This document shows, piece after piece, positions 1-64,000 of a stretch of 64,000 nucleotides of DNA; the first letter of the stretch is position 1, and each line of letters opens with the position of its first letter. This stretch comes from an uncultured Anaerolinea sp. Its GTDB lineage: Bacteria; Chloroflexota; Anaerolineae; Anaerolineales; Villigracilaceae. The notes under the pieces were generated by a model that did no database searches, had not been told where the DNA came from, and worked only from the letters and a program-made list of their open reading frames with translations. The translations under genes and the position numbers were made by a program. The stretch spans positions 245-64,244 of the forward strand of contig CAZIYY010000001.1 of the NCBI GenBank assembly GCA_964543585.1. Reading direction: 5' to 3'.

Positions 1-882
1 ACTCCCGTAATTCAACCAACATCAACATTGCCTCCGACGATCATTCCAACAGTGATTTCGTCTGCCACAGTTCAAATCATTGTTCCAACAGTGGTTGCAT
101 CAACGGAAGAATTCACCAATGAACGCATTTCTTCCATGGATGGAATGCCACAGGTATTGATCCCTGAAGGTACGTTCCGCATGGGCGGCATGGATGTGCG
201 CGCCGCGCCGGACGAGATGCCCAACCATGCTGTGACACTGAGCCAGTTTTGGATGGATCAACTCGAAGTGACAAATGCAATGTTCGCGCTGTGCATGAAC
301 GCGGGCGTGTGTGAACCGCCGCAAAGTTTCAAATCACAAAGGCGGATTGAGTATTTCAACAACCCTGAGTTCAAGGATTATCCCGTTGTCTACGTCACGT
401 GGGAGCAAGCCGCTTCATATTGTGAATGGGCAGGCAGGCGATTGCCAAGCGAAGCGGAATGGGAGCGCGCCGCGCGCGGCGATGATTTCCGCACCTTTCC
501 CTGGGGCGAGGATAAAGCGGATGGCACGTTTGCAAATTTCAACATGCTCGTGACGGACACATCCCGAGTGGGAACGTACCCGGCGGGCGCAAGTCCATTT
601 GGCGTTTTGGATATGGCGGGTAACGTTGCGGAGTGGGTCAATGACTTTTATGATTTCGATTATTACGCGAGCGCTGATCATTTGAATCCAATGGGGCCCT
701 CGACGAGTTCCAACTTCAAGCGCGTCGTGCGCGGCGGAAGTTTGGGCGACGCTGAGATCAACATCCGCGTTTCGAAGCGTTCCTCCGTAACTGGCTCCAA
801 TATCCAGGCGATACCGGGTTCAAACGAGTATCTTGGTGATTTTTCCCCACGCATCGGTTTTCGCTGCGTCGCGGATAAATAG
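1..882 (+). CDS. Formylglycine-generating-enzyme (FGE/SUMF1) family protein, 5'-partial (frame open to window start)
   Basis: The frame of ORF 28..882 has no stop back to nt 1. Motifs RMGG, YPVVYVTWEQAASYCEWAGRRLPSEAEWERAARG, GNVAEWVNDFYD and RVVRGGS are the FGE-sulfatase fold signature. Confidence 0.85.
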   Translation, partial: TPVIQPTSTLPPTIIPTVISSATVQIIVPTVVASTEEFTNERISSMDGMPQVLIPEGTFRMGGMDVRAAPDEMPNHAVTLSQFWMDQLEVTNAMFALCMNAGVCEPPQSFKSQRRIEYFNNPEFKDYPVVYVTWEQAASYCEWAGRRLPSEAEWERAARGDDFRTFPWGEDKADGTFANFNMLVTDTSRVGTYPAGASPFGVLDMAGNVAEWVNDFYDFDYYASADHLNPMGPSTSSNFKRVVRGGSLGDAEINIRVSKRSSVTGSNIQAIPGSNEYLGDFSPRIGFRCVADK

Positions 883-1086
883 CATGAGAAAGGGCCGGAT
901 CATACTGTGTTTGGCGGGCTCTTTAATCAAGAACGTCCTGCAAGGTCTGAATTAATGCAGTCATATCATCTTCCGTGAGACGCCTTCTTCAACTCAACTG
1001 TCCATCCTCATCACCCCGAATCCCAGCCCATTCAGACCGACGTTCCCTGATAACCTTCCTCACTTTGACAATGCAAGGTATGTGCT

Positions 1087-1623
1087 TTAACCATCCACCC
1101 TCTCCAAAGATAAGATTGGTTCATAGACTCCTGCCTTGCAATAATAAACCTTATATTTCTCTCCCTCTTTGAAAACGCGGCTCATATCCTCCGAGAAGGC
1201 AAATTTCTTCTTGCCGACGAACACATAATAACTGGTAAATCCGCTCTCACCGCGGCCTTCCTCATCCAGGCGAATCGTTCCTTCCGCGACTAGAAGTTGA
1301 GCATTCATCAACCGCTCAGAGATTCGACGGGCCAGCCAAACGCTAAATGCAAGGATTCCTGCTACAGCCACTATCGTCGCAGGGAACACGAGCAGGTTGA
1401 GGGGATTGGAAAACAACGCCGCGCGCGAATCTTCATTTTGCAGGTACAACCCCAGGACGATGCACAACCCCAGGAACATGAAACCAACCATAACATACAC
1501 ACTTGTCCACGAAGATCTGCGGATGCCGCCCGCGGTCATTTGCAGCCACTCTTTTTGGCGCGGGCTGACGTGTCCGCGCTTGTTTGATTTCAGGTCTTCT
1601 TCGGTGAAGTCGAATATACTCAT
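1087..1623 (-). CDS. Hypothetical membrane protein (two predicted TM helices)
   Basis: 178-aa ORF with hydrophobic segments VYVMVGFMFLGLCIVLGLYL and LLVFPATIVAVAGILAFSVWL. I recognise no family. Confidence 0.55.
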   Translation of the reverse strand: MSIFDFTEEDLKSNKRGHVSPRQKEWLQMTAGGIRRSSWTSVYVMVGFMFLGLCIVLGLYLQNEDSRAALFSNPLNLLVFPATIVAVAGILAFSVWLARRISERLMNAQLLVAEGTIRLDEEGRGESGFTSYYVFVGKKKFAFSEDMSRVFKEGEKYKVYYCKAGVYEPILSLERVDG

Positions 1624-1713
1624 GATCTGCCGTTGATCAGGTTTTACAAATCTTTTTTGGAATGGAGGTTCTCTTTCACGCGGCTGATTTTACAACAATT
1701 CCCTGTATAATTA

Positions 1714-2634
1714 TTGCACACTCTCGAAGTAGATGGAATGAAAAATCCTCCCTATCCCAAATTGCGGGAATTTCAAAACGCTCATCGCAAGTTGATGCGG
1801 GAATACGTCGCTGCCATAGATGTCTCGGCGCGTTTGCCGTTTTTTGTGAACCTCACCCGTCTTTTGATACCATACGAACAAGAAACCGCCTTCGAGAGAT
1901 TAAACCGACAGTCCTGGTTTCTTCTGACTCCCTTCACGTGGAAACCCTTTGTACGATTCCTCGTCGAAGCCCATATCAAGGCAAAGATGGGAGAATTAAG
2001 TGTCGCTTATCATCAACTGGCATTGCGACTGCCCCAAGACAGGAATTTTCAACAACTCAAGGACGCTTTGAAATCAGCAGTTGCAGAATGTAATCAACTT
2101 AACGATACACTAACCGCCTGGAAAACCGGGAAAACATTTATGGCAGGGGCTGTCCCAGTCGTCATCGGATGGATTACTTCATGGCTGGGCGCAGATGATC
2201 TCTTATCTGCCATTCCTCAACTTGGGGCTGTCGTTGCAGGGAATCTATTTTCTGGAAACTACCTGTTGTTCTTTCGCGCCCTGGTTTGGGTGCTAACTTC
2301 GGTTACTTTGCTGTTTTTTCTCCTCAATCAGGCATTTGAAGGGAAGCGCTTTATTTTTTTACCCACTTTCGTCAGGGAACGGGTTGAAGCATCCACGCAT
2401 AACATTTATGCCAGCGAAGATGTCTTGTTTCAACTGATTAGCCATAAAAAAACATCGGAACTCGCCCTGGATGCGGCGGCGGGAATTTTTCTCTTGTGCC
2501 TGCTCGCAATCGGGCTCTTTTTGCGAACGTATTTTTATTCCTTCTCCCTGAATATCTTTCACCTGATTGCCTGGCCCCTTTTGATCCTTCTCGGTGTATT
2601 TATCGTCATTTCAACCAGGCGTCGTTGGAATTAG
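1714..2634 (+). CDS. Hypothetical multi-pass membrane protein
   Basis: 306-aa ORF with several long hydrophobic stretches in the C-terminal half. Alternative start at 1738 (MKNPPYP). No recognisable family. Confidence 0.5.
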   Translation: MHTLEVDGMKNPPYPKLREFQNAHRKLMREYVAAIDVSARLPFFVNLTRLLIPYEQETAFERLNRQSWFLLTPFTWKPFVRFLVEAHIKAKMGELSVAYHQLALRLPQDRNFQQLKDALKSAVAECNQLNDTLTAWKTGKTFMAGAVPVVIGWITSWLGADDLLSAIPQLGAVVAGNLFSGNYLLFFRALVWVLTSVTLLFFLLNQAFEGKRFIFLPTFVRERVEASTHNIYASEDVLFQLISHKKTSELALDAAAGIFLLCLLAIGLFLRTYFYSFSLNIFHLIAWPLLILLGVFIVISTRRRWN

Positions 2635-2646
2635 CGTTTAAATGAT

Positions 2647-2733
2647 TCAACTATTCATGCTCTTCTTCGCACGGCTGATGTGTCCGCGTTTGTTTGAATT
2701 CAGTTCTTCTTCAGTGAAGTCGAATATACTCTC
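2647..2733 (-). pseudogene. Relic of the first ~29 codons of a paralogue of the 1087..1623 gene; start codon lost (GAG instead of ATG)
   Basis: It translates as ESIFDFTEEELNSNKRGHISRAKKSMNS*, versus MSIFDFTEEDLKSNKRGHVSPRQKEW at the N-terminus of the intact gene. The DNA of 2661-2731 aligns with 1551-1621 at roughly four-fifths identity by eye. Confidence 0.55.
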
Positions 2734-2795
2734 ATCGTCTGACTTTTTTCTACTTCGTTGCAGGGGGAGATGGTTCCGGGATAGAGAAACCGGCT

Positions 2796-3068
2796 TTACG
2801 ATTCCACTTTTCCATGCTCTGCAAAGTAATGATAAACGGAATCCACAATGTTTTTTGAGTGTGAAACGGAATTCCACAAAACAGCGATGATATCCTGCAT
2901 TTCATCAGGCGGTAAGTCCATGGATCTCAAAACGTTCAAATAGCCCGTCATGTTATAGATCGGATCCCTGAGTTCGTGAAAAGCCTCCGCCAAAACCTCA
3001 TCCGGTGATTTTCCAGCCCAGCGATCTATGTCATCATTGAATTTAGATTTATGCTTGTCCATTTTCAC
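2796..3068 (-). CDS. Small stand-alone HisKA/DHp-like protein (H-box-like motif, no ATPase domain)
   Basis: 90-aa ORF. FHELRDPIYNMTGYLNVL resembles the histidine-kinase H-box (hELRtPl..i.gy..l). The GTG start at 3068 overlaps the stop of the upstream exonuclease gene; an ATG alternative lies at 3062. Confidence 0.5.
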   Translation of the reverse strand: MKMDKHKSKFNDDIDRWAGKSPDEVLAEAFHELRDPIYNMTGYLNVLRSMDLPPDEMQDIIAVLWNSVSHSKNIVDSVYHYFAEHGKVES

Positions 3069-3940
3069 TCCTGCAAGAAAATGTCTTGCTCATCTTCCAC
3101 TTTCACTTCAACGATTCGATCCAGGCGAAAATTTCTCTCGGCGTTCCGCAGGTGACAATGCGCCTGCAAATAAACGTAGTCCGACAAGCCCATCACCTGC
3201 TTGGGCGTGACCCAGCGCCGGGTCTCTTCGCCTTCCCCGTCCACATAGCGGATGAACATCCGTTTGTTGCCGTAGATCGCCTCACCCAACTCGGTGGGGA
3301 GTTGAATCCCATCGTTGGGCCAGACGGGCGAGTTGTAAATGCCAATGTAATCATCGAGCGGTTTGTTGAAGCGCTTCATCTGTTCCATCATGCCAAAGAA
3401 GACGCCGCGCGCCGTGAGCGCGTCATCCAGCGCGCGATGCGCGGCGGTTATCGGGACCCGGAACGCCTCCGCAATGGAAAGCAAACTATAAGAAGGCAAA
3501 TCGAAATATTGACGAGCCAGGGATAACGTGTCAATCAGGTTTGGGATTTGGATCTCGCGCCCCAAACGGCGGAACTCGCTATCGAGAAATTGCACATCGA
3601 ACTGCGCGTTGTGACAGATCACGACTGTTCCCTTCAACCACTCGGCCACATAATCGGCAACATCCGCAAACAACGGCGCAGTGGATAGTTCCTGGTCGGT
3701 CAGACCGTTGGTGCTTGCCGCTCCCAGCGAAAGCGGACGTTCGGGATTTACGAGAGTCTGATACCGTTGTTTGATGCGTTTCCCCTCAGTGAGCACAATG
3801 CCCACTTCGCAGATGCGGTCCCCAAACCACGGGGACAGTCCCGTCGTTTCGAGATCCAAAAAGGCAAAGCGCGCGCTGGATATATCGAACATGACTAATT
3901 GAACGTAGTGGGCGCTCACCGCGCCCAGTTTAAAGGACAA
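3065..3940 (-). CDS. DEDDh 3'-5' exonuclease (DnaQ / Pol III epsilon-like) with C-terminal WYL domain
   Basis: ExoI FLDLETTG, ExoII HNAQFDVQFL and ExoIII HRALDDA are present. The C-terminus DYVYLQAHCHLRNAERNFRLDRIVEV fits the WYL-domain core. Alternative start at 3892 (MFDISS). Confidence 0.85.
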   Translation of the reverse strand: MSFKLGAVSAHYVQLVMFDISSARFAFLDLETTGLSPWFGDRICEVGIVLTEGKRIKQRYQTLVNPERPLSLGAASTNGLTDQELSTAPLFADVADYVAEWLKGTVVICHNAQFDVQFLDSEFRRLGREIQIPNLIDTLSLARQYFDLPSYSLLSIAEAFRVPITAAHRALDDALTARGVFFGMMEQMKRFNKPLDDYIGIYNSPVWPNDGIQLPTELGEAIYGNKRMFIRYVDGEGEETRRWVTPKQVMGLSDYVYLQAHCHLRNAERNFRLDRIVEVKVEDEQDIFLQE

Positions 3941-3964
3941 ACCCGAAATTCTGTTTCAACTATT

Positions 3965-4654
3965 CTAAACCGAAAACGATTTTCCCGCTTGAAAAAATTC
4001 GAGGCGGCTCTGACGATACAACGTCACAGCGCCGCGCCCGTAGGCGTTCCATGAATTGTTCTCACCGTCGTCTACCATACCTGTCTGCTCATCAATGCCG
4101 ATAAGAGTCACGTCAGGGATTTGTTTCGTGAGACGCGGCGCCCAACCCTTCCCGAACGTGTTGTGATGCGGCAGGACGAGCGAATTGGGAACGAGATTCA
4201 ATCCTTGATGAACTTTTCCCGCGCCAGGATCAAAATAAAACTGGCACATCACCATCGCTCCCGCGCTCGACCCCGCGATGACCGCGCCATCGCGATAAGC
4301 ATCGAGACATGCCTGCCATGCCAAGCTGTCCTTGAGCGTTTGACCCAGATAATGCGTGAAGCCGCCGAGCAGATAAATCAACTTTGCATCTCTCAAGGAT
4401 TTGGCGATCATCCCATCGTTCGCGCTGGCTTTGTCAATCAATGGAACTGAGATAACAGCCTGCGCGCCCAAGCTTTGAAACCAGCGGATGCCGTTATTCC
4501 CTGCGCGCTGGTGGTTGTGATCGGGCGCGGCGGCGGTCGGAATGATGCGGATCGGCGCGTCGAAGCCGCCAGCCAGTTCTATGCCGCGCAGGTCGGGGTC
4601 GCGCATCCGCCCGCCAAACTCCGCGCCGCCTTCGAGTATCAGGTATCCCATCAT
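3965..4654 (-). CDS. Peptidase S51 / cyanophycinase-like protein
   Basis: N-terminal ILEGGAEFGG and the nucleophile-elbow-like GSSAGAMVM match this family. The length of 229 aa is typical of the S51 family. Confidence 0.7.
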   Translation of the reverse strand: MMGYLILEGGAEFGGRMRDPDLRGIELAGGFDAPIRIIPTAAAPDHNHQRAGNNGIRWFQSLGAQAVISVPLIDKASANDGMIAKSLRDAKLIYLLGGFTHYLGQTLKDSLAWQACLDAYRDGAVIAGSSAGAMVMCQFYFDPGAGKVHQGLNLVPNSLVLPHHNTFGKGWAPRLTKQIPDVTLIGIDEQTGMVDDGENNSWNAYGRGAVTLYRQSRLEFFQAGKSFSV

Positions 4655-4752
4655 TCACCATCCATAATCGCTTTGAATCGTCCCGCAGGTTTTCTCGAGA
4701 AATGCTATTGATTTACTCCAACCTGCGGGACGTTTCTAAATATCCTATACTT

Positions 4753-5178
4753 TCACCAGCCGTATTCATCGAATTGAATAGCATTCAAATGATTCCCTAT
4801 CGCTTGTCTCACATACGGGATTGTGTTTGCAGGCAATTTATTAATTTCCACCCAGCGCAGGTCATCACATTTATCGGGCTCGGCATTGAAAGGCTCGCCC
4901 TGCCATTTGTGGACGCGCACAAAAAAATCCACGCGCTCGTCATCTTCGAGCCGATGTATCACAGACGAGAAGACAAGATCATCCGCTTCAATCTTTACCC
5001 CAACCTCTTCCTGCGCTTCGCGGACTGCCGCGTCCATTACCGTTTCGCCGCCATCCAAATGCCCGGCCGGGATGCTGTATTCACCATCGCGAAATCCCGT
5101 GTTGAAGCGGCGCAATAGCAATATCTGATTCTCGCGAAAGAAAAAGAGATGAACAGTGACGGGGAATCTGGCGCGCAT
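4753..5178 (-). CDS. NUDIX hydrolase
   Basis: Nudix box GGHLDGGETVMDAAVREAQEEVGV (Gx5Ex7REUxEExGU). Confidence 0.85.
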   Translation of the reverse strand: MRARFPVTVHLFFFRENQILLLRRFNTGFRDGEYSIPAGHLDGGETVMDAAVREAQEEVGVKIEADDLVFSSVIHRLEDDERVDFFVRVHKWQGEPFNAEPDKCDDLRWVEINKLPANTIPYVRQAIGNHLNAIQFDEYGW

Positions 5179-5201
5179 AAGTAAATTTATATAAGAATTA
5201 T

Positions 5202-5281
5202 GTCACTCTGAGTGAGCGTTCGTTGCGACCGAAGAGTCTCGGTTTTGAAAATTAGATACCCTTCGCTGCCGCTCAGGGTGA
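5202..5281. repeat. REP-B structured intergenic repeat (arms GTCACTCTGAG...CTCAGGGTGA, core GCGACCGAAGAGTCTC)
   Basis: The inverted arms are visible, and near-identical elements occur at 34168-34249 and 36429-36500. Confidence 0.75.
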
Positions 5282-5284
5282 AAT

Positions 5285-6301
5285 TTACGATTGGAAATAT
5301 TTCTCCCAAACTCTTTTCTTCCTTTCATCTGGAATGAAGGATGCTTCATAGGCATTGCGATTGCATACGGCGATCTCATCCATGCTCATGCCCAACACTT
5401 CATGCGCGATGCGATATTCGTTGTTCAGGTTCGTTTCCAATACTTCGGGATCATCGGAGTTGATTGTCACCTTCACGCCCAGATCAAATAACTTCTTCAG
5501 CGGATGCTCCTCAATCGTCCGCACGGAGTTGGTCAGGTAATTGCTCCACGGGTTGACTTCCAGCGTAATGCCGCGTTCTTTGATCAAATCCACGACCTTC
5601 ATATCTTCTATGGCATGAATACCGTGACCGATGCGATCCGGTTGAAATGCATGGATTGTGCCAGCCACTGCTGAAGCGGGCGTATCCTCCCCGGAATGGA
5701 TCGTCACCCTAAGACCTGCCTCTTTGGCTTTCAAAATTGGTTTTACAAAATCGCTCATCGGATAAAACAGTTCGCCGTCTGCAAGGTCAACTGCCTGGAT
5801 GTGTTTCTTATTGCGAATCGCCCAGTCCACCGTTTTGACGCAGGACGCGGGTCCCATGCTCCGTGAAGTGATGGCGATATAGCCAATTGCCATGTCGAAC
5901 TCGCGTTCGGCGCGCTCCCTGGCGCGCAGGAGTCCTTCAAGACATTCATCCCAATCCAACTTGTGTCCATGAAACGCCCAATCGGGCGAGAAGCGAACTT
6001 CAAAAAGTTTGATATTCTGTTTTGCAGAATCTTCAAATAATTCCCACGCAATGCGCTTGACCACTTCGGGTGATGCGATGCTGTTTTGGAAAATGGCGAA
6101 GGCTTCCAATACGGCTTCAAGATTTCGCATTTGGTCGTAGACTTTGACGAACTTATCCAATTCACTGACATCATAAGATGGTAGTTTCAAGTTGTACTCT
6201 CTGGCAACGTCAATGATCGTCTGCGTGCGGATCGCGCCTTCGAGATGAATGTGTATTTCGGTTTTAGGAATGTCGTTATATGTGGGGTCGAAGTCTTTCA
6301 T
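5285..6301 (-). CDS. add: Adenosine deaminase
   Basis: Motifs TEIHIHLEGA, HGI..A, and SDDPEV near the C-terminus. ATG at 6301 is preferred over the upstream TTG at 6322. Confidence 0.85.
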   Translation of the reverse strand: MKDFDPTYNDIPKTEIHIHLEGAIRTQTIIDVAREYNLKLPSYDVSELDKFVKVYDQMRNLEAVLEAFAIFQNSIASPEVVKRIAWELFEDSAKQNIKLFEVRFSPDWAFHGHKLDWDECLEGLLRARERAEREFDMAIGYIAITSRSMGPASCVKTVDWAIRNKKHIQAVDLADGELFYPMSDFVKPILKAKEAGLRVTIHSGEDTPASAVAGTIHAFQPDRIGHGIHAIEDMKVVDLIKERGITLEVNPWSNYLTNSVRTIEEHPLKKLFDLGVKVTINSDDPEVLETNLNNEYRIAHEVLGMSMDEIAVCNRNAYEASFIPDERKKRVWEKYFQS

Positions 6302-6448
6302 CGTGATTTGCCTGTTACACAAATGCTCGAGCTATTTTCAAGATACTGGCATGCTCAGTCTGCCGTATCCTTATGTTTTATCATACTAAGACGCAAACGT
6401 CACGAAGACTTGTCGCGAGCTTGTCAAAGGAAAAACGGTGAATCAATG

Positions 6449-6528
6449 CGGATAACGATACCACTACAGAGGGGTTTTAACGGTGGGCGATAATCTCACA
6501 CGGATAAACGGATAATTTGCTGTATAAT
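6449..6528 (+). promoter_or_regulatory. Putative promoter/operator region of the ABC importer operon: three CGGATAA direct repeats plus a TGTATAAT -10-like box
   Basis: CGGATAA occurs at 6449, 6501 and 6509. TATAAT lies at 6523-6528, about 100 nt upstream of the RBS GGAGGAG and the ATG at 6631. Confidence 0.25.
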
Positions 6529-6630
6529 TTTTCAAGCCGATTCGGAAGGAGGCGCTGCGACCGAGATTACCTAAAATTCCCCTTCCCTGGTCCGCTGATT
6601 TTCCATTCTATTTTCTCTTGGAGGAGAAAC

Positions 6631-8324
6631 ATGAAACGCAACTTGAATATCCTGATTTCGCTCGTAGTATTGGGGAGCATGATTCTGGCGGCTTGCGGCG
6701 GGGGGCAAGCCACACAAGTTCCGGTAACGGAAGCGCCCGCATCCAATGCAACAGAGGCTCCTGTCGCCACCGAAGCGCCTGCTGAAAAGAAGGTCGCCAC
6801 CTTCGCCTGGACCCAGGAATTCGACTCCTTAAGTCCCATATATCAGGGGATGTGGTTTTCTGCCGTTACCCAACAGTTCTGGCTATGCTGGGCATGGCAA
6901 TTTAATGAGAAGAACGAAGCCTTCCCCTACCTTTTGACGGAATTACCCAGCTCCGAAAATGGAGGCATCTCTGCTGATGGAACGCAGATTACCATGCGCC
7001 TGCGCGACGATATCAAGTGGTCTGATAACGAACCAATCACATCTGAAGATTTCAAGTTTACGTGGCAGATGGCAATTGATACCAAGAACACTGTGGCTTC
7101 TGCTTATCCATACGACAATATTACAAGCATGACACTCCCGACGCGCAGACAGTTGTGATCAATTTCGAATCACCGTTTGCACCCTGGCTTGCCACCTTAT
7201 GGCGTGGCATATTGCCTGCCCATACCCTGCAACCCGTTTATGATGCAGATGGCACGCTCGACAATGCCGAATGGAACCTTGCGCCTACGGTTGGATGCGG
7301 TCCCTATGCGTTCGCCGAATGGGAATCGGGCAGCTTTGCGCGTTTCGTCAGGAACGAAAATTATTGGGGCGATGCGCCAATCATTGACGAAATCTTCCTG
7401 CGCTTTGTGCCTGATGACGCTTCACAGACGGCGACTCTCGTCACTGGTGACGCCGACCTGGGCGCTTTCATTCCTTACAGCGATGTTCCGCAGTTGAAAG
7501 ACGCGGGCCTTACAATCATGACACAACCTTCTGGTTATAATGAAGGCTTGTTTTTCCTGATCAACAAAGAAAAAGGTCATCCTGCTTTGTTGGATGTGAA
7601 TGTCCGAAAAGCAATTGCCCTGGCAGTGGACCGGGATGCGGTCAACACAGACCTTTTACTTGGGCTTACAAAAGTTCCAGCCAGTTACTGGGATGCGTTG
7701 CCTTACTACAATGATCCTGCGCTGGAAAACTACCCATACGATCCTGAGGGCGCAAAGAAATTGCTTGACGATGCAGGTTGGAAGGATTCCAACGGCGATG
7801 GCACGCGCGATAAGGGTGGTGTGGAATTAGCGCTGTCCTATGGCACAAATATCCGCGAAACCCGCCAGGATGTGCAGGCGGTTGCCCAACAACAGTTGGC
7901 TGAGGTCGGCATCAAGGTGGAATTGTCAAGTTATGAAGACGATGTGTTCTTTGGTCAGGACGGTCCTGCTGCCATAGGTGACATTGATATCATGGAATGG
8001 TCAGACGGGCCTGCCTTCCCCGATCCGGATATTTACTACTGGCTGTGCAGTGAGATACCGACTGCTGATTATCCCGCGGGTACCAACTGGTTCTATCTTT
8101 GCGATGAGGAATTGGATGGCTTGATCCAACTTCAGTCCACTCAAGTCAGCGTGGCTGAGCGCCAGAAGACCATCTCCCAGATCAATCAGATCTTTCATGA
8201 TAAGGTCTATTGGGTTGGCTTGTGGCAGGATCCTGACGTTTGGGCTGTTGGCCCACGCCTGACAGGTGTAAAGTTTTCCGGTGTCACTCCGTTCTTCAAT
8301 ATTGCAGAATGGGATATTAAATAA
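6631..8324 (+). pseudogene. ABC transporter substrate-binding protein, family 5 (peptide/nickel type), interrupted by a frameshift near 7128-7131
   Basis: A lipoprotein signal MKRNLNILISLVVLGSMILAACGG follows a GGAGGAG RBS. ORF 6517..7158 and ORF 7155..8324 are the two halves of one SBP. Shifting frame at AGCAT|GACACT restores ...YDNITS(x)DTPDAQTVVINFESPFAPW. Confidence 0.8.
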
Positions 8325-8342
8325 AGTTCGCTAAAAGATTTT

Positions 8343-8384
8343 GTGGCAGGTTGGGAAGTCCTCAACCTGCCACAACTTTTATTA
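8343..8384 (+). terminator. Rho-independent terminator/attenuator after the SBP gene
   Basis: 11-bp stem GTGGCAGGTTG / CAACCTGCCAC with a 9-nt loop, followed by AACTTTTATT. Confidence 0.65.
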
Positions 8385-8520
8385 TTTACTCGCCTTGCGT
8401 ACCTTTGCTCCCGTAGGGTCTGTGACCCGGCGGCTTCCCTGCAAAACACGGCGGTCGCGGACTGCCTCGGAGCGTAACCGCGTAAGGTGCGTTATTCATT
8501 GGCTTCCTTGAAGGTCATAC

Positions 8521-9555
8521 ATGCTTAAATACATTTTTAAACGCCTGCTTCAAGGCATCCCCTTGCTTATCATCATTAGCATAATCTTGTTCCTGTTGAT
8601 AATAAACATGGGCGATCCGATCGCCACCATGGGAGGGCGTACGCTTACACGCCCGGATGATCGCGCAAGGCTCACGCGTCAGCTTGGGTTGGATAAACCC
8701 ATCGCCATTCAATACGTATACTGGCTTGCGGGAAATGATTGGCTGAGGGTGGATTCCGATGGCGATGGTGTTCCTGATAAGAATGGAACCCGTAAAGGAA
8801 TCCTGCGCGGCGATTTTGGAACGTCACTTGTTACGCGTGGAAAAGCGGTTACCGAGCTTATTGGAGATCGTATCCCTAATACTCTTTTATTGATGGTGGC
8901 ATCCGAAGTGGTCACTATTTTGTTCGCTTTGGTTTTAGGCGTCTATTCCGCCTTGCGCCAATATTCCACGTTGGATAATATCCTGACGGCGTTATTATTT
9001 ATCGCTTATTCCATGCCAATATTCTTTGTCTCACTAATGTCCATGTATATCTTTGCGGTCCTGTTCAAGAAGTGGGGATTGCCCTACCTTCCCACGGTTG
9101 GGATGTTCGATCCGCAGGTGGGCAAAACTCCCTGGCAGGTTTTCTTGCATATGATATTGCCTGTGTTTAGTCTGTCGGTCACTTACTTCGCCGCTTATAG
9201 CCGCTACATTCGCAGTACGATGCTTGAAGTGATGAGCCAGGATTACATCCGAACTGCGAGATCAAAAGGATTGCCCAGGCGTCAGGTGGTTTACATCCAT
9301 GCTCTCAAGAACGCGGCTTTACCAATCGTTGCAGTGATAGGATTGGACCTGCCTTTCCTATTGGGAGGCGCAGTTGTGACAGAACGCATCTTTGCCTGGC
9401 CCGGGATGGGTCGGCTTTTTCTTGATCATGTCTCCCGCGCAGACCTTCCGGTGGTTATGGGGATATTGATGCTGGTCGCGGCAGCCGTTGTTGTATTTCA
9501 AATCATCACCGACATTTTTTATGCGTGGCTTGACCCGCGTATACGTTACGATTAA
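8521..9555 (+). CDS. ABC transporter permease (DppB/OppB-like)
   Basis: 344 aa and multi-TM. An N-terminal TM is followed by a long periplasmic loop, and the EAA-like region YIRTARSKGL is typical of the family. Confidence 0.9.
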   Translation: MLKYIFKRLLQGIPLLIIISIILFLLIINMGDPIATMGGRTLTRPDDRARLTRQLGLDKPIAIQYVYWLAGNDWLRVDSDGDGVPDKNGTRKGILRGDFGTSLVTRGKAVTELIGDRIPNTLLLMVASEVVTILFALVLGVYSALRQYSTLDNILTALLFIAYSMPIFFVSLMSMYIFAVLFKKWGLPYLPTVGMFDPQVGKTPWQVFLHMILPVFSLSVTYFAAYSRYIRSTMLEVMSQDYIRTARSKGLPRRQVVYIHALKNAALPIVAVIGLDLPFLLGGAVVTERIFAWPGMGRLFLDHVSRADLPVVMGILMLVAAAVVVFQIITDIFYAWLDPRIRYD

Positions 9556-9561
9556 TACAAT

Positions 9562-10506
9562 ATGACCACTCAAACTGCCTCCATTCCCCAGCTTGCAGAT
9601 GATCTGGCAACCCCGCCTTTAACCCTGTGGCAGCTTGGCTGGCTCAGGTTCCGCCGCCACAAAATGGCGATCTTTGGCGGGGCTGTTTTGATCCTGCTGT
9701 TTCTTTACGCATTTGGCGGCGCGTTCTTTTATACAGAAAAGTATGCCAACTTTAATGATACTTCCCAGCGTCTCTTACCTCCTTCCTGGGAACATCCTTT
9801 TGGCACCGACACAATCGGCAGGGATATCCTTGCCAGAACGATCTATGGCGGCCAGATTTCATTGTTTATCGGACTTGTAGCAGTGCTTATAGAAACCATA
9901 CTGGGTATTATTGTTGGAGCAGTGGCGGGCTATTATGGCGGCGCGGTGGATGCGATCCTAATGCGTATCACAGAGGCATTGTTGAACATCCCCACAATTT
10001 TTTTGTTGATTGTGATGGCAAAATTCTTCGGAGGAAATGTGCCGGATATTGAGATCGGAGGGCGCGTGTTCAGCGGGAGTGTGATCGTTATCGTGGTGAT
10101 TATCGGCGCCACAAGCTGGATGTATCTCGCGCGCATCGTCCGCGCGGACTTTTTATCGCTCAAGGAAAATGAATTTGTCCTTGCGGCGCGCGCGACCGGC
10201 ACATCCAATTTTCAAATCATCTTTCTTCACATCCTGCCGAGCACGGTTGCCCCGATCATTGTTTCTGCAACATTGAGCGTGGCGAATGCAATTCTTTCTG
10301 AAGCCTACATAAGTTTCCTGGGTTTGGGCGTTCAGCCTCCCACTGCCACGTGGGGAAACATGCTGGAGAGTTCGTCAAAATATTTGGATTCCGCCCCCTG
10401 GCTTTGGTTCTTTCCAGGATTGCTGATCCTATTGACAGTGTTGGGCATCAACTTTGTAGGTGATGGGTTGCGTGATGCATTGGATCCGCGCAGTAGGACG
10501 ATCTAG
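9562..10506 (+). CDS. ABC transporter permease (DppC/OppC-like)
   Basis: 314 aa. HPFGTDTIGRDILARTIYG and EFVLAARATG are typical OppC/DppC motifs. Confidence 0.9.
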   Translation: MTTQTASIPQLADDLATPPLTLWQLGWLRFRRHKMAIFGGAVLILLFLYAFGGAFFYTEKYANFNDTSQRLLPPSWEHPFGTDTIGRDILARTIYGGQISLFIGLVAVLIETILGIIVGAVAGYYGGAVDAILMRITEALLNIPTIFLLIVMAKFFGGNVPDIEIGGRVFSGSVIVIVVIIGATSWMYLARIVRADFLSLKENEFVLAARATGTSNFQIIFLHILPSTVAPIIVSATLSVANAILSEAYISFLGLGVQPPTATWGNMLESSSKYLDSAPWLWFFPGLLILLTVLGINFVGDGLRDALDPRSRTI

Positions 10507-10509
10507 GAT

Positions 10510-11505
10510 ATGACCGTGACGAGCGCATTACTTCAAGTATCCAATCTGCGGACCCGATTCCATACCCCCGAGGGGACGGTCCATGCGGTGAATGGTATTT
10601 CGTTCCACGTCAAAGAAGGGGAAACAGTGGCAGTCGTCGGCGAGAGCGGATGCGGAAAATCTGTCAGTATGATGTCTCTGCTTAAGTTGATCCCAACGCC
10701 GCCGGGCGATATCTATTCCGGGACGGCGTTCTATCGGGGTAGTGACCTTCTGCAAAATTCTGAACAGGAAATGGAAGATATCCGTGGAAAGGAAATTTCC
10801 ATGATCTTTCAGGATCCCATGACATCGCTCAATCCCGTATTGACGGTTGGCAGGCAGATCTCCGAATCTCTGCGCGTGCATCTGGGTTTTTCGCCTGAGA
10901 GCGCCGAACATCGCGCGGTTGAATTGCTTGAGCAGGTTGGCATCCCGGATGCGGCAAGGCGCGTGTATGATTATCCCCATCAATTTTCCGGTGGTATGCG
11001 CCAGCGTGTGATGATCGCGATGGCATTAGCCTGTGCGCCAAGTCTTTTGATCGCCGACGAACCCACCACTGCTTTGGATGTTACGATCCAGGCACAGATC
11101 GTGGAGCTGGTCGCGCGCTTGCGGGAAGCTTTCCATATGGCTATTATTTGGATCACCCATGATCTGGGCGTGGTAGCTGGGATTGCAGACCGTGTGATCG
11201 TGATGTATGCAGGCTATATCGTGGAGGAGGCAGGTGTTGAGGATTTATATGATCTACCCAGCCATCCTTATACACTGGCGTTGCTTGGCGCACTACCGCG
11301 CGTTGACCGCCGGCGTGACCAACGGTTAAAGTCCATTCCGGGAACGCCTCCAAATTTACTGGTGGAGCCGCGTGGCTGTCCGTTTGCCCCGCGTTGTGAA
11401 TTTGTAATTGATAAATGCAGGCAGGAGAATCCAGATTTGATTCGGATTGATAAAAATCATTCCACAGCCTGTTGGGTGGATGTGAAAACAGGAGTCCCGC
11501 GATGA
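10510..11505 (+). CDS. ABC transporter ATP-binding protein (DppD/OppD-like)
   Basis: Walker A GESGCGKS, signature FSGGMRQR, Walker [13 protein letters not shown], and the C-terminal oligopeptide-ABC Cys motif. Confidence 0.9.
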
Positions 11506-12494
11506 GTGATTCGAAGCCACTGGTTGAAGTGCAGGACCTGAAAAAACATTTCCGGGTTTCGCGCGGGATCGTCTTCCAGCGCAATGTGGGGGTTGTGCGA
11601 GCTGTGGATGGGGTTTCATTTTCCATTCAGCGCGGTGAGACCCTCGGTATGGTCGGGGAGAGCGGGTGCGGTAAGACGACAGCGGGCCGTACCATGCTTG
11701 GTTTGTACCCCGCGACAGGCGGGACGGTGACCATAGATGGCGACGATATTCTTCATGCGCGCGGCAAGAACCTGCTTGCGATTCGCCGCAAAGCGCAAAT
11801 AATCTTCCAGGACCCGTATGCTTCCCTCAACCCGCGCTGGACTGTTAACTCGATTGTCAGTGAGCCGATGCGCGTGCACAAATTATTTGCATCTGATCGG
11901 GAACGTTTGGAACGCGCCAGGCAACTGCTGGGTCTGGTCGGTTTGAGCCCCCACTTGCTGAATCGCTTCCCGCATGAATTTTCCGGCGGTCAGCGCCAGC
12001 GCATCGGCATTGCGCGCGCGCTGGCTTCCGACCCCTTATTCATTGTATGTGACGAACCGATCTCCGCGCTGGATGTTTCCATTCAGGCTCAAGTGGTCAA
12101 CCTGTTGGAGGAACTCCAGGATCAATTCAGGCTGACCTATCTTTTCATTGCGCATGACCTCAGCATGGTGCGTCATATTTGCGACCGTGTGGCTGTGTTG
12201 TATCTGGGTGTGATGGTTGAATTGGCTGACCGTGATGAACTATACGAGAAGCCGCTACACCCCTATACCAAAGCGCTTCTTTCCGCAGTCCCAATTCCGG
12301 ACCCTCGCAAGGATCGCGCCCGCAAACGAACGATCTTAACCGGCGATGTGCCCAGCCCCATTAATCCACCGAGCGGCTGTCGCTTCCATACACGTTGCCC
12401 CATTGCCATGGATATTTGTAAAAAGGAAGTGCCTGTATGGCAGGAAGCCGCGCCCCAACATTGGGTGGCTTGCCACGCGGTAACAGGCGTATAA
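11502..12494 (+). CDS. ABC transporter ATP-binding protein (DppF/OppF-like)
   Basis: Walker A GESGCGKT, signature FSGGQRQR, Walker [13 protein letters not shown]. The ATG at 11502 overlaps the upstream stop (ATGA). Confidence 0.9.
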
Positions 12495-12580
12495 TCTTAC
12501 GATTAAATCGGACGGCAATTGTCCCCCTTCCCTCCAAGAGTATAATCAACCCATCATCACCACCTACCAACGGAGGAACC

Positions 12581-13780
12581 ATGTCATTCAAACTCGTCTA
12601 CCTTTCCCAGCAGGACCCGAAATGGAAAGCCGATATTCTCGGCTTCGGCGACGCCGGTGATACGATTGGTTACATCGGCTGCGCGCTGACCGCCACTGCC
12701 ATGCTCCTCAGCGGGCATGGATATAACGAGACGCCCAAAAGCCTCAACCAAAAGCTCAAGAATGTGAATGGCTTTGTCAGCGCGGCAATTCGCTGGGGCG
12801 CGGTCAGCCAGGTTTACCCGCAAGTCACGGTGAAGTCGAGCATCTCATGTCCGACCACCCCTGCGCCGCTCGAACAAATTGACGCGGCTATCGCGGCGGG
12901 TCAGCCCGCCATTGTGCAGGTGGATTATTCGCCTGCATCAGGCATCCAAACGCACTGGGTCGTGCTTTATGCGCGCAAAGGCGACGATTATCTCATGCTC
13001 GATCCCTGGCCCTACCAGCCCGACATCACAAAAGAAGATTACTTGATGAAGCGCTATGCCCAGGGTCTGACTCTCAAACGCGCCATCTCACACGTGATCT
13101 TATACGAAGCCTACGGATCAGGAGGACCGATCTCGACTCCCTCCACGACGACAACCACGCCTCCCTCTTCGGGTCAGCCGACAGCTGAATCCACAACAAT
13201 GGTCGGACCCTACGCCCGCGTCAAAGCAGACGTGACATGGGGACTTAACGTCCGTTCCAGCATTGATACGTCGAGCATGGCGAACGTGCTTGTCTCTGTG
13301 CCGGCAGGAACGTTACTCTCCCTCATCGAAACGGACGGCGCGGCGAAGATTGGCGCGATCAACCAATGGATACGTGTCCGCGCGCCGCAGGGACAGGAAG
13401 GCTTTGCCGCGGCGTGGTATTTGGAAAAAGGTCCGGGGTCCGCGCCAACTCAAACAACGGAATCAACTACAAGTCCGACAAATGAAGCGCCCACAAATGA
13501 AATGACTCCTGCCCCAACAGAATCAACCCCGGCAACTGAGTCCTCTCCTGAAAAATCAAAACTGGTCGTCAAAGTCAAAAAGAATGGACTGAGCGTGTAC
13601 GAGTCAGCCTCCGCGAAGGGCAAAGTGGTATGCACTGAAAAGACGGGCGCGAAACTGGTTGTAGTTGAAGAGGCAGGCAAGGCGGTCGCCAAGATCGGCG
13701 CGGCTGGAAAATGGCTGAACGTGAAAGCCACAAACAATAAGCGCGGCTACGTGGACGCGGGTTCCGTGAAACTGGCTTGA
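12581..13780 (+). CDS. Papain-like (peptidase C39-like) domain protein with two SH3b-like domains
   Basis: The ATG at 12581 follows a GGAGG RBS. The N-terminal domain has a candidate Cys (YIGCALTATAML) and His (THWVVLYA). A T/P/S-rich linker follows, then two SH3-like segments (WGLNVRSS...WIRV; LSVYESAS...WLNVKA). Confidence 0.6.
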   Translation: MSFKLVYLSQQDPKWKADILGFGDAGDTIGYIGCALTATAMLLSGHGYNETPKSLNQKLKNVNGFVSAAIRWGAVSQVYPQVTVKSSISCPTTPAPLEQIDAAIAAGQPAIVQVDYSPASGIQTHWVVLYARKGDDYLMLDPWPYQPDITKEDYLMKRYAQGLTLKRAISHVILYEAYGSGGPISTPSTTTTTPPSSGQPTAESTTMVGPYARVKADVTWGLNVRSSIDTSSMANVLVSVPAGTLLSLIETDGAAKIGAINQWIRVRAPQGQEGFAAAWYLEKGPGSAPTQTTESTTSPTNEAPTNEMTPAPTESTPATESSPEKSKLVVKVKKNGLSVYESASAKGKVVCTEKTGAKLVVVEEAGKAVAKIGAAGKWLNVKATNNKRGYVDAGSVKLA

Positions 13781-13921
13781 CGGCGATTCGTCAAACTTCC
13801 GTAACATGTTGACGCCAGGCGTGTTAAAATCTGTAGCTGTCCGTCAAAGTAAATTCGCTCTCGCCGCCGAGGACATAATAAGCGGGATATCATCCCGCCG
13901 CTGTAAATTGAGGAGCAGAGT

Positions 13922-14299
13922 ATGAACAGTGATTTGAAGATCGCACCTGAGCAAATCCAGGCAGGCGTGCCGGTAACGGTTTTCCATCTGCGCGGCTGGC
14001 TGGACGCGCAAGGCGAAGAACAACTTCTTGAAGCCGCGCGCGCCGCGTACGATGAAGGAGCGCGTTATCTTCTGATAGATATGAGCGATCTCGACACGCT
14101 CACCAGCGCAGGCATACGCGCCATCCAAAAGGTCTATCAGATATATACGCCAAAAGAAGATCGTTTCAAAGTGGCTCACCTGAAACTATGCAACGCCCCC
14201 CCGCAAATTTATAACGTGCTGGGCATTACAGGGTTTTTGCATAACATCCCCATGTATGAAAGCCGGGACGGCGCGCTTGAAACCTTCGGGAAGGAATGA
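13922..14299 (+). CDS. STAS-domain protein (anti-sigma-factor-antagonist-like)
   Basis: 125 aa. The pattern VFHLRGWLDA...LLIDMSDLDTLTSAGIRAI...LKLCNAPPQIYNVLGITGF is typical of SpoIIAA-like STAS domains. Confidence 0.75.
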   Translation: MNSDLKIAPEQIQAGVPVTVFHLRGWLDAQGEEQLLEAARAAYDEGARYLLIDMSDLDTLTSAGIRAIQKVYQIYTPKEDRFKVAHLKLCNAPPQIYNVLGITGFLHNIPMYESRDGALETFGKE

Positions 14300-14342
14300 T
14301 TTTATATCGGTTGTGCAGGGATGGCATCTTGCGCTGCAGTGC

Positions 14343-14378
14343 AAAGGCTCTTCGGATCACCGGGGAGCCTTTTGGTTT
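14343..14378 (+). terminator. Putative rho-independent terminator
   Basis: Stem AAAGGCTC / GAGCCTTT followed by a T-run. Confidence 0.45.
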
Positions 14379-14454
14379 AACCAGACTCTTGTAAGACTTT
14401 GTTAACCTCCCAAAGGCGAGGCAGAGCCGCTCTTTCGATTATCATTGAAGATCA

Positions 14455-15147
14455 ATGGACACAAAAACCATCCTGGTCGTTGAAGACGAAGCCAGCATCG
14501 CGGAAGTCGTCAGCCTGTACCTCAAGCGCGCGGGATACAATGTTCAGATCGCGCCGGACGGAAAAAAGGCGATGAACATCTTCGAGCGACAAATGCCGGA
14601 CTTCGTGATCCTCGACCTGATGCTCCCTGAAGTGGATGGTCTCTCTCTCACCCGCTGGCTGAGGGACCGCTCGGACGTGCCGATCATTATGCTGACAGCG
14701 CGCCGCGAAGAGATTGACCGCATCGCGGGCCTTGAAATGGGCGCGGACGATTACGTCGTCAAGCCGTTCAGCCCGCAGGAGTTGGTGAGCCGCGTCCGGG
14801 CGGTGATGAGGCGCCTTGGACGGGAACAGGTTGAGGCTGAGTCTGAACGCCGTCTGTCATTCGACGGTTTGGCGATTGACCCGCGCAGCCGCGTCGTTAT
14901 CGTGAAAGATTCATCCATCGAGTTGACCGTCAAAGAGTTCGATATGCTTTATCTTCTGGCGCGGCATCCCAAACAGGTCTTCACACGCGAGCAATTGCTC
15001 GAGCGCGTTTGGGGCGGCGCGGCTTACATTGACCGCGGCACAGTGACCGTCCATGTGCGAAGATTGCGCGAAAAAATAGAGGACGATCCGTCCAAGCCCG
15101 CGCGGTTGTTAACCGTGTGGGGTATTGGTTATAAGTTTGAGCCGTAA
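14455..15147 (+). CDS. OmpR-family response regulator
   Basis: Receiver domain (DDEASI..., DLMLPEVDG, KPF) plus a winged-helix C-terminus (LTVKEFDMLYLLARHP...VWG...YIDRGTVTVHVRRLREKI...GIGYKF). Confidence 0.9.
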   Translation: MDTKTILVVEDEASIAEVVSLYLKRAGYNVQIAPDGKKAMNIFERQMPDFVILDLMLPEVDGLSLTRWLRDRSDVPIIMLTARREEIDRIAGLEMGADDYVVKPFSPQELVSRVRAVMRRLGREQVEAESERRLSFDGLAIDPRSRVVIVKDSSIELTVKEFDMLYLLARHPKQVFTREQLLERVWGGAAYIDRGTVTVHVRRLREKIEDDPSKPARLLTVWGIGYKFEP

Positions 15148-15184
15148 ATTTCAAACTACGAGTCATAGAGATATGGAGAAATTT

Positions 15185-15234
15185 AACCGCGAAGTTCGCG
15201 AAGAAAAACAAAAAACTTAGCGGGCTTCGCGGTT
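15185..15234. repeat. REP-C variant hairpin (AACCGCGAAG ... CTTCGCGGTT with an A-rich loop)
   Basis: 10-bp inverted arms flank GAAGAAAAACAAAAAACT, the same architecture as the CCACAGAG-type hairpins elsewhere in the window. Confidence 0.6.
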
Positions 15235-15273
15235 CAGAAAAGAATCTCAGCATCTCCGCGATGAATTAATTTT

Positions 15274-16515
15274 ATGAAATCAACTCTCTCCCAAACTCCC
15301 ATGCCTGTCCGCCTTGTGATTGGCATCCTTCTTATTCTTGCCATTTCGCTGGGCTTCTTCAAACTGCTCATGGCGCCGCCAATGAGCGAGCTGGGCTTGA
15401 TGGCTTTGTTTTTAGGCATCACCGCATTCGTCTCCGCGCTGGCGGGTTATGCGGCATATCGTTTCGGCTGGATCAATCGCTCTCCCAGATTGCGATGGAC
15501 ATTGCTCGGCGGATATGCGCTCGCGAGCGTGCTCACATTTTTCAACGTATGGTTTTCCGCGCAACTGATGTTCGCCAGCGAGCATGACCTTTTGCTGGCA
15601 ATTGTATTGCTGGTATTCGCAAGCGGAATGGCGATGGTGCTTGGCTATTTTCTTTCCAGCACTGTGACCGAGCGAATACATTTGCTAAAAGGCGCGGCGG
15701 AAAAACTGGCAAAAGGAGATTTACATACACGCGTTCCCATTCAAGGGCGCGATGAAGTGGCGACGCTGGGGGCAACATTCAACCAGATGGCGGAACAACT
15801 GCAAGCCGCAGACCAGAAGCAACGCGATCTCGAAACCATGCGCCGCGATTTGATTGCATGGGTCAGCCACGATTTGCAAACCCCGCTGACATCCATGCGC
15901 GCCATTCTCGAAGCGTTATCCGATGGAGTCATAGATGAACCCGAAATGATAAGTCGTTATCTCAACACCGCGCAGCGCGACGTGCGTTCGCTCTCGGCGT
16001 TGATCGATGATCTCTTTCAAATGGCACAGCTCGACGCGGGCGGCTTCCCGCTTAATCGCGCCGAGGCATCTCTCAACGATCTTATTTCAGATACGCTTGA
16101 AAGTTTCTCCGAACTTGCTTATCGCGAGAGCATTACACTTGAGGGAATGGTGGAATCCAATGTCGATCCTGTGATGATGGATACTCAGGCGATCGGCCGG
16201 GCGCTGAACAACCTGATTGGCAACGCGCTGCGGCACACATCCGCCGGGGGAAAGGTACATGTCTTTGCGCGGCGAACAGAAAGAAGCGTGGAAGTGAGCG
16301 TGAGCGATACAGGCGAAGGCATCCGCGCGGAAGACATGCCGCTCATCTTCGAGCGTTTCTATCGCGGCGAGAAATCACGCAACCGCGGCACGGGCGGCGC
16401 GGGATTGGGACTTGCGATTGCGCGCGGCATCGTGCGCGCACATGGCGGCGACATCCGCGTTGAAAGCGATGGCGTGCCGGGCAGGGGCGCGCGCTTCACC
16501 TTCCACATCCCTTAA
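15274..16515 (+). CDS. Sensor histidine kinase with HAMP domain
   Basis: TM helices are followed by a HAMP domain, the H-box SHDLQTPLTSM, the N-box NLIGNALRHT, and G-boxes DTGEGI / GGAGLGLAI. Confidence 0.9.
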   Translation: MKSTLSQTPMPVRLVIGILLILAISLGFFKLLMAPPMSELGLMALFLGITAFVSALAGYAAYRFGWINRSPRLRWTLLGGYALASVLTFFNVWFSAQLMFASEHDLLLAIVLLVFASGMAMVLGYFLSSTVTERIHLLKGAAEKLAKGDLHTRVPIQGRDEVATLGATFNQMAEQLQAADQKQRDLETMRRDLIAWVSHDLQTPLTSMRAILEALSDGVIDEPEMISRYLNTAQRDVRSLSALIDDLFQMAQLDAGGFPLNRAEASLNDLISDTLESFSELAYRESITLEGMVESNVDPVMMDTQAIGRALNNLIGNALRHTSAGGKVHVFARRTERSVEVSVSDTGEGIRAEDMPLIFERFYRGEKSRNRGTGGAGLGLAIARGIVRAHGGDIRVESDGVPGRGARFTFHIP

Positions 16516-16586
16516 GAACTTCTCAGCCTAACGTAATCCTTTCGTAAGGAAGATTGCTTAGAATGAAGCCATCAAGGAGGCTGACC

Positions 16587-17144
16587 ATGAAACACTGGCT
16601 GATCGGATTGACTGCCTTCATTCTTTTTGGATGCGCTTCAGGAGAGAACGTGACGCAACAACAAATGGACACTGCGATGCCCATCGCCGCTTCACTACCG
16701 GACTTGGGACCTGCTCCTGAGCTTACGAACGACACCTGGCTGAATGTTGGTTCGCCCCTGCGCCTCGCGGCTTTGCGCGGCAAGGTCGTCATCGTCGAGA
16801 TGTGGACGTTCGGCTGTATCAACTGCCAGCACGTGATGCCCTCGTTGAAAGAGTGGCACAGCAAGTATAAAGAACAGGGACTCGTCATCATTGGCAATCA
16901 TTTCCCCGAGTTCTCCTATGAAGCAGACCTGGCGAACTTGAAGGATGCAATAGCGCGCAATGATATTCAATATGCCGTCACGCAGGACAACGACGGCGCA
17001 ACATGGAAAGCCTATAAGAATCATTACTGGCCCGCGTTGTATCTCATAGACAAGCAAGGTCATATCCGTTACGTCCACATTGGCGAAGGACAATATAAAG
17101 AGACCGAGGAAAATATCAAGGCGTTGTTGGAAGAGACATATTGA
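16587..17144 (+). CDS. Thioredoxin-fold redoxin lipoprotein (TlpA/ResA-like)
   Basis: AGGAGG RBS and ATG at 16587. Lipobox LFGCASG and CxxC motif WTFGCINCQH. Confidence 0.8.
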   Translation: MKHWLIGLTAFILFGCASGENVTQQQMDTAMPIAASLPDLGPAPELTNDTWLNVGSPLRLAALRGKVVIVEMWTFGCINCQHVMPSLKEWHSKYKEQGLVIIGNHFPEFSYEADLANLKDAIARNDIQYAVTQDNDGATWKAYKNHYWPALYLIDKQGHIRYVHIGEGQYKETEENIKALLEETY

Positions 17145-17150
17145 TCGTCA

Positions 17151-17247
17151 TGTAGGGGCGACCCGCCATGCGCAATGAAAGACATTTGATCGCGAGCGAT
17201 GTTAGCATAACAATCAAGATTGATGACAATGAAGGGTCGTCCCTACA
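17151..17247. repeat. REP-D element: TGTAGGGGCGACCC ... GGGTCGTCCCTACA inverted arms around a ~70-nt core
   Basis: 14-nt arms with one mismatch. The arms share GTAGGGGCG / CGCCCCTAC with the palindromes at 30134 and 30518. Confidence 0.7.
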
Positions 17248-17269
17248 ATATTTTGTAAAGAGGTAAACC

Positions 17270-18241
17270 ATGAACAACAAATTCAAATCCGTTCCAGTCA
17301 AATCATCCGAGATCACACCGTATTCGCAATATCTTTCGCGGCGCGATTTTCTCAAAGCCGCGGGCATTGTCACGGGGTCAGCGCTGTTAGCCGCGTGCGC
17401 GCCCAATGCAACGGAATCAGCCGTCCCTGCGAGCGAGGCGAGCGAAGCGCCCGTCATGCCAGCATCCAACCAAACGGACGAGTTGGGTGATCCGGTCAAT
17501 TCATTCAATGACATCACCAACTACAATAACTATTATGAGTTCTCCACGAACAAGGAAGCCGTCGCCCCGCTTTCCAAGGATTTCCATGCAAGCCCATGGA
17601 CGGTTGAAGTCTACGGTATGGTCAATAAGCCGAAGACCTACGGCATCGAAGATTTGTTGAGCAAATTCACGCAGGAGGAGCGCATTTATCGCCTGCGCTG
17701 CGTTGAAGCCTGGAGCATGGTCATCCCGTGGACGGGTTTTTCGCTCGCGAGTTTATTGAAAGAGGCGGAACCAACATCAGACGCGAAGTACGTTCGCTTT
17801 GAAACGGTCCTTCGCCCCGAGGAAATGCAGGGACAGGGAAGCCCGTTCTATTCGTGGCCCTACCAGGAGGGCTTGCGACTCGATGAGGCAATGAACGAAC
17901 TTGCCATTCTTGCAACTGGTTTATATGGCCAGCCCATGCCCAACCAGAACGGTGCGCCGATCCGACTCGTCGTTCCCTGGAAGTATGGCTTCAAATCCAT
18001 CAAGTCCATCGTAAAGATCGAACTGACAGATAAACGACCCGAGACGCTCTGGAACACCGCCGCGCCGAATGAATATGGTTTCTATTCCAATGTCAATCCT
18101 AACCGTCCGCATCCGCGTTGGTCGCAGGGATCGGAGCGGCGCATCGGCGAATTCAGCCGCCGCCCCACATTGCTGTTCAACGGGTACGCCGAGCAGGTTG
18201 CGTCTCTGTATGCAGGCATGGATCTGGTTTTGCAGTATTAA
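17270..18241 (+). CDS. msrP: Protein-methionine-sulfoxide reductase, molybdopterin catalytic subunit
   Basis: Tat signal [10 protein letters not shown], plus [10 protein letters not shown] and [18 protein letters not shown], which are characteristic of MsrP/YedY. Confidence 0.9.
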
Positions 18242-18242
18242 T

Positions 18243-18926
18243 ATGAAATCCCTCTTCAACCGCTACACTCCTCTCCAGATCGCCATGCACATTTATGCGT
18301 GGTCCGCGCTCGTGCGCCTGATCATAGACTTCTTCAATCATCACCTGACTGCCAACCCGATCCAGGCAATGGAACAGCGCACGGGACGCCACGCCATTAC
18401 ACTGCTTGTGCTTTCACTGGCATGTACGCCTCTGAACACAATCTTCAGATGGAGCGAACCGCTCAAACGCCGACGCGCTCTCGGGCTTTACGCGTTCATG
18501 TACGCGAGCATCCATATCCTCATCTTCATTAACCTTGATTACGGCCTTGCCTGGAGTCTCATCGTTCAAACCATAGCGGAAAAACCCTTCGTGATCTATG
18601 GCTTGATCACGTTCCTTCTTCTTATCCCTCTTGCGGTCACTTCCTTTGATATTTGGAAAAAGCGTCTCGGCAAAAACTGGAAGCGCCTGCACTATCTCAT
18701 CTATTTGATCGCCCCCCTGGCGGTATATCATTTCATACTCAGCAAAAAAGGCGACCTGTTTCGATTACAGGGCGACATCATCCGTCCGTTGATCTATGGA
18801 TTGATCGTCTTGGTCTTCCTCACCCTACGCATTCCACAAGTGCGGAGGGGACTCACTTTATTGCGGGACCGAATCCTGTATCTGTTTCGAAGGCGGAGAA
18901 TACAAACTGAAGTGAATACCCCTTAG
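18243..18926 (+). CDS. msrQ: Protein-methionine-sulfoxide reductase, haem-binding membrane subunit
   Basis: The ATG lies 1 nt after the msrP stop. It encodes a ferric-reductase-like six-TM protein with conserved His residues, and the MsrP-MsrQ synteny is canonical. Confidence 0.85.
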   Translation: MKSLFNRYTPLQIAMHIYAWSALVRLIIDFFNHHLTANPIQAMEQRTGRHAITLLVLSLACTPLNTIFRWSEPLKRRRALGLYAFMYASIHILIFINLDYGLAWSLIVQTIAEKPFVIYGLITFLLLIPLAVTSFDIWKKRLGKNWKRLHYLIYLIAPLAVYHFILSKKGDLFRLQGDIIRPLIYGLIVLVFLTLRIPQVRRGLTLLRDRILYLFRRRRIQTEVNTP

Positions 18927-18982
18927 AGCGAGATATTGCACAGTAACAATTAAACCGAGCAATCCTTGAGACCTATTTTGAA

Positions 18983-19036
18983 CCACGGAGACACCGAGAA
19001 AACCATATAAAACTCCGTGACTCGGTGTCTCCGTGG
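18983..19036. repeat. REP-C hairpin (perfect 16-bp arms CCACGGAGACACCGAG / CTCGGTGTCTCCGTGG)
   Basis: The inverted repeat is seen directly. It lies 3' of msrQ and may also act as a terminator. Confidence 0.8.
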
Positions 19037-19111
19037 TAAAAGCTTTGATGGTCTATACGAGGATTATTTGCTAGATTAATTTGGAAAGATTCAAAATCTC
19101 GATCTGCTTTT

Positions 19112-19336
19112 CTAGAATATCCCTTTCAGGAACAACAGCAGTCCCACAATCGCAAGCGGGACTCCTACGATCGCGCCGACAATTGTCAGGCTGACCAGCA
19201 CGCCGACGATCATCAGCGCGATGCCGAGGATCATCGCGACGAGGCGGCCCGTCATTTCGACGATCACCGCCAGCAGTTTCCAGATCGCCGCGAAGGGCCA
19301 GAGATACCAAGGGATTTGTTTTGCATGTGTTGTCAT
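19112..19336 (-). CDS. Small hypothetical membrane protein (74 aa)
   Basis: The ATG at 19336 is preceded by GGAGG. There are two long hydrophobic helices. Confidence 0.5.
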   Translation of the reverse strand: MTTHAKQIPWYLWPFAAIWKLLAVIVEMTGRLVAMILGIALMIVGVLVSLTIVGAIVGVPLAIVGLLLFLKGIF

Positions 19337-19558
19337 GTAGACCTCCAAAAATTAATTCGCCCTCCCGAAGAACGTCGGGACGATGTGAGCGGAGAACTGA
19401 GCGCATCCTGAGCCTGACGAAGGACAAAGTTCGCAGACGAAAGGCGTTTCGTCTGCCCTACACTCTGCTCAACGCGATAAGATTGTTTCATAAAATATAC
19501 GCACATTCAGTACAAAGGTAGCAAATGGGCAATTTCCTCTGCATGTTATAATGCCTTC

Positions 19559-20350
19559 ATGCCTCCTAGAAAGAAAAATACAATTGAACCCGTTATCGAG
19601 CCTGAATATTTGGAGGAACCAGTTCCATTCGCAACAGACGAAGATACCGTCACATTCAAGCGCAGTCATTTTTATTCCGCGCTGACTGTTTTAGCGTTCG
19701 CCGCGGGAATACTTGTCGGTTACGTGGTGTGGGGAACGGGACCTGCCGGGGGCGACGCGCAAACAGCGGGCCAGTCCTCGAGTCCGGTAATTGACGCGCC
19801 TGCCCCAACGCCTCATTACACCCGTTACGATATCCCCACCAAAGGCTTCCATTCCCTCGGTCCGAATGATGCGCCGATCACGATCGTTGAGTTCAGCGAT
19901 TTCCAATGTCCATATTGCCGCCGCTGGCATGCAGAGACGTATGAGCCATTGCTTGCCGCATATCCCGGCAAGATACGCGTGGTGTATCGCAACCTGCCGT
20001 TGATTTCGATACACTCCGATGCGTTTGTCGCCGCCGAAGCCGCCATGTGCGCGGGCGACCAGAATGTTTTCTGGCAATATCACGATAAACTGTTCAGCGG
20101 TGAGTCCCTGGGAAACGCGATCTACGAACAATACGCTCGGGAACTCAGCCTTGATATTCCGTCTTTTGTGGACTGCATCACGGAGCATAAATATCAGCAG
20201 GCGATCCAGGCAGACAGCGACTTCGCCTTGAACCTGGGCGTGAGTTCAACGCCGACATTCTTTGTCAACGGGCTTGCGATTGTGGGCGCCCAGCCGCTTA
20301 AGATTTTCAAACAACTGATTGACAAGGAACTGGCGGGAGAAATTCCATGA
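19559..20350 (+). CDS. DsbA-family thiol:disulfide oxidoreductase, membrane-anchored
   Basis: N-terminal TM helix, and CxxC motif FSDFQCPYCRRW in a thioredoxin/DsbA-like domain. Confidence 0.8.
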   Translation: MPPRKKNTIEPVIEPEYLEEPVPFATDEDTVTFKRSHFYSALTVLAFAAGILVGYVVWGTGPAGGDAQTAGQSSSPVIDAPAPTPHYTRYDIPTKGFHSLGPNDAPITIVEFSDFQCPYCRRWHAETYEPLLAAYPGKIRVVYRNLPLISIHSDAFVAAEAAMCAGDQNVFWQYHDKLFSGESLGNAIYEQYARELSLDIPSFVDCITEHKYQQAIQADSDFALNLGVSSTPTFFVNGLAIVGAQPLKIFKQLIDKELAGEIP

Positions 20351-21012
20351 AAAAATTTGTGGCAGTGGCTGGCAATATCGGCGTTGGAAAATCCACGCTC
20401 GTGGAATTGATCTGCGTCCGCATGGGTTGGGAACCGTTCTACGAACCCGTGACCGAGAACCCGTATCTCGCCGATTTTTACAACGATATGGACGCCTGGT
20501 CGTTCCATTCGCAGGTCTTCTTCCTCACGCACCGTCTGCGCTCGCATTATAAACTCGCGCAGCATCCCACGTCGGTTGTGCAGGACCGAAGCGTTTACGA
20601 GGATGCCGAGATCTTCGCGCAGAATTTATTCCTGCAGGGACACATTCAAAAGCGGGATTACCTGATCTATCGCGATCTTTACGAAACGATGATGCGCTTC
20701 CTCCCGCCCCCTGACCTGGTCGTCTATCTTCGGGCTTCCGTCCACACCCTTGAGAATCGCATTCAAAGCCGCGGACGCGCCTATGAACGCACCATCTCGC
20801 CCGATTATTTGCAGGGACTCAACAACCTCTACGAAACGTGGATTGATAATTTTACGCTTTGCCCGGTGCTGGCTGTCCCCGCGGATGATTTGGACTACGT
20901 CTCTCACCCCGGTCATTTGCGCTTGATCATCCAAAAAGTGGAGGAGAAGTTGACGGGCAAGGAGGAGGTTGTATTTGAAGCAGAGGAAGTGGCAAGAGCC
21001 GCAGAAGACTGA
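20347..21012 (+). CDS. Deoxynucleoside kinase
   Basis: P-loop GNIGVGKST, DRSVYED, and an arginine-rich lid RIQSRGRAYE. The start overlaps the upstream stop (ATGA). Confidence 0.85.
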   Translation: MKKFVAVAGNIGVGKSTLVELICVRMGWEPFYEPVTENPYLADFYNDMDAWSFHSQVFFLTHRLRSHYKLAQHPTSVVQDRSVYEDAEIFAQNLFLQGHIQKRDYLIYRDLYETMMRFLPPPDLVVYLRASVHTLENRIQSRGRAYERTISPDYLQGLNNLYETWIDNFTLCPVLAVPADDLDYVSHPGHLRLIIQKVEEKLTGKEEVVFEAEEVARAAED

Positions 21013-21016
21013 TAAG

Positions 21017-21051
21017 AAACGGGGCGGACGTAACGCCCGCCCGTTTTGTTT
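21017..21051 (+). terminator. Putative rho-independent terminator
   Basis: GC-rich stem CGGG(G)CGG / CCGCCCG with one bulge, followed by TTTTGTTTT. Confidence 0.55.
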
Positions 21052-21143
21052 TAAGGAACGTGTGTGGTTTAAATTCGCCGCAATGGACTCTAAACCCTGC
21101 ACGTTCTCGAATCTGACAAAATCCTTGGGTAGCTGAAATCGTA

Positions 21144-22601
21144 ATGAAGGTCATTATGAATTGCAAAATAAAGTGGCGAAAATTTTCCACAACCCTCATT
21201 CTGGTACTTCTGATAAGTGCCTGCAGCAGATTTTATGAAGTTTTCCCATCGCCTTCCGTATTCAAACTAGGCGACCCTACGGCAACACCACTTGGAAACG
21301 ATATAACAGACCCTAATTTTATTAAAGGTGTTGATGCCTTTAAAGCAAAGAACTATCAAGAAGTACTTAACCTTATGAGTGCAGTGATCGAAGCCGATCC
21401 TAATCTTGCGCCTCCATATCGGTATCGAGGCGCAGCATATTTGTCTCTTGGGGATTGCCAATCTGGGCTTGCAGATGAGGAAAAAGCCTTATCAATCAAT
21501 CCAAATTATGCCGCGGCTTTTGGTGCACGGGGAGCACTATACGGCTGCTTAGGAGATCACGAACAGGAGTTACAAGACTATCACAAGGCTCTTTCCATTG
21601 ATGCAAGTCTTGCATTTGTTCATAAGAATCTTGGAGTCTATTACTTCGATAAAGGAGATTATGAAAAATCTTTGGAAGAATATAACTTAAGTGTGGCAAT
21701 TGACCCATATAGGGCAGATGCATGGAGCGGAAAAAGCGAAGCGCTCGGTAGATTGGGGAGATTGGTAGAATGTATTCAAAGTGCCACTAAAGCCATTGAT
21801 TTGAATCCAAAGGAATGGCTTGCATATTCAGATCGAGGCGTTTGCGAACTCAACATCAACAATTTTACAGCGGCGGAAGCCGACTACATCGTATATCTCG
21901 CTCATTATCCTTATGACGTTTCCGGTTGGATAAATTTGGGTTATTCCCAGATGCAACTTGCCAAGCCCGAGGAGGCTGTCAATTCATTTGACAGGGCGCT
22001 GGAGATAAATCCGTCCACCTATCCAGCCTATGTTAATCGCGGGAATGCTTTGATTAGTCTCGGCGAGTACGAAAAGGCTTTGGACGATTTCAATCAGGCG
22101 CTTGAATTCGGCGATATCCCAAAAGCATATATCGGTCGAGGCACGGCGTATTACTGGCTGGAACAATACGACGAAGCCATTGCGGACCTGGAATTAGCCA
22201 CACAGAAAATGCCAGATAGTCCATCCAGTCATTGTATGCTCGCATTAACCTACCTCGAAGTCAGGAGATATCAAGATTCCCTGGATGCCGCAGCCACCGC
22301 CAATCAGATTCAGCCTGGGTATGGCGGACAACGACTCCTTGAAGCACAGGCACGCTCATATTACGCGCTAGGAAATTATAAGGAGGCGCTCTCCTATATA
22401 AACAAGGCAATTGAAATAAATGATTATGTGACCGGATATTACACAGGATATTACTATCGCGGGATCATATATCAGACTACCGGAAGAAACGAAGAAGCTG
22501 TTTCTGATTTGGAACGATTCCTTTTATTGACACAAGACACTAACGATTTTAAAGTGGAAGTTGCCAATGCCAAGGAAAGGCTTGCGGAATTAAAGCCATA
22601 G
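21144..22601 (+). CDS. TPR-repeat lipoprotein
   Basis: Lipobox LLISACS, followed by about ten TPR-like repeats (A..Y...G.....A..D...A). Confidence 0.8.
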   Translation: MKVIMNCKIKWRKFSTTLILVLLISACSRFYEVFPSPSVFKLGDPTATPLGNDITDPNFIKGVDAFKAKNYQEVLNLMSAVIEADPNLAPPYRYRGAAYLSLGDCQSGLADEEKALSINPNYAAAFGARGALYGCLGDHEQELQDYHKALSIDASLAFVHKNLGVYYFDKGDYEKSLEEYNLSVAIDPYRADAWSGKSEALGRLGRLVECIQSATKAIDLNPKEWLAYSDRGVCELNINNFTAAEADYIVYLAHYPYDVSGWINLGYSQMQLAKPEEAVNSFDRALEINPSTYPAYVNRGNALISLGEYEKALDDFNQALEFGDIPKAYIGRGTAYYWLEQYDEAIADLELATQKMPDSPSSHCMLALTYLEVRRYQDSLDAAATANQIQPGYGGQRLLEAQARSYYALGNYKEALSYINKAIEINDYVTGYYTGYYYRGIIYQTTGRNEEAVSDLERFLLLTQDTNDFKVEVANAKERLAELKP

Positions 22602-22676
22602 AATGGGCACAATCATTAGGTGGACAATCTGTCCGCCTTTTGTTTATCTGAAATCTCTGGTTTATAATTCGCCGCA

Positions 22677-25118
22677 ATGGACTCCAAAACCCTGCGCGTG
22701 CTTGAATACCCAAAGATCCTCGAACTGCTGAGAGCGTTCTGTGATTTCTCCGCTTCGATGGAATTGGCGCGCGCGCTTGAGCCGACCGATTCCTACGACC
22801 TCGCGCTTGCGCGTCTTGCTGAAACCAGTGAAGCGCGCAAATTATTCTTGGTTCAGGGCATCAGCATCGGCGGCGCACATGACATCCGCCCATCCGTTGA
22901 CCTGGCAGCGCGCGGCGGCGTGCTTGACCCCCAGCAGTTGCTGGACATCAAGTCCACGCTAATCTCGTGCCGTGAGATAAAAAAATCGCTTGAAAGAAAA
23001 ACGGATGAGTACCCGCGTCTCGCGCAGATCGCGATTGGCTTGCCTGAATCGCATGGCATCGTGGATGCGATCACGCGCGTGCTCTCGGAGCGCGGCGAAG
23101 TATTGGATTCCGCTTCGCCGAAACTTGCCACACTGCGACGTGAGATCAAGATCGCCCACGACCGTTTGATGTCGCGCCTGCAAAAATATCTCACCGAGTC
23201 GGCAAGCAAATTACAGGAACCCATCATCACACAGCGCGACGGACGATACGTCATCCCCTTGCGCGCAGAGTTCAAGAATCAGATCAAAGCCGTGGTGCAC
23301 GATCAATCCGCCAGCGGCGCGACCTTGTTCGTTGAGCCATTGCCCGTCGTCGAATTGAATAACACCGTCCGTGAACTGCAATTGAAGGCGCGCGACGAGG
23401 AACGCCGAATCCTCTATGAACTCTCGGTTCAGGTTGGCGAACATGCAACTGAATTCAAGTATGGCGTTGAGAATCTTGCAACGCTCGATCTTATTTTTGC
23501 GAAGGCAAAGTATGCGGAGGAGTTGAAGGCGAGTGAGCCGATGCTTCATAAGCTTTCAGCAGTCAGCAATCAGCGGTCGGCTAAAAACGAGAAGCAGGAA
23601 CACAAAGCTGAAAGCCAAACGCTGATTCGTTTGCTTCACGCCCGCCACCCTCTTCTCAATCCAGATAACGTCGTGCCAATTGATGTTGATCCAACGCCGG
23701 GAACGCGCGCAATTGTCATCACGGGCCCCAACACGGGCGGGAAAACAGTTTCACTCAAGACAGTCGGCTTGCTGGCGCTGATGGCGCAAAGCGGACTGCA
23801 CATCCCCGCGCAGAGCGGCTCTGAGTTGCCGTGTTTCCACAATGTCTTTGCAGATATCGGCGATGAGCAATCCATCGAGCAATCGCTCAGCACGTTCAGC
23901 GGTCACATCACAAATATCATTCGCATCCTCAAGCATATTGATCAGCGCTCGCTCGTCATCTTCGACGAACTCGGCGCGGGGACCGATCCGCAGGAGGGTG
24001 CGGCATTGGCGCGCGCGATTCTGAGCCATTTGCTCGAAAGTGGATGCGCGACCCTCGTCGCGACACATTACCCTGAACTCAAGACCTTCGCGCACTCAAC
24101 GGATGGCGTGGTCAACGCGTCTTTGGAATTTGACATCAAGACCCTGCGCCCGACCTATCACCTGACCATCGGACTCCCCGGTCGCTCCAACGCTCTGCTC
24201 ATTGCACAGCGCCTCGGTCTTCCCCAGCCGATCATTGATACCGCGAAAGCGGAGATTCACCCCGACGACCTGCGCGCCGACAAACTGCTCGACGACATCC
24301 GCAAGGAGCGCAACCGCACCTCGCGCGAACGCGAGAAGCTGGAAAAAGCGCGCACAAAACTGGAAACACAAACAAAAGAAATCGAAAACCGTCTGGAGAA
24401 GATCGAGGATGAACGCCGTGACGTGTTAGCCAAAGCCCGCGCGGAAGGCGAGTTGGAAGTGGCTGTTCTCAAGCAAAATATCGACTCGCTTAAATCACAA
24501 CTCAAAAAAGCAAGGCAACCTTTGGAGGCGTTGAAAGAGATCGAAGAAAAAGTTCAGGCTATTGAGGAAAAGATAGAGTCTCCAGTCGAACGTCAAAAGT
24601 CGAGCGTCAGTGCGCAATCGTCAGTCGTAAATCGTAAATACCCTTCGGGCCCGATGTCGTCAATCCAATTGGGTGAAAGAGTCACTCTCAGCACGTTGAA
24701 TGCTGAGGGTGTGGTGACAGCCCTGGGCGGGTCAGATGCGGAGGTCCAGATCGGGAGTCTGCGCGTGAGGGCGAGGCTGTCTGATTTGCAGAGGAAGTCG
24801 GGCAGCGAGTCAAACGTCGAAAGTCAAAAGTCAACTGACGTTAGACGTTCGACGTTTGACATCAAAGCATCTCCGGGGCTTGAAATTAATCTGCGCGGCA
24901 AACTGGTGGATGAGGGACTCGATGAGTTGGAAAAATATCTGGAGCGCGCCTATTCTGCGGGACTTTTATTCGTGCGGATCGTGCATGGCAAAGGGACGGG
25001 CAAACTGCGCGAGGCGGTGCGTAATGCGTTGAAGGGAAGCCCGTATATCGCGTCGTTCGAGGAGCCGAAGGATAATGAAGGCGGCTCGGGTGTGACCGTT
25101 GCAAAAATGGCGAAATAG
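22677..25118 (+). CDS. mutS2: Endonuclease MutS2 (MutS domain + Smr domain)
   Basis: Walker A GPNTGGKT, Walker B FDELGAGTDP, and a C-terminal Smr domain (INLRGKLVDEGL...VRIVHGKGTGKLR). Confidence 0.9.
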   Translation: MDSKTLRVLEYPKILELLRAFCDFSASMELARALEPTDSYDLALARLAETSEARKLFLVQGISIGGAHDIRPSVDLAARGGVLDPQQLLDIKSTLISCREIKKSLERKTDEYPRLAQIAIGLPESHGIVDAITRVLSERGEVLDSASPKLATLRREIKIAHDRLMSRLQKYLTESASKLQEPIITQRDGRYVIPLRAEFKNQIKAVVHDQSASGATLFVEPLPVVELNNTVRELQLKARDEERRILYELSVQVGEHATEFKYGVENLATLDLIFAKAKYAEELKASEPMLHKLSAVSNQRSAKNEKQEHKAESQTLIRLLHARHPLLNPDNVVPIDVDPTPGTRAIVITGPNTGGKTVSLKTVGLLALMAQSGLHIPAQSGSELPCFHNVFADIGDEQSIEQSLSTFSGHITNIIRILKHIDQRSLVIFDELGAGTDPQEGAALARAILSHLLESGCATLVATHYPELKTFAHSTDGVVNASLEFDIKTLRPTYHLTIGLPGRSNALLIAQRLGLPQPIIDTAKAEIHPDDLRADKLLDDIRKERNRTSREREKLEKARTKLETQTKEIENRLEKIEDERRDVLAKARAEGELEVAVLKQNIDSLKSQLKKARQPLEALKEIEEKVQAIEEKIESPVERQKSSVSAQSSVVNRKYPSGPMSSIQLGERVTLSTLNAEGVVTALGGSDAEVQIGSLRVRARLSDLQRKSGSESNVESQKSTDVRRSTFDIKASPGLEINLRGKLVDEGLDELEKYLERAYSAGLLFVRIVHGKGTGKLREAVRNALKGSPYIASFEEPKDNEGGSGVTVAKMAK
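24810..24859. repeat. 50-nt imperfect hairpin inside the mutS2 linker coding region
   Basis: TCAAACGTCGAAAGTCAAAAGTCA-AC-TGACGTTAGACGTTCGACGTTTGA, with 24-nt arms and 3 mismatches. It encodes SNVESQKSTDVRRSTFDI. Confidence 0.75.
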
Positions 25119-25195
25119 TTGATGTCATTGCTGCACCCCACGGGTTCGCAATGACATAAATGTTTTGAGTTGGTATAATTTCACAGGAGCAACTC

Positions 25196-25438
25196 ATGTC
25201 TTTAGATGATGCCATTAAACAAATGACCGACATAATCAAAAGCGCGTGCGGGAGCGCGGAGATCAAATCGGTGAAGATGTCGGATGAAGAGGCGCGCTTG
25301 AGTGTTTATGCGACCGCGGGAGATATGGAAAGGATCAAGGTCGCTACCTTTCAACCGGCGATCAATATGTTAAATAGCGATGGGCTGGATATTCAGGTGT
25401 TTGTGTACGATAAGGATGCGCCGCCGTTGAAAGGATGA
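25196..25438 (+). CDS. Hypothetical protein (80 aa)
   Basis: An isolated ORF followed by a clean terminator. No recognisable motif. Confidence 0.45.
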   Translation: MSLDDAIKQMTDIIKSACGSAEIKSVKMSDEEARLSVYATAGDMERIKVATFQPAINMLNSDGLDIQVFVYDKDAPPLKG

Positions 25439-25459
25439 AGGATGAATTAGGAAGGATGA

Positions 25460-25486
25460 AGACTCTCGATGAGAGAGTCTTTTTGT
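25460..25486 (+). terminator. Rho-independent terminator
   Basis: Stem AGACTCTC / GAGAGTCT with a 5-nt loop, then TTTTTG. Confidence 0.75.
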
Positions 25487-25499
25487 TTATGTCATCTAT

Positions 25500-25640
25500 C
25501 GCGCAGAGCGGGGCTGCATGCTTTTTATGCGGCGTAGACGAAGCGCAGCTTTTATGAAAACGTGCGCTTCGTCTGCGCCCTCGGTTTCGATACGGCGGAA
25601 GAACACCGCCTACTCAACCAGCGGGGCTCCGCTCAGCGCG
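25500..25640. repeat. Composite nested-hairpin repeat containing a REP-A unit
   Basis: Outer arms are CGCGCAGAGCGG / CCGCTCAGCGCG. Inner perfect arms are AGACGAAGCGCA (25536) / TGCGCTTCGTCT (25563). A REP-A unit GGTTTCGATAC...CTACTCAACC lies at 25583-25619. Confidence 0.7.
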
Positions 25641-25643
25641 AGG

Positions 25644-26570
25644 TTATTTCCCTATCACAGCACGCCAAACGGCGTTTAATGCTTCAAGTCCCGTCATGCG
25701 ATGGCGAAGCGCGGCTTCATCATTAAGATAAATTGCGCCCTGCAAGGGGCGGTCATTGCGTGTGTACAGTCCGCGATTGGGGAGGTCGGATAACGCCGCC
25801 CAAAAATTCCAGAGCGGAAGATCATATTCAACGGCGAGCAGAGCCATGTCGCGGTTGATGCGGTCATCCAGTTCGCGGTTATCGGCTTTGGTGGCAAGGA
25901 TCGGGACCACGCCAGCGTCCATTAACTGTGTAATGATCTTGCGCAGGTATTCCGTATTGCGCGACTCAAAGTGCGTGCCGACCTGGATGATGACGAATGA
26001 TGGGCGATGCGTGCGGAGTTCACATTGAACTGGCGTCTCTGCAAAAATACAGCCATACTCGCCGCGATGCCATTGAGTCCACAACAACGCTCCAGGCGTA
26101 GTGCCATCCTGTGATGTGGAATTTTCGCGATTGAACGAACCCTTGAAATAAGTCACGGTCTCGCGCAGTTCAGGCTCAAAGCTATCAACCAATTCCTTAT
26201 CGGTTTCAAACACACCGAAAAATTCATGGGGCCTGGTCTGGCAATCGCCGAAGATCGAAAAGGCGTGCGGGTCATTCCCCAATTTCAGTCCTCTTTCATA
26301 GACCTTTTGCAGACTGGAGTCTATGAACTCTGGTATTACGTGCCAACTTTTCCATTCAGTAGGGTCGGGTTCTGGATGCCTGGGCGTTGAGGTGAAAGTG
26401 GGAGTAGCAGGCGAAATTTTTTTTGGTGTGTGCGTTGCAGTTGGCAACGGCGTGATAACAGGTAATTGGTAATTGGAGATTGGGGACTGAGTCGGCGCGG
26501 GTGTGGGTTTCGCTCCGCAGGCAATGATGAGCATGCAAATCATTAGGGAAAAAATCAATATACGATTCAT
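25644..26570 (-). CDS. Secreted lipoprotein, SGNH-like family with a GDC motif (paralogue of 34351..35304)
   Basis: ATG at 26570 and lipobox LIIACGA. Blocks shared with the paralogue: YERGL.LGNDP..FSI.GDCQ, GSF.R, CEL, VPI.ATKADN, PLWNFWAA. Confidence 0.6.
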   Translation of the reverse strand: MNRILIFSLMICMLIIACGAKPTPAPTQSPISNYQLPVITPLPTATHTPKKISPATPTFTSTPRHPEPDPTEWKSWHVIPEFIDSSLQKVYERGLKLGNDPHAFSIFGDCQTRPHEFFGVFETDKELVDSFEPELRETVTYFKGSFNRENSTSQDGTTPGALLWTQWHRGEYGCIFAETPVQCELRTHRPSFVIIQVGTHFESRNTEYLRKIITQLMDAGVVPILATKADNRELDDRINRDMALLAVEYDLPLWNFWAALSDLPNRGLYTRNDRPLQGAIYLNDEAALRHRMTGLEALNAVWRAVIGK

Positions 26571-26577
26571 GGTGCTA

Positions 26578-26650
26578 TGTAGGGCGGGGTGACTATGTTG
26601 GGCTGGGAGACCCTTCGACACCTTCGGCAGGACAACGCCTAGCCCCTACG
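26578..26650. repeat. Degenerate REP-D-like element (TGTAGGGCGGGG ... GCCCCTACG)
   Basis: The arms resemble the GTAGGGGCG / CGCCCCTAC family. It is intergenic between two convergently terminating minus-strand genes. Confidence 0.45.
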
Positions 26651-27101
26651 CACCTCTACCGTTTTCCCATTCGCGCGCGAAACGCAGGATGCGATTGCGG
26701 ATATAAAACACATGCGGATCGGCAAATGACCTGCGCTCCTTGATCAACTGCATCGCGTCGTACGGATCCTGTCCCTGCGCGACCAGGATACACGCGCCCA
26801 TCGCCACCCCGCGATGGACTCCGCCCGCGCAATGAGCGTAAACCTTGCCGCCGTCGCGGATCGTTGCGAGCGCGGCACGCGCGCCGCGCTGCAAGGCTTT
26901 CATGGGAATGGGAAAGAAGGGACCGTCAATCGTTCTCAACGACAAAAAGTGGAGAGGTTGAACGTGTGGATCTGGTTTAGGGTGATGAGTAAGCCGCATG
27001 TTGATCACCAGCCTCACACCCAATTCTCGCAGACGGTCGTAATCGCCTACCGAGGGCGTGGTGCCGATGAACAGATCGTCAGTGATCTTTGAAAAATCCA
27101 T
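26646..27101 (-). CDS. Dual-specificity / tyrosine protein phosphatase
   Basis: Active-site loop HCAGGVHRG (HCx5R). The N-terminus DLFIGT is typical of the DSP fold. ATG at 27101, with an upstream GTG at 27131 possible. Confidence 0.8.
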   Translation of the reverse strand: MDFSKITDDLFIGTTPSVGDYDRLRELGVRLVINMRLTHHPKPDPHVQPLHFLSLRTIDGPFFPIPMKALQRGARAALATIRDGGKVYAHCAGGVHRGVAMGACILVAQGQDPYDAMQLIKERRSFADPHVFYIRNRILRFAREWENGRGA

Positions 27102-27214
27102 GCGCGGAATCTTATCACAGGGAAAACGCACTGGAATTTGATTCTGTAAATATCACCACCATAATAACCCATCCACGTTAGGGGAGTTGACGGGTATACT
27201 TAAGCCACTGAAAT

Positions 27215-27871
27215 ATGACCATACACAGCATCTCCCAAATCGGCGGCGTTCTTCGCAATGCTGTCACCTTCAATTTCAAAAACCCTCCTGATGTTTTGAG
27301 AAGGGCTGAGTCTCTTGTCGCTCAAACGGAGGGATTTTTCAATCTGCTTGAATCTCGCAACATTGATTTTGTTTTGGTAAACGGCATCGCCCTGCTGACA
27401 TATGTTGAAGGGCGCAATACACAGGATATTGACCTCATCATGGCATTGCCGTCACTGGCAAAATTTCCTGAAATTAAGATCGAAAGCCAGGATATGTATT
27501 TCGCAAGGGGAAAATTCGGCGAACTGCAAATTGACATCCTGTTGACAAAAAACCCCTTGTTCGCAACTGTGGAAAAGAATTACACGACGACCAAGCAATT
27601 CATGGATCGTTCCATCCGCTGCGCAACTGTGGAGGGATTAATCTTATTGAAGTTATTCGCTCTGCCATCACTGTATCGTCAGGGAAGTTTTGAGCGCGTG
27701 GGGATTTATGAAAACGACATTGCCACGCTCATGTATGCATTCAAGCCAAAGATGGAAACTCTTTTTGCAGAACTCGACAAACATCTAAATGAAGATGACA
27801 TGGCTGAGGCTCGCAAAATCGTTGCGGACGTTGAGACTCGGATTCAAAGATTCAGGAAGGCGAAGGGATAG
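27215..27871 (+). CDS. Pol-beta-superfamily nucleotidyltransferase-like protein (minimal NTase fold)
   Basis: VNGIALLTYVEGRNTQDIDLI fits hG-x13-DhD. A third acidic motif is ELQIDILL. A helical C-terminal half follows. Confidence 0.55.
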   Translation: MTIHSISQIGGVLRNAVTFNFKNPPDVLRRAESLVAQTEGFFNLLESRNIDFVLVNGIALLTYVEGRNTQDIDLIMALPSLAKFPEIKIESQDMYFARGKFGELQIDILLTKNPLFATVEKNYTTTKQFMDRSIRCATVEGLILLKLFALPSLYRQGSFERVGIYENDIATLMYAFKPKMETLFAELDKHLNEDDMAEARKIVADVETRIQRFRKAKG

Positions 27872-27945
27872 TTACACGTGTCTTGCGACTCAAACGGGGG
27901 ATTTTGTGCTAAAGTTAAAGACAACATATCCATCAGGAAAAGAGC

Positions 27946-28830
27946 ATGATTACCAATCTAACCGAATATCAACTGGAAGTAGCTAATTGGTTAGCACAAC
28001 AATATGAAAATGGGCTGCTACATGAAACATTCTCTGTTCAATGGGTTTCGAAAGAGAGGGAGAAAATAGCCAAGATTAACGATTTTAAAGGGAAGCAGAT
28101 TGAGATAACCTTTGCTGCTTTAGAAATACTTGAGCAGGAACAGCTATTGTTGACAGTAAGTAAAGAAATATATGACCCGCCCAAACCATCCAGTGCTCGT
28201 GGAGCATATACTCCAGTCTATGTGTTCCCTGTTAAGAAGCGAGAAACTGGCAGAACATATACTCTTCGAAACGACATCTTCCGTGCCAGAGATTTATGCT
28301 TGAAGCGCCAGTTAATAAAAGATGCTGAAAAAATACTTGGGTTTATGATTGCTCGCCCAACTGGGATGCAGTTTGCAACACGATCAGAACTAATGTCTGC
28401 ATTGCAAATGGGCGACGAGAGATACGAGAAAGTTTGTCAATTCTTGGAGGATTTTGAACTTATTGGTCATAGACCAAGTGTAGGAATGTTATGGGGAGAT
28501 ATTCGACCAACCAAAAGGGGTCGGCAAGTAGTGCATGAAAAGTCGCTAGAGAATTTGGTTCTCACACAATCACCTGTTGTGAATTACAACTTGGGTGACC
28601 AGATAAGTGTAACAAACACAGGAAAAAATGTTTCTATCGCTGCTGGACGTCAAGCCAGTTCAACTCAGGGATTAACTGCGGCAGAGGTTGAGGAATTGTT
28701 TGAAGCGATATTGCAAAAACTGGAACAACGAACAGACCTTTCAAATGCTAAGAAGCAAGAAATAAAAGAAACTGTCGAGCTTATCCAAAATGAAACTCAA
28801 AAGGAACAGCAGCCGACGAAAAAGCTTTGA
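27946..28830 (+). CDS. Hypothetical protein, no recognisable family (possible winged-helix-like core, polar coiled tail)
   Basis: 294-aa ORF preceded by AGGAAAAGAGC-ATG. It is visibly AT-richer than its neighbours. The tail reads AEVEELFEAILQKLEQRTDLSNAKKQEIKETVELIQNETQKEQ. Confidence 0.55.
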   Translation: MITNLTEYQLEVANWLAQQYENGLLHETFSVQWVSKEREKIAKINDFKGKQIEITFAALEILEQEQLLLTVSKEIYDPPKPSSARGAYTPVYVFPVKKRETGRTYTLRNDIFRARDLCLKRQLIKDAEKILGFMIARPTGMQFATRSELMSALQMGDERYEKVCQFLEDFELIGHRPSVGMLWGDIRPTKRGRQVVHEKSLENLVLTQSPVVNYNLGDQISVTNTGKNVSIAAGRQASSTQGLTAAEVEELFEAILQKLEQRTDLSNAKKQEIKETVELIQNETQKEQQPTKKL

Positions 28831-28996
28831 GACATTACTTTCGAGCACTTTCTAGAATGGCTCCAGATATACTAGATGTTGTAATTACAACCGCCGCGAG
28901 TCCTGCTTTAGGCATCACGATGATAATTAAGAAAGTAGCTGAAAAAGCAAAAGCTGACGCTCAGGATTGAAATGTAAGACACAAGGGCAGGTTGGT

Positions 28997-31873
28997 ATGG
29001 CAGAAAACGCAATTGTCAAAATATTGACGGCACTGCTCAAACACCAGGTAAAGAAAGTTGTCGGGGACGAAACACTTGGCATCATCGGGCAGGAAATCGC
29101 CGCGCTGGGCGGCGATAAAGTTGACGACCAGATCAAGTCATGGCTTGGCGATCAAACCAACGCGGACCAACTCGAAAAAGCCGCGCAATCTGCTCAAACG
29201 TGCTTTCGCGAAAAAGTGGCGGACAACGAAATTCAACAATGGATGGTTTCGCTCCCGCTTGGCAATTTACCAAAAGTAGTTGAGACACTCGAAGAACTAC
29301 CAACATCCCCTGACGAATCAAAACTTGAAAACGCCCTACGCGAATCAATTGCACTGAATTGGAAGAGACTTTCTCCTGAACAAGTGGACAACGCCGTCAA
29401 TTCGTTTTTGACTTGTTTGAGAAGCGCATTGCTTCCTATTGAAAAACAAACCTTGATGGTCATCGGTCGTTCTGTCTTGCGGACAGAAGACAAAGTGAAT
29501 TTGCTCATCCACTGGTTCGAGCAATACATCATCACGGGCAAGCCTGCCGAAGTCAAACAACTGAATCCTGAACCTGTTGAAACCTGGAATCTCAAACATC
29601 CCTACCCCATGCCGCCGAATTTTACGGGTCGCGTAGAAGAACGCAAAATGCTCGAGGACTGGCTGAACAAAGACAATGAAAATCATTTATTCATCCTTCG
29701 GGCATTGGGTGGATTTGGAAAATCCGCTTTGTCATGGCATTGGCTGACCCACGATGTTGACTCGAAACAATGGACAAAAGTACTCTGGTGGTCTTTCTAC
29801 GAAGGCGACGCCAGCTTCGAGCGCTTCATCGAAGAAACTCTCAAGTATCTTAAACTCGAAGTCCCACAAGGACAGCGCCCACAAGTGGACGAATTGCTCA
29901 AAGCCATGCAAGGACAAAAAATCCTGCTCATCATGGATGGCTTCGAGCGTGCCCTGCGCGCCTACAGTAGTATGAACGCCGCGTATCAAGGGGATGAAGA
30001 ACCAAAACTTGAAGATAACCAACTTGACTGTGTCAATATCAACGCCGAAATATTTTTGAAAAGTGTTTGTGTTCTGCCAGGAATCAAGGGCAAGGTACTG
30101 ATGACCACACGATTAACCCCGCGCGCCGTATACGTAGGGGCGAGTCATGACTCGCCCCTACAAGGTTGCCATGAAGAAGAACTGACCGCCATGCAAAAAG
30201 CGGATGCGGTCGAGTTCTTCCACAAACAAAAAATCAAAGGCATACGCGCCGAAATTGAGTCTGCCTGCGCGCCGTATGGCTATCACCCTCTGAGTCTGCG
30301 CTTGCTGGCTGGACGTATCTTGAAGGACTTTGAAAACCCAGCCGACATCGTCGTTGCTCAAAAACTCAAAATTGATGGCGACATCATCCAACAGAAACAT
30401 CATGTCCTTGAAGTTTCCTACAACAGCCTGCCGCCTCATGAACAGAAGTTACTCAGCACGATTGCCTGTTTCCGTTCGCCTGTTGAACTCAAGACGCTTG
30501 AATCAATCGCAGAAAACGTAGGGGCGGAGCATGCTCCGCCCCTACTACAAGATAACCTCCGCGATTTGATTGAACGCGGCTTGCTTCATTTCGATGAGAA
30601 GAACAAGAAATTCGATCTCCACCCGATTGTAAGGCGTTATGCCTATGAGCGCCTGACAGCACCCGACCGCACTGCTGCGCACACCCGCCTGCGCGACTAC
30701 TTCGCCGCGGTAGCAACACCCGCCAAACCTCAGACCCTCGATGACCTCGCGCCCGTCATCGAACTGTACCATCACACTATACAAGCTGGTGAATTTGACG
30801 AAGCCTATAAACTCTATAAATATCGTCTCAACACATCCTTATATTTTCAATTTGGTGCCTACCAATATATCATTGAAGTTTTGCGAGCCTTGTTTCCCAA
30901 TGGTGAAGAAAGACCTCCGCGTCTGAAAGACAGAGGAGATCAAGTATGGACATTGAATGAACTTGGTGCCAATTATGGTGTGATTGGGCAACCTTATCGG
31001 TCCAATTCACTGCGCCAACAACTGATTTCATACTTTGAGGGAGTCCTTGGAGGGCAAAACGACTTCATTACACTACTTGGTAACCTTGCTGGGCAACAAA
31101 TTGTCGTTGGTGCATTACGCCCTGCTGATTCAAACCTTCAGCGCGCTCTTGCGATATGCAAAGAAATAGAAAGCAATGGGGCAAACGGTCATCATTTTTT
31201 AGGGCAAACATTAACCATTCGAGGATTATGGAAAAAGGCAGAGAAGGAGTTATCCCTTGCGTACGATTTGTTTAAAGAGGAAGAACATGAACATGCTCAA
31301 GCAGCTGTCTGTATTGATAAGGCCTTCTGTTATCTTTTGATGTTGCGCAAAAGTCAAAACTCCAACAAGCTAAAAATCAAAATAATCAAGAACTTAGAAA
31401 ATGCAGTAGGGCTTTTGGAAGAATGGGCCAGAAAAGCATATCCTGTCCCAAGAGAATTTATGTATGCAGATTGGATAAGGGGTGCCGTCTATCGTCTTGA
31501 TGGACAACTCAATTTTGCTGAGAGCCGCGTGATCAAAGCACTAAGCTCCTGTCGCGAAATCTCCGCGTTGTCTGACGAAGCCAACATCCTCCTCGACCTC
31601 GCCCGCCTGCGCTACGACCAAACGAATTATGAAGAAGCCAAATCTCTCGCCGAAGAAGCACTCACCATCACCGAGCGTTGCGGCTACGTCCTGCAAGGCG
31701 CGGATGTGAATTTGTTCCTCGCCCAATACGCACTGGAGCAGGAGCAGGATAAAGTCAAAGCAAAGGAATATGCGGAGGAAGCCAAGAAACTCGCCACGTG
31801 CGACGGTCCGCCGTATTATTACAAGGTGGCGTATGAGGAGGCCGTTGAAATGTTGGAACGTTTGAAGGTTTGA
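28997..31873 (+). CDS. STAND NTPase of the NB-ARC type with C-terminal TPR array and an unassigned ~215-aa N-terminal helical domain
   Basis: FTGRVEE...L, Walker A GGFGKSAL, Walker B ILLIMDGFE, KVLMTTR, GYHPLSLRLLAG, and a winged-helix-like YNSLPPHEQKLLSTIACF. TPR-like repeats follow to the C-terminus. Confidence 0.85.
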   Translation: MAENAIVKILTALLKHQVKKVVGDETLGIIGQEIAALGGDKVDDQIKSWLGDQTNADQLEKAAQSAQTCFREKVADNEIQQWMVSLPLGNLPKVVETLEELPTSPDESKLENALRESIALNWKRLSPEQVDNAVNSFLTCLRSALLPIEKQTLMVIGRSVLRTEDKVNLLIHWFEQYIITGKPAEVKQLNPEPVETWNLKHPYPMPPNFTGRVEERKMLEDWLNKDNENHLFILRALGGFGKSALSWHWLTHDVDSKQWTKVLWWSFYEGDASFERFIEETLKYLKLEVPQGQRPQVDELLKAMQGQKILLIMDGFERALRAYSSMNAAYQGDEEPKLEDNQLDCVNINAEIFLKSVCVLPGIKGKVLMTTRLTPRAVYVGASHDSPLQGCHEEELTAMQKADAVEFFHKQKIKGIRAEIESACAPYGYHPLSLRLLAGRILKDFENPADIVVAQKLKIDGDIIQQKHHVLEVSYNSLPPHEQKLLSTIACFRSPVELKTLESIAENVGAEHAPPLLQDNLRDLIERGLLHFDEKNKKFDLHPIVRRYAYERLTAPDRTAAHTRLRDYFAAVATPAKPQTLDDLAPVIELYHHTIQAGEFDEAYKLYKYRLNTSLYFQFGAYQYIIEVLRALFPNGEERPPRLKDRGDQVWTLNELGANYGVIGQPYRSNSLRQQLISYFEGVLGGQNDFITLLGNLAGQQIVVGALRPADSNLQRALAICKEIESNGANGHHFLGQTLTIRGLWKKAEKELSLAYDLFKEEEHEHAQAAVCIDKAFCYLLMLRKSQNSNKLKIKIIKNLENAVGLLEEWARKAYPVPREFMYADWIRGAVYRLDGQLNFAESRVIKALSSCREISALSDEANILLDLARLRYDQTNYEEAKSLAEEALTITERCGYVLQGADVNLFLAQYALEQEQDKVKAKEYAEEAKKLATCDGPPYYYKVAYEEAVEMLERLKV
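30134..30161. repeat. Perfect 28-nt palindrome (REP-D type) in frame inside the STAND CDS
   Basis: GTAGGGGCGAGTCA|TGACTCGCCCCTAC, encoding VGASHDSPL. Confidence 0.9.
30518..30545. repeat. Perfect 28-nt palindrome (REP-D type) in frame inside the STAND CDS
   Basis: GTAGGGGCGGAGCA|TGCTCCGCCCCTAC, encoding VGAEHAPPL. Confidence 0.9.
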
Positions 31874-31890
31874 ACGTTTAGAGTGAAATC

Positions 31891-32067
31891 GTTGGTCGAG
31901 TAGCCCGAACGACAGTGAGGGCGTATCGAGACCAACAGGCACATACAGACAATTGATTACATGAAATCGAGTAGTGTGGTTTCGATACGACGGCGGAAGA
32001 ACACCGCCGTCTACTCAACCACCGTCTGAAACAATATTTATCTCGGTGCCCTCGTGTCTCCGTGGTT
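31891..32067. repeat. Repeat cluster: two REP-A units in opposite orientation plus a REP-C half-site
   Basis: 31891-31936 is GTTGGTCGAGTAGCCC...GGGCGTATCGAGACCAAC. 31976-32022 is GTGGTTTCGATACGACGGCGGAAGAACACCGCCGTCTACTCAACCAC. 32041-32067 is TCTCGGTG..GTGTCTCCGTGG. Confidence 0.8.
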
Positions 32068-32090
32068 AATTTCTGTGCTAGACTCTGCAC

Positions 32091-33713
32091 ATGGAAATCC
32101 TCACATCCTCCATCGACTCAACCTCCCCCGAATTCAAAACCAACTCCTCCCACCACCGCGCCCTCGCGTATGAACTCAAGGATCGCCTCGCGCGCGTCCG
32201 CGAAGGCGGCGGCGAAAAGTATCGCAAGCGACAGGAAGAACAGGGCAAACTGTTCGTCCGCGAACGCATCCAACGTCTGCTCGACCCGGGTTCGCCGTTC
32301 CTCGAACTATCCCCTCTCGCGGCGTATGATCTTTATGATGATGAAACTCCATCATCGGGCATTGTCACCGGCATCGGACGCGTCTCGGATCGCGAAGTGC
32401 TCATCGTCGCCAACGACGCCACCGTCAAAGGCGGATCGTATTTCCCGATGACGGTTAAGAAACATCTGCGCGCCCAGCAGATCGCCGAAGAGAATCATCT
32501 GCCCTGCCTGTATCTCGTCGATTCGGGCGGGGCGTTTTTGCCCCTGCAGGACGAAGTCTTTCCCGACGTCAATCATTTCGGTCGCATCTTCTACAATCAG
32601 GCGCGCATGTCTGCCAAAAAAATTCCGCAGATCGCGGCGGTGATGGGCAGTTGCACGGCGGGCGGCGCGTACGTCCCTGCGATGAGCGACGAAGCGGTCA
32701 TCGTCAAAGGCACGGGCACGATCTTCCTCGGCGGACCACCGCTCGTCAAAGCCGCGACGGGTGAAGATGTCACTGCAGAGGATCTCGGCGGTGCGGATGT
32801 CCACACACGACTCTCTGGTGTCGCCGATCATTTTGCGGAGGACGACGACCACGCCATTCAACTCTTACGGGACATCGTTGAAACTTTACAACCTGCCAAC
32901 TTTCAAACGGTTCTATCGAAGCTGGAAGTTGCTCCGCCCGAAGAACCTTTATTCCCCGCTGACGATTTATACGGCATCCTCCCGACAACTTTCCGCGCGA
33001 CCTATGATGTTCACGAGATCATCGCGCGATTAGTGGACGGCAGCAAGTTCCGCGAGTTCAAAGCGCGCTACGGCACGACGTTGGTAACGGGGTTCGCGCG
33101 CATTCACGGATACCCTGTCGGCATCATCGCCAACAACGGAGTCCTGTTCAGCGAGTCCGCGCTCAAAGCGACTCACTTCATCGAATTGTGTAACCAGCGC
33201 GGCATTCCACTCATCTTCCTGCAAAACATCACCGGCTTCATGGTGGGGCGTGAAGCGGAAACAGGCGGCATCGCCAAGGATGGCGCGAAGATGGTCCATG
33301 CCGTGGCAACGACCCGCGTCCCCAAACTGACCGTGGTCATCGGCGGCTCATTCGGCGCAGGCAACTACGCCATGTCCGGTCGCGCCTACGGCTCGCGCTT
33401 CCTCTGGATGTGGCCCAACGCCCGCATCTCCGTCATGGGCGGAGAACAAGCCGCGAATGTGCTCTTAACTATCAAACAGGATCAACTTCAAAGAGAAAAG
33501 AAACAGCTTCTCACGAAGGAAGAAGCGGACGAGTTTAAACGTCCCATTTTGGAGAAATACGAAAACGAAGGCAACCCCTATCATTCCACTGCTCGTCTCT
33601 GGGATGATGGAGTGATCGATCCAGTAGATACAAGACAAGTTCTCGGTCTTGCATTATCGGTTGTTTTGAATTCGCCTGTGGAAGAAAATAATTTCGGTGT
33701 GTTTAGGATGTGA
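32091..33713 (+). CDS. Acyl-CoA carboxylase carboxyltransferase (beta) subunit, methylcrotonyl-CoA carboxylase-like
   Basis: 540 aa. The N-terminal [34 protein letters not shown] and the tandem carboxyltransferase halves are typical of MccB/PccB-type proteins. Confidence 0.85.
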
Positions 33714-34000
33714 TGATTATGTTGCCAGAAGAACACAGTCGAATTCCACTTGAATGTCAGCAAGCTCGCACCCAGGAAATCGCTGAGATATGCGACAATG
33801 AATATTATATAAGCGCCTCGCCTCCCAATATGGACAGAGAACGCGCCGCCAGAGGACGAGACCGGATCGTGCAGGGTATAACAGAGCTCCAAAAACTTTT
33901 GTCATCTGTAAAATGCGCCCCCTGTCAGTATGAAATCAGAAAGCAGATTACGCTTCAATCCAAAGGCTTGAATGAAATCGAGCTTACATGGGATTTATGA
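33710..34000 (+). CDS. Hypothetical protein (96 aa)
   Basis: The ORF start overlaps the upstream stop. No recognisable motif, and coding status is uncertain. Confidence 0.3.
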
Positions 34001-34044
34001 AATGCAAGAAAATAAATTTGGCGCGTTTAGAATGTAATAACAAG

Positions 34045-34249
34045 TGTCACACCTGCACTTGCGCCAGGTGCAAGTGTTGCGAGCGAAGGTCGCTGGTCGA
34101 GTAGCCCTGAGCGTTCTTTGCGAAGGGCGTATCGAAACCAAGGCGGCGTGGCAATCCCTCTTATCATGTCTCTCTGAGGGAGCGTTCGCCGCGACCGAAG
34201 AGTCTCTTCCACTCGAAAGTAGAGACCCTTCGCTATCGCTCAGGGTGAC
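34045..34249. repeat. Repeat cluster: short alternative hairpin + REP-A unit + REP-B unit
   Basis: 34050-34078 is CACCTGCACTTGCGCCAGGTGCAAGTG. 34093-34140 is a REP-A unit. 34168-34249 is a REP-B unit nearly identical in its core to 5202-5281. Confidence 0.8.
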
Positions 34250-34350
34250 ATATTGAAGAAAAATCAATTTTGGAGATAAACATGGCTTTCGAAAAAGCAT
34301 CAGGTAGTATGCATCACTTCCTCGCGGGCGACCAAACAGGCATATGCAAG

Positions 34351-35304
34351 TTACGGCGCTTCCGATAGTCCTCTTCTAAGGACGTCCAGCGTTTGCAGAG
34401 CAGTGAGATTGCGCCAGGGCCAGGCGCTTTTCATCCGGACGGGGTCATCGAAGAAATTGCGCGCAAAGGTCAGGTGGAAACCGTCGGCGCTGAGTCCGTG
34501 ATCAGACAAAGGTTGGACAGCCGCCCAGAAATTCCATAACGGAATATCGTATTCATAGGCAATCTGCCCAATCGTCGCGTTGATGCTGTAATCGCCTTCA
34601 AGATTATCGGCTTTGGTCGCGATGATCGGCACTGCGCCGGTCTCGATGATGCGGTCCAGCACACGGCGCATGTATTTGTCGTATTCTTCGGCAGGTTTTT
34701 CAGACCACCACGTCTCCATGCTGACAAATACAACAGAAGGATTCCAGACGCGCAACTCGCAATCGAGCGGCGATTCATTTGGGTTGCACGATTTTGGATT
34801 TGAACGCAAAGGTGAGATCACGGCCGCAGCATTGAAGCCGCCCTTCACCGCGAGACTGACGCGCGAGAACGAGCCCTGGTAGTAATCAATCGTCGATTGA
34901 AGATAAGCATATTCACCAAGACTGAAATCGCCAGGCTTATCGAATGTGGAAAGAAAATAAGACGAGACGTTCTGGCAATCGCCAATAATGGAGAAGTGCG
35001 TTGGGTCGTTGCCCAATGCGAGTCCCCGCTCATAAAGTTCGCGCATGGAGTCGCTTACATCTGCTGGCACGGCGGGCATTTGCATCCACGCGTCTTTTGC
35101 GAGAGGCGGCTTGGGCGTTCGCGAAGGAGTGGGAGCAGGAACGGTCGCAGTGGAGACAACTGTTTGGGATTCAGGATCAGTGGTCAGCGCAGCCCGACGC
35201 GAGTCTTCAGTCTGAATAGATGCAGTCGGCATGGTCCCCTGTCGTGTCGAGCAGGCGGAGAGCACAGTCGTTATCAAAAAGAGAAAAAAGATTTTGTGTT
35301 TCAT
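34351..35304 (-). CDS. Secreted lipoprotein, SGNH-like family with GDC motif and DGFH motif
   Basis: ATG at 35304 (MKHKIFFLFLITTVLSACS lipobox); the longer ORF-track start overlaps the upstream gene. Motifs FSIIGDCQN, ATKADN and ADGFHLT are present. It is a paralogue of 25644..26570. Confidence 0.6.
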   Translation of the reverse strand: MKHKIFFLFLITTVLSACSTRQGTMPTASIQTEDSRRAALTTDPESQTVVSTATVPAPTPSRTPKPPLAKDAWMQMPAVPADVSDSMRELYERGLALGNDPTHFSIIGDCQNVSSYFLSTFDKPGDFSLGEYAYLQSTIDYYQGSFSRVSLAVKGGFNAAAVISPLRSNPKSCNPNESPLDCELRVWNPSVVFVSMETWWSEKPAEEYDKYMRRVLDRIIETGAVPIIATKADNLEGDYSINATIGQIAYEYDIPLWNFWAAVQPLSDHGLSADGFHLTFARNFFDDPVRMKSAWPWRNLTALQTLDVLRRGLSEAP

Positions 35305-35308
35305 GGTC

Positions 35309-36427
35309 CTATTTATTGTCACAGATGGATTGGATTGCCTGGGCAATTTTATCAGCGAGCAGGGCTTCGCCCGCAGGCGTAAGATGGACGCCACTGTTCG
35401 TAAATTCCTCAATCGGGGCAATGTCCCACAGGTCGAGATAATTCCAGTTGCGCGCCGCCGCGCGTTCAGCCAGCATTTGGCGATACTTGTCATAAGCCCA
35501 GCGCGGATAGAAAAAATTATAGCGGATGTCGCTGTTGAGTCCGTTGCTGATGAGGATCGGTTCGTTGACGAGGATTGTCGGCGCGGGCGCGGCGGACATG
35601 CCCGCATCGAGTATATCGAATGCAAGCGCGTTTCGCAGTGAAGTCAGTTTATGAAATTCATCGCTGGCTTCGAGATCGATCTGCGCGCGCTCATAGGTTT
35701 CAGGATAGAACTGATCAATGCCAGTGGACGCCCACAGCGCGCCGTAGATTTGCAGGCGCAGGATATCTGCAACTTCCCGCCTCCGACCCACGAAGGTCTG
35801 GTTCCATTTCGACAGGTTGACCAACTCTGGATCATTTGGGTTTGCAAGTAATTGGTAATTGGTAATTAGTTCCCGGACGCGTGCGGCGTTATTCGCGACA
35901 AGAGGCGAGCCAAATTGTTTGTCCCTCGGAAGGGATTCAAGTGTTGTGAGCCAGATGACCATATCGGGCTGATATTGCAACGCCTGATCGAGAATCATCA
36001 ATTCCTGCATGAGTGAAATATATGGGTAACCTAAATTGTATGCGCGCACGATTTTTCCACATGCGGGAATCGCCATTGAATTTAATTGACCCGCAAGAGT
36101 TTGTTCGGGCGTGAGCAATATTCCCCATATGGAAGAGTCGCCAATGAGGAAAACGCGATATTCAGCGGGGGTCTTTGGACTTCCGACCAGTACGTGCGAA
36201 GCAAACATGGCGTCCAGATTAAACAGACTCAAGTTATATGCCTGGGGATGTTCACCGAACGGAAGTCTTTCGCGCCCGGGGAAGACACTGTTGTATAAGG
36301 AAAGTTTTCCAAATGGAATGTCTTGTGTGAATATGAACGCAAAGTTGAACAAAGCAAAAAGGATTATCGCTTTGAGTAGAACTCCAAAGAGGCGGATGCG
36401 GGGTTGGTTTTCCATTGTTGTATTCAT
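35309..36427 (-). CDS. SGNH/GDSL-type hydrolase/acyltransferase-like protein with an N-terminal membrane anchor
   Basis: ATG at 36427. After the TM helix come block I VFLIGDSSIWG and a C-terminal GVHLTPAGEALLA (block V-like). The gene lies immediately downstream of the MBOAT gene. Confidence 0.65.
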   Translation of the reverse strand: MNTTMENQPRIRLFGVLLKAIILFALFNFAFIFTQDIPFGKLSLYNSVFPGRERLPFGEHPQAYNLSLFNLDAMFASHVLVGSPKTPAEYRVFLIGDSSIWGILLTPEQTLAGQLNSMAIPACGKIVRAYNLGYPYISLMQELMILDQALQYQPDMVIWLTTLESLPRDKQFGSPLVANNAARVRELITNYQLLANPNDPELVNLSKWNQTFVGRRREVADILRLQIYGALWASTGIDQFYPETYERAQIDLEASDEFHKLTSLRNALAFDILDAGMSAAPAPTILVNEPILISNGLNSDIRYNFFYPRWAYDKYRQMLAERAAARNWNYLDLWDIAPIEEFTNSGVHLTPAGEALLADKIAQAIQSICDNK

Positions 36428-36428
36428 G

Positions 36429-36500
36429 TTACCCTGAGATGCGCAACGCCAAAGAGTCTCGCGCATCATGACAGAGATGCTTCACTCCGTTCAGCATGAC
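36429..36500. repeat. REP-B-like element
   Basis: GTTACCCTGAG...AAAGAGTCTCGCGC...GTTCAGCATGAC. The arms and core are related to 5202-5281 and 34168-34249. Confidence 0.6.
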
Positions 36501-36509
36501 ATAACCTTG

Positions 36510-37976
36510 TTAATAACCTAATCCAAACAATTTCATAAACACCTGCCACGAAAGGGACGGGTCGCTCAAAGCGAAGAAGACCCATCCGAGCGCGACGAAG
36601 TGAAAGGTAAGCAGCACTCCGCCAAATTGCAAAGCAGATTGAAAGCGGGCATTCTGCTGCAGTGCAGGGAAACGCAGGCGGATAAAGTCACTCCAGCGGT
36701 TTTGCAGGAAGAGTCCCAGTCCGTGCCATGCTCCCCATAAAATGAAGTTGAGCGTTACTCCATGCCACAAACCAATCAGTAACATTGTCGCCAGTTGACC
36801 AATCAGGATCATCATCCATGCGGGAATAGTTTTATAGCCGCGTATCCAGCGGTTGAAGGGATTGAAGAAATAGGATCGAAACCACTGGGTCAGAGTTATA
36901 TGCCAGCTGTTCCAGAACTGCGTAAGGTTGGGTTTGGTGTAGGGCGCGGAAAAGTTTTCAGGAAGTTTGATTCCAACGAGACGCGCGATGCCAATGGCAA
37001 TATCAGTATATCCGCTAAAGTCGAAGTAGATTTGAAACGTATATGAGTACAGGATGATCCACATCCAGCCCACGGTGCGGACTTGTGTGGCAAGCGCGTC
37101 GTTGAGCGCAATCAACGCCAGCGCATCCGCAATGACGAATTTTTTGAACAATCCGATGACAATGCGTTGACCTGCGTAAAGCGTTTCGTCTTGCGTGAGG
37201 ACGAAATCTTTTCGGAGGTCCTGGGCAACTCGTTCGGCGCGGTCTATGGGTCCCGCTGAAAGCGATGGGAAGAAAACAACGTAAGTCGCGAATTCAGGCA
37301 ATGTGAGTTCCGGGAGTCGTCCCACTTGTTTGTCCCGCACGCTTCCCGAAAGGGGGAATTGAGGCGTGCGGGATTTGTCGCGCAGAACGTGGATGAGGCG
37401 GAAGGCAATGTATGAGAAGCCGAGCCAGCGTAAATCCACTGCGGATGCGGTTTCAAGGGGCCGGCTTGCCAGGGTACGAAGGAAGACGCTGGTTTGCAAG
37501 GAGAGGAATGGAGACTTGAGGATTAGGAGAATTGTGATCAGGAAAACGATTGTGGTTGATAATATCCATGTGCGCGACAGGCGAGTGACAAATAAGATAA
37601 TGATCGCCGCAAGGACAATGAAAAGAACATATTGAATAAACTGTGGAGGAGTTGTGCCTGTGAGGAGCGAGTCGGGAAGAATATAGCGCGTAAGATCAAT
37701 GATTGTAACAAGCCCAACGATGATTATTAATCCGTATAAGTTTTGACGTAAGCGCCACGCGTCCGCTTGCGATGTGATGAACCAGGTGAGGATGACGAAT
37801 GTTAATGATAATGATGGCAGCCAGAAATCAAATGAACGCAATGGGACAACGGGCTGGAACCAATAAACAGCAAGCACGCTGAGGGCGAGCAACAGATACA
37901 TTCGAGACGCGCCACGCGTCAGCGCGCCAACAAGCAACGAGGTCAGAATCGAAGCGGCGATTTGTGTGAGTCCCAT
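36510..37976 (-). CDS. MBOAT-family membrane-bound O-acyltransferase (AlgI/DltB/PatA-like)
   Basis: 488 aa, polytopic. WNSWHITLTQWFRSYFFNPF and LIGLWHG carry the conserved MBOAT His. Confidence 0.85.
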   Translation of the reverse strand: MGLTQIAASILTSLLVGALTRGASRMYLLLALSVLAVYWFQPVVPLRSFDFWLPSLSLTFVILTWFITSQADAWRLRQNLYGLIIIVGLVTIIDLTRYILPDSLLTGTTPPQFIQYVLFIVLAAIIILFVTRLSRTWILSTTIVFLITILLILKSPFLSLQTSVFLRTLASRPLETASAVDLRWLGFSYIAFRLIHVLRDKSRTPQFPLSGSVRDKQVGRLPELTLPEFATYVVFFPSLSAGPIDRAERVAQDLRKDFVLTQDETLYAGQRIVIGLFKKFVIADALALIALNDALATQVRTVGWMWIILYSYTFQIYFDFSGYTDIAIGIARLVGIKLPENFSAPYTKPNLTQFWNSWHITLTQWFRSYFFNPFNRWIRGYKTIPAWMMILIGQLATMLLIGLWHGVTLNFILWGAWHGLGLFLQNRWSDFIRLRFPALQQNARFQSALQFGGVLLTFHFVALGWVFFALSDPSLSWQVFMKLFGLGY

Positions 37977-38007
37977 TTAGAAGTTTACCTGAGGCAGTTT
38001 TTTATCT

Positions 38008-38095
38008 TTGGCACAGAGATCACACACCTGCCCTGGCGGGCGGTGCCAGGGGAGAAAGCAGGAGAAAAACTCAAAGAACCCAGTGTTCTCTTTGG
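38008..38095. repeat. REP-C-like element
   Basis: TTGGCACAGAGATCAC...GAGAAAAACTCAAAGAACCCAGTGTTCTCTTTGG, with an internal CCCTGGC/GCCAGGG hairpin. Confidence 0.55.
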
Positions 38096-38192
38096 TTGAG
38101 TTGGTAACTTCATTTGGAAACCCCGATAGATTTCCAGATCGGACCGCCATCCGTTGTAAAGTTGTCTCCTTTGCCTTTGTGGTTAAAAATTT

Positions 38193-38594
38193 TCAACGTG
38201 TTCCGCATACCAGCCAATCGCCGCCTTCCTGTGTCACTTGATACGTGCGGACGGAGAGATCAAGTTCCTGGTCTTCGTTATCGTAACTGAGAATAATCCT
38301 GCCAGTGCAATGGACAAGGGCGATATCGCCATCCATGCCGGTTTGCGCGCAGGCTGCATCTTCGAGCCGCGCGGTGACGGCTTGAAACGAATCGAGTTCG
38401 ATGAGCGCGTCCCCCTCCCAGGCGCCGCAAACAAGTGTGGGGAGAAGCTCCGTATCTTTTTCGACGAGCGCGTTCAAATAATCTTCAACAGCTTTCGCGG
38501 GCGCGTCCGTGTTGGATACGCAGGCCGTCAGCAGTAAATTGACAACAAGTACAATGAACAAAATCAATAAAAGTTTTCGCACAGGAATCTCCAA
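38193..38594 (-). CDS. Hypothetical lipoprotein
   Basis: Signal/lipobox LLLTACVSN; 133 aa. No confident family. Confidence 0.55.
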   Translation of the reverse strand: MEIPVRKLLLILFIVLVVNLLLTACVSNTDAPAKAVEDYLNALVEKDTELLPTLVCGAWEGDALIELDSFQAVTARLEDAACAQTGMDGDIALVHCTGRIILSYDNEDQELDLSVRTYQVTQEGGDWLVCGTR

Positions 38595-38640
38595 TTCTTA
38601 ATTCAGGACGGGGATTATATTCGATTTTTTGGTGCGCTCC

Positions 38641-38763
38641 GTTGGTTGAGTAGGGCGATGGGTTGTCTCGCCTGTATCGAAACCAACATATTACATCAAT
38701 ACTTTTGGAATGTGGTGGTTTCGATACACCCTTCGCAACAAACGCTCGGGGCTACTCAACCAC
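38641..38763. repeat. Pair of REP-A units in inverted orientation
   Basis: 38641-38686 is GTTGGTTGAGTAGGGCG...TGTATCGAAACCAAC. 38715-38763 is GTGGTTTCGATACACCC...GGGGCTACTCAACCAC. Confidence 0.8.
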
Positions 38764-38770
38764 CAAAGTA

Positions 38771-39535
38771 TTATCCCCGCATGAAATATATGATGGAGAT
38801 CACCACCCCGATCACAACCACTGTCCATCTCAGCGCGGAGGGTTTAATGCGGCCCGCGAGTTTTCCCCCTAATGTCCCGCCGATCAACGCGCCAACTGCC
38901 ATTACCAGCGCGGCGGACCAAATGACCTGACCCGAAAAAATAAAGAAGATCGCCGCGGCAACATTGACGCTGAATGCAACTGCCTGTTTCAATGCGTTAA
39001 GACGCGTTAGCGAATCTTCGAGTGTCAGCCCCAATGCAGACAAAACGATCACACTCAAGCCTGCGCCGAAGTAGCCTCCATAAATGGATGCAAGCCCAAC
39101 AGGCAGCCACGTTAACTTTTCAAGCGTCGCGCCGTGACCTTCTCCTATGCGACGCGTCAACCAGGCACGGACGGGGTCTTGAATCGCAAGCAACCCCGAT
39201 GCAAGCAGAATGAGATACGGCACGAGTTCCTTGAATAATTTTTCGCCTGTCTGTAACAACAAGTAGCCGCCGACAACTCCGCCGATGATGCTGGCAGGGA
39301 CGATCAACCACAAACGATTTTTTTGCCCGCGCAGGTCGTTCCATTGCGCGAGAGTCCCGCCGAAATAGCCGGGACAAAGAGCGACGGTATTGGTCACATT
39401 CGCAGTCACGGCAGGGATGCCTAGAAACGTGAGCGTGGGAAATGTGATGAGCGTCCCGCCGCCCGCCAGCGCGTTGACCGCGCCCGCGGCGAGGGCGGCG
39501 AGCGCGGCGAGGATATAGTCGAGTCCGCTGAACAT
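38771..39535 (-). CDS. TauE/SafE-family anion exporter
   Basis: ATG at 39535 ([33 protein letters not shown]). The repeated Gly-rich TM pattern is typical of TauE/SafE. Confidence 0.8.
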
Positions 39536-40024
39536 GAGGGGATGATTTTCCTTTATTGGGATCTGGAGGAAGTATAGCATTGGATTCAGGGGACAAACGT
39601 CTGGGCGCGTTATCAACTTGCTCAACGCTCCTCAGAACCGACAGTTTTGCTTCCCGCCCAATGACCTCTCGCGGCGGATTTGATCCTGGTAATGGATCGC
39701 GGAAGAATCGTCGAAGGCGGCACGTTCGAACGATTATCCCAAAGCGAGAAAGGAGGTGAAGGCAGGTTACGACATAACGCAATATCAAATTGCTGCAAGT
39801 TCATAGATTTTTTGGTTACTCAATAGACATATTTCATTTCCCAATTTTACATCTGATATACCTGTTTCAACGGTGTGATGAGATTCAATATAAGGACACG
39901 TTCAAGGTTCCATCTGGAAGCGATTTTTTGGATTACGACTCGCTTACATTCGTCTTTCGCTTCGCACACGCCCAAGGTTAATTCCGTGTTTACCTATCTA
40001 CAGGTTTCCCTGTATACTCTCCCC

Positions 40025-41131
40025 ATGCTCAAACTTCCTGGACTGATTGACCCTCACGTCCATTTCCGCGAACCTGGCGCGACCCACAAAGAGGACTGGG
40101 ACTCCGGCACATCTGCCGCGCTGGCAGGCGGTGTGACGATGGTTCTGGCGATGCCCAACACGAATCCGCCAATCTTTGATTCAACGACTCTTGATCTTGC
40201 CCTCAACGCCGCGAGAAATAAAGCGCGTTGCGACTACGCCCAATACATCGGCGCGGGACCAGATAATTCAGATATTGCCGCATCACTCGCAGGGACATCT
40301 GCTGGGCTAAAGATGTACCTTGATTCAACCTTCGGCGAACTCCGCCTCGATGACATGACCCTCTGGATGCCGCACTTCGAAAAATACCCAAAACAATATC
40401 CCATCGTCGTACATGCTGAAAGTCGAAGCATGGCGGCCGCGATTTTGTTTGCCGCCATTTACGATAGACCGGTCCACATCGCGCACATCTCATTGAAAGA
40501 AGAAGTTCTGCTCATCAAAGCCGCGAAAGAAAAAGGAATCAAGGTGACGTGTGAGGTGTCTCCGCATCATTTGTTCCTAAATAACGAAGACCTGACAGGT
40601 TTTGGAAACCTGTCAGGTCTAACATTTGGAAGAAAAGAGGTTCGCCCCAGATTAGCATCTAAAAAAGATATGAATGCGCTCTGGGAGAATCTCGATGTGA
40701 TTGATTGCTTCGCCACTGACCATGCGCCGCACACTTTAGAAGAAAAGGACTCGGATAATCCGCCCCCAGGTTTTCCAGGACTTGAAACTATCCTGCCTCT
40801 GCTTCTTACTGCCATCAGCGAAGGCCGACATAGTGCCCGAAGGGTATTAACCATTAACCAGATTTTTGAAAAAATGTATACCAACCCTCGCAAGATATTC
40901 AACCTCCCAGAACAACCCGAAACGTGGATCGAAGTGGACGAGAACGCTGAATACGAGGTCAAAGCTGAGAATCAATTCACGCGCTGTGGCTGGACTCCGT
41001 TCGAGGGCTGGAAGGTGAAAGGTAAAGTGAGAAAAGTTGTCTCACGTGGTAAAGCAGCCTTTGAAGATGGAAAGATTTTAGTGGAACCTGGGTTTGGAAA
41101 AAATATTCGTTTATTGGAAGGTAAGTTATGA
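40025..41131 (+). CDS. pyrC: Dihydroorotase
   Basis: The ATG at 40025 gives MLKLPGLIDPHVHFREPG. Also present are SPHHLFL and DCFATDHAPHTLEEK. The protein resembles CAD-like dihydroorotases. Confidence 0.9.
   Translation: MLKLPGLIDPHVHFREPGATHKEDWDSGTSAALAGGVTMVLAMPNTNPPIFDSTTLDLALNAARNKARCDYAQYIGAGPDNSDIAASLAGTSAGLKMYLDSTFGELRLDDMTLWMPHFEKYPKQYPIVVHAESRSMAAAILFAAIYDRPVHIAHISLKEEVLLIKAAKEKGIKVTCEVSPHHLFLNNEDLTGFGNLSGLTFGRKEVRPRLASKKDMNALWENLDVIDCFATDHAPHTLEEKDSDNPPPGFPGLETILPLLLTAISEGRHSARRVLTINQIFEKMYTNPRKIFNLPEQPETWIEVDENAEYEVKAENQFTRCGWTPFEGWKVKGKVRKVVSRGKAAFEDGKILVEPGFGKNIRLLEGKL
40588..40620. repeat. Perfect 15-bp-stem hairpin inside the pyrC coding region
   Basis: AGACCTGACAGGTTT-TGG-AAACCTGTCAGGTCT, encoding DLTGFGNLSGL. 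Confidence 0.85.
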
Positions 41132-41961
41132 AAATTCATGCAATTCAAACTGGCACGGTTGAGGTCAAGAAAAATCAAGTAATTGGCAAGGGACCCAAAG
41201 CAGTACGCTTGATCAATGTCCTACTTGGCACTACATGGGTGGAACCCATACCGATTTTGGCATGGGCAATCGAGCATAAAGAAGGCGTTATTGTAGTTGA
41301 TACAGGCGAAACAGCGCGGACTTCTGAACCTGGTTACTTTCCGCGCTGGCAACCCTACTATAAGTTTGCGGTTCGATTCCATGTAAAACCTGAGCAGGAG
41401 ATCGGCGCCCAATTAAAGCAAATGGGGATCACCCCGAAGGATGTGAGGAAAGTTATTTTGACTCACATGCACACCGACCATGCAGGCGGACTGCATCATT
41501 TTCCTGTAAGCAAGATTTATGTAAACATGCCCGAATATAAACGTACATTTGGCTTCCAGGGACAGTTAATTGGATATATTCCACAGCGTATGCCCGCATG
41601 GTTGTCGCCAACTGCCATCGTCCTTGACAATAAAGGATTTGGACCTTTTCGAAAAATCTGGGATGTCACCAGCAACGGCGATGTAAAAGCCGTCACAACA
41701 GAGGGGCATACACCTGCACATATTTCGGTGATTGTTACCATCGATGATATACACTATTTTCTGGCAGGTGATACAAGTTATTCAGAAGAAAACCTGCTCC
41801 AAAAAATCGCGGACGGTGTCAGCCCTGACCCAAATCAGGCAATTGACACCATGCGAAACATTTTGAGCTTTGCGAGCCAGCATCCAACTGTATATTTGCC
41901 AACTCATGATCCGAACTCCGAATTGCGCTTGAAAAACAAGACAACGCTTTCTATCAGGTAA
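41128..41961 (+). CDS. MBL-fold metallo-hydrolase (lactonase-like)
   Basis: HxHxDH motif THMHTDHAGG and a later EGHTPAH. The start overlaps the pyrC stop. Confidence 0.85.
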   Translation: MKIHAIQTGTVEVKKNQVIGKGPKAVRLINVLLGTTWVEPIPILAWAIEHKEGVIVVDTGETARTSEPGYFPRWQPYYKFAVRFHVKPEQEIGAQLKQMGITPKDVRKVILTHMHTDHAGGLHHFPVSKIYVNMPEYKRTFGFQGQLIGYIPQRMPAWLSPTAIVLDNKGFGPFRKIWDVTSNGDVKAVTTEGHTPAHISVIVTIDDIHYFLAGDTSYSEENLLQKIADGVSPDPNQAIDTMRNILSFASQHPTVYLPTHDPNSELRLKNKTTLSIR

Positions 41962-42082
41962 TGACCATGCGAAATATCATGGAGATAAAATGGACGTGAG
42001 GAAAGTCGTCTTTGAAGATTGGAAGATTTTAGCGGAAACAGCTTATAGCCAGACTGTTCGCGAGCAATAACGACGGAGAGTA

Positions 42083-42637
42083 ATGATGCAACTTGAAACC
42101 AAACGATTGGTTTTGCGGGAATTTGTGAAGGATGATTGGCAGGCAGTGTTGGCTTATCAGTCCGACCCGCTCTATTTGCGTTATAACGATTGGACAGAAA
42201 GAACGCCAGAGGCGGTGCAGGAATTTATTGGCATGTTCCTAAACCATCAACAACAGGAACCGCGCACAAAATTCCAACTGGCGGTTGTTTTGAAATCAAA
42301 CAATCAACTGATTGGGAACTGCGGCGTCCGCATGGAGAAAGCTCACGCGCATGAAGCGGATATTGGCTACGAATTATCCCCAAAACACTGGAATCAGGGT
42401 TACGCAACGCAGGCAACACACGCTATTGTGGATTTTGGATTCAGCCACTTTGGGGTGAATCGTATTTGGGCAAACTGTGTTGCTGACAATGTTGGCTCGG
42501 CGCACGTCTTGGAAAAACTGGGCATGAAACTCGAAGGTCGACTTCGTGAAAACAAATACTTCAAAGGCAGGTGGTGGGACACTTTGATCTACGCCATTCT
42601 CGTTGATGAGTGGAAGGCGCATAAAGATGTTAAGTAG
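42083..42637 (+). CDS. GNAT-family N-acetyltransferase (RimJ/RimL-like)
   Basis: LETKRLVLREF...; the acetyl-CoA site region is WNQGYATQA. The length of 184 aa fits the family. Confidence 0.85.
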   Translation: MMQLETKRLVLREFVKDDWQAVLAYQSDPLYLRYNDWTERTPEAVQEFIGMFLNHQQQEPRTKFQLAVVLKSNNQLIGNCGVRMEKAHAHEADIGYELSPKHWNQGYATQATHAIVDFGFSHFGVNRIWANCVADNVGSAHVLEKLGMKLEGRLRENKYFKGRWWDTLIYAILVDEWKAHKDVK

Positions 42638-42720
42638 TGTCGTCGCATGTTACCAAGCTTGTGCCGATGGGAAGATTCTCGTCGAGGCGGGGTACGGGAG
42701 AAATGTGAGGGATTTATAGA

Positions 42721-43281
42721 ATGAGTAACAACATATATCTTGTCTTTATAGATGAAACAGGATTTATGCTTGACCCGTTAATCCGACGATCTTGGTCTCC
42801 TCGTGGGCATACTCCTATTATGAAAGTATCAGAATCACCTCATGATCGAATATCGGTCATAGGTGCCATGACAATCCAACTTAAACCAAGGCAGTTGGGC
42901 TTTTTATTTCATCTCTCGCAAGATAATACTAATTTTCGCGGACACACCATAGTTCCCTTTCTTGATCGCTTACATAACAATCTTAATGCTGATATTAGAT
43001 TGGTCTGGGATTCAATCAAAATTCACACTGCAGAGCCTGTGAATAATTATTTTGCCTCTCATCCAGAATTTAGAGTGTTTTTCTTCCCAGAATATGCTCC
43101 AGAATTAAATCCTGTTGATAACGTTTGGGGATATGTCAAACACGATCGTTTAGCCAATTTCTGCCCTCATAATCTTGTAGAACTTCGCAGGCGCGTTAAA
43201 GCCGAATTATTCAGGGTGCAAAAGATGCCAAATTTGCTAGAGTCCTTGTTTCGTCATACGGGTCTTGATCTTGATACCTAA
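42721..43281 (+). pseudogene. IS630-family transposase, DDE (DDE_3) domain only; no HTH part on this strand
   Basis: VFIDETGF, WDSIKIHT, and FFPEYAPELNPVDNVWGYVKH (the D,D,E region of IS630/Tc1-type transposases). The frame is closed by a TGA at 42706. Confidence 0.75.
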
Positions 43282-43297
43282 CGTAGCTTTTATAAAG

Positions 43298-43431
43298 TTA
43301 TGCCCCTTTTTTTATACTCCGCCAAATATATCTTTTCCAATGTTTTATGGCTTCATCATCTCGCTGTATCGCCTGTCGTCGAGGACGCTGGTTGCTCCAA
43401 CCCATGTGTTTCATGATGTGCCATACTGAAC
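43298..43431 (-). pseudogene. Second piece of a disrupted IS630-family transposase N-terminal (HTH) region
   Basis: The minus strand reads ...SSVWHIMKHMGWSNQRPRRQAIQRDDEAIKHWKRYIWRSIKK. This continues the ORF at 44635..44966 once the inserted IS and one TA copy are removed. Confidence 0.7.
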
Positions 43432-43433
43432 TA

Positions 43434-44632
43434 TAGTGGTTAAGAAAAATATTTTGAAAGATTAAGCAGACAAATGCTTGGTGTAGACACCCATCAGGCG
43501 CAAGATTTCATGCGATTGGTCTGCCAACACTTTCAGGGCATCCTCGACTGACTGAATCAATTTGACAAACTCTGCAAAGTAGCGATTATGAGTGGCTTTG
43601 GTTTTGACCTTCTTCCACAGGTACTCAATTGGATTGTAATCTGGCGAGTAAGAAGGCAGTTGGTACACAACGAGCCGGTCTTTGTGTTGTTCAAAGAACT
43701 CACGAGTGGCTTTGCTGGTGTGATAACGAGCGCCATCCTGGATCAGGATGATTTTGCCAGAGACCTGAGACAGCAAATGCAATAGAAAAGATTGATAACC
43801 ATCACTTTGAAATCGCGCCTCCGTTCCTTGATAAACCAGGCGACCACTGAAAAACTCAATTGCGCCAAAGACCTTGTAGCCCTTGCGCAAGCCAGTAGTC
43901 TTGACTTGTGGCTGCTGTCCTTTGCGAGCCCAAGTGTAGGACAAAGAACCCCACAAGGCAAAACTGGCTTCGTCGCCAAAGTACAAAGGCGCGCCCAGTT
44001 GTTTGGCTTGCCTCAAAATCTTGGGAAACTCCTTCTGCATCCAGCGTTGTCGGGCTTCCTCATCCAAATGATCCGATACAAAACGAGCCTTCTGGAAAGA
44101 GAAACCCAAGTTGCGCAACAACTCGCACACATAAAAACGGTTGTACAAAACATGAAACTTCTGATAAATCAAGTCCTGAATCAATACACTCGTCCAACAA
44201 CCGGTCATATAGCCACAGGCCTCTGGTCCGTCTTCGATGCATTTCGACAAATCCTGCTTTTGCGATTTGGTCAAGCGCGGCGGGCGTCCAGGCGCTTTTG
44301 GGTATTCCAAACTGTCCCAACGATAGGCAAGAAAATCATTCAGCCAGTTATAGACCGTTTGCTGCGATACATTCCAAATCAACAGAATGGTTTCCAATGC
44401 AATTCTGCCTCCAATCATAATCAACACCGACAGACGTCGCACCGCACGCACATCGCCGCGCGTATATGCCTTCTCCAATTCCTGTTTCAACTGCTTGACA
44501 TGTGCTCTGGAAAAAGTTATTCTAGCCATGGGATGTCTCCTTTTGCCTCGGATTGTCAGTCTTTGGCACAAGCATAAGACATCCCTCTCTCTTTTCAAAG
44601 TCCAAATTTCAAAATCTTTTTCTTAAGATCTA
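43434..44632 (-). mobile_element. Intact-looking IS630-family insertion sequence (~1.2 kb) with TA target-site duplication
   Basis: Terminal inverted repeats are TAGTGGTTAAGAAAAATATTTTGAAA and, on the reverse complement, TAGATCTTAAGAAAAAGATTTTGAAA. TA lies at 43432-43433 and at 44633-44634. It carries a single full-length transposase ORF. Confidence 0.8.
43462..44529 (-). CDS. IS630-family transposase (HTH + DDE_3), full length
   Basis: N-terminal wHTH (IWNVSQQTVYNWL), GDEASFAL, LIQDGARYHTSK, and LPSYSPDYNPIEYLWKKVK. ATG at 44529. Confidence 0.85.
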   Translation of the reverse strand: MARITFSRAHVKQLKQELEKAYTRGDVRAVRRLSVLIMIGGRIALETILLIWNVSQQTVYNWLNDFLAYRWDSLEYPKAPGRPPRLTKSQKQDLSKCIEDGPEACGYMTGCWTSVLIQDLIYQKFHVLYNRFYVCELLRNLGFSFQKARFVSDHLDEEARQRWMQKEFPKILRQAKQLGAPLYFGDEASFALWGSLSYTWARKGQQPQVKTTGLRKGYKVFGAIEFFSGRLVYQGTEARFQSDGYQSFLLHLLSQVSGKIILIQDGARYHTSKATREFFEQHKDRLVVYQLPSYSPDYNPIEYLWKKVKTKATHNRYFAEFVKLIQSVEDALKVLADQSHEILRLMGVYTKHLSA

Positions 44633-44634
44633 TA

Positions 44635-44966
44635 GGATGATACTGCACCTTAAATTTGTCCCAAATCAAACCAGCAATGCGATCCAATGTCCAGTAAACT
44701 TCTGTATATCCCTGCGCCTGTGCACCTTGCATTAATTCTTCCCTCAATTTTGCTAGTTGCACGTCTGACAATCGCCTCGGGCGTCCTAACGGACGACAAT
44801 CACTTTTATCTGGCGGTTCTTTGGCTTCTTTCTTCCAGCGATGAATACTACGCTCGGTGACGCCAATGATTCTCGACACTTCCGTTACCCGCTTTCCGCT
44901 ATCAATGAGTTCTAACGCACGCCTACGTCGTTTTGCTAATTGCTCACTTTTTCCAAGAGGTCTCAT
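44635..44966 (-). pseudogene. First piece (HTH region) of a disrupted IS630-family transposase gene, split by the IS at 43434-44632
   Basis: VSRIIGVTERSIHRWKKE and LGRPRRLSDVQLAKLREEL...WTLDRIAGLIWDKFKVQYHP. The reading frame runs into the inserted element. Confidence 0.75.
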
Positions 44967-45164
44967 GTTCCTTATTATTACACACGTCTTTAATTAATTT
45001 CTTAGAATTTGATGATCTTATGGAATGTAAATGTTGAAGAATTGTAAAGTATGTAATGGAATTTTTATCGGAATCCGCCTCACCCGTCGCGCGAGTCCGA
45101 GCGGAGAAATGTTGAAGCGTAGAAAAATGTGATTCAACGGGATTCCGTTACCAGCGTGCAATCA

Positions 45165-45247
45165 GGTCTCGATACGCCCCAAAAAGCATGGGGCTACTCG
45201 ACCACCGCCAATCTCCAATCTCTAATTACCAATCACCAATTACCACT
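45165..45247. repeat. REP-A unit followed by a CCAATCTCC/AATTACC short-period repeat tract
   Basis: 45165-45206 is GGTCTCGATACGCCCC...GGGGCTACTCGACCACC. 45207-45247 is CCAATCTCCAATCTCTAATTACCAATCACCAATTACCAC. Confidence 0.8.
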
Positions 45248-45263
45248 TACAAAGGAGTAACTT

Positions 45264-46241
45264 ATGCCTACCCAATCCCCCTCCCCTCACCTGCCGTTTG
45301 GCGAGAACAAAAACGCCGAGTGGTATGGCAAGGACATTATTTCTGTCAAACAGTTCAGCCGCAACGACCTGGAGTATGTGTTCGGCGTGGCGCATGAGAT
45401 GCGCGGCATGGTCGAGCGCGTCGGAACGTTTGATTTGCTGAAAGGAAAAATTCTGGCGAATCTTTTTTACGAACCTTCAACGAGAACATCGTCGTCGTTC
45501 ACTGCCGCGATGGAACGGCTGGGCGGTTCGGTCATCCCGATCAACGAAGTGAAGTATTCGTCTGTCACGAAAGGCGAGACGCTTACCGATACCGTACGCA
45601 CGCTCGAATGTTATGCGGATGTGATCGTGTTGCGTCATCCTGAGGTCGGCTCGGCGGCGATTGCGGCGAAAGCGGCGCGCAAACCCGTCATCAACGCGGG
45701 TGATGGCGTGGGCGAACACCCCACGCAGGCGTTGCTCGATGCGTTCACGATTACGGAGGAACTCGGAAGATTTGATGACCTGACCGTGACCATGCTCGGC
45801 GATCTAAAGTATGGACGCACGGTACATTCATTGGCGCGCCTGCTTTCGATATTCAATGTGAAGTTGAATTATGTCTCGCCCGATATTTTGAAGATGCCAA
45901 AAGAAATCATGGATGAAGTGGCTGAGAAAAGTATCTCGCAAAACGAGTTTTCAACGCTTGATAAGGTTTTGCCTGCTACCGATGTGCTGTATGTCACGCG
46001 CGTGCAAAAGGAACGCTTTGAAGACCCTGCCGATTACGAGAAGGTCAAAGGCGCGTACGTGATTGACCCTGCTATCATGAAAGCCGCGAAGCCGGATATG
46101 ATTGTGATGCACCCGCTCCCGCGCGTCACCGAGATCAGCATGGACTTCGACGACGACCCGCGCGCCGCGTACTTCCGCCAGATGGAATATGGTCTGTATG
46201 TGAGGATGGCATTGCTGGCGATGGTGTTGGGTAAAGCATAA
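45264..46241 (+). CDS. pyrB: Aspartate carbamoyltransferase catalytic subunit
   Basis: [28 protein letters not shown]. The RBS AAGGAG lies upstream. Confidence 0.9.
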
Positions 46242-46248
46242 ATATTTG

Positions 46249-46315
46249 CCACAGAGTCACTGAGACACAGAGAAAAAATTAAAAATCTCCGCGACTTTGT
46301 GTCTCTGCGGCTAAG
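46249..46315. repeat. REP-C hairpin element
   Basis: CCACAGAGTCACTGAGACACAGAGAAAAAATTAAAAATCTCCGCGACTTTGTGTCTCTGCGG. Confidence 0.75.
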
Positions 46316-46322
46316 GAATCTT

Positions 46323-47127
46323 ATGGAAACATTTTTCTCTTTTCTCGAAAAACGCGTCGATGACTGTTCTTCGCTTTTATGCGTTGGACTCGACCCGCAC
46401 ATCCCCGACCTCAATGAACCTACCGCCGCGTCTGCGCGTGACTTCTGCCTGGATCTCGTTAAGCAGACTGCTCCCTACGCGGCGGCATTCAAACCCAACG
46501 CGGCGTTCTTCGAAGTCTTCGGCGCCGAAGGCTGGACCGCGCTCAAACAAGTGATTGACGCTATTCGCAAAGAATCGAATCGACGCGGTTCGATGATTCC
46601 CGTTATCCTGGATGCGCGGCGATATTGCCTCCACTGCTGAAGCGTATGCCAGGTCGGCGTTTGAGACTCTCGGCGCGCACTGCATTACGTTGAATCCATA
46701 TCTCGGACACGACTCGATTGAGCCGTTCATTCAGGATCGGGAAAAGGGCATCTTTTTGTTGTGCAAAACATCCAATCCAGGTTCTGGCGATTTGCAAGAC
46801 ATCGTTCTCTCCGATGGCGATTTGCTTTATGAACATGTCGCTAAACTTGCACAGACGTGGAATACAAAAAACAACATCGGACTCGTCGTTAGTGCAACAC
46901 ACATTGACGCAATGAAACGCGTCCGCGCCGCGGCGCCCGATCTGTGGTTCCTCGCCCCTGGCGTTGGCGCGCAGGGCGGAGAGCTAGAATCAGCCTTGAA
47001 AGCTGGATTAAGAAAAGATGGAAAAGGCATACTTTTACCAATGTCTCGCGCGATTTCTCGGAGTGACAACCCGCGTATGACGGCGGCAAAAATTCGAGAT
47101 TCGATACTCGAAATTCGGGCTCAATAA
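46323..47127 (+). pseudogene. pyrF: Orotidine-5'-phosphate decarboxylase (type 2), interrupted by a frameshift at ~46612-46620
   Basis: ORF 46299..46640 has LCVGLDPH, FKPNAAFFE and ends ...PVILDARR. ORF 46612..47127 has RGDIASTAEAYA...NPYLG...TSNPG. Together they form one type-2 PyrF, and the break falls in the D-x-K-R-G-D-I active-site motif. Confidence 0.8.
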
Positions 47128-47155
47128 TCCGTGCAAACTATAGGAGCTCCAACCC

Positions 47156-47779
47156 ATGACAGACGAATTACGAATATCGACTGACGAATTATCGGCTTTA
47201 GCCGACGAACTCCTCTCCGCTAGCTGTATCAAATTCGGAGAATTCACCCTCAAGTCGGGACTCAAATCTCCCATCTATATTGACTTGAGGCAAATCATTT
47301 CTCATCCTCGTTTGCTGGCGCAAGTTGCTGAGGCATACCTTCCGATAATCTCCAGTCTCCAATTCTCCCGCCTCGCAGGCTTGCCGTACGCCGCCATTCC
47401 CATCGCCACCGCCATCAGCCTTGCAGGGAACTATCCCATGATCTACCCGCGCAAGGAAGCCAAATTGTATGGCACGAAAGCCGAGATCGAAGGCGAATAC
47501 CACGCGGGCGAGACCGCCGTCATCATTGACGATCTCGCCACCACAGGCGGAAGCAAATTCGAAGCCATCGAAAAACTGACCAGTGTGGGCTTGGTCGTGA
47601 AAGATGTCGTCGTGCTGATCGACCGCCAATCAGGCGCAAAGGAGTCACTCGCGCAGGCAGGGTTCAATCTCCACGCAGTGCTGACAATCAGTCAACTGCT
47701 GGATTATTGGGAGTCCACGGGGAAGGTGGGGAAGGATAAAATTGAGGAGACGAGGAAGTTTTTGAAAGAGAGCAAATAA
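47156..47779 (+). CDS. pyrE: Orotate phosphoribosyltransferase
   Basis: PRPP-binding motif VIIDDLATTGGS and FTLKSGLKSPIYIDLR. Confidence 0.9.
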   Translation: MTDELRISTDELSALADELLSASCIKFGEFTLKSGLKSPIYIDLRQIISHPRLLAQVAEAYLPIISSLQFSRLAGLPYAAIPIATAISLAGNYPMIYPRKEAKLYGTKAEIEGEYHAGETAVIIDDLATTGGSKFEAIEKLTSVGLVVKDVVVLIDRQSGAKESLAQAGFNLHAVLTISQLLDYWESTGKVGKDKIEETRKFLKESK

Positions 47780-48159
47780 TGAACAGTAACAAAAAGCCAG
47801 CATATCGTTTCTCAATTATCAGAATGATCCATTCCATTTGGAGCACCATCTTCTCTAATGCGTGGAGATCATGGTTTTTTATGTTTATTGCAAGCCTTTT
47901 GGTTGTAGCTATTTGGATGTCTCTAAGTCAGAACTATTTAACTGAGTACAACTTTACACCTGTAATAGATTCTTTGGCCTTAGCGATAATGTTTGGAACA
48001 TGGGGGTATCTTGGCTATCAGGCTGAAAAAAATCGCTTTTTCCCACATCCAATCACAAATAATGTTCCTGGGGTTGGACTTGCCCTGATGGTAATCGGTT
48101 GGGGATTTATGATTTATTTGCTATATTTAACGGTTTCAAAATTGATAGAACTATTCTAA
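47779..48159 (+). CDS. Hypothetical membrane protein (126 aa)
   Basis: AT-rich ORF with three hydrophobic helices. The start overlaps the pyrE stop. Confidence 0.45.
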   Translation: MNSNKKPAYRFSIIRMIHSIWSTIFSNAWRSWFFMFIASLLVVAIWMSLSQNYLTEYNFTPVIDSLALAIMFGTWGYLGYQAEKNRFFPHPITNNVPGVGLALMVIGWGFMIYLLYLTVSKLIELF

Positions 48160-48168
48160 GGAGTAGTT

Positions 48169-48230
48169 GTGCCCAAGAAACACACTTTCAAAGCTACTAT
48201 CCAAAATGCAGGCGGGGCGGGCATTTGTGA
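48169..48230 (+). pseudogene. Truncated duplicate of the 5' end of the DUF1905/YdeI-like gene at 48954
   Basis: MPKKHTFKATIQNAGGAG versus MPKKHTFTATIQNVGGGGG at 48954. The DNA is similar over about 60 nt, then unrelated. Confidence 0.6.
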
Positions 48231-48267
48231 AAACAAAAAACTTCCGAGTTTTCATCGAAAGTTTTTT

Positions 48268-48609
48268 TCATTCTGTCTTCAATCCTTGAAACTTTTCTAT
48301 CAAATCAGGGATTTGGGTTTGGATGACATCCCAAATGATTTCGTTGTCCAAACCAAAATATTCATGCGCGATAACGTTGCGTAAACTTGCAACTTCACGC
48401 CAGGGAATTTCGGGATGTTCCGACTTGAAGACTCGCGGCATTTGACGCGCTGCTTCGCCAATCACTTCCAAACTACGAACCACAGCCAGATACGTGCGCC
48501 GATCTCTTCCGAGTCCTTCCGAGTCACTCATCGCCTTCGTAAAGTCGCGAATATCCTGACAGGCTTGCAGGATGTCATCAATGTATAACTTTGGACTACG
48601 AGATGACAT
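48268..48609 (-). CDS. hepT: HepT-family (DUF86) ribonuclease toxin
   Basis: Rx4HxY motif RNVIAHEY; 113 aa. It overlaps the upstream MNT gene by 14 nt. Confidence 0.85.
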   Translation of the reverse strand: MSSRSPKLYIDDILQACQDIRDFTKAMSDSEGLGRDRRTYLAVVRSLEVIGEAARQMPRVFKSEHPEIPWREVASLRNVIAHEYFGLDNEIIWDVIQTQIPDLIEKFQGLKTE

Positions 48610-48895
48610 TCAGCAAATCCCTCTCCACTGAGGAGCGTATCGCAGGTTTCAAGCCTTTGGGCGTGACCAGGTCCACATTGCGGCCGAGCAAATCCTCCAG
48701 ATAGAATTTCAAGCCAATGTAATTTGCCCAGGTTGGCTGGTTGAATTGCACAAGAATGTCCACATCACTGCGTTTACGTAGGCGATTCCGTGCTGCTGAC
48801 CCAAATAAAGCCAGCGATTTTACGCCATACCGCTTGTATGCAGTGCGTTTCGATTTCAAAACTTTGACAACATCGTCCCGATTTTCAGTAACCAT
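48596..48895 (-). CDS. mnt: MNT-family nucleotidyltransferase antitoxin
   Basis: LALFGSAARNRLRKRSDVDILV (GS-x-DxD Pol-beta motif). The start at 48895 (MVTEN) is preferred, with 48922 possible. Confidence 0.8.
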   Translation of the reverse strand: MVTENRDDVVKVLKSKRTAYKRYGVKSLALFGSAARNRLRKRSDVDILVQFNQPTWANYIGLKFYLEDLLGRNVDLVTPKGLKPAIRSSVERDLLNVIS

Positions 48896-48953
48896 GATTA
48901 AATTATACACGTTTCGGCGCATGTTAGAATAACGGAAAATATGAGGTGAACCT

Positions 48954-49418
48954 ATGCCCAAGAAACACACCTTTACAGCCACCATTCAAAACGTGGGCGG
49001 AGGCGGCGGATTTGTGGAAGTTCCCTTTGATGTGGAAGAGGCCTTCGGCTCGAAGCGGCCCAAGGTCAAGGCAATGATCGAGGGAGTCCCATATCGCGGT
49101 ATATTGACCCGCATGGGAACAGAGCGTCACCTGCTCATTATTCTGAAAGGAACCCGTGAGCAGATCGGCAAGTCATTTGGCGACGAAGTGAAAATTACCG
49201 TCGAGCCGGATACCGAGCCGCGCGTGATCGAGGTCCCTGCAGAGTTGAGGAAGGCGTTCAAAGTGGAGAAGGAAGCGAAGACCTTCTTCGATAAATTATC
49301 GTACACACATCAAAGGGAATATGTGACGTGGATCAACGAAGCCAAAAGAGAAGAGACGCGCCAGAATCGAATCGTGAAAACGATCGGGATGTTGAAGGAA
49401 GGGAAGAAACGCTCGTAA
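48954..49418 (+). CDS. DUF1905 / YdeI-like protein
   Basis: VEVPFDVEEAFGSKRPKVKAMIEGVPYRG (DUF1905-like beta barrel), and C-terminal YTHQREYVTWINEAKREETRQNRI (YdeI/OmpD-associated-like). Confidence 0.75.
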   Translation: MPKKHTFTATIQNVGGGGGFVEVPFDVEEAFGSKRPKVKAMIEGVPYRGILTRMGTERHLLIILKGTREQIGKSFGDEVKITVEPDTEPRVIEVPAELRKAFKVEKEAKTFFDKLSYTHQREYVTWINEAKREETRQNRIVKTIGMLKEGKKRS

Positions 49419-49468
49419 GGCGGGATGGCATCCCGTGCGAAGAAGAGGCTACATTACGGAGGTAAAGC

Positions 49469-50197
49469 GTGAAGAGACGCAGTCAAGGCGTATTACTAGA
49501 ACAATTGAAACGCTCGAACAAGGCGAATCGGAAAATTAAGTCCGATGAAGCGGTGCAGACCTGGCTGCACCTGACCAGAGGCAACAAAACAGTTCTGCCG
49601 CCGAGATTCCGCCATGAGGATGTCCGTTCTTCGGAAAACATGCTGGAGTTTTTCGTAAATGAGTTTACGGAAAAGAGACAGATCGTCTTCGATCCTTTTG
49701 CGGGCTTTGGAACCACCCTGCTCGTCACTGAAGAAATGGGCAGGATCGGATATGGCATTGAATATAGCAAACAGAAGGCAGACTATGTGCATGGGCTGCT
49801 CGCTCACCCGGAGCATTTGATCCATGGCGACTCTCGCAATCTCATGGATTATGACCTGCCACTCTTCGATCTGTGTCTTACTTCACCGCCGTACACGAAT
49901 GAGAACGATGCTGAAAATCCATTTGTGGACTACAGACAAAAAGGATTCGACTATCCATCTTATTTAGAGGAAATGGGCCGCATCTTTTCACAAGTGGGCC
50001 GCAAGCTGAACCCGTCTGGCCATGTGGTGATCGAGGCTTCGAACTTAAAAAAGAAGGGCCATGTAACCATGCTGGCCTGGGATATAGCGCGTGAAGTATC
50101 GAAGTTCCTTCAATTCGAAGGGGAAACCATTATCTGCTGGGACAAATATGGGTACGGCTATAATCACAGTTATTGTCTGGTCTTTTCCAAAACCTAA
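49469..50197 (+). CDS. SAM-dependent methyltransferase of the N4/N6 DNA-methylase type, orphan
   Basis: The GTG start follows a GGAGG RBS. Motif I VFDPFAGFGTT precedes motif IV LTSPPY. No restriction-enzyme-like neighbour. Confidence 0.65.
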   Translation: MKRRSQGVLLEQLKRSNKANRKIKSDEAVQTWLHLTRGNKTVLPPRFRHEDVRSSENMLEFFVNEFTEKRQIVFDPFAGFGTTLLVTEEMGRIGYGIEYSKQKADYVHGLLAHPEHLIHGDSRNLMDYDLPLFDLCLTSPPYTNENDAENPFVDYRQKGFDYPSYLEEMGRIFSQVGRKLNPSGHVVIEASNLKKKGHVTMLAWDIAREVSKFLQFEGETIICWDKYGYGYNHSYCLVFSKT

Positions 50198-50206
50198 GGA
50201 GCTTTT

Positions 50207-50716
50207 ATGCAACTCACGGGTTACCTCAAAAATCTTTATAATTACAACTACTGGGCGAACAAACGTTATTTGGCGGTCGCTGAATCTTTGGCAGAAGAAC
50301 AACTCTTTCGTAAGCAGGGGCACAGCTGGGACAGCGTCCATGCCGTGTTGGTGCACATGATGAGTTCCGAACGCATGTGGCCGCAGCGTTGGAGAGGGGA
50401 CACGGCCAGTTTTCTTGACCCGACGGACTTTCCAACCATTGCGTCCGTTCACGATTATTGGGTGGATGTGGAGAAGAACATGCTCGGCTTCATTGCTGAG
50501 CAAACAGACCAATCGCTTTTGAAAGATATTACTTACACCAATCCTAAAGGCGAGACGTTTACCCTGCCCCTGTGGCAGATGGTCGTCCAGCCGCCGAATC
50601 ACAACACGCATCATCGCGGCGAACTGGCGGCGATGTTCGCGTTGATGAATATCCCGCATCCCGAGGATGAAGTGGTGCAATATTTTTTGGATAAAAGCGG
50701 GCAAAAACATTTTTAA
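50207..50716 (+). CDS. DinB-family protein
   Basis: YNYWANKRYL at the N-terminus and HNTHHRGEL near the C-terminus (DinB four-helix His triad). Confidence 0.8.
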   Translation: MQLTGYLKNLYNYNYWANKRYLAVAESLAEEQLFRKQGHSWDSVHAVLVHMMSSERMWPQRWRGDTASFLDPTDFPTIASVHDYWVDVEKNMLGFIAEQTDQSLLKDITYTNPKGETFTLPLWQMVVQPPNHNTHHRGELAAMFALMNIPHPEDEVVQYFLDKSGQKHF

Positions 50717-50761
50717 CCACGAAGGGCACAAAGTAACACAAACGAGATCTATATAAATCCA

Positions 50762-51793
50762 ATGTACTCCCTCCTTCGCGATCTTCTCTTTCGTTTAGAT
50801 CCTGAAACCGCGCATCAACTTACGCTTCACTCATTACGCATTGCAGGACATTTTCCTCCTTCTTATTGGCTGCTCACACAACTTTATAAAACCCCACCCA
50901 AACCTGTTCAAGCGTTTGGATTAACTTTCAAGAACCCTGTTGGACTTGCGGCGGGATATGACAAGGATGCGGTTGCCATTCGCGGACTCTCCGCCTTGGG
51001 CTTTGGTCATATTGAAGTTGGCACGGTCACGCCCCAGCCTCAGGCTGGGAATCCGCGTCCGCGCGTGTTCCGCCTTTTGGAGGATCAGGCGGTGATCAAT
51101 CGCATGGGGTTTCCATCTGAAGGAATGTTGAAAGTCAAAGGTCGAATGTCAAAGGTTGGTGATTGGCGGCCTCTGGTGGTCGGTGTGAATCTTGGCAAGA
51201 ATAAGGAAACCCCTCTTGAAGACGCCGCAAGCGATTACGTTACCCTGATGAAAACCTTCGCGCCCCTTGCAGATTATCTGACAATAAATATCTCTTCGCC
51301 TAATACGGTTGGACTGCGAAAATTACAAGGGCGCGAAAGGTTGGAAGGGTTACTCGGAGGGATAGGCAATGAACGTCAAACATCAAACGTCAAATGTCCT
51401 GTTCTTGTGAAGATCTCGCCTGATTTGAATGATGAGGAATTGGACGATGCGATTGGTGTCATCATTGATAAGGGCATGGACGGGATCATTGCCACGAACA
51501 CGACTCTGGCGCGCGACGGATTGAGACGCCGCCCTGAGCGAGCCGAAGGGTCAAGGCATCAGGGAGAATCAGGCGGGTTGAGCGGGAGACCGCTCAAGGT
51601 CGGGAGCGAAGCGATCCTTCGTCAAGTGGTGAAGCGCGTGGATGGGAGAGTCCCGGTTGTCAGTGTGGGCGGAATCATGAGTCCGGACGATGCAAAGAAA
51701 AGACTCGCTTTGGGGGCGAGTCTTGTTCAGGTGTATACAGGGTTGATCTATCAGGGACCAAAACTTGTTCGGCAGATCGTAAAAAGTTTGTAG
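50762..51793 (+). CDS. pyrD: Dihydroorotate dehydrogenase (quinone), class 2
   Basis: NRMGF, NLGKNK, INISSPNT, IATNTT, GGLSG, VGGI. The N-terminal extension is typical of class 2. Confidence 0.9.
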   Translation: MYSLLRDLLFRLDPETAHQLTLHSLRIAGHFPPSYWLLTQLYKTPPKPVQAFGLTFKNPVGLAAGYDKDAVAIRGLSALGFGHIEVGTVTPQPQAGNPRPRVFRLLEDQAVINRMGFPSEGMLKVKGRMSKVGDWRPLVVGVNLGKNKETPLEDAASDYVTLMKTFAPLADYLTINISSPNTVGLRKLQGRERLEGLLGGIGNERQTSNVKCPVLVKISPDLNDEELDDAIGVIIDKGMDGIIATNTTLARDGLRRRPERAEGSRHQGESGGLSGRPLKVGSEAILRQVVKRVDGRVPVVSVGGIMSPDDAKKRLALGASLVQVYTGLIYQGPKLVRQIVKSL

Positions 51794-51794
51794 A

Positions 51795-53888
51795 TCAGTG
51801 TTGCGCGGGACGCAGAGCCGCCTGCGCGCCTTCCTTGGGATTCTTGAAGAAGCCATCGGGCATTGGGATGGGAAAGATATTTGCGCCCGTGTTCAACTCA
51901 CCTACTAGAATATAGTATAGCGCTGAGGTTGCTTCGGGGCCCGAGCCCAGATCCTGAAATTCAAGGAACAAGTAGGTACCGTCGGGACTCCAGCGCGCAT
52001 CGCGATAACAACATTTGCCCGGAAAGACCAGTGTGGGTTTGTGAGTTGACCAGTTGTAGATGTACAGTTCACCCCAGCCTTCATTGCGCCTGGAGGTGTT
52101 GAAAACAAACTGGCTGTATCCATCCCAGTCAAAGTCCGGCATTTCGCGGTTTTGAAACCCAATCGGGATGAAACGCGTGCCGGGGAAATTATCCTGCAGG
52201 TCTATCAACTCAGGCTTGCAGGCTGTAATGTCAAACACACTGACTTGTTCCGATTGGACGGCTGCATTACCGGGATCATTGCCTTTGAAGAGCCACGCCA
52301 CGAGTTTGTCGTCGGCAGACCAACGCGCCTCCTGGACCCTGAGCGCCGCCGGTGTTTTGGGAGTCGGCAAAATGCAAGCACCCTCCAGCCTCAACAACGG
52401 ATTGCGGTTCGTGATCGTCCGCATGATTTCGAAGTCCAACGGCACGACAAAAATTTCGTTGCTCATGGCGATCATGACCTGCTTGCCATCATGCGAGACC
52501 TGAAATGCATCCAGTGTGGCTTCCGATGGGAAACTGGTCAGCGTATCCACCGTATCGGTGGTGATATTGTAGTATTTCACGGTCTTGCCGCTGAGGAAGA
52601 TGATCGTTTCACCATCCGGCATCCATTGCAGGTCATTCTTTTTGGCGCCATCGTTCGTGAGTTGTTTCAGATCCGAGCCATCCACATTCATCAGCCAGAT
52701 CTCGTTGTTGGCAACCAAGGCAATCTTGTCCGCACCGCCAATTGCAAGCGCCGCCGGTGGAACAGTTTCCGTTGGAGCAGGCACGCTCTCGGTGGCTGTT
52801 TCTGCAGGCGGGATATTCGTTTCTGTCGCGACGGGTTCGGATGTTTCGGTTGGCAGGACTGGAGGAGGCGTATTGACCGGCGCCTCAGTTGCGCGAGAAT
52901 TGTTGATCCCGTTAAACAGCAAGATGCCCCCCGCGATCACTGCAAGGGCGATCACAGGCACGATCACGACCAGCGCGTTGAATCCTTTTTTCTCAGGGGT
53001 AACCGGCCGCTTCTTGATCACGGTGCCCTGGACAGTCTTTGGCGCGACGATTTGTATCTTGGTCGGCTCGCCGCGCATGACGGCGTGCAGTGCATCGGTC
53101 ATTTCCTTCGAACTGGAGAAGCGCTCATCCCTGTCCTTTGCCATTGCCTTTTGGATGATCGCGTCCATGCCCGGCAGGAGATTCGGGTTGGCGTTCAGAA
53201 TGTGCGGCACAGGGTCGGTGATGTGTTTGAGAGCGACCGCCATGGGCGTGTCGGCTTCGTAGGGCTGCCTGCCTGTGACCATTTCGTACAGGATGATGCC
53301 AAGAGCATAAATATCGGCGCGACCGTCAATTGAATCGCCCTGGGCTTGTTCAGGAGCCATGTAGGCAGGCGTGCCGATGATGGCGCTGCCTGTAACGTTG
53401 CCCGCCTGAGCCTGCGATAACTTTGCAATGCCAAAGTCTGATATGTAGGGAATGCCTTTATTGTCGAACAAAATATTGCTTGGCTTGATATCGCGGTGCA
53501 CGATGCCTTTGGCGTGCGCCTCATCCAGGCCAGGTCCCACTTTTTCGATGATGCGCGTCGCTTCCTCAATGCTGAGCACACTGGCTTTTATTCTTTCGGA
53601 GAGCGAACCCCCGTTCATATAGCGCATGACGAAGTATGGCTGTCCGTTTTCCTCGCCGACGTCGTATACCGGAACAATGGCGGAGTGTTCAAGCGAGGCG
53701 ATGATCTTTGCCTCACGTTCGAAGCGCAGTCGGAATTGCGGGTCTGCATGGAGCAGTTCCGGGGGCAGGACTTTGACGGCAACCTCGCGCTCGAAGCGCG
53801 GGTCGTATCCCCGATAGACCGTCGCCATTCCACCGCGCCCCAGTTCGGATTTTATTTCGTAGCGGCCAATTTGTTCCGGTTGCATCAC
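51795..53888 (-). CDS. Ser/Thr protein kinase with a TM segment and a C-terminal beta-propeller-like domain
   Basis: GRGGMATVY, VAVK, HRDIKPSNIL, DFGIAK, APE. A TM helix follows (ALVVIVPVIALAVIAGGILLF), then an extracellular domain with PD40/TolB-like repeats. Confidence 0.9.
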   Translation of the reverse strand: MMQPEQIGRYEIKSELGRGGMATVYRGYDPRFEREVAVKVLPPELLHADPQFRLRFEREAKIIASLEHSAIVPVYDVGEENGQPYFVMRYMNGGSLSERIKASVLSIEEATRIIEKVGPGLDEAHAKGIVHRDIKPSNILFDNKGIPYISDFGIAKLSQAQAGNVTGSAIIGTPAYMAPEQAQGDSIDGRADIYALGIILYEMVTGRQPYEADTPMAVALKHITDPVPHILNANPNLLPGMDAIIQKAMAKDRDERFSSSKEMTDALHAVMRGEPTKIQIVAPKTVQGTVIKKRPVTPEKKGFNALVVIVPVIALAVIAGGILLFNGINNSRATEAPVNTPPPVLPTETSEPVATETNIPPAETATESVPAPTETVPPAALAIGGADKIALVANNEIWLMNVDGSDLKQLTNDGAKKNDLQWMPDGETIIFLSGKTVKYYNITTDTVDTLTSFPSEATLDAFQVSHDGKQVMIAMSNEIFVVPLDFEIMRTITNRNPLLRLEGACILPTPKTPAALRVQEARWSADDKLVAWLFKGNDPGNAAVQSEQVSVFDITACKPELIDLQDNFPGTRFIPIGFQNREMPDFDWDGYSQFVFNTSRRNEGWGELYIYNWSTHKPTLVFPGKCCYRDARWSPDGTYLFLEFQDLGSGPEATSALYYILVGELNTGANIFPIPMPDGFFKNPKEGAQAALRPAQH

Positions 53889-54140
53889 GCCTCAAGTATA
53901 CCTATCCCAAAGTGTGAGCGCAAGCATTAATGCGTGGCAAATTTATGATGAATTGGATATGCAGATAGGCGGTGTTGAAACAAAAAGGCGGTTCGGGTCG
54001 TCATGAATATATGCCAGGGACGCCGGACTGATGGTAGTTTGAAATTGGAGGAACCATGGGTTTCGATTTGAAATATGAGCCAGCCGAACAATGCAATCGC
54101 AAGATTGTTCATTTCCGTTTTGTGGTATATTGGCGGCATT

Positions 54141-54503
54141 ATGGATGAAAAAATCACAATCATTGAGGGTCCCCCTCCCGTTTTTGAAGCGGTGAATGAT
54201 GGCTGGGCGTTGGGCTTGAATGAAGGCACTCGTTTATCCGTCCCTGCATTGACCCGTTTGCGAACCTTCAACGGGCCCGCCCTTGTGGAACGCTGTTACC
54301 GGGCATGGAACAGCAGGTCAACCATTCAGTTGCATTACCGCAATGATGTGGGCGTCGAACAGTCGGCTCCCATCCTTGCGGCTCGTAATGTTGAGACGCC
54401 TGACGGGCACGTACTTTTGTTGTGGGTGTATCTCGACCACGATAAGGTGGAGTACGAACTGGACAAAGGGGATGATGAAGCGGACGAAGACAATTTTGAA
54501 TAG
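54141..54503 (+). CDS. Hypothetical protein (120 aa) with an acidic C-terminus
   Basis: ORF from the ATG at 54141. No recognisable motif. A strong terminator follows after a REP-C element. Confidence 0.4.
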   Translation: MDEKITIIEGPPPVFEAVNDGWALGLNEGTRLSVPALTRLRTFNGPALVERCYRAWNSRSTIQLHYRNDVGVEQSAPILAARNVETPDGHVLLLWVYLDHDKVEYELDKGDDEADEDNFE

Positions 54504-54526
54504 ACCTCTTGCGAAAGTCATTTTCG

Positions 54527-54590
54527 CCACAGAGATCACCGAGAAAATAGGTTTTTCTCAAAGGTCTCTGTGCGCTTGCGCAGTCTGTGG
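54527..54590. repeat. REP-C hairpin element
   Basis: CCACAGAGATCACCGAGAAAATAGGTTTTTCTCAAAGGTCTCTGTG...CTGTGG. Confidence 0.7.
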
Positions 54591-54633
54591 TTAAGCAACG
54601 GGTCACTTATGCAAGAGGTAAAATAATAGAGAT

Positions 54634-54657
54634 GACCGGGCGAAAGCCCGGTCTTTT
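54634..54657 (+). terminator. Rho-independent terminator
   Basis: GACCGGGC-GAAA-GCCCGGTC followed by TTTT. Confidence 0.8.
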
Positions 54658-54735
54658 CTTTCACGCGCAACTCCGATTTTCGTCATATTGACGAGTATTT
54701 GATTCTCGTGATAATGTTAAGATGGAGAAATTGAT

Positions 54736-56034
54736 ATGCCTGAAACACTCAATGCCTTTGACATGGCGCAACAGCAGTTCGACTCAGTCGCCAAGATGCT
54801 CAACCTCGACCCCGGCGTGATCGGCGCATTGCGCTGGCCCATGCGCGAGTTTACCTTTCGCATTCCGGTGCGCATGGATAACGGCTCCCTGCAATTCTTT
54901 GAGGGATTCCGCGTCCAGCATAACGATGCGCGCGGTCCCAACAAGGGAGGCATCCGTTTCCACAAGGATGAGACGATTGATACCGTACGCGCGCTCGCGA
55001 TGTGGATGACGTGGAAATGCGCGGTGGCAGATATTCCGCTGGGCGGCGGCAAAGGCGGCATTATTGTTGATCCGTCCACGCTTTCAGACAGAGAGAAGGA
55101 ATCCTTGTGCCGCGGCTGGGTACTTCAGATGTGGCACAACCTCGGTCCGCGCCAGGACGTGCCTGCTCCAGATGTAGGCACCACCCCGCAAATGATGGGC
55201 TGGATGATGGATGAATATTCGCGCATCGTTGGTCAATATTCCCCCGGCGTGTTTACCGGGAAGCCAGTCGGTGGCGGCGGTTCGGAGGGACGCACGGAAG
55301 CGACCGGGTATGGGGTCATCTACACGGTCCGCGAGGCGATGAATCATCTCAAAATGGACTCCACAAAATGCGTTGCCGCAATTCAAGGCTTCGGCAATGT
55401 GGCACAGTACGCAGCGATTGGCTTTATCGAAATGTTGGGAGGCAAGGTGGCGTGTGTATCCTGCTGGGACCGCAATGACAAAAAATCCTACACTTACAGC
55501 CACAAGGATGGTATTGATCCACGTTTTCTGTTGACGATTGTGGATAAATATGGAACGATCAGCAAGGACGAGGCTACCAAAGCCGGATATATCATCGAAG
55601 AAGGCGAAGTCTGGATTACAAAGGAAGCCGACGTACTCATCCCTGCCGCCATTGAGGGACATGTCAACTCAGAGACGATCAAGCAAATGTCGAGCCGCGT
55701 AAAAATTGTCGCTGAGGGAGCCAACGGTCCCGTCACGCCCGAGGCGGATGAATTCTTCAAAGCGAACAAGATCTTTGATATTCCAGATTTTTTGTGCAAT
55801 GCAGGAGGCGTGACGACCTCCTACTTTGAACAAGTCCAAAACGACGCCAATTACTACTGGGAACGTGATGCAGTTTTACGCCGCCTCGACATCAAGATGA
55901 CTTCCGCATTCAAGGCTGTGCTTGATCGGAGCGACAAGGAAGGCGTTTATATGCGCGATGCCGCGTACATGGTTGCAATTGACCGGGTGGTCAAAGCCAT
56001 GGAACTGCGCGGCTGGCTTAATGCGGGCTGGTAG
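54736..56034 (+). CDS. Glu/Leu/Phe/Val-family dehydrogenase (glutamate dehydrogenase, ~430-aa type)
   Basis: NKGGIRFH, PLGGGKGG, and the dinucleotide fold IQGFGNVAQY. Confidence 0.85.
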   Translation: MPETLNAFDMAQQQFDSVAKMLNLDPGVIGALRWPMREFTFRIPVRMDNGSLQFFEGFRVQHNDARGPNKGGIRFHKDETIDTVRALAMWMTWKCAVADIPLGGGKGGIIVDPSTLSDREKESLCRGWVLQMWHNLGPRQDVPAPDVGTTPQMMGWMMDEYSRIVGQYSPGVFTGKPVGGGGSEGRTEATGYGVIYTVREAMNHLKMDSTKCVAAIQGFGNVAQYAAIGFIEMLGGKVACVSCWDRNDKKSYTYSHKDGIDPRFLLTIVDKYGTISKDEATKAGYIIEEGEVWITKEADVLIPAAIEGHVNSETIKQMSSRVKIVAEGANGPVTPEADEFFKANKIFDIPDFLCNAGGVTTSYFEQVQNDANYYWERDAVLRRLDIKMTSAFKAVLDRSDKEGVYMRDAAYMVAIDRVVKAMELRGWLNAGW

Positions 56035-56055
56035 AAAATTTTGATTTCGAATTTA

Positions 56056-56092
56056 GGTGACAGTCGCTTCGCAAAAGAGACTGTCACCTTTT
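56056..56092. terminator. Bidirectional hairpin terminator between the convergent gdh genes
   Basis: GGTGACAGTC / GACTGTCACC, a 10-bp stem with TTTT on the plus strand. Confidence 0.7.
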
Positions 56093-56100
56093 GCCTTAAT

Positions 56101-56215
56101 TAGTGACCTTACGCAGGCAAAGTCATCTGCCATGGCGCGCCACGCAAGCGCACAGAGAAAACAAGAGAAAAAAACTCAAAGGACTCAGTGGTCTCTGTGG
56201 CTAAGTGCGTAAGGT
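56101..56215. repeat. REP-C-type composite element
   Basis: GCGCACAGAGAAAACAAGAGAAAAAAACTCAAAGGACTCAGTGGTCTCTGTGG, flanked by CCTTACGCA / TGCGTAAGG arms. Confidence 0.65.
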
Positions 56216-56222
56216 GAGTTAA

Positions 56223-57581
56223 TTACACCACCCCATACGCAACCATCGCCTTCGCAACTTTGACGAAACCTGCGATGTTCGCGCCTGCCACATAATCGCC
56301 CGGCATTCCATATGCCTCGGCCGCTTCGAGACAATTCCGATGGATGCTTTTCATGATAATGTGGAGTCGCTCTTCCACCTCCTCGCGGTGCCAGGACATG
56401 CGCAGGCTGTTCTGGCTCATCTCCAAACCAGAGGTGGCAACGCCGCCCGCGTTCGCGGCTTTGGCTGGCGCGAACAAAACTTTCTTGTCGCGATAGACTT
56501 CAAGCGCGTCCATTGTAGACGGCATGTTCGCTCCTTCTGAAATGCAATAGCATCCGTTATTGAGCAAAGCCGCCGCGCTATTTTTATCAATCTCATTTTC
56601 ATGCGCGGAGGGGAAAGCCAGATCCACTTTGATGCCTTGTTCACGGATCACATCCCATACACTTTTGCCTTCGTAATAAGCCGCACCTTTGTGTTGCTCG
56701 GCATATTCTTTGATACGCCCGCGCCGCACGTTCTTCAAATCCATTACGAACGCAAGTTTCTTCATATCAATCCCCGCTTCATCCACAATGGTTCCATCTG
56801 AATCAGAAAGCGTAATGACGCGCGCGCCCATTTGATTTAATTTCTCAACCGTATATTGAGCGACATTGCCCGACGCGCTCACCGCCGCGACCTTTCCTTT
56901 GACTTCCTGCCCGCGTGTGGCTAACATCTCTGCCGCGAAGAACACCGCGCCATATCCCGTCGCCTCCGGGCGGATCAAACTTCCGCCATACTCAATGCCC
57001 TTGCCGGTCAACACGCCGGTGTGTTCATTCACGATCTTTTTGTAATAACCAAATAAATATCCGATCTCCCTGCCTCCTACACCAATGTCCCCGGCTGGCA
57101 CGTCCACGTCGGGCCCAATGTGGCGATATAACTCGCGCATGAAGGCCTGACAGAAGCGCATTACTTCTTCGTCCGATTTGCCTTTGGGATCAAAATCAGA
57201 ACCCCCTTTGCCGCCGCCCAATGGCAGGGTAGTAAGGGAGTTCTTGAAGATCTGTTCAAAGCCCAGGAACTTGATAATGCTCAAGTTCACCGACGCATGA
57301 AAACGAAGTCCGCCTTTATAGGGCCCGATGGCATTATTGAACTGCACACGGAATCCGCGATTGACCTGCACTTCCCCTTTATCGTCCACCCAGGGCACGC
57401 GAAAGAGCACCGCCCGGTCTGGCACAACGACCCGCTCATAGATTTTATTCTTTACGAATTCAGGATGTTTCTCCACAGTTGGTTCCAGCGAATCCATGAC
57501 CTCCTTTACCGCCTGATGAAACTCAGGTTGGCCAGCATCTTTCTCTTGCACCATCGCGATGACATCTTTGGTGACAGACAT
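56223..57581 (-). CDS. gdhA: NADP-specific glutamate dehydrogenase (E. coli GdhA-like, ~450 aa)
   Basis: YKGGLRFH, LPLGGGKGGSDFDPKGKS, and the Rossmann motif SASGNVAQY. Confidence 0.9.
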   Translation of the reverse strand: MSVTKDVIAMVQEKDAGQPEFHQAVKEVMDSLEPTVEKHPEFVKNKIYERVVVPDRAVLFRVPWVDDKGEVQVNRGFRVQFNNAIGPYKGGLRFHASVNLSIIKFLGFEQIFKNSLTTLPLGGGKGGSDFDPKGKSDEEVMRFCQAFMRELYRHIGPDVDVPAGDIGVGGREIGYLFGYYKKIVNEHTGVLTGKGIEYGGSLIRPEATGYGAVFFAAEMLATRGQEVKGKVAAVSASGNVAQYTVEKLNQMGARVITLSDSDGTIVDEAGIDMKKLAFVMDLKNVRRGRIKEYAEQHKGAAYYEGKSVWDVIREQGIKVDLAFPSAHENEIDKNSAAALLNNGCYCISEGANMPSTMDALEVYRDKKVLFAPAKAANAGGVATSGLEMSQNSLRMSWHREEVEERLHIIMKSIHRNCLEAAEAYGMPGDYVAGANIAGFVKVAKAMVAYGVV

Positions 57582-57669
57582 ATTTTTCTCCTTTGGCTAA
57601 ATAGATTGGTCTGACGAGATGCATACTATAAAACACCTTGCGGATGATAAAGAGACGCCCGCTTCGCGG

Positions 57670-57747
57670 GTGGTTGAGTAGGACGACAGTTCGTACACTT
57701 GCACCAGCACGTGATTTGCTTGGCAAATCATGCAGGTGTCGAAACCC
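57670..57747. repeat. Long REP-A variant with an internal hairpin
   Basis: GTGGTTGAGTAGGACG...CACTTGCACCAGCACGTGATTTGCTTGGCAAATCATGCAGGTG-TCGAAACCC. Confidence 0.6.
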
Positions 57748-57786
57748 AGCCGACAGTTGATCCCGTTTTTAAAGATGAGTCTCCCC

Positions 57787-58644
57787 TCAAGCCTTTTTCA
57801 CGCGGCTGAACACCGCCAGGGCGATCCCTCCCAGAATCGAAACACCAGCAACAAACAAGCGTATGGATACATTTTCAGCGAGAAACATAACCCCGCTCCA
57901 CGCCGCAATTACAGGCACAGAGAGCTGGACAATTGCCGCGCGTATTGTAGTCAAGCTCCTCAACGCCGCATACCAGATCACATATCCCACACCTGAAGCC
58001 AGCGCTCCTGAAAGGGTCGCCAGAAAAATCCCAGTTGTCGAGAGGTGGATATTACTCAATGAAACCGACCGAATTAATAATATCATCGGGACCGCATAAA
58101 CAAAATTTCCCGCCGTATCTGCCAGCGGATTTTGCGATCCGCGTCCGCGAATCGAATAAAAGCCCCAGGCAATGCCCGCGATGGTCATCAGTACAGAACC
58201 CAGAGGAGAGGGAGCCGCAAGCCCCGGAAATACCAGATACACCAAACCGCCCAAAGCAAGGAACAACCCGATCCATTCCAACATATGTGGGCGTTCACCG
58301 CTGGTTAACGCGGCAACGATCATGGTAATTTGCACACTACCGAAAAGGATCAACGCCCCTGTGCCAGCGGTCAGGCTGAGATAGGCGAAGGAAAAAGTAA
58401 TCGCATACAGGAACAAAAACGCGGCGGAGATCCAACTGCCGCGCAGGATGGGTTGCTCAGCTTTCCGTTGTAAGGACGCGATCACAAATAATGTGACTGC
58501 GCCTGAGACCAATCGGATCGTTGTATAACTGGCTGCGTCAATTGTATTTTGTCCCAGCGCGAGACGGTTCAACACCGAATTGGACGCGAAGGCGATCATC
58601 GTCAGTGTTGTGAACAGGCTCGTCTGCAGGGCTGATTGTTTCAT
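57787..58644 (-). CDS. DMT-superfamily (EamA-like) transporter
   Basis: 285 aa, ten hydrophobic helices, two-fold internal EamA-like symmetry. Confidence 0.8.
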   Translation of the reverse strand: MKQSALQTSLFTTLTMIAFASNSVLNRLALGQNTIDAASYTTIRLVSGAVTLFVIASLQRKAEQPILRGSWISAAFLFLYAITFSFAYLSLTAGTGALILFGSVQITMIVAALTSGERPHMLEWIGLFLALGGLVYLVFPGLAAPSPLGSVLMTIAGIAWGFYSIRGRGSQNPLADTAGNFVYAVPMILLIRSVSLSNIHLSTTGIFLATLSGALASGVGYVIWYAALRSLTTIRAAIVQLSVPVIAAWSGVMFLAENVSIRLFVAGVSILGGIALAVFSRVKKA

Positions 58645-58952
58645 TTGTGCGCTTCCAGGCAGATAACTCCCTGCGCGCCGACAACTGCATCGTGGATGGT
58701 GCCAGCGGGTAAATCCAGTCTATCGCCCGCTTTGAGTGTGAGTTGTTGACCAAGTTCAGGCATGCCAAATATGATCGAGCCGCGCAGAACGTAAATCACT
58801 TTAGCATATGAATGTGAATGCGCAGAGTAGACGTCATGCGCTCCGTTCGACCATTGATATGGACTGAGTCCTTCCTCCGCGCAAAGTCGCATCAGCGTGG
58901 ATTCGGTTGGGGGTGTTGAATCAGACCAAGGAGTGACAAGAGGCGTGTTCAT
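58641..58952 (-). CDS. Cupin-domain protein
   Basis: 103 aa. It has the H.H....E-like pattern (YSAHSHSYAKVIYVLRG) and a second His motif (GTIHDA). Confidence 0.65.
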   Translation of the reverse strand: MNTPLVTPWSDSTPPTESTLMRLCAEEGLSPYQWSNGAHDVYSAHSHSYAKVIYVLRGSIIFGMPELGQQLTLKAGDRLDLPAGTIHDAVVGAQGVICLEAHK

Positions 58953-59323
58953 AATCTTTGCATCAACTCAATTCGATTTCCAAATGGATCAAAGACATAG
59001 GCGCGTTTGAATCCATCTAGGGCAGGCTGGGTTAAATCAACTTCGCATCCCGCGCTTCGCACTTTAGCAATCAGCGAATCGAGATCATCCACGATGAATG
59101 CGGGATGCGCCTTGCGCGCGGGATGAAAATCCGCTTCGACGCCGAGATGGAGTTGAACATCTTCAGATTGAAACCATGTTCCACCGCGCGCTGCAAGTTC
59201 AGGCGGTTTTGGAATTTCTATGAATCCGAGAATGTTGATAAAAAATTCGCGCGCTTTTTCCTCCCCGCCTGCGGGACCAGCGGGCATGGCAAGTTGAACA
59301 TGATCGATGGAAAGGATTTTCAT
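58949..59323 (-). CDS. VOC-family (glyoxalase/bleomycin-resistance/dioxygenase) protein
   Basis: The ATG at 59323 gives MKILSIDHVQLAMP. HLGV...HPAF and ELMQ are typical of VOC-fold metal ligands. Confidence 0.7.
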   Translation of the reverse strand: MKILSIDHVQLAMPAGPAGGEEKAREFFINILGFIEIPKPPELAARGGTWFQSEDVQLHLGVEADFHPARKAHPAFIVDDLDSLIAKVRSAGCEVDLTQPALDGFKRAYVFDPFGNRIELMQRL

Positions 59324-59426
59324 GGGGGAAGGAAGTATACAAGTAAATACGGAAATGTCGCCACGGCGCCACGCGACGCAAGTACACACGTGTTTACCTG
59401 TCTACGTATGTACTTGTCTACATACC

Positions 59427-61229
59427 TCACAACTCGCCATACCGATCAACTCGCCTGCCAATGATGGCGAGGCTGTCTTCCCAGAATTTGCGTTTGGTAA
59501 TATCTATGCCAAAACGTTTGGCAAGTTTTGCAGCGGAGGCTTCGCCTGTGGAGGCGAGCAGGTCCTTGTAATCGGCTACGAATTCATCGCCGCGCTGTTG
59601 ATAGATGGCATACAAGCCAGTTCCAAACAAAAGTCCGAACGCATAAGGGAAGTTATAGAACGGGAAGCCCGCGGAATAGTAATGCGGCTTCCATGTCCAC
59701 ATGAATTTTTGCAGGTAGCGCTCGTCGAGACCGTCGCCATAAGTTGCCTTTTGCGCGCGTTCCATGATGTCGTTGAAATCATCGGAGGAGAGTTCCGCCT
59801 GTTCACGGCGTTCCAAAACTTCTTTTTCAAAGAGATAGCGCGAATAAATATCCACGATCACTTGTGACGCGCCCAGGATCTGGTCTTCAAGTACTGCCAG
59901 TTCTTCCTGCGGGTCGTTTGTGGATGCAAGCACGGCTTCGGCGATGATGGTTTCACACATGATGGAGGCAGTCTCGGCAAGGGTCATGGGCGTACTCTTC
60001 TGCAGAGGTGTCTTGCCCGCTTGATAAGCACAGTAGTTATGAAAGGCATGTCCGAGTTCATGCGCCAGCGTGCTTATACTATCAAGCGAACCATTATAAT
60101 TGGAGAGGATGCGGCTCTCTTTCACAGCGGGGATTCCCATGCAGAACGCGCCGCCGCGTTTGCCTTCGCGCTGTTCGGCATCTATCCAATTATTCTTGAA
60201 TGCGGTCTCCGCCATGCCGCGCAGGTCGGGCGAGAACGTGCCAAAATATTGCAGGATAAAATCGCGCGCTTCATCGAAGGAAAAGACCTTGTCCGTTTTG
60301 CCCATTGGCGCGAACAAATCCCACCAGGCGAGTTTCTCCTTGCCAAGTTTCTTTGCCTTGGTGTTGAAATACTTGCGGAACATGGGGAACGAATCTTTCA
60401 TCGCGCCTAGCATGGCTTCGAGAGTCTTGCGGTCAATGCGCGCCGAGTCAATTGCGGAATGGAGAGCGTCCTTGCGTCCGCGCTTTTTGTAGAGGACATT
60501 CGTCTCGCCTTTGACCCCGTTCATGCACGCCGCCAACGTTTCCTTGACTCCCTCCCAAGCCTGATTCTCCGCGTCATACGCGCGATGACGTGTGGCTTCG
60601 TCGGGATGCGATTTTAAGTTGATCAGCGCGGGCATGGGCATCTTTTGGGTTTTGCCGTCCAGTTCAAAATCCATAGTGAGTTGCGAGGTGACCGTCCCCT
60701 GCAGTTTGCCGAAGGCATTGCCTCCGCTCAAGGACATTTCCGCGGCGAGCATTTCCTCCGCTTCGCTCATCAGATACTTTGCCTGATCGCGCATCTCTTT
60801 AAGTGTGAAGGTATGCGCCTTGGCGGAGGGATTCGTTGTAATGGCTTGATCGAGTTTCCTGCCGAGTGTTCCCACCCAGGCGCTGAACTGTGTGCTGAGG
60901 TTGCTCTGCCGCACCTGCACCTGCTCCAATTCCGAGAGCAGGCGCATGGCGGTTTTATCGCGCGAGTTGGTGGTGACGAAGGAAGAGATGTAGGCGTCAA
61001 TCGTCCCCGAGAGTTCATAGATGGCATTGAACTGATCCACCGATTTGCCGAGCAGGTCGCCCAGTTCCTTCGATGATGTTTTTGCGCTGGCTTTGCTGAT
61101 CTTGCTTTTGTAGAATTTTTCGAGTTTATCCAAAAGACCCTTGTATTCCTTGACGGCATTCTGGAACTCTTTTGATTCAAGCGAGGGATAGACGTTTGTC
61201 AGGTCCCAATGGGGGGCAGAGATGGTCAT
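59427..61229 (-). CDS. pepF: Oligoendopeptidase F family (M3B) metallopeptidase
   Basis: Zinc motif HELGHAFH, 600 aa, M3B-like layout. Confidence 0.9.
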   Translation of the reverse strand: MTISAPHWDLTNVYPSLESKEFQNAVKEYKGLLDKLEKFYKSKISKASAKTSSKELGDLLGKSVDQFNAIYELSGTIDAYISSFVTTNSRDKTAMRLLSELEQVQVRQSNLSTQFSAWVGTLGRKLDQAITTNPSAKAHTFTLKEMRDQAKYLMSEAEEMLAAEMSLSGGNAFGKLQGTVTSQLTMDFELDGKTQKMPMPALINLKSHPDEATRHRAYDAENQAWEGVKETLAACMNGVKGETNVLYKKRGRKDALHSAIDSARIDRKTLEAMLGAMKDSFPMFRKYFNTKAKKLGKEKLAWWDLFAPMGKTDKVFSFDEARDFILQYFGTFSPDLRGMAETAFKNNWIDAEQREGKRGGAFCMGIPAVKESRILSNYNGSLDSISTLAHELGHAFHNYCAYQAGKTPLQKSTPMTLAETASIMCETIIAEAVLASTNDPQEELAVLEDQILGASQVIVDIYSRYLFEKEVLERREQAELSSDDFNDIMERAQKATYGDGLDERYLQKFMWTWKPHYYSAGFPFYNFPYAFGLLFGTGLYAIYQQRGDEFVADYKDLLASTGEASAAKLAKRFGIDITKRKFWEDSLAIIGRRVDRYGEL

Positions 61230-61308
61230 AGGGAAACTCCTTGTAAATGAAGTTGAATTAAGTATATCAAATTCAAAATATCATGCATCCCCGCTGAAGA
61301 GGTGTTTG

Positions 61309-62976
61309 TCAACGGCAGATGAAAGTTGGGATTTTTGATTCCCGCAACATATAATCCAGCGAACTACCAATAACCATGTTTCGTAACACGGAGCCGCCGT
61401 ATCCGCCCATCAGCACCAGATCAACGTTTTGTTCGTTGACAGTCGTTGTCAGGGCTGTCATCAGGTTGTTTTCAATCACGACGTAGTCAGCCTCCACCTC
61501 ATGAATATCAAGGTAACGCTTGACGTAGTCCTGGACATCCGGTTTTACCTTCCCTCCATCGAGCACAGTGAAGACTATCAATTCGGTCTTCCACATCTCG
61601 GCAAGATAGGTCGCGACGAACAATGCTTCTTTTGCGCGTTCACTTCCATCGTATGCCAGCAACGCGCGTTGGAAGTGGCTTGCTTTCGAAGGAATACCCA
61701 ACACGGGGCGGGATGAATTCGTGATGATAGTGCGAAATGGGGACTTCAAAGTGGATAACCCACCCATCGGCGGATGTGCGATCTTCAAAACGATCAAGTC
61801 TGTCATCGTGGCGCGCTCGCAAATTTTCTTGGTGATCTCGCCGGTTTCAATCAAAAGCTTCCCATCCACTTTTGCCTCGGCACATCTTTGATCGAACTGT
61901 GTTTGAACGGCAAGCGCGTTCCCGCTTTCCGCTTTCTCTTTCGAGTCAACGACATGCAAGCCATGAAGTCTCGCGCCTTCGCGTCCCGCGATGATGCTCG
62001 CCTGCTCGAGCGAGTCCCAACTTTCGGGGTTACCGCTCAATGGAACAAGAATATCCGTGAAGAGATGATCGGTGTAACGCGTGACAGTGCGCGCTTTGCG
62101 CCAGCTGCCAGGTTCGGACTGGGCGCTTCTTTCCAGGATCAAATCTGTCGCGGCGATATCAGATTGGATCTCCCACCCCAACTCACCCTCGAGCGCGGAG
62201 CGGTTCTCCGAAACCCATAGATATAAGTCGGTGATGGTGCGGTCGGGGAACCAGCGCAAGAGACCGCGGTCGCGAATCGTCTCAGCCAGGGGAATATAAA
62301 TGTTGTCGTACCAGTCCTCGACTGCGTCCTGAAACGGGATTCCACTTTTGCGTTCGCGTTCGAGCAGACATTCCTGAACGCAGATATGTTCCATCAGTTT
62401 TTCATATTGTCCCGGAATGGTCACAGTCAAATCCACGTTGGGTTTCAAGTCCATGATGCGGGTGATTTGGAGAAACTCAGCGTGTTCGGCTTTGATGATT
62501 AAATCATCGGGTTGTATGTCGGGTGTGAGTTTGATATCCGTTTGGAGTTCGATGACGCGCGCTTCGATGGTTGTAAACTTTTCCTGCCGCGCAATCGACA
62601 CGCGATGATTCCCGTCCATCACAAAATAGACTTCGCCCACTTTATACACTTCAATCGGAGGCAACCCCGCGCCCAATTCCATGAATGCGGCTTTGACGCG
62701 CGCCCACCGCTCCTGGTCTCCCGCGCGGCGCGGCAGGAAGGTGCGCGTGAAATCGCTGTCGCGTCCCACACTTCCCACGATTGCATCGAGCGGAATATGT
62801 TGCACGCCGCGTTCGGTGCGGATACGCAGTTTGAGTTTTTCAGCCACTTCTTCATATGAAAGCAGTTGCGTTGATTTGCCCGTGATGCGCGCAAGGATTT
62901 CCTGAATGGCGGCGCGTTGCCGCGCGGATTGAAAATCATGGATCGCCATTTGGAATTTATATTGATCGTGTGCCAT
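61309..62976 (-). CDS. ParB/sulfiredoxin-like N-terminal domain protein fused to tandem universal-stress-protein (USP) domains
   Basis: PPIEVYKVGEVYFVMDGNHRVSIAR (DGxHR ParB/Srx signature). The C-terminal half has two USP-like units (ILVPLSG...; LLAYDGSERAKEAL...VLMGGYGGS). Confidence 0.7.
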   Translation of the reverse strand: MAHDQYKFQMAIHDFQSARQRAAIQEILARITGKSTQLLSYEEVAEKLKLRIRTERGVQHIPLDAIVGSVGRDSDFTRTFLPRRAGDQERWARVKAAFMELGAGLPPIEVYKVGEVYFVMDGNHRVSIARQEKFTTIEARVIELQTDIKLTPDIQPDDLIIKAEHAEFLQITRIMDLKPNVDLTVTIPGQYEKLMEHICVQECLLERERKSGIPFQDAVEDWYDNIYIPLAETIRDRGLLRWFPDRTITDLYLWVSENRSALEGELGWEIQSDIAATDLILERSAQSEPGSWRKARTVTRYTDHLFTDILVPLSGNPESWDSLEQASIIAGREGARLHGLHVVDSKEKAESGNALAVQTQFDQRCAEAKVDGKLLIETGEITKKICERATMTDLIVLKIAHPPMGGLSTLKSPFRTIITNSSRPVLGIPSKASHFQRALLAYDGSERAKEALFVATYLAEMWKTELIVFTVLDGGKVKPDVQDYVKRYLDIHEVEADYVVIENNLMTALTTTVNEQNVDLVLMGGYGGSVLRNMVIGSSLDYMLRESKIPTFICR

Positions 62977-63163
62977 TCATTTCTCCGATGCAAGAGCTAT
63001 CGCCTGTTTCACAACCATCGTACGCTTCAATTGCTTGATTCAAAATTTCATTGTGCCGCGCTAAAAGAGTGGATATCGCATCATGATATTCCTGCGCGAG
63101 TTTTGTACTGCCTTCAATGTCCGTGAACAGGAAGGTAACGGTGCCTGAAGGAAGATCATTCAT
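62957..63163 (-). pseudogene. Truncated class III adenylate/guanylate cyclase gene (first ~50 codons only)
   Basis: GTVTFLFTDIEGSTKLAQEYHDAISTLLARHNEILNQAIEAYDG is the canonical N-terminus of a cyclase catalytic domain. The frame then degenerates, stops, and overlaps the next gene's start. Confidence 0.55.
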
Positions 63164-64000
63164 TGGTTATCTCCAATGCCAGCTCAATTGCCTGTTCCAT
63201 CGTCATTATATGACCCTTTGACCATGCCGAATCAAATTGCATCAGATCCATTTTCTCGCGCGAGACTTTTAATTGCTCGTCGAAATAGACTTGCTCATCG
63301 GGCGTCATAGGCGTGCCACCTTTTTCGCGGAGCGCGTTCGCGGCGGCGAACAATTGCAGGGCGCGTTCGTTTTGATTCTGCGCGAGAGAAATAAAGCCAA
63401 AACATTCCAGTTGATGCGAGACCGCGCCAGTCTGTGCCACATCCCGAAAAGCGACGATGGTTTCGCGGTAATAGTCCAGCGCATCCGCGTAGTTTCCCAC
63501 CAGGCGCTCTAAATGCGCGAGACTGCTTTTTTCGAGGATGACATTGAACCTGGCTCCAGTTTCTCGAAAGATTTTCAGAGACTCTTTGATACGCGTACGT
63601 GCTTCATTGTGGTCATTTGTATGTGTTGCGATGCTGCCAAATATCTCGCACGACTGGGCTTCCTGATAACGCAGGCCAGCTTCTCTCGCCAGGCGAAGAG
63701 CCTCCTCCGCGTAACGCCGGGCTAAATCGAGATCATAATGCAGGTCAATCATCACGCGCGCCAGTATATTCAATGACCAGCACATTACATAAACATCTCC
63801 TTCGGCGCGGGCGATTGAGTTGCTTTCCCGCAACAACGCTTCGGCACGTTCGCGCTCACCCAGAAATTCCAATGGATAGGCAAGCACAATCAAAGCAAAG
63901 CACAGTCCGCGTCGATCCTGGCTCTGGCGGTAGAAAGCGATACTCTCCTCTGCCAGGCGTTTCGCATTTGCGTTATCTCCCAATGACAGATATAACCAGG
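63156..64000 (-). CDS. TPR-repeat protein, 5'-partial (frame open to window end), probably the C-terminal part of a large regulatory ATPase
   Basis: Repeated A..Y...L.I......G.A TPR-like units. There is no stop between 63983 and the window edge. Confidence 0.65.
   Translation of the reverse strand, partial: WLYLSLGDNANAKRLAEESIAFYRQSQDRRGLCFALIVLAYPLEFLGERERAEALLRESNSIARAEGDVYVMCWSLNILARVMIDLHYDLDLARRYAEEALRLAREAGLRYQEAQSCEIFGSIATHTNDHNEARTRIKESLKIFRETGARFNVILEKSSLAHLERLVGNYADALDYYRETIVAFRDVAQTGAVSHQLECFGFISLAQNQNERALQLFAAANALREKGGTPMTPDEQVYFDEQLKVSREKMDLMQFDSAWSKGHIMTMEQAIELALEITNE

Follow-up and report, generated by a model that had tools for sequence, protein, structure and literature searches.

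The 64,000-nucleotide stretch of DNA analysed here (the window) belongs to an Anaerolineales (Chloroflexota) genome and carries three neighbouring plus-strand open reading frames, genes 1 to 3, whose G+C contents of 0.45, 0.41 and 0.48 lie below the 0.55-0.57 of the flanking genes (Table 1). An earlier note on this sequence had described them as transcribed divergently from a phosphatase gene, with gene 2 AT-richer than its surroundings, and both descriptions are confirmed by the reading-frame coordinates and base composition.

Table 1. Features of the locus, in window coordinates
Feature	Position	Strand	Remarks
DSP-type protein phosphatase	26646-27131	-	Left edge of variable slot; Pfam Tc-R-P, PTP-SAK and DSPc weakly matched (E about 1e-5)
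Gene 1, probable AbiEii-like minimal nucleotidyltransferase	27215-27871	+	218 aa; motifs and weak nucleotidyltransferase matches
Gene 1 motif hG[GS]	27377-27397	+	VNGIALL
Gene 1 motif RxTxDxD	27413-27439	+	RNTQDIDLI
Gene 1 motif hDh	27524-27544	+	LQIDILL
Gene 2, truncated reading frame	27946-28830	+	294 aa; N-terminal alpha/beta domain, winged-helix-like region, Gly/Asn-rich segment, start of TCAD2
Gene 2 invariant Gly/Asn-rich segment	28576-28647	+	
Gene 2 out-of-frame tail	28809-28970	+	Remaining TCAD2; +1 frame reads AADEKALRHYFRALSRMAPDILDVVITTAASPALGITMIIKKVAEKAKADAQD, then a stop; collinear with homologues
Gene 3, STAND NTPase	28997-31873	+	958 aa; N-terminal helical domain, NB-ARC-like NOD, TPR sensor
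Gene 3 N-terminal all-helical domain	28997-29521	+	About 175 aa; signature ALLKHQxK..GDE at 29030-29056
Gene 3 family-specific linker	29585-29632	+	W-x-L-x-HPYPMPPNFTGR; N-terminal module to NOD
Gene 3 NOD motifs	29708-30313	+	Cores invariant or nearly so (41-sequence alignment A2)
Walker A	29708-29731	+	GGFGKSAL
Walker B	29921-29947	+	ILLIMDGFE
Sensor	30101-30112	+	MTTR
GxP-type motif	30278-30313	+	GYHPLSLRLLAG
Perfect G+C-rich palindrome in gene 3	30518-30545		28 nt; coincides with a 6-aa in-frame insertion
Gene 3 C-terminal TPR sensor region	30794-31873	+	About residues 600-958; Pfam TPR_12, TPR_MalT
Spacer with REP-like short inverted repeats	31874-32090		Inverted repeat 31922-31934 / 31977-31989
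Acyl-CoA carboxylase carboxyltransferase subunit	32091-33713	+	Right edge of variable slot; Pfam Carboxyl_trans E=2.8e-155

The chromosomal slot and its occupants

The gene order MutS2 ... DSP phosphatase, STAND, then carboxyltransferase recurs at several loci of a neighbourhood sample of about 12 independent loci (numbered with the prefix L), a number of which lie on short contigs. Phosphatase orthologues, 65-69% identical, adjoin the STAND gene in L003, L006, L013-L016 and L024 and gene 1 in L022, and the carboxyltransferase gene lies 3' of the slot in L003, L013-L017, L022 and L024. What lies between these edges varies. Full-length gene 3 orthologues occupy the same slot without genes 1 and 2 in five other genomes (L006, L013, L014, L015/16 and L017/18), and a relative with a short N-terminus stands there singly in L024. 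The STAND gene is absent from L022, which holds gene 1 by itself, and from L005, which holds cytochrome b and Rieske genes with a gene 2 remnant; L003 contains gene 2, a short STAND gene and extra genes. L011, where an AbiEii module and gene 2 lie beside a GHMP-kinase gene fragment, may represent the same slot. The fixed syntenic position of gene 3, with housekeeping genes as neighbours, is not what defence islands typically show, a counter-point to a conflict role.

The spacer 3' of gene 3 spans 217 nt and has two short inverted repeats. Words of 13-19 nt from it recur in the window at 25592, 34094-34141 and 45165-45204, and further sites sharing such words lie at 38643-38764, 18981-19037 and 57669. 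The REP-like character claimed earlier is plausible, but the dense array claimed with it is not present.

Gene 3 and its exchangeable N-terminus

The earlier assignment of gene 3 to the STAND NTPases with a TPR sensor stands: TPR_12 is matched at E=4.9e-9, NB-ARC below threshold (E=0.0026, 17.5 bits against a cut-off of 23.5), and the family profile matches the STAND protein PH0952 (PDB 6mfv, E=5e-11), AfsR and many TPR proteins. All NOD motifs quoted in the note are present, and the ATPase motifs are intact as judged from their residues. The TPR region also matches NCBIfam AfsR and HaaT TPR regions and, among PDB profiles, LGN/Pins, kinesin light chain and AfsR TPRs. The ATG start gives 958 aa, with an alternative TTG possible at 28967. 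At the palindrome, which occurs once in the window, gene 3 reads ENVGAEHAPPLLQDN and homologues ENKDSLDTD. The 896 homologues come, where a source is named, from Anaerolineales/Chloroflexota; a PADLOC search that included Avs and bNACHT models gave no match to gene 3.

Domain searches agree with the note that residues 1-215 carry no known effector domain. The region is nevertheless no empty effector position: it contains a conserved domain of its own, and the STAND protein is therefore not effector-less. This helical domain has no match in Pfam, NCBIfam, PADLOC or PDB, and profile scans of the gene 3 N-terminus found no HTH, BTAD or other DNA-binding domain. In a phmmer search of 1.84 billion cluster representatives (E<=1e-3) it gave at least 250 matches, lying, among those listed, at the N-terminus, or close to it, of proteins of up to 1766 aa. 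Eight of these proteins, when scanned, proved to be STANDs of different clades, carrying NB-ARC with TPR, NACHT, nSTAND3, nSTAND_NTPase5 or AAA_16; neither in them nor in gene 3 did a Pfam model cover the domain itself. AlphaFold2 predicts an all-alpha fold with moderate confidence (pLDDT 66) and Foldseek found no structural neighbour in PDB or BFVD, so that an output role is argued from position alone. Among orthologues the domain is 61-86% identical, against 46-61% for the NOD-TPR part.

Among the best 120 of the 896 homologues, the N-terminus is the helical domain in 41 and TIR in about 35, and the remainder include SEFIR, Trypsin_2, EAD7, a TM form and a short GGNV motif. The HPYPMPPNF junction is conserved between the swapped N-termini and the NOD. 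Of the 79 top homologues without the helical domain, 78 have the linker, as do 18 of the 40 with it; the linker marks the junction at which N-terminal modules are exchanged. With such swapping on a conserved NOD-TPR chassis, the gene 3 family bears the hallmark of conflict systems.

Genes 1 and 2

Gene 2 had been taken for a protein that matches nothing, separated from gene 3 by a gap of 167 nt (28831-28996), and neither statement survives. Most of its 19 homologues are 335-346 aa long with a C-terminal Pfam TCAD2 domain (E=7.5e-14), and the supposed gap is not intergenic. Because its +1 frame encodes the absent C-terminal ~53 aa (...EKALRHYFRALSRMAPDILDVV...AQD, then a stop), gene 2 is frameshifted by 1 nt, within a short A/G run at about 28800-28808; an intact gene would stop about 26 nt before the gene 3 ATG. 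The identical 294-aa truncated product also occurs in Logan, whose assemblies of read runs form a separate source collection; the frameshift could still reflect an error in the reads at a homopolymer. As it takes away most of TCAD2, gene 2 is probably non-functional in this genome, and gene 3 would act alone. The AlphaFold2 model of the homologue P0122 is mostly confident over residues 1-80 and 100-210; Foldseek gave local winged-helix matches to it (probability up to 0.99 but E>0.1) and no enzymatic effector fold.

The PADLOC search that left gene 3 unmatched did match gene 2 homologues to component B of the candidate system PDC-M14 (E=4e-7 to 1e-4), through the Gly/Asn-rich segment and the first half of TCAD2, although only about 90 of ~265 profile positions are covered. 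The search detected no PDC-M14A partner, and a literature search found no publication on PDC-M14. A STAND gene lies directly 3' of gene 2 in five of seven informative loci (the window, L002, L003/L004, L010 and L012), the measured gaps being about 26-36 nt, and in L001 gene 2 is followed by a STAND C-terminal remnant. Together with the PDC-M14B match and the definition of TCAD2 from NTPase-centred conflict systems (PMC7159879), this lends some weight to a possible but less probable reading, that genes 2 and 3 are a genuine two-gene system in which the winged-helix/TCAD2 protein is an effector, adaptor or regulator recruited or released by the activated STAND. The window would then, equally tentatively, hold a recently inactivated copy. 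Against this, STANDs mostly lack a gene 2 neighbour, including the slot STAND at six loci; no domain common to gene 2 and the gene 3 N-terminus was detected; comparison of gene 2 with both types of STAND N-terminus gave an hhalign probability of 0.2% and motif-HMM scores no better than shuffles; gene 2 has no detected enzymatic fold; and it is fragmentary in L005 as well as frameshifted here.

For gene 1, the nucleotidyltransferase motifs noted earlier are present, with G57, D71, D73 and D107 invariant in 27 homologues, and it is probably an AbiEii-like nucleotidyltransferase; the family call comes from weak matches (AbiEii E=0.099, NTP_transf_5 E=0.14, PDB 5uvd E=0.26) and a pairwise alignment with a bona fide AbiEii over the GG...RxTxDxD...D motif (E=0.004). 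Although it shares this arrangement with the toxins of the type IV toxin-antitoxin system AbiE, its match is below the Pfam threshold, no AbiEi-like antitoxin gene lies upstream, where only 83 nt separate it from the divergent phosphatase gene, and its conservation across contexts (80-91%) is unusually high. The best 120 of its 4787 homologues are 78-100% identical. Its neighbours differ among L019, L020/21 and L022/23, where it adjoins APH/AIPR or LytR/SGL-type genes or fills the slot singly, and at such differing loci (L019, L020/21 and L022) it is 83-85% identical, against ~67% for the adjacent phosphatase.

Related systems and the role of gene 3

Like NLR-like and antiviral STANDs of the Avs type, gene 3 is tripartite, with an N-terminal module, a P-loop NOD with winged helix and a C-terminal TPR-like sensor, and its close relatives swap N-terminal modules, TIR and protease among them, a pattern reported from STAND clades associated with defence (bioRxiv 10.64898/2026.01.04.697583). 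Unlike them, it matches no Avs, bNACHT or other PADLOC model, has an unannotated helical N-terminus and is syntenically fixed with no obvious defence island; it is known here by sequence alone. NTP-dependent conflict systems with EAD/TCAD adaptor domains have been described in multicellular bacteria, with Chloroflexota among the highlighted clades (Kaur, Burroughs, Iyer, Aravind 2020, PMC7159879; 2021, PMC8195603). They share with this locus the host lineage, the EAD7, TIR and trypsin modules of gene 3 relatives, the TCAD2 of gene 2 homologues and the principle that effectors are displaced on an NTPase core which is itself conserved; however, no vWA-MoxR, VMAP or GTPase core genes adjoin gene 3, no homotypic adaptor domain common to genes 2 and 3 was detected, and the gene 3 N-domain falls outside the Pfam EAD, TCAD and bDLD models. 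Bell/BASS-NLR amyloid-signalling pairs (Dyrka et al. 2020, bioRxiv 10.1101/2020.01.06.895854) likewise place a small gene beside an NB-ARC/TPR gene in a filamentous lineage, and sister STANDs bear a short Gly/Asn/Val-rich N-terminal motif, [VI]GGN[VI]xGN..VVGNNNVINYY, while gene 2 has its invariant Gly/Asn-rich segment. Yet no similarity between these two motifs was detectable (their HMM scores are negative and no better than those of shuffles), that of gene 2 is internal rather than C-terminal and accompanied by no Bell domain, and gene 3 itself lacks the short motif.

Gene 3 might instead be a lineage-specific housekeeping or regulatory STAND, comparable to MalT, AfsR or GutR, that senses a metabolite or protein and is not immune; we regard this as unlikely, and the same holds for its control of a cellular process, possibly with the divergent phosphatase. 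Its synteny is stable down to 49% identity, beside MutS2, threonine-pathway, phosphatase and acyl-CoA carboxylase genes, PADLOC does not recognise it, and there are weak similarities to NCBIfam and PDB entries for the TPR/NOD regions of AfsR and MalT (family profile against the AfsR TPR region, E about 3e-10). But these, like the match to the NOD/arm region of PH0952, a TPR-sensor STAND, are chassis matches of low identity, and gene 3 has no DNA-binding output domain; the N-termini of close relatives include TIR, SEFIR and trypsin modules, divergence is faster in the sensor than in the N-domain, the slot can lack the STAND, and G+C is below that of the flanks. The proposal of the earlier note, an operon-like defence module in which the nucleotidyltransferase, gene 2 or both act as trans effector for an effector-less STAND, is very improbable: the genes are co-directional and closely spaced, their order recurs once (on the 2.1-kb contig L010, and therefore a loose association of genes 1 and 2 may exist) and a different AbiEii nucleotidyltransferase lies upstream of gene 2 on the opposite strand in L011, but no evidence for an effector in trans was found, gene 3 orthologues normally lack both neighbours, gene 1 recurs in unrelated contexts with 4787 matches against 19 for gene 2, gene 2 is truncated and the STAND has its own N-terminal domain. 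Two of the findings that the note itself had named as telling against it were made.

The account that we favour, and which taken as a whole we consider moderately probable, is that the region is a variable chromosomal slot between the phosphatase and carboxyltransferase genes, holding three modules of unequal standing that do not form one machine. Gene 1 would be an independent, mobile-looking gene, unrelated to the other two, that lands in the slot and elsewhere; gene 2 would be a facultative partner that precedes some of these STAND genes; and gene 3 would be the resident, self-contained NLR-like STAND NTPase.

Known STAND proteins proceed from sensor binding through nucleotide exchange to oligomerisation. 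By analogy, the TPR array of gene 3 would bind a trigger, a protein or peptide that is probably invader-derived; binding would relieve autoinhibition and let the intact P-loop NOD exchange its nucleotide, and this exchange would drive an oligomerisation that clusters the N-terminal helical domain. We infer that this domain is the output module, as it occupies the position where sister proteins hold TIR, SEFIR, trypsin-like or EAD7 domains, and the guess we favour is a cell-death or adaptor domain activated by proximity. Gene 3 would act by itself here, as in most relatives, and would be an ordinary NLR-like conflict STAND of the kind found in filamentous bacteria, with an output domain that is unannotated.

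Gene content of the slot and of related loci

The three plus-strand open reading frames (ORFs) that the earlier note had read as a defence trio are confirmed by their coordinates, as is their orientation, divergent from a phosphatase gene; they occupy a variable chromosomal position (the slot) between this gene and a carboxyltransferase gene. With a G+C content of 0.45 for gene 1, 0.41 for gene 2 and 0.48 for gene 3, against 0.55-0.57 in the flanking genes, the AT-richness remarked on for gene 2 is borne out. The best homologues with a named source belong to metagenome-assembled genomes of Anaerolineales or other Chloroflexota.

Genes of the slot and its borders in the window
Feature	Position	Strand	Product or evidence
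Gene 1	27215-27871	+	ORF, 218 aa
Gene 2	27946-28830	+	ORF, 294 aa
Gene 3	28997-31873	+	ORF, 958 aa counted from ATG
DSP-type phosphatase	26646-27131	-	weak Pfam matches DSPc, PTP-SAK, Tc-R-P
Acyl-CoA carboxyltransferase, 3' of the three genes	32091-33713	+	Carboxyl_trans, E=2.8e-155

The spacer 3' of gene 3 (31874-32090) holds words of 13-19 nt that are repeated elsewhere in the window, sometimes inverted (18981-19037, 25592-25610, 34094-34141, 38643-38764, 45165-45204 and 57669-57681). Where checked, the copies are mostly outside long ORFs, and the recurrence of these words suggests a dispersed REP-like repeat family in the source genome. The region is also flanked by a pair of paralogous minus-strand genes, at 25644-26621 (325 aa) and 34351-35625 (424 aa), which share the long motifs GNDP..FS..GDCQ, ATKADN and PLWNFWAA and gave no Pfam match where tested; orthologues of the 325-aa gene, of 233-324 aa, belong to the conserved synteny.

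Full-length orthologues of gene 3 (49-66% identity) are found in the same slot in five other genomes (loci L006, L013, L014 in CP129483, L015/16 in CP129482, and L017/18), in the order MutS2, an 80-aa gene, a minus-strand gene of 233 or 316 aa, sometimes threonine-pathway genes and the phosphatase gene, and the STAND gene, with the carboxyltransferase gene lying farther in the 3' direction. Genes 1 and 2 are both absent from all five. At a further locus (L024), a STAND of the short form, a relative with an N-terminus of about 60 aa bearing a GGNV motif, stands alone between the phosphatase and carboxyltransferase genes, bringing to six the loci at which the slot STAND occurs without gene 1 or gene 2. 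Elsewhere the slot is filled by gene 1 alone (L022), by gene 2, a short STAND, a 108-aa gene and a CcbP-like gene (L003/L008), or by cytochrome b and Rieske genes with fragments of gene 2 and no STAND (L005). The 2.7-kb contig L011, only a candidate slot, carries an opposite-strand AbiEii nucleotidyltransferase (NTase) module followed by gene 2, adjoining a fragment of a GHMP-kinase gene.

Seen from gene 2, a STAND gene lies directly 3' in the window and at L002, L003, L010 and L012, a 54-aa STAND remnant follows at L001, and nothing follows at L005. By these two-sided neighbourhood counts, from a sample kept small by the contig scans (which added only four loci from genomes and three from metagenomes), the dependence runs one way: gene 2 needs a STAND neighbour, but the STAND does without gene 2. 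The partner is the short form at most gene 2 loci, and gene 2 accompanies a STAND with the helical N-terminus of gene 3 only in the window and at L012. The order gene 1, gene 2, STAND is confined to the window and the 2.1-kb contig L010. Homologues of the three genes thus do not stay adjacent, gene 1 being found alone or in other settings, and the three-gene architecture proposed in the earlier note is not supported.

A 108-aa protein is conserved at L002 (3906-4232) and L003 (11065-11391), where its gene and the short-form STAND overlap at the STAND stop codon and a homologous ORF comes next, CcbP-like in L003 (Calci_bind_CcbP, E=5e-17). It is not present in the window and may be a further accessory module. 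It was rejected as a candidate Bell-like effector: inspection by eye showed no Gly/Asn/Val-rich motif, and neither Pfam nor PADLOC returned a match.

A frameshifted, probable STAND partner and a putative, unrelated nucleotidyltransferase

Gene 2 had been said to match nothing recognised; 19 homologues, and only 19, were found, mostly of 335-346 aa, with the Pfam domain TCAD2 ('ternary complex associated domain 2') at the C-terminus (E=7.5e-14 in the homologue P0122). The ORF in the window ends at residue 294, and the lost tail (AADEKALRHYFRALSRMAPDILDVV...AQD, then a stop) can be read, collinearly with the homologues, in the +1 frame (28809-28970). Because the tail continues in this frame, one base is missing from the run CAAAAGGAACA near 28800-28808; only after its repair is TCAD2 complete, and gene 2 would then stop about 26 nt 5' of the gene 3 ATG. 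What had been taken for a 167-nt gap between genes 2 and 3 is therefore the end of gene 2, out of frame. Logan, a collection of assembled read runs and a separate source, has a record of the same truncated protein, identical in sequence, and this mildly favours a true mutation over an assembly artefact. The case shows how a frameshifted gene can mimic an 'unknown protein plus long intergenic gap'.

For P0122, an intact homologue, the AlphaFold2 (AF2) model averages a pLDDT of 68.6; it is mostly confident over residues 1-80 and 100-210 and of low confidence in an invariant Gly/Asn-rich segment and at the extreme C-terminus. Foldseek returned local matches only, those of high probability being mostly to winged-helix domains (Rio2 N-terminus, MarR family; probability up to 0.99, yet E>0.1), and recognised no enzymatic fold. 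A segment spanning the Gly/Asn-rich region and the N-terminal half of TCAD2 matches a PADLOC candidate, PDC-M14B (E=4e-7 to 1e-4); a literature search found no paper on PDC-M14. On the best reading, gene 2 is a facultative STAND partner that is decaying in the window genome.

Gene 1 has 4787 homologues, the top 120 of 217-242 aa (mostly exactly 218) and 78-100% identical, so that, when the same genomes are compared, it is far more conserved than the phosphatase next to it (~67%). The nucleotidyltransferase signature reported for it stands as far as the residues are concerned, the catalytic-type G57, D71, D73 and D107 being invariant, but the database matches are weak: Pfam AbiEii at E=0.099 (13 bits, below the cut-off of 22.5), NTP_transf_5 at E=0.14, and, for the gene 1 profile, the PDB 'nucleotidyltransferase-like protein' 5uvd at E=0.26. 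A pairwise comparison with the bona fide AbiEii of L011 gave E=0.004, and the alignments to 5uvd, NTP_transf_5 and this AbiEii all span the GG...RxTxDxD motif; the NTase assignment is plausible but weak. A match to Phage_CII (E=4e-4, just below threshold) was judged spurious, since alignment with CII in the PDB reached no better than E=0.5.

Gene 1 may resemble the AbiEii component of the AbiE type IV toxin-antitoxin systems in its catalytic-type residues, but no AbiEi-like antitoxin gene adjoins it; just 83 nt separate it from the divergent phosphatase gene, too few to hold an antitoxin-like partner on the 5' side. Its neighbours vary. At L020/21 it lies between an overlapping 66-aa ORF upstream, which has no Pfam match, and an SGL-like gene; at L019 (5991-9465) it has a 4-nt overlap with an APH-family kinase gene at the stop codon of the latter, and an AIPR (abortive-infection-type) gene comes next, a defence-like setting without relation to any STAND. 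The most fitting interpretation of gene 1 is an unrelated NTase gene of mobile appearance. At L011 (561-1485, minus strand) the AbiEii gene (Pfam E=3.2e-11) overlaps an 85-aa ORF on its upstream side and immediately precedes the gene 2 homologue, which is on the other strand, so that a second, different NTase module lies beside gene 2 in another genome.

The predicted gene 3 receptor and the exchangeable N-termini of its family

All the NB-ARC landmarks listed in the earlier note were found in gene 3: a Walker A motif (GGFGKSAL, residues 238-245) of the form GxxxxGK[ST], a Walker B motif (ILLIMDGFE, 309-317) of the form hhhhD[DE], the sensor motif MTTR (369-372) and a GxP-type, winged-helix motif (GYHPLSLRLLAG, 428-439). 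Their cores are invariant or nearly so in an alignment of 41 sequences. The TPR array is matched by TPR_12 (E=4.9e-9), and the Pfam NB-ARC model itself remains below threshold (E=0.0026; 17.5 bits under a cut-off of 23.5); several close homologues carry a precomputed PF00931 (NB-ARC) annotation. The family profile matches the TPR-sensor STAND PH0952 (6mfv) in the NOD/arm region, that is, the P-loop NTPase part (E=5e-11), as well as AfsR and numerous TPR proteins and structures; a WHD_ROQ1 match is weak (E=0.17). By these motifs gene 3 is predicted to be an intact NLR-like STAND. It matches no PADLOC family at E<=0.1, Avs and other known defence profiles included, and its sister proteins match only the generic 'TPR' model. 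PHROGs returned nothing for any of the three genes.

A 28-nt perfect G+C-rich palindrome (GTAGGGGCGGAGCATGCTCCGCCCCTAC; 30518-30545), the only copy in the window, falls inside the reading frame of gene 3. At the same point, in the winged-helix region, the protein has an in-frame insertion of 6 aa and reads ENVGAEHAPPLLQDN where homologues read ENKDSLDTD; the palindrome may thus be a small element that entered without shifting the frame.

The absence of a known effector motif from the first ~215 residues was upheld, with nothing in Pfam, NCBIfam, PHROGs, PDB or Foldseek. This part of the protein nevertheless holds a conserved domain of its own: when 1.84 billion cluster representatives were searched by phmmer, using residues 1-215 as query, 250 proteins matched at E<=1e-3. 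Among the matches listed, this ~175-aa N-domain lies at or near the N-terminus (mostly residues ~5-170) of proteins of up to 1766 aa, and its signatures are ALLKHQxK..GDE, ADxCF, LP..LP, YLxCLRxALLP and IGRxVLRTE. Eight such proteins scanned with Pfam contain NB-ARC and TPR, NACHT, nSTAND3, nSTAND_NTPase5 or AAA_16 domains (APAF1_C in one), and in none does a model cover the N-domain; 30 divergent copies searched singly against Pfam gave just scattered, unrelated, sub-threshold matches. The AF2 model is all-alpha (mean pLDDT 66; about 80 for residues 55-150), and identification by structure failed, the best Foldseek values (E=1.6 in PDB, 0.32 in BFVD) being meaningless. A weak Death_3 match (E about 0.1) and a superficial 'MAD...' likeness to plant MADA/CC motifs were not counted as evidence. 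In Pfam, NCBIfam, PADLOC and PDB as searched, the N-domain is uncatalogued.

A homologue search with gene 3 returned 896 proteins. A junction, W-x-L-x-HPYPMPPNFTGR, is common to nearly all top matches without the helical domain and occurs in 18 of the 40 with it. Upstream of this junction, the top 120 matches carry the helical domain (41), TIR (about 35), SEFIR (three), Trypsin_2 (one), EAD7 (one), a hydrophobic TM-like segment (about eight) or, in more than 20, just ~60 aa with the motif [VI]GGN[VI]xGN..VVGNNNVINYY. Effector displacement is the pattern by which conflict systems are recognised (PMC7159879), and the swapping of N-termini in this family fits the tripartite logic of STANDs (bioRxiv 10.64898/2026.01.04.697583). 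In the homologues P0012, P0013 and P0018 a GGNV..NNNVxNYY Gly/Asn-rich motif sits between the N-domain and the HPYPMPPNF junction, before the NOD; being internal there, it is a separable element and not merely an alternative N-terminus.

Known systems, possible mechanism and significance

The gene 3 chassis and its evolutionary logic are already known from the NLR-like STANDs of multicellular bacteria and from Avs-type and EAD/TCAD-coupled systems. Unlike Avs and other known antiphage STANDs, gene 3 has neither a PADLOC match nor a recognised effector, whereas its relatives carry TIR, SEFIR or trypsin domains. The EAD/TCAD-coupled systems (Kaur et al. 2020) are alike in the TCAD2 adaptor domain of the gene 2 homologues, but duplicate a homotypic adaptor in NTPase and partner, which is not found for genes 2 and 3: hhalign of the gene 2 family with the N-domain family gave a probability of 0.2%, and TCAD2 has no match in gene 3. 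The term TCAD is absent from the text and supplement of that paper (PMC7159879). Core genes for vWA-MoxR, VMAP, iSTAND or GTPase occur neither beside gene 3, where MutS2, phosphatase and carboxyltransferase genes lie, nor in the related loci. In Bell/BASS amyloid signalling, partner and NLR N-terminus share a short motif, and none was detected between gene 2 and the STANDs: an HMM of the short-form GGNV..NNNVINYY motif scored -6.0 to -1.8 bits on gene 2 proteins, including their Gly/Asn-rich segment, and up to 3.9 on shuffled sequences. By hhalign and motif HMM, then, no shared adaptor or amyloid-type motif links gene 2 to its STAND.

Gene 3 shows an intact chassis, a conserved N-terminal module and a rapidly diverging TPR region. 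A possible mechanism follows what is established for STANDs: once the TPR array binds its ligand, autoinhibition would be relieved, nucleotide exchange would lead to oligomerisation, and the clustered N-terminal domains would produce the output. Identity among orthologues is 61-86% in the N-domain and 46-61% in the NOD-TPR part; a constrained output joined to a fast-evolving sensor would give that pattern. The N-domain is placed like the TIR, SEFIR and protease domains of sister proteins and has been recruited by several STAND clades, which suggests that it serves, as effector or as adaptor, a pathway of conflict or programmed death in a filamentous bacterium. A regulatory role for gene 3 is less probable, though it would fit the stable synteny of the slot STAND.

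Allelic NLR series are known in plants and fungi. It is possible, if rather unlikely, that the N-domain is an undescribed output module (such as a domain for membrane targeting, one for cell death triggered by proximity, or a new adaptor) recruited repeatedly by NB-ARC-TPR, NACHT and nSTAND3 clades, and that a comparable series has arisen at one Anaerolineales locus by in-situ exchange of helical and short GGNV N-termini with gain and loss of a TCAD2 partner. An orthologous locus at which N-terminal module and partner turn over in situ is uncatalogued in the resources searched. If the preferred reading of the three genes as separate modules holds, the window adds little on defence architecture, since the proposed three-gene system dissolves, and what it offers is a single syntenic STAND locus, across an order of filamentous bacteria, in which N-terminal module, sensor and TCAD2 partner turn over: a clean natural series for module exchange in NLR-like receptors. 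The widespread N-terminal domain of these bacterial NLR-like proteins is the other useful point, as a concrete candidate, open to test, for an output or effector domain of a new kind.
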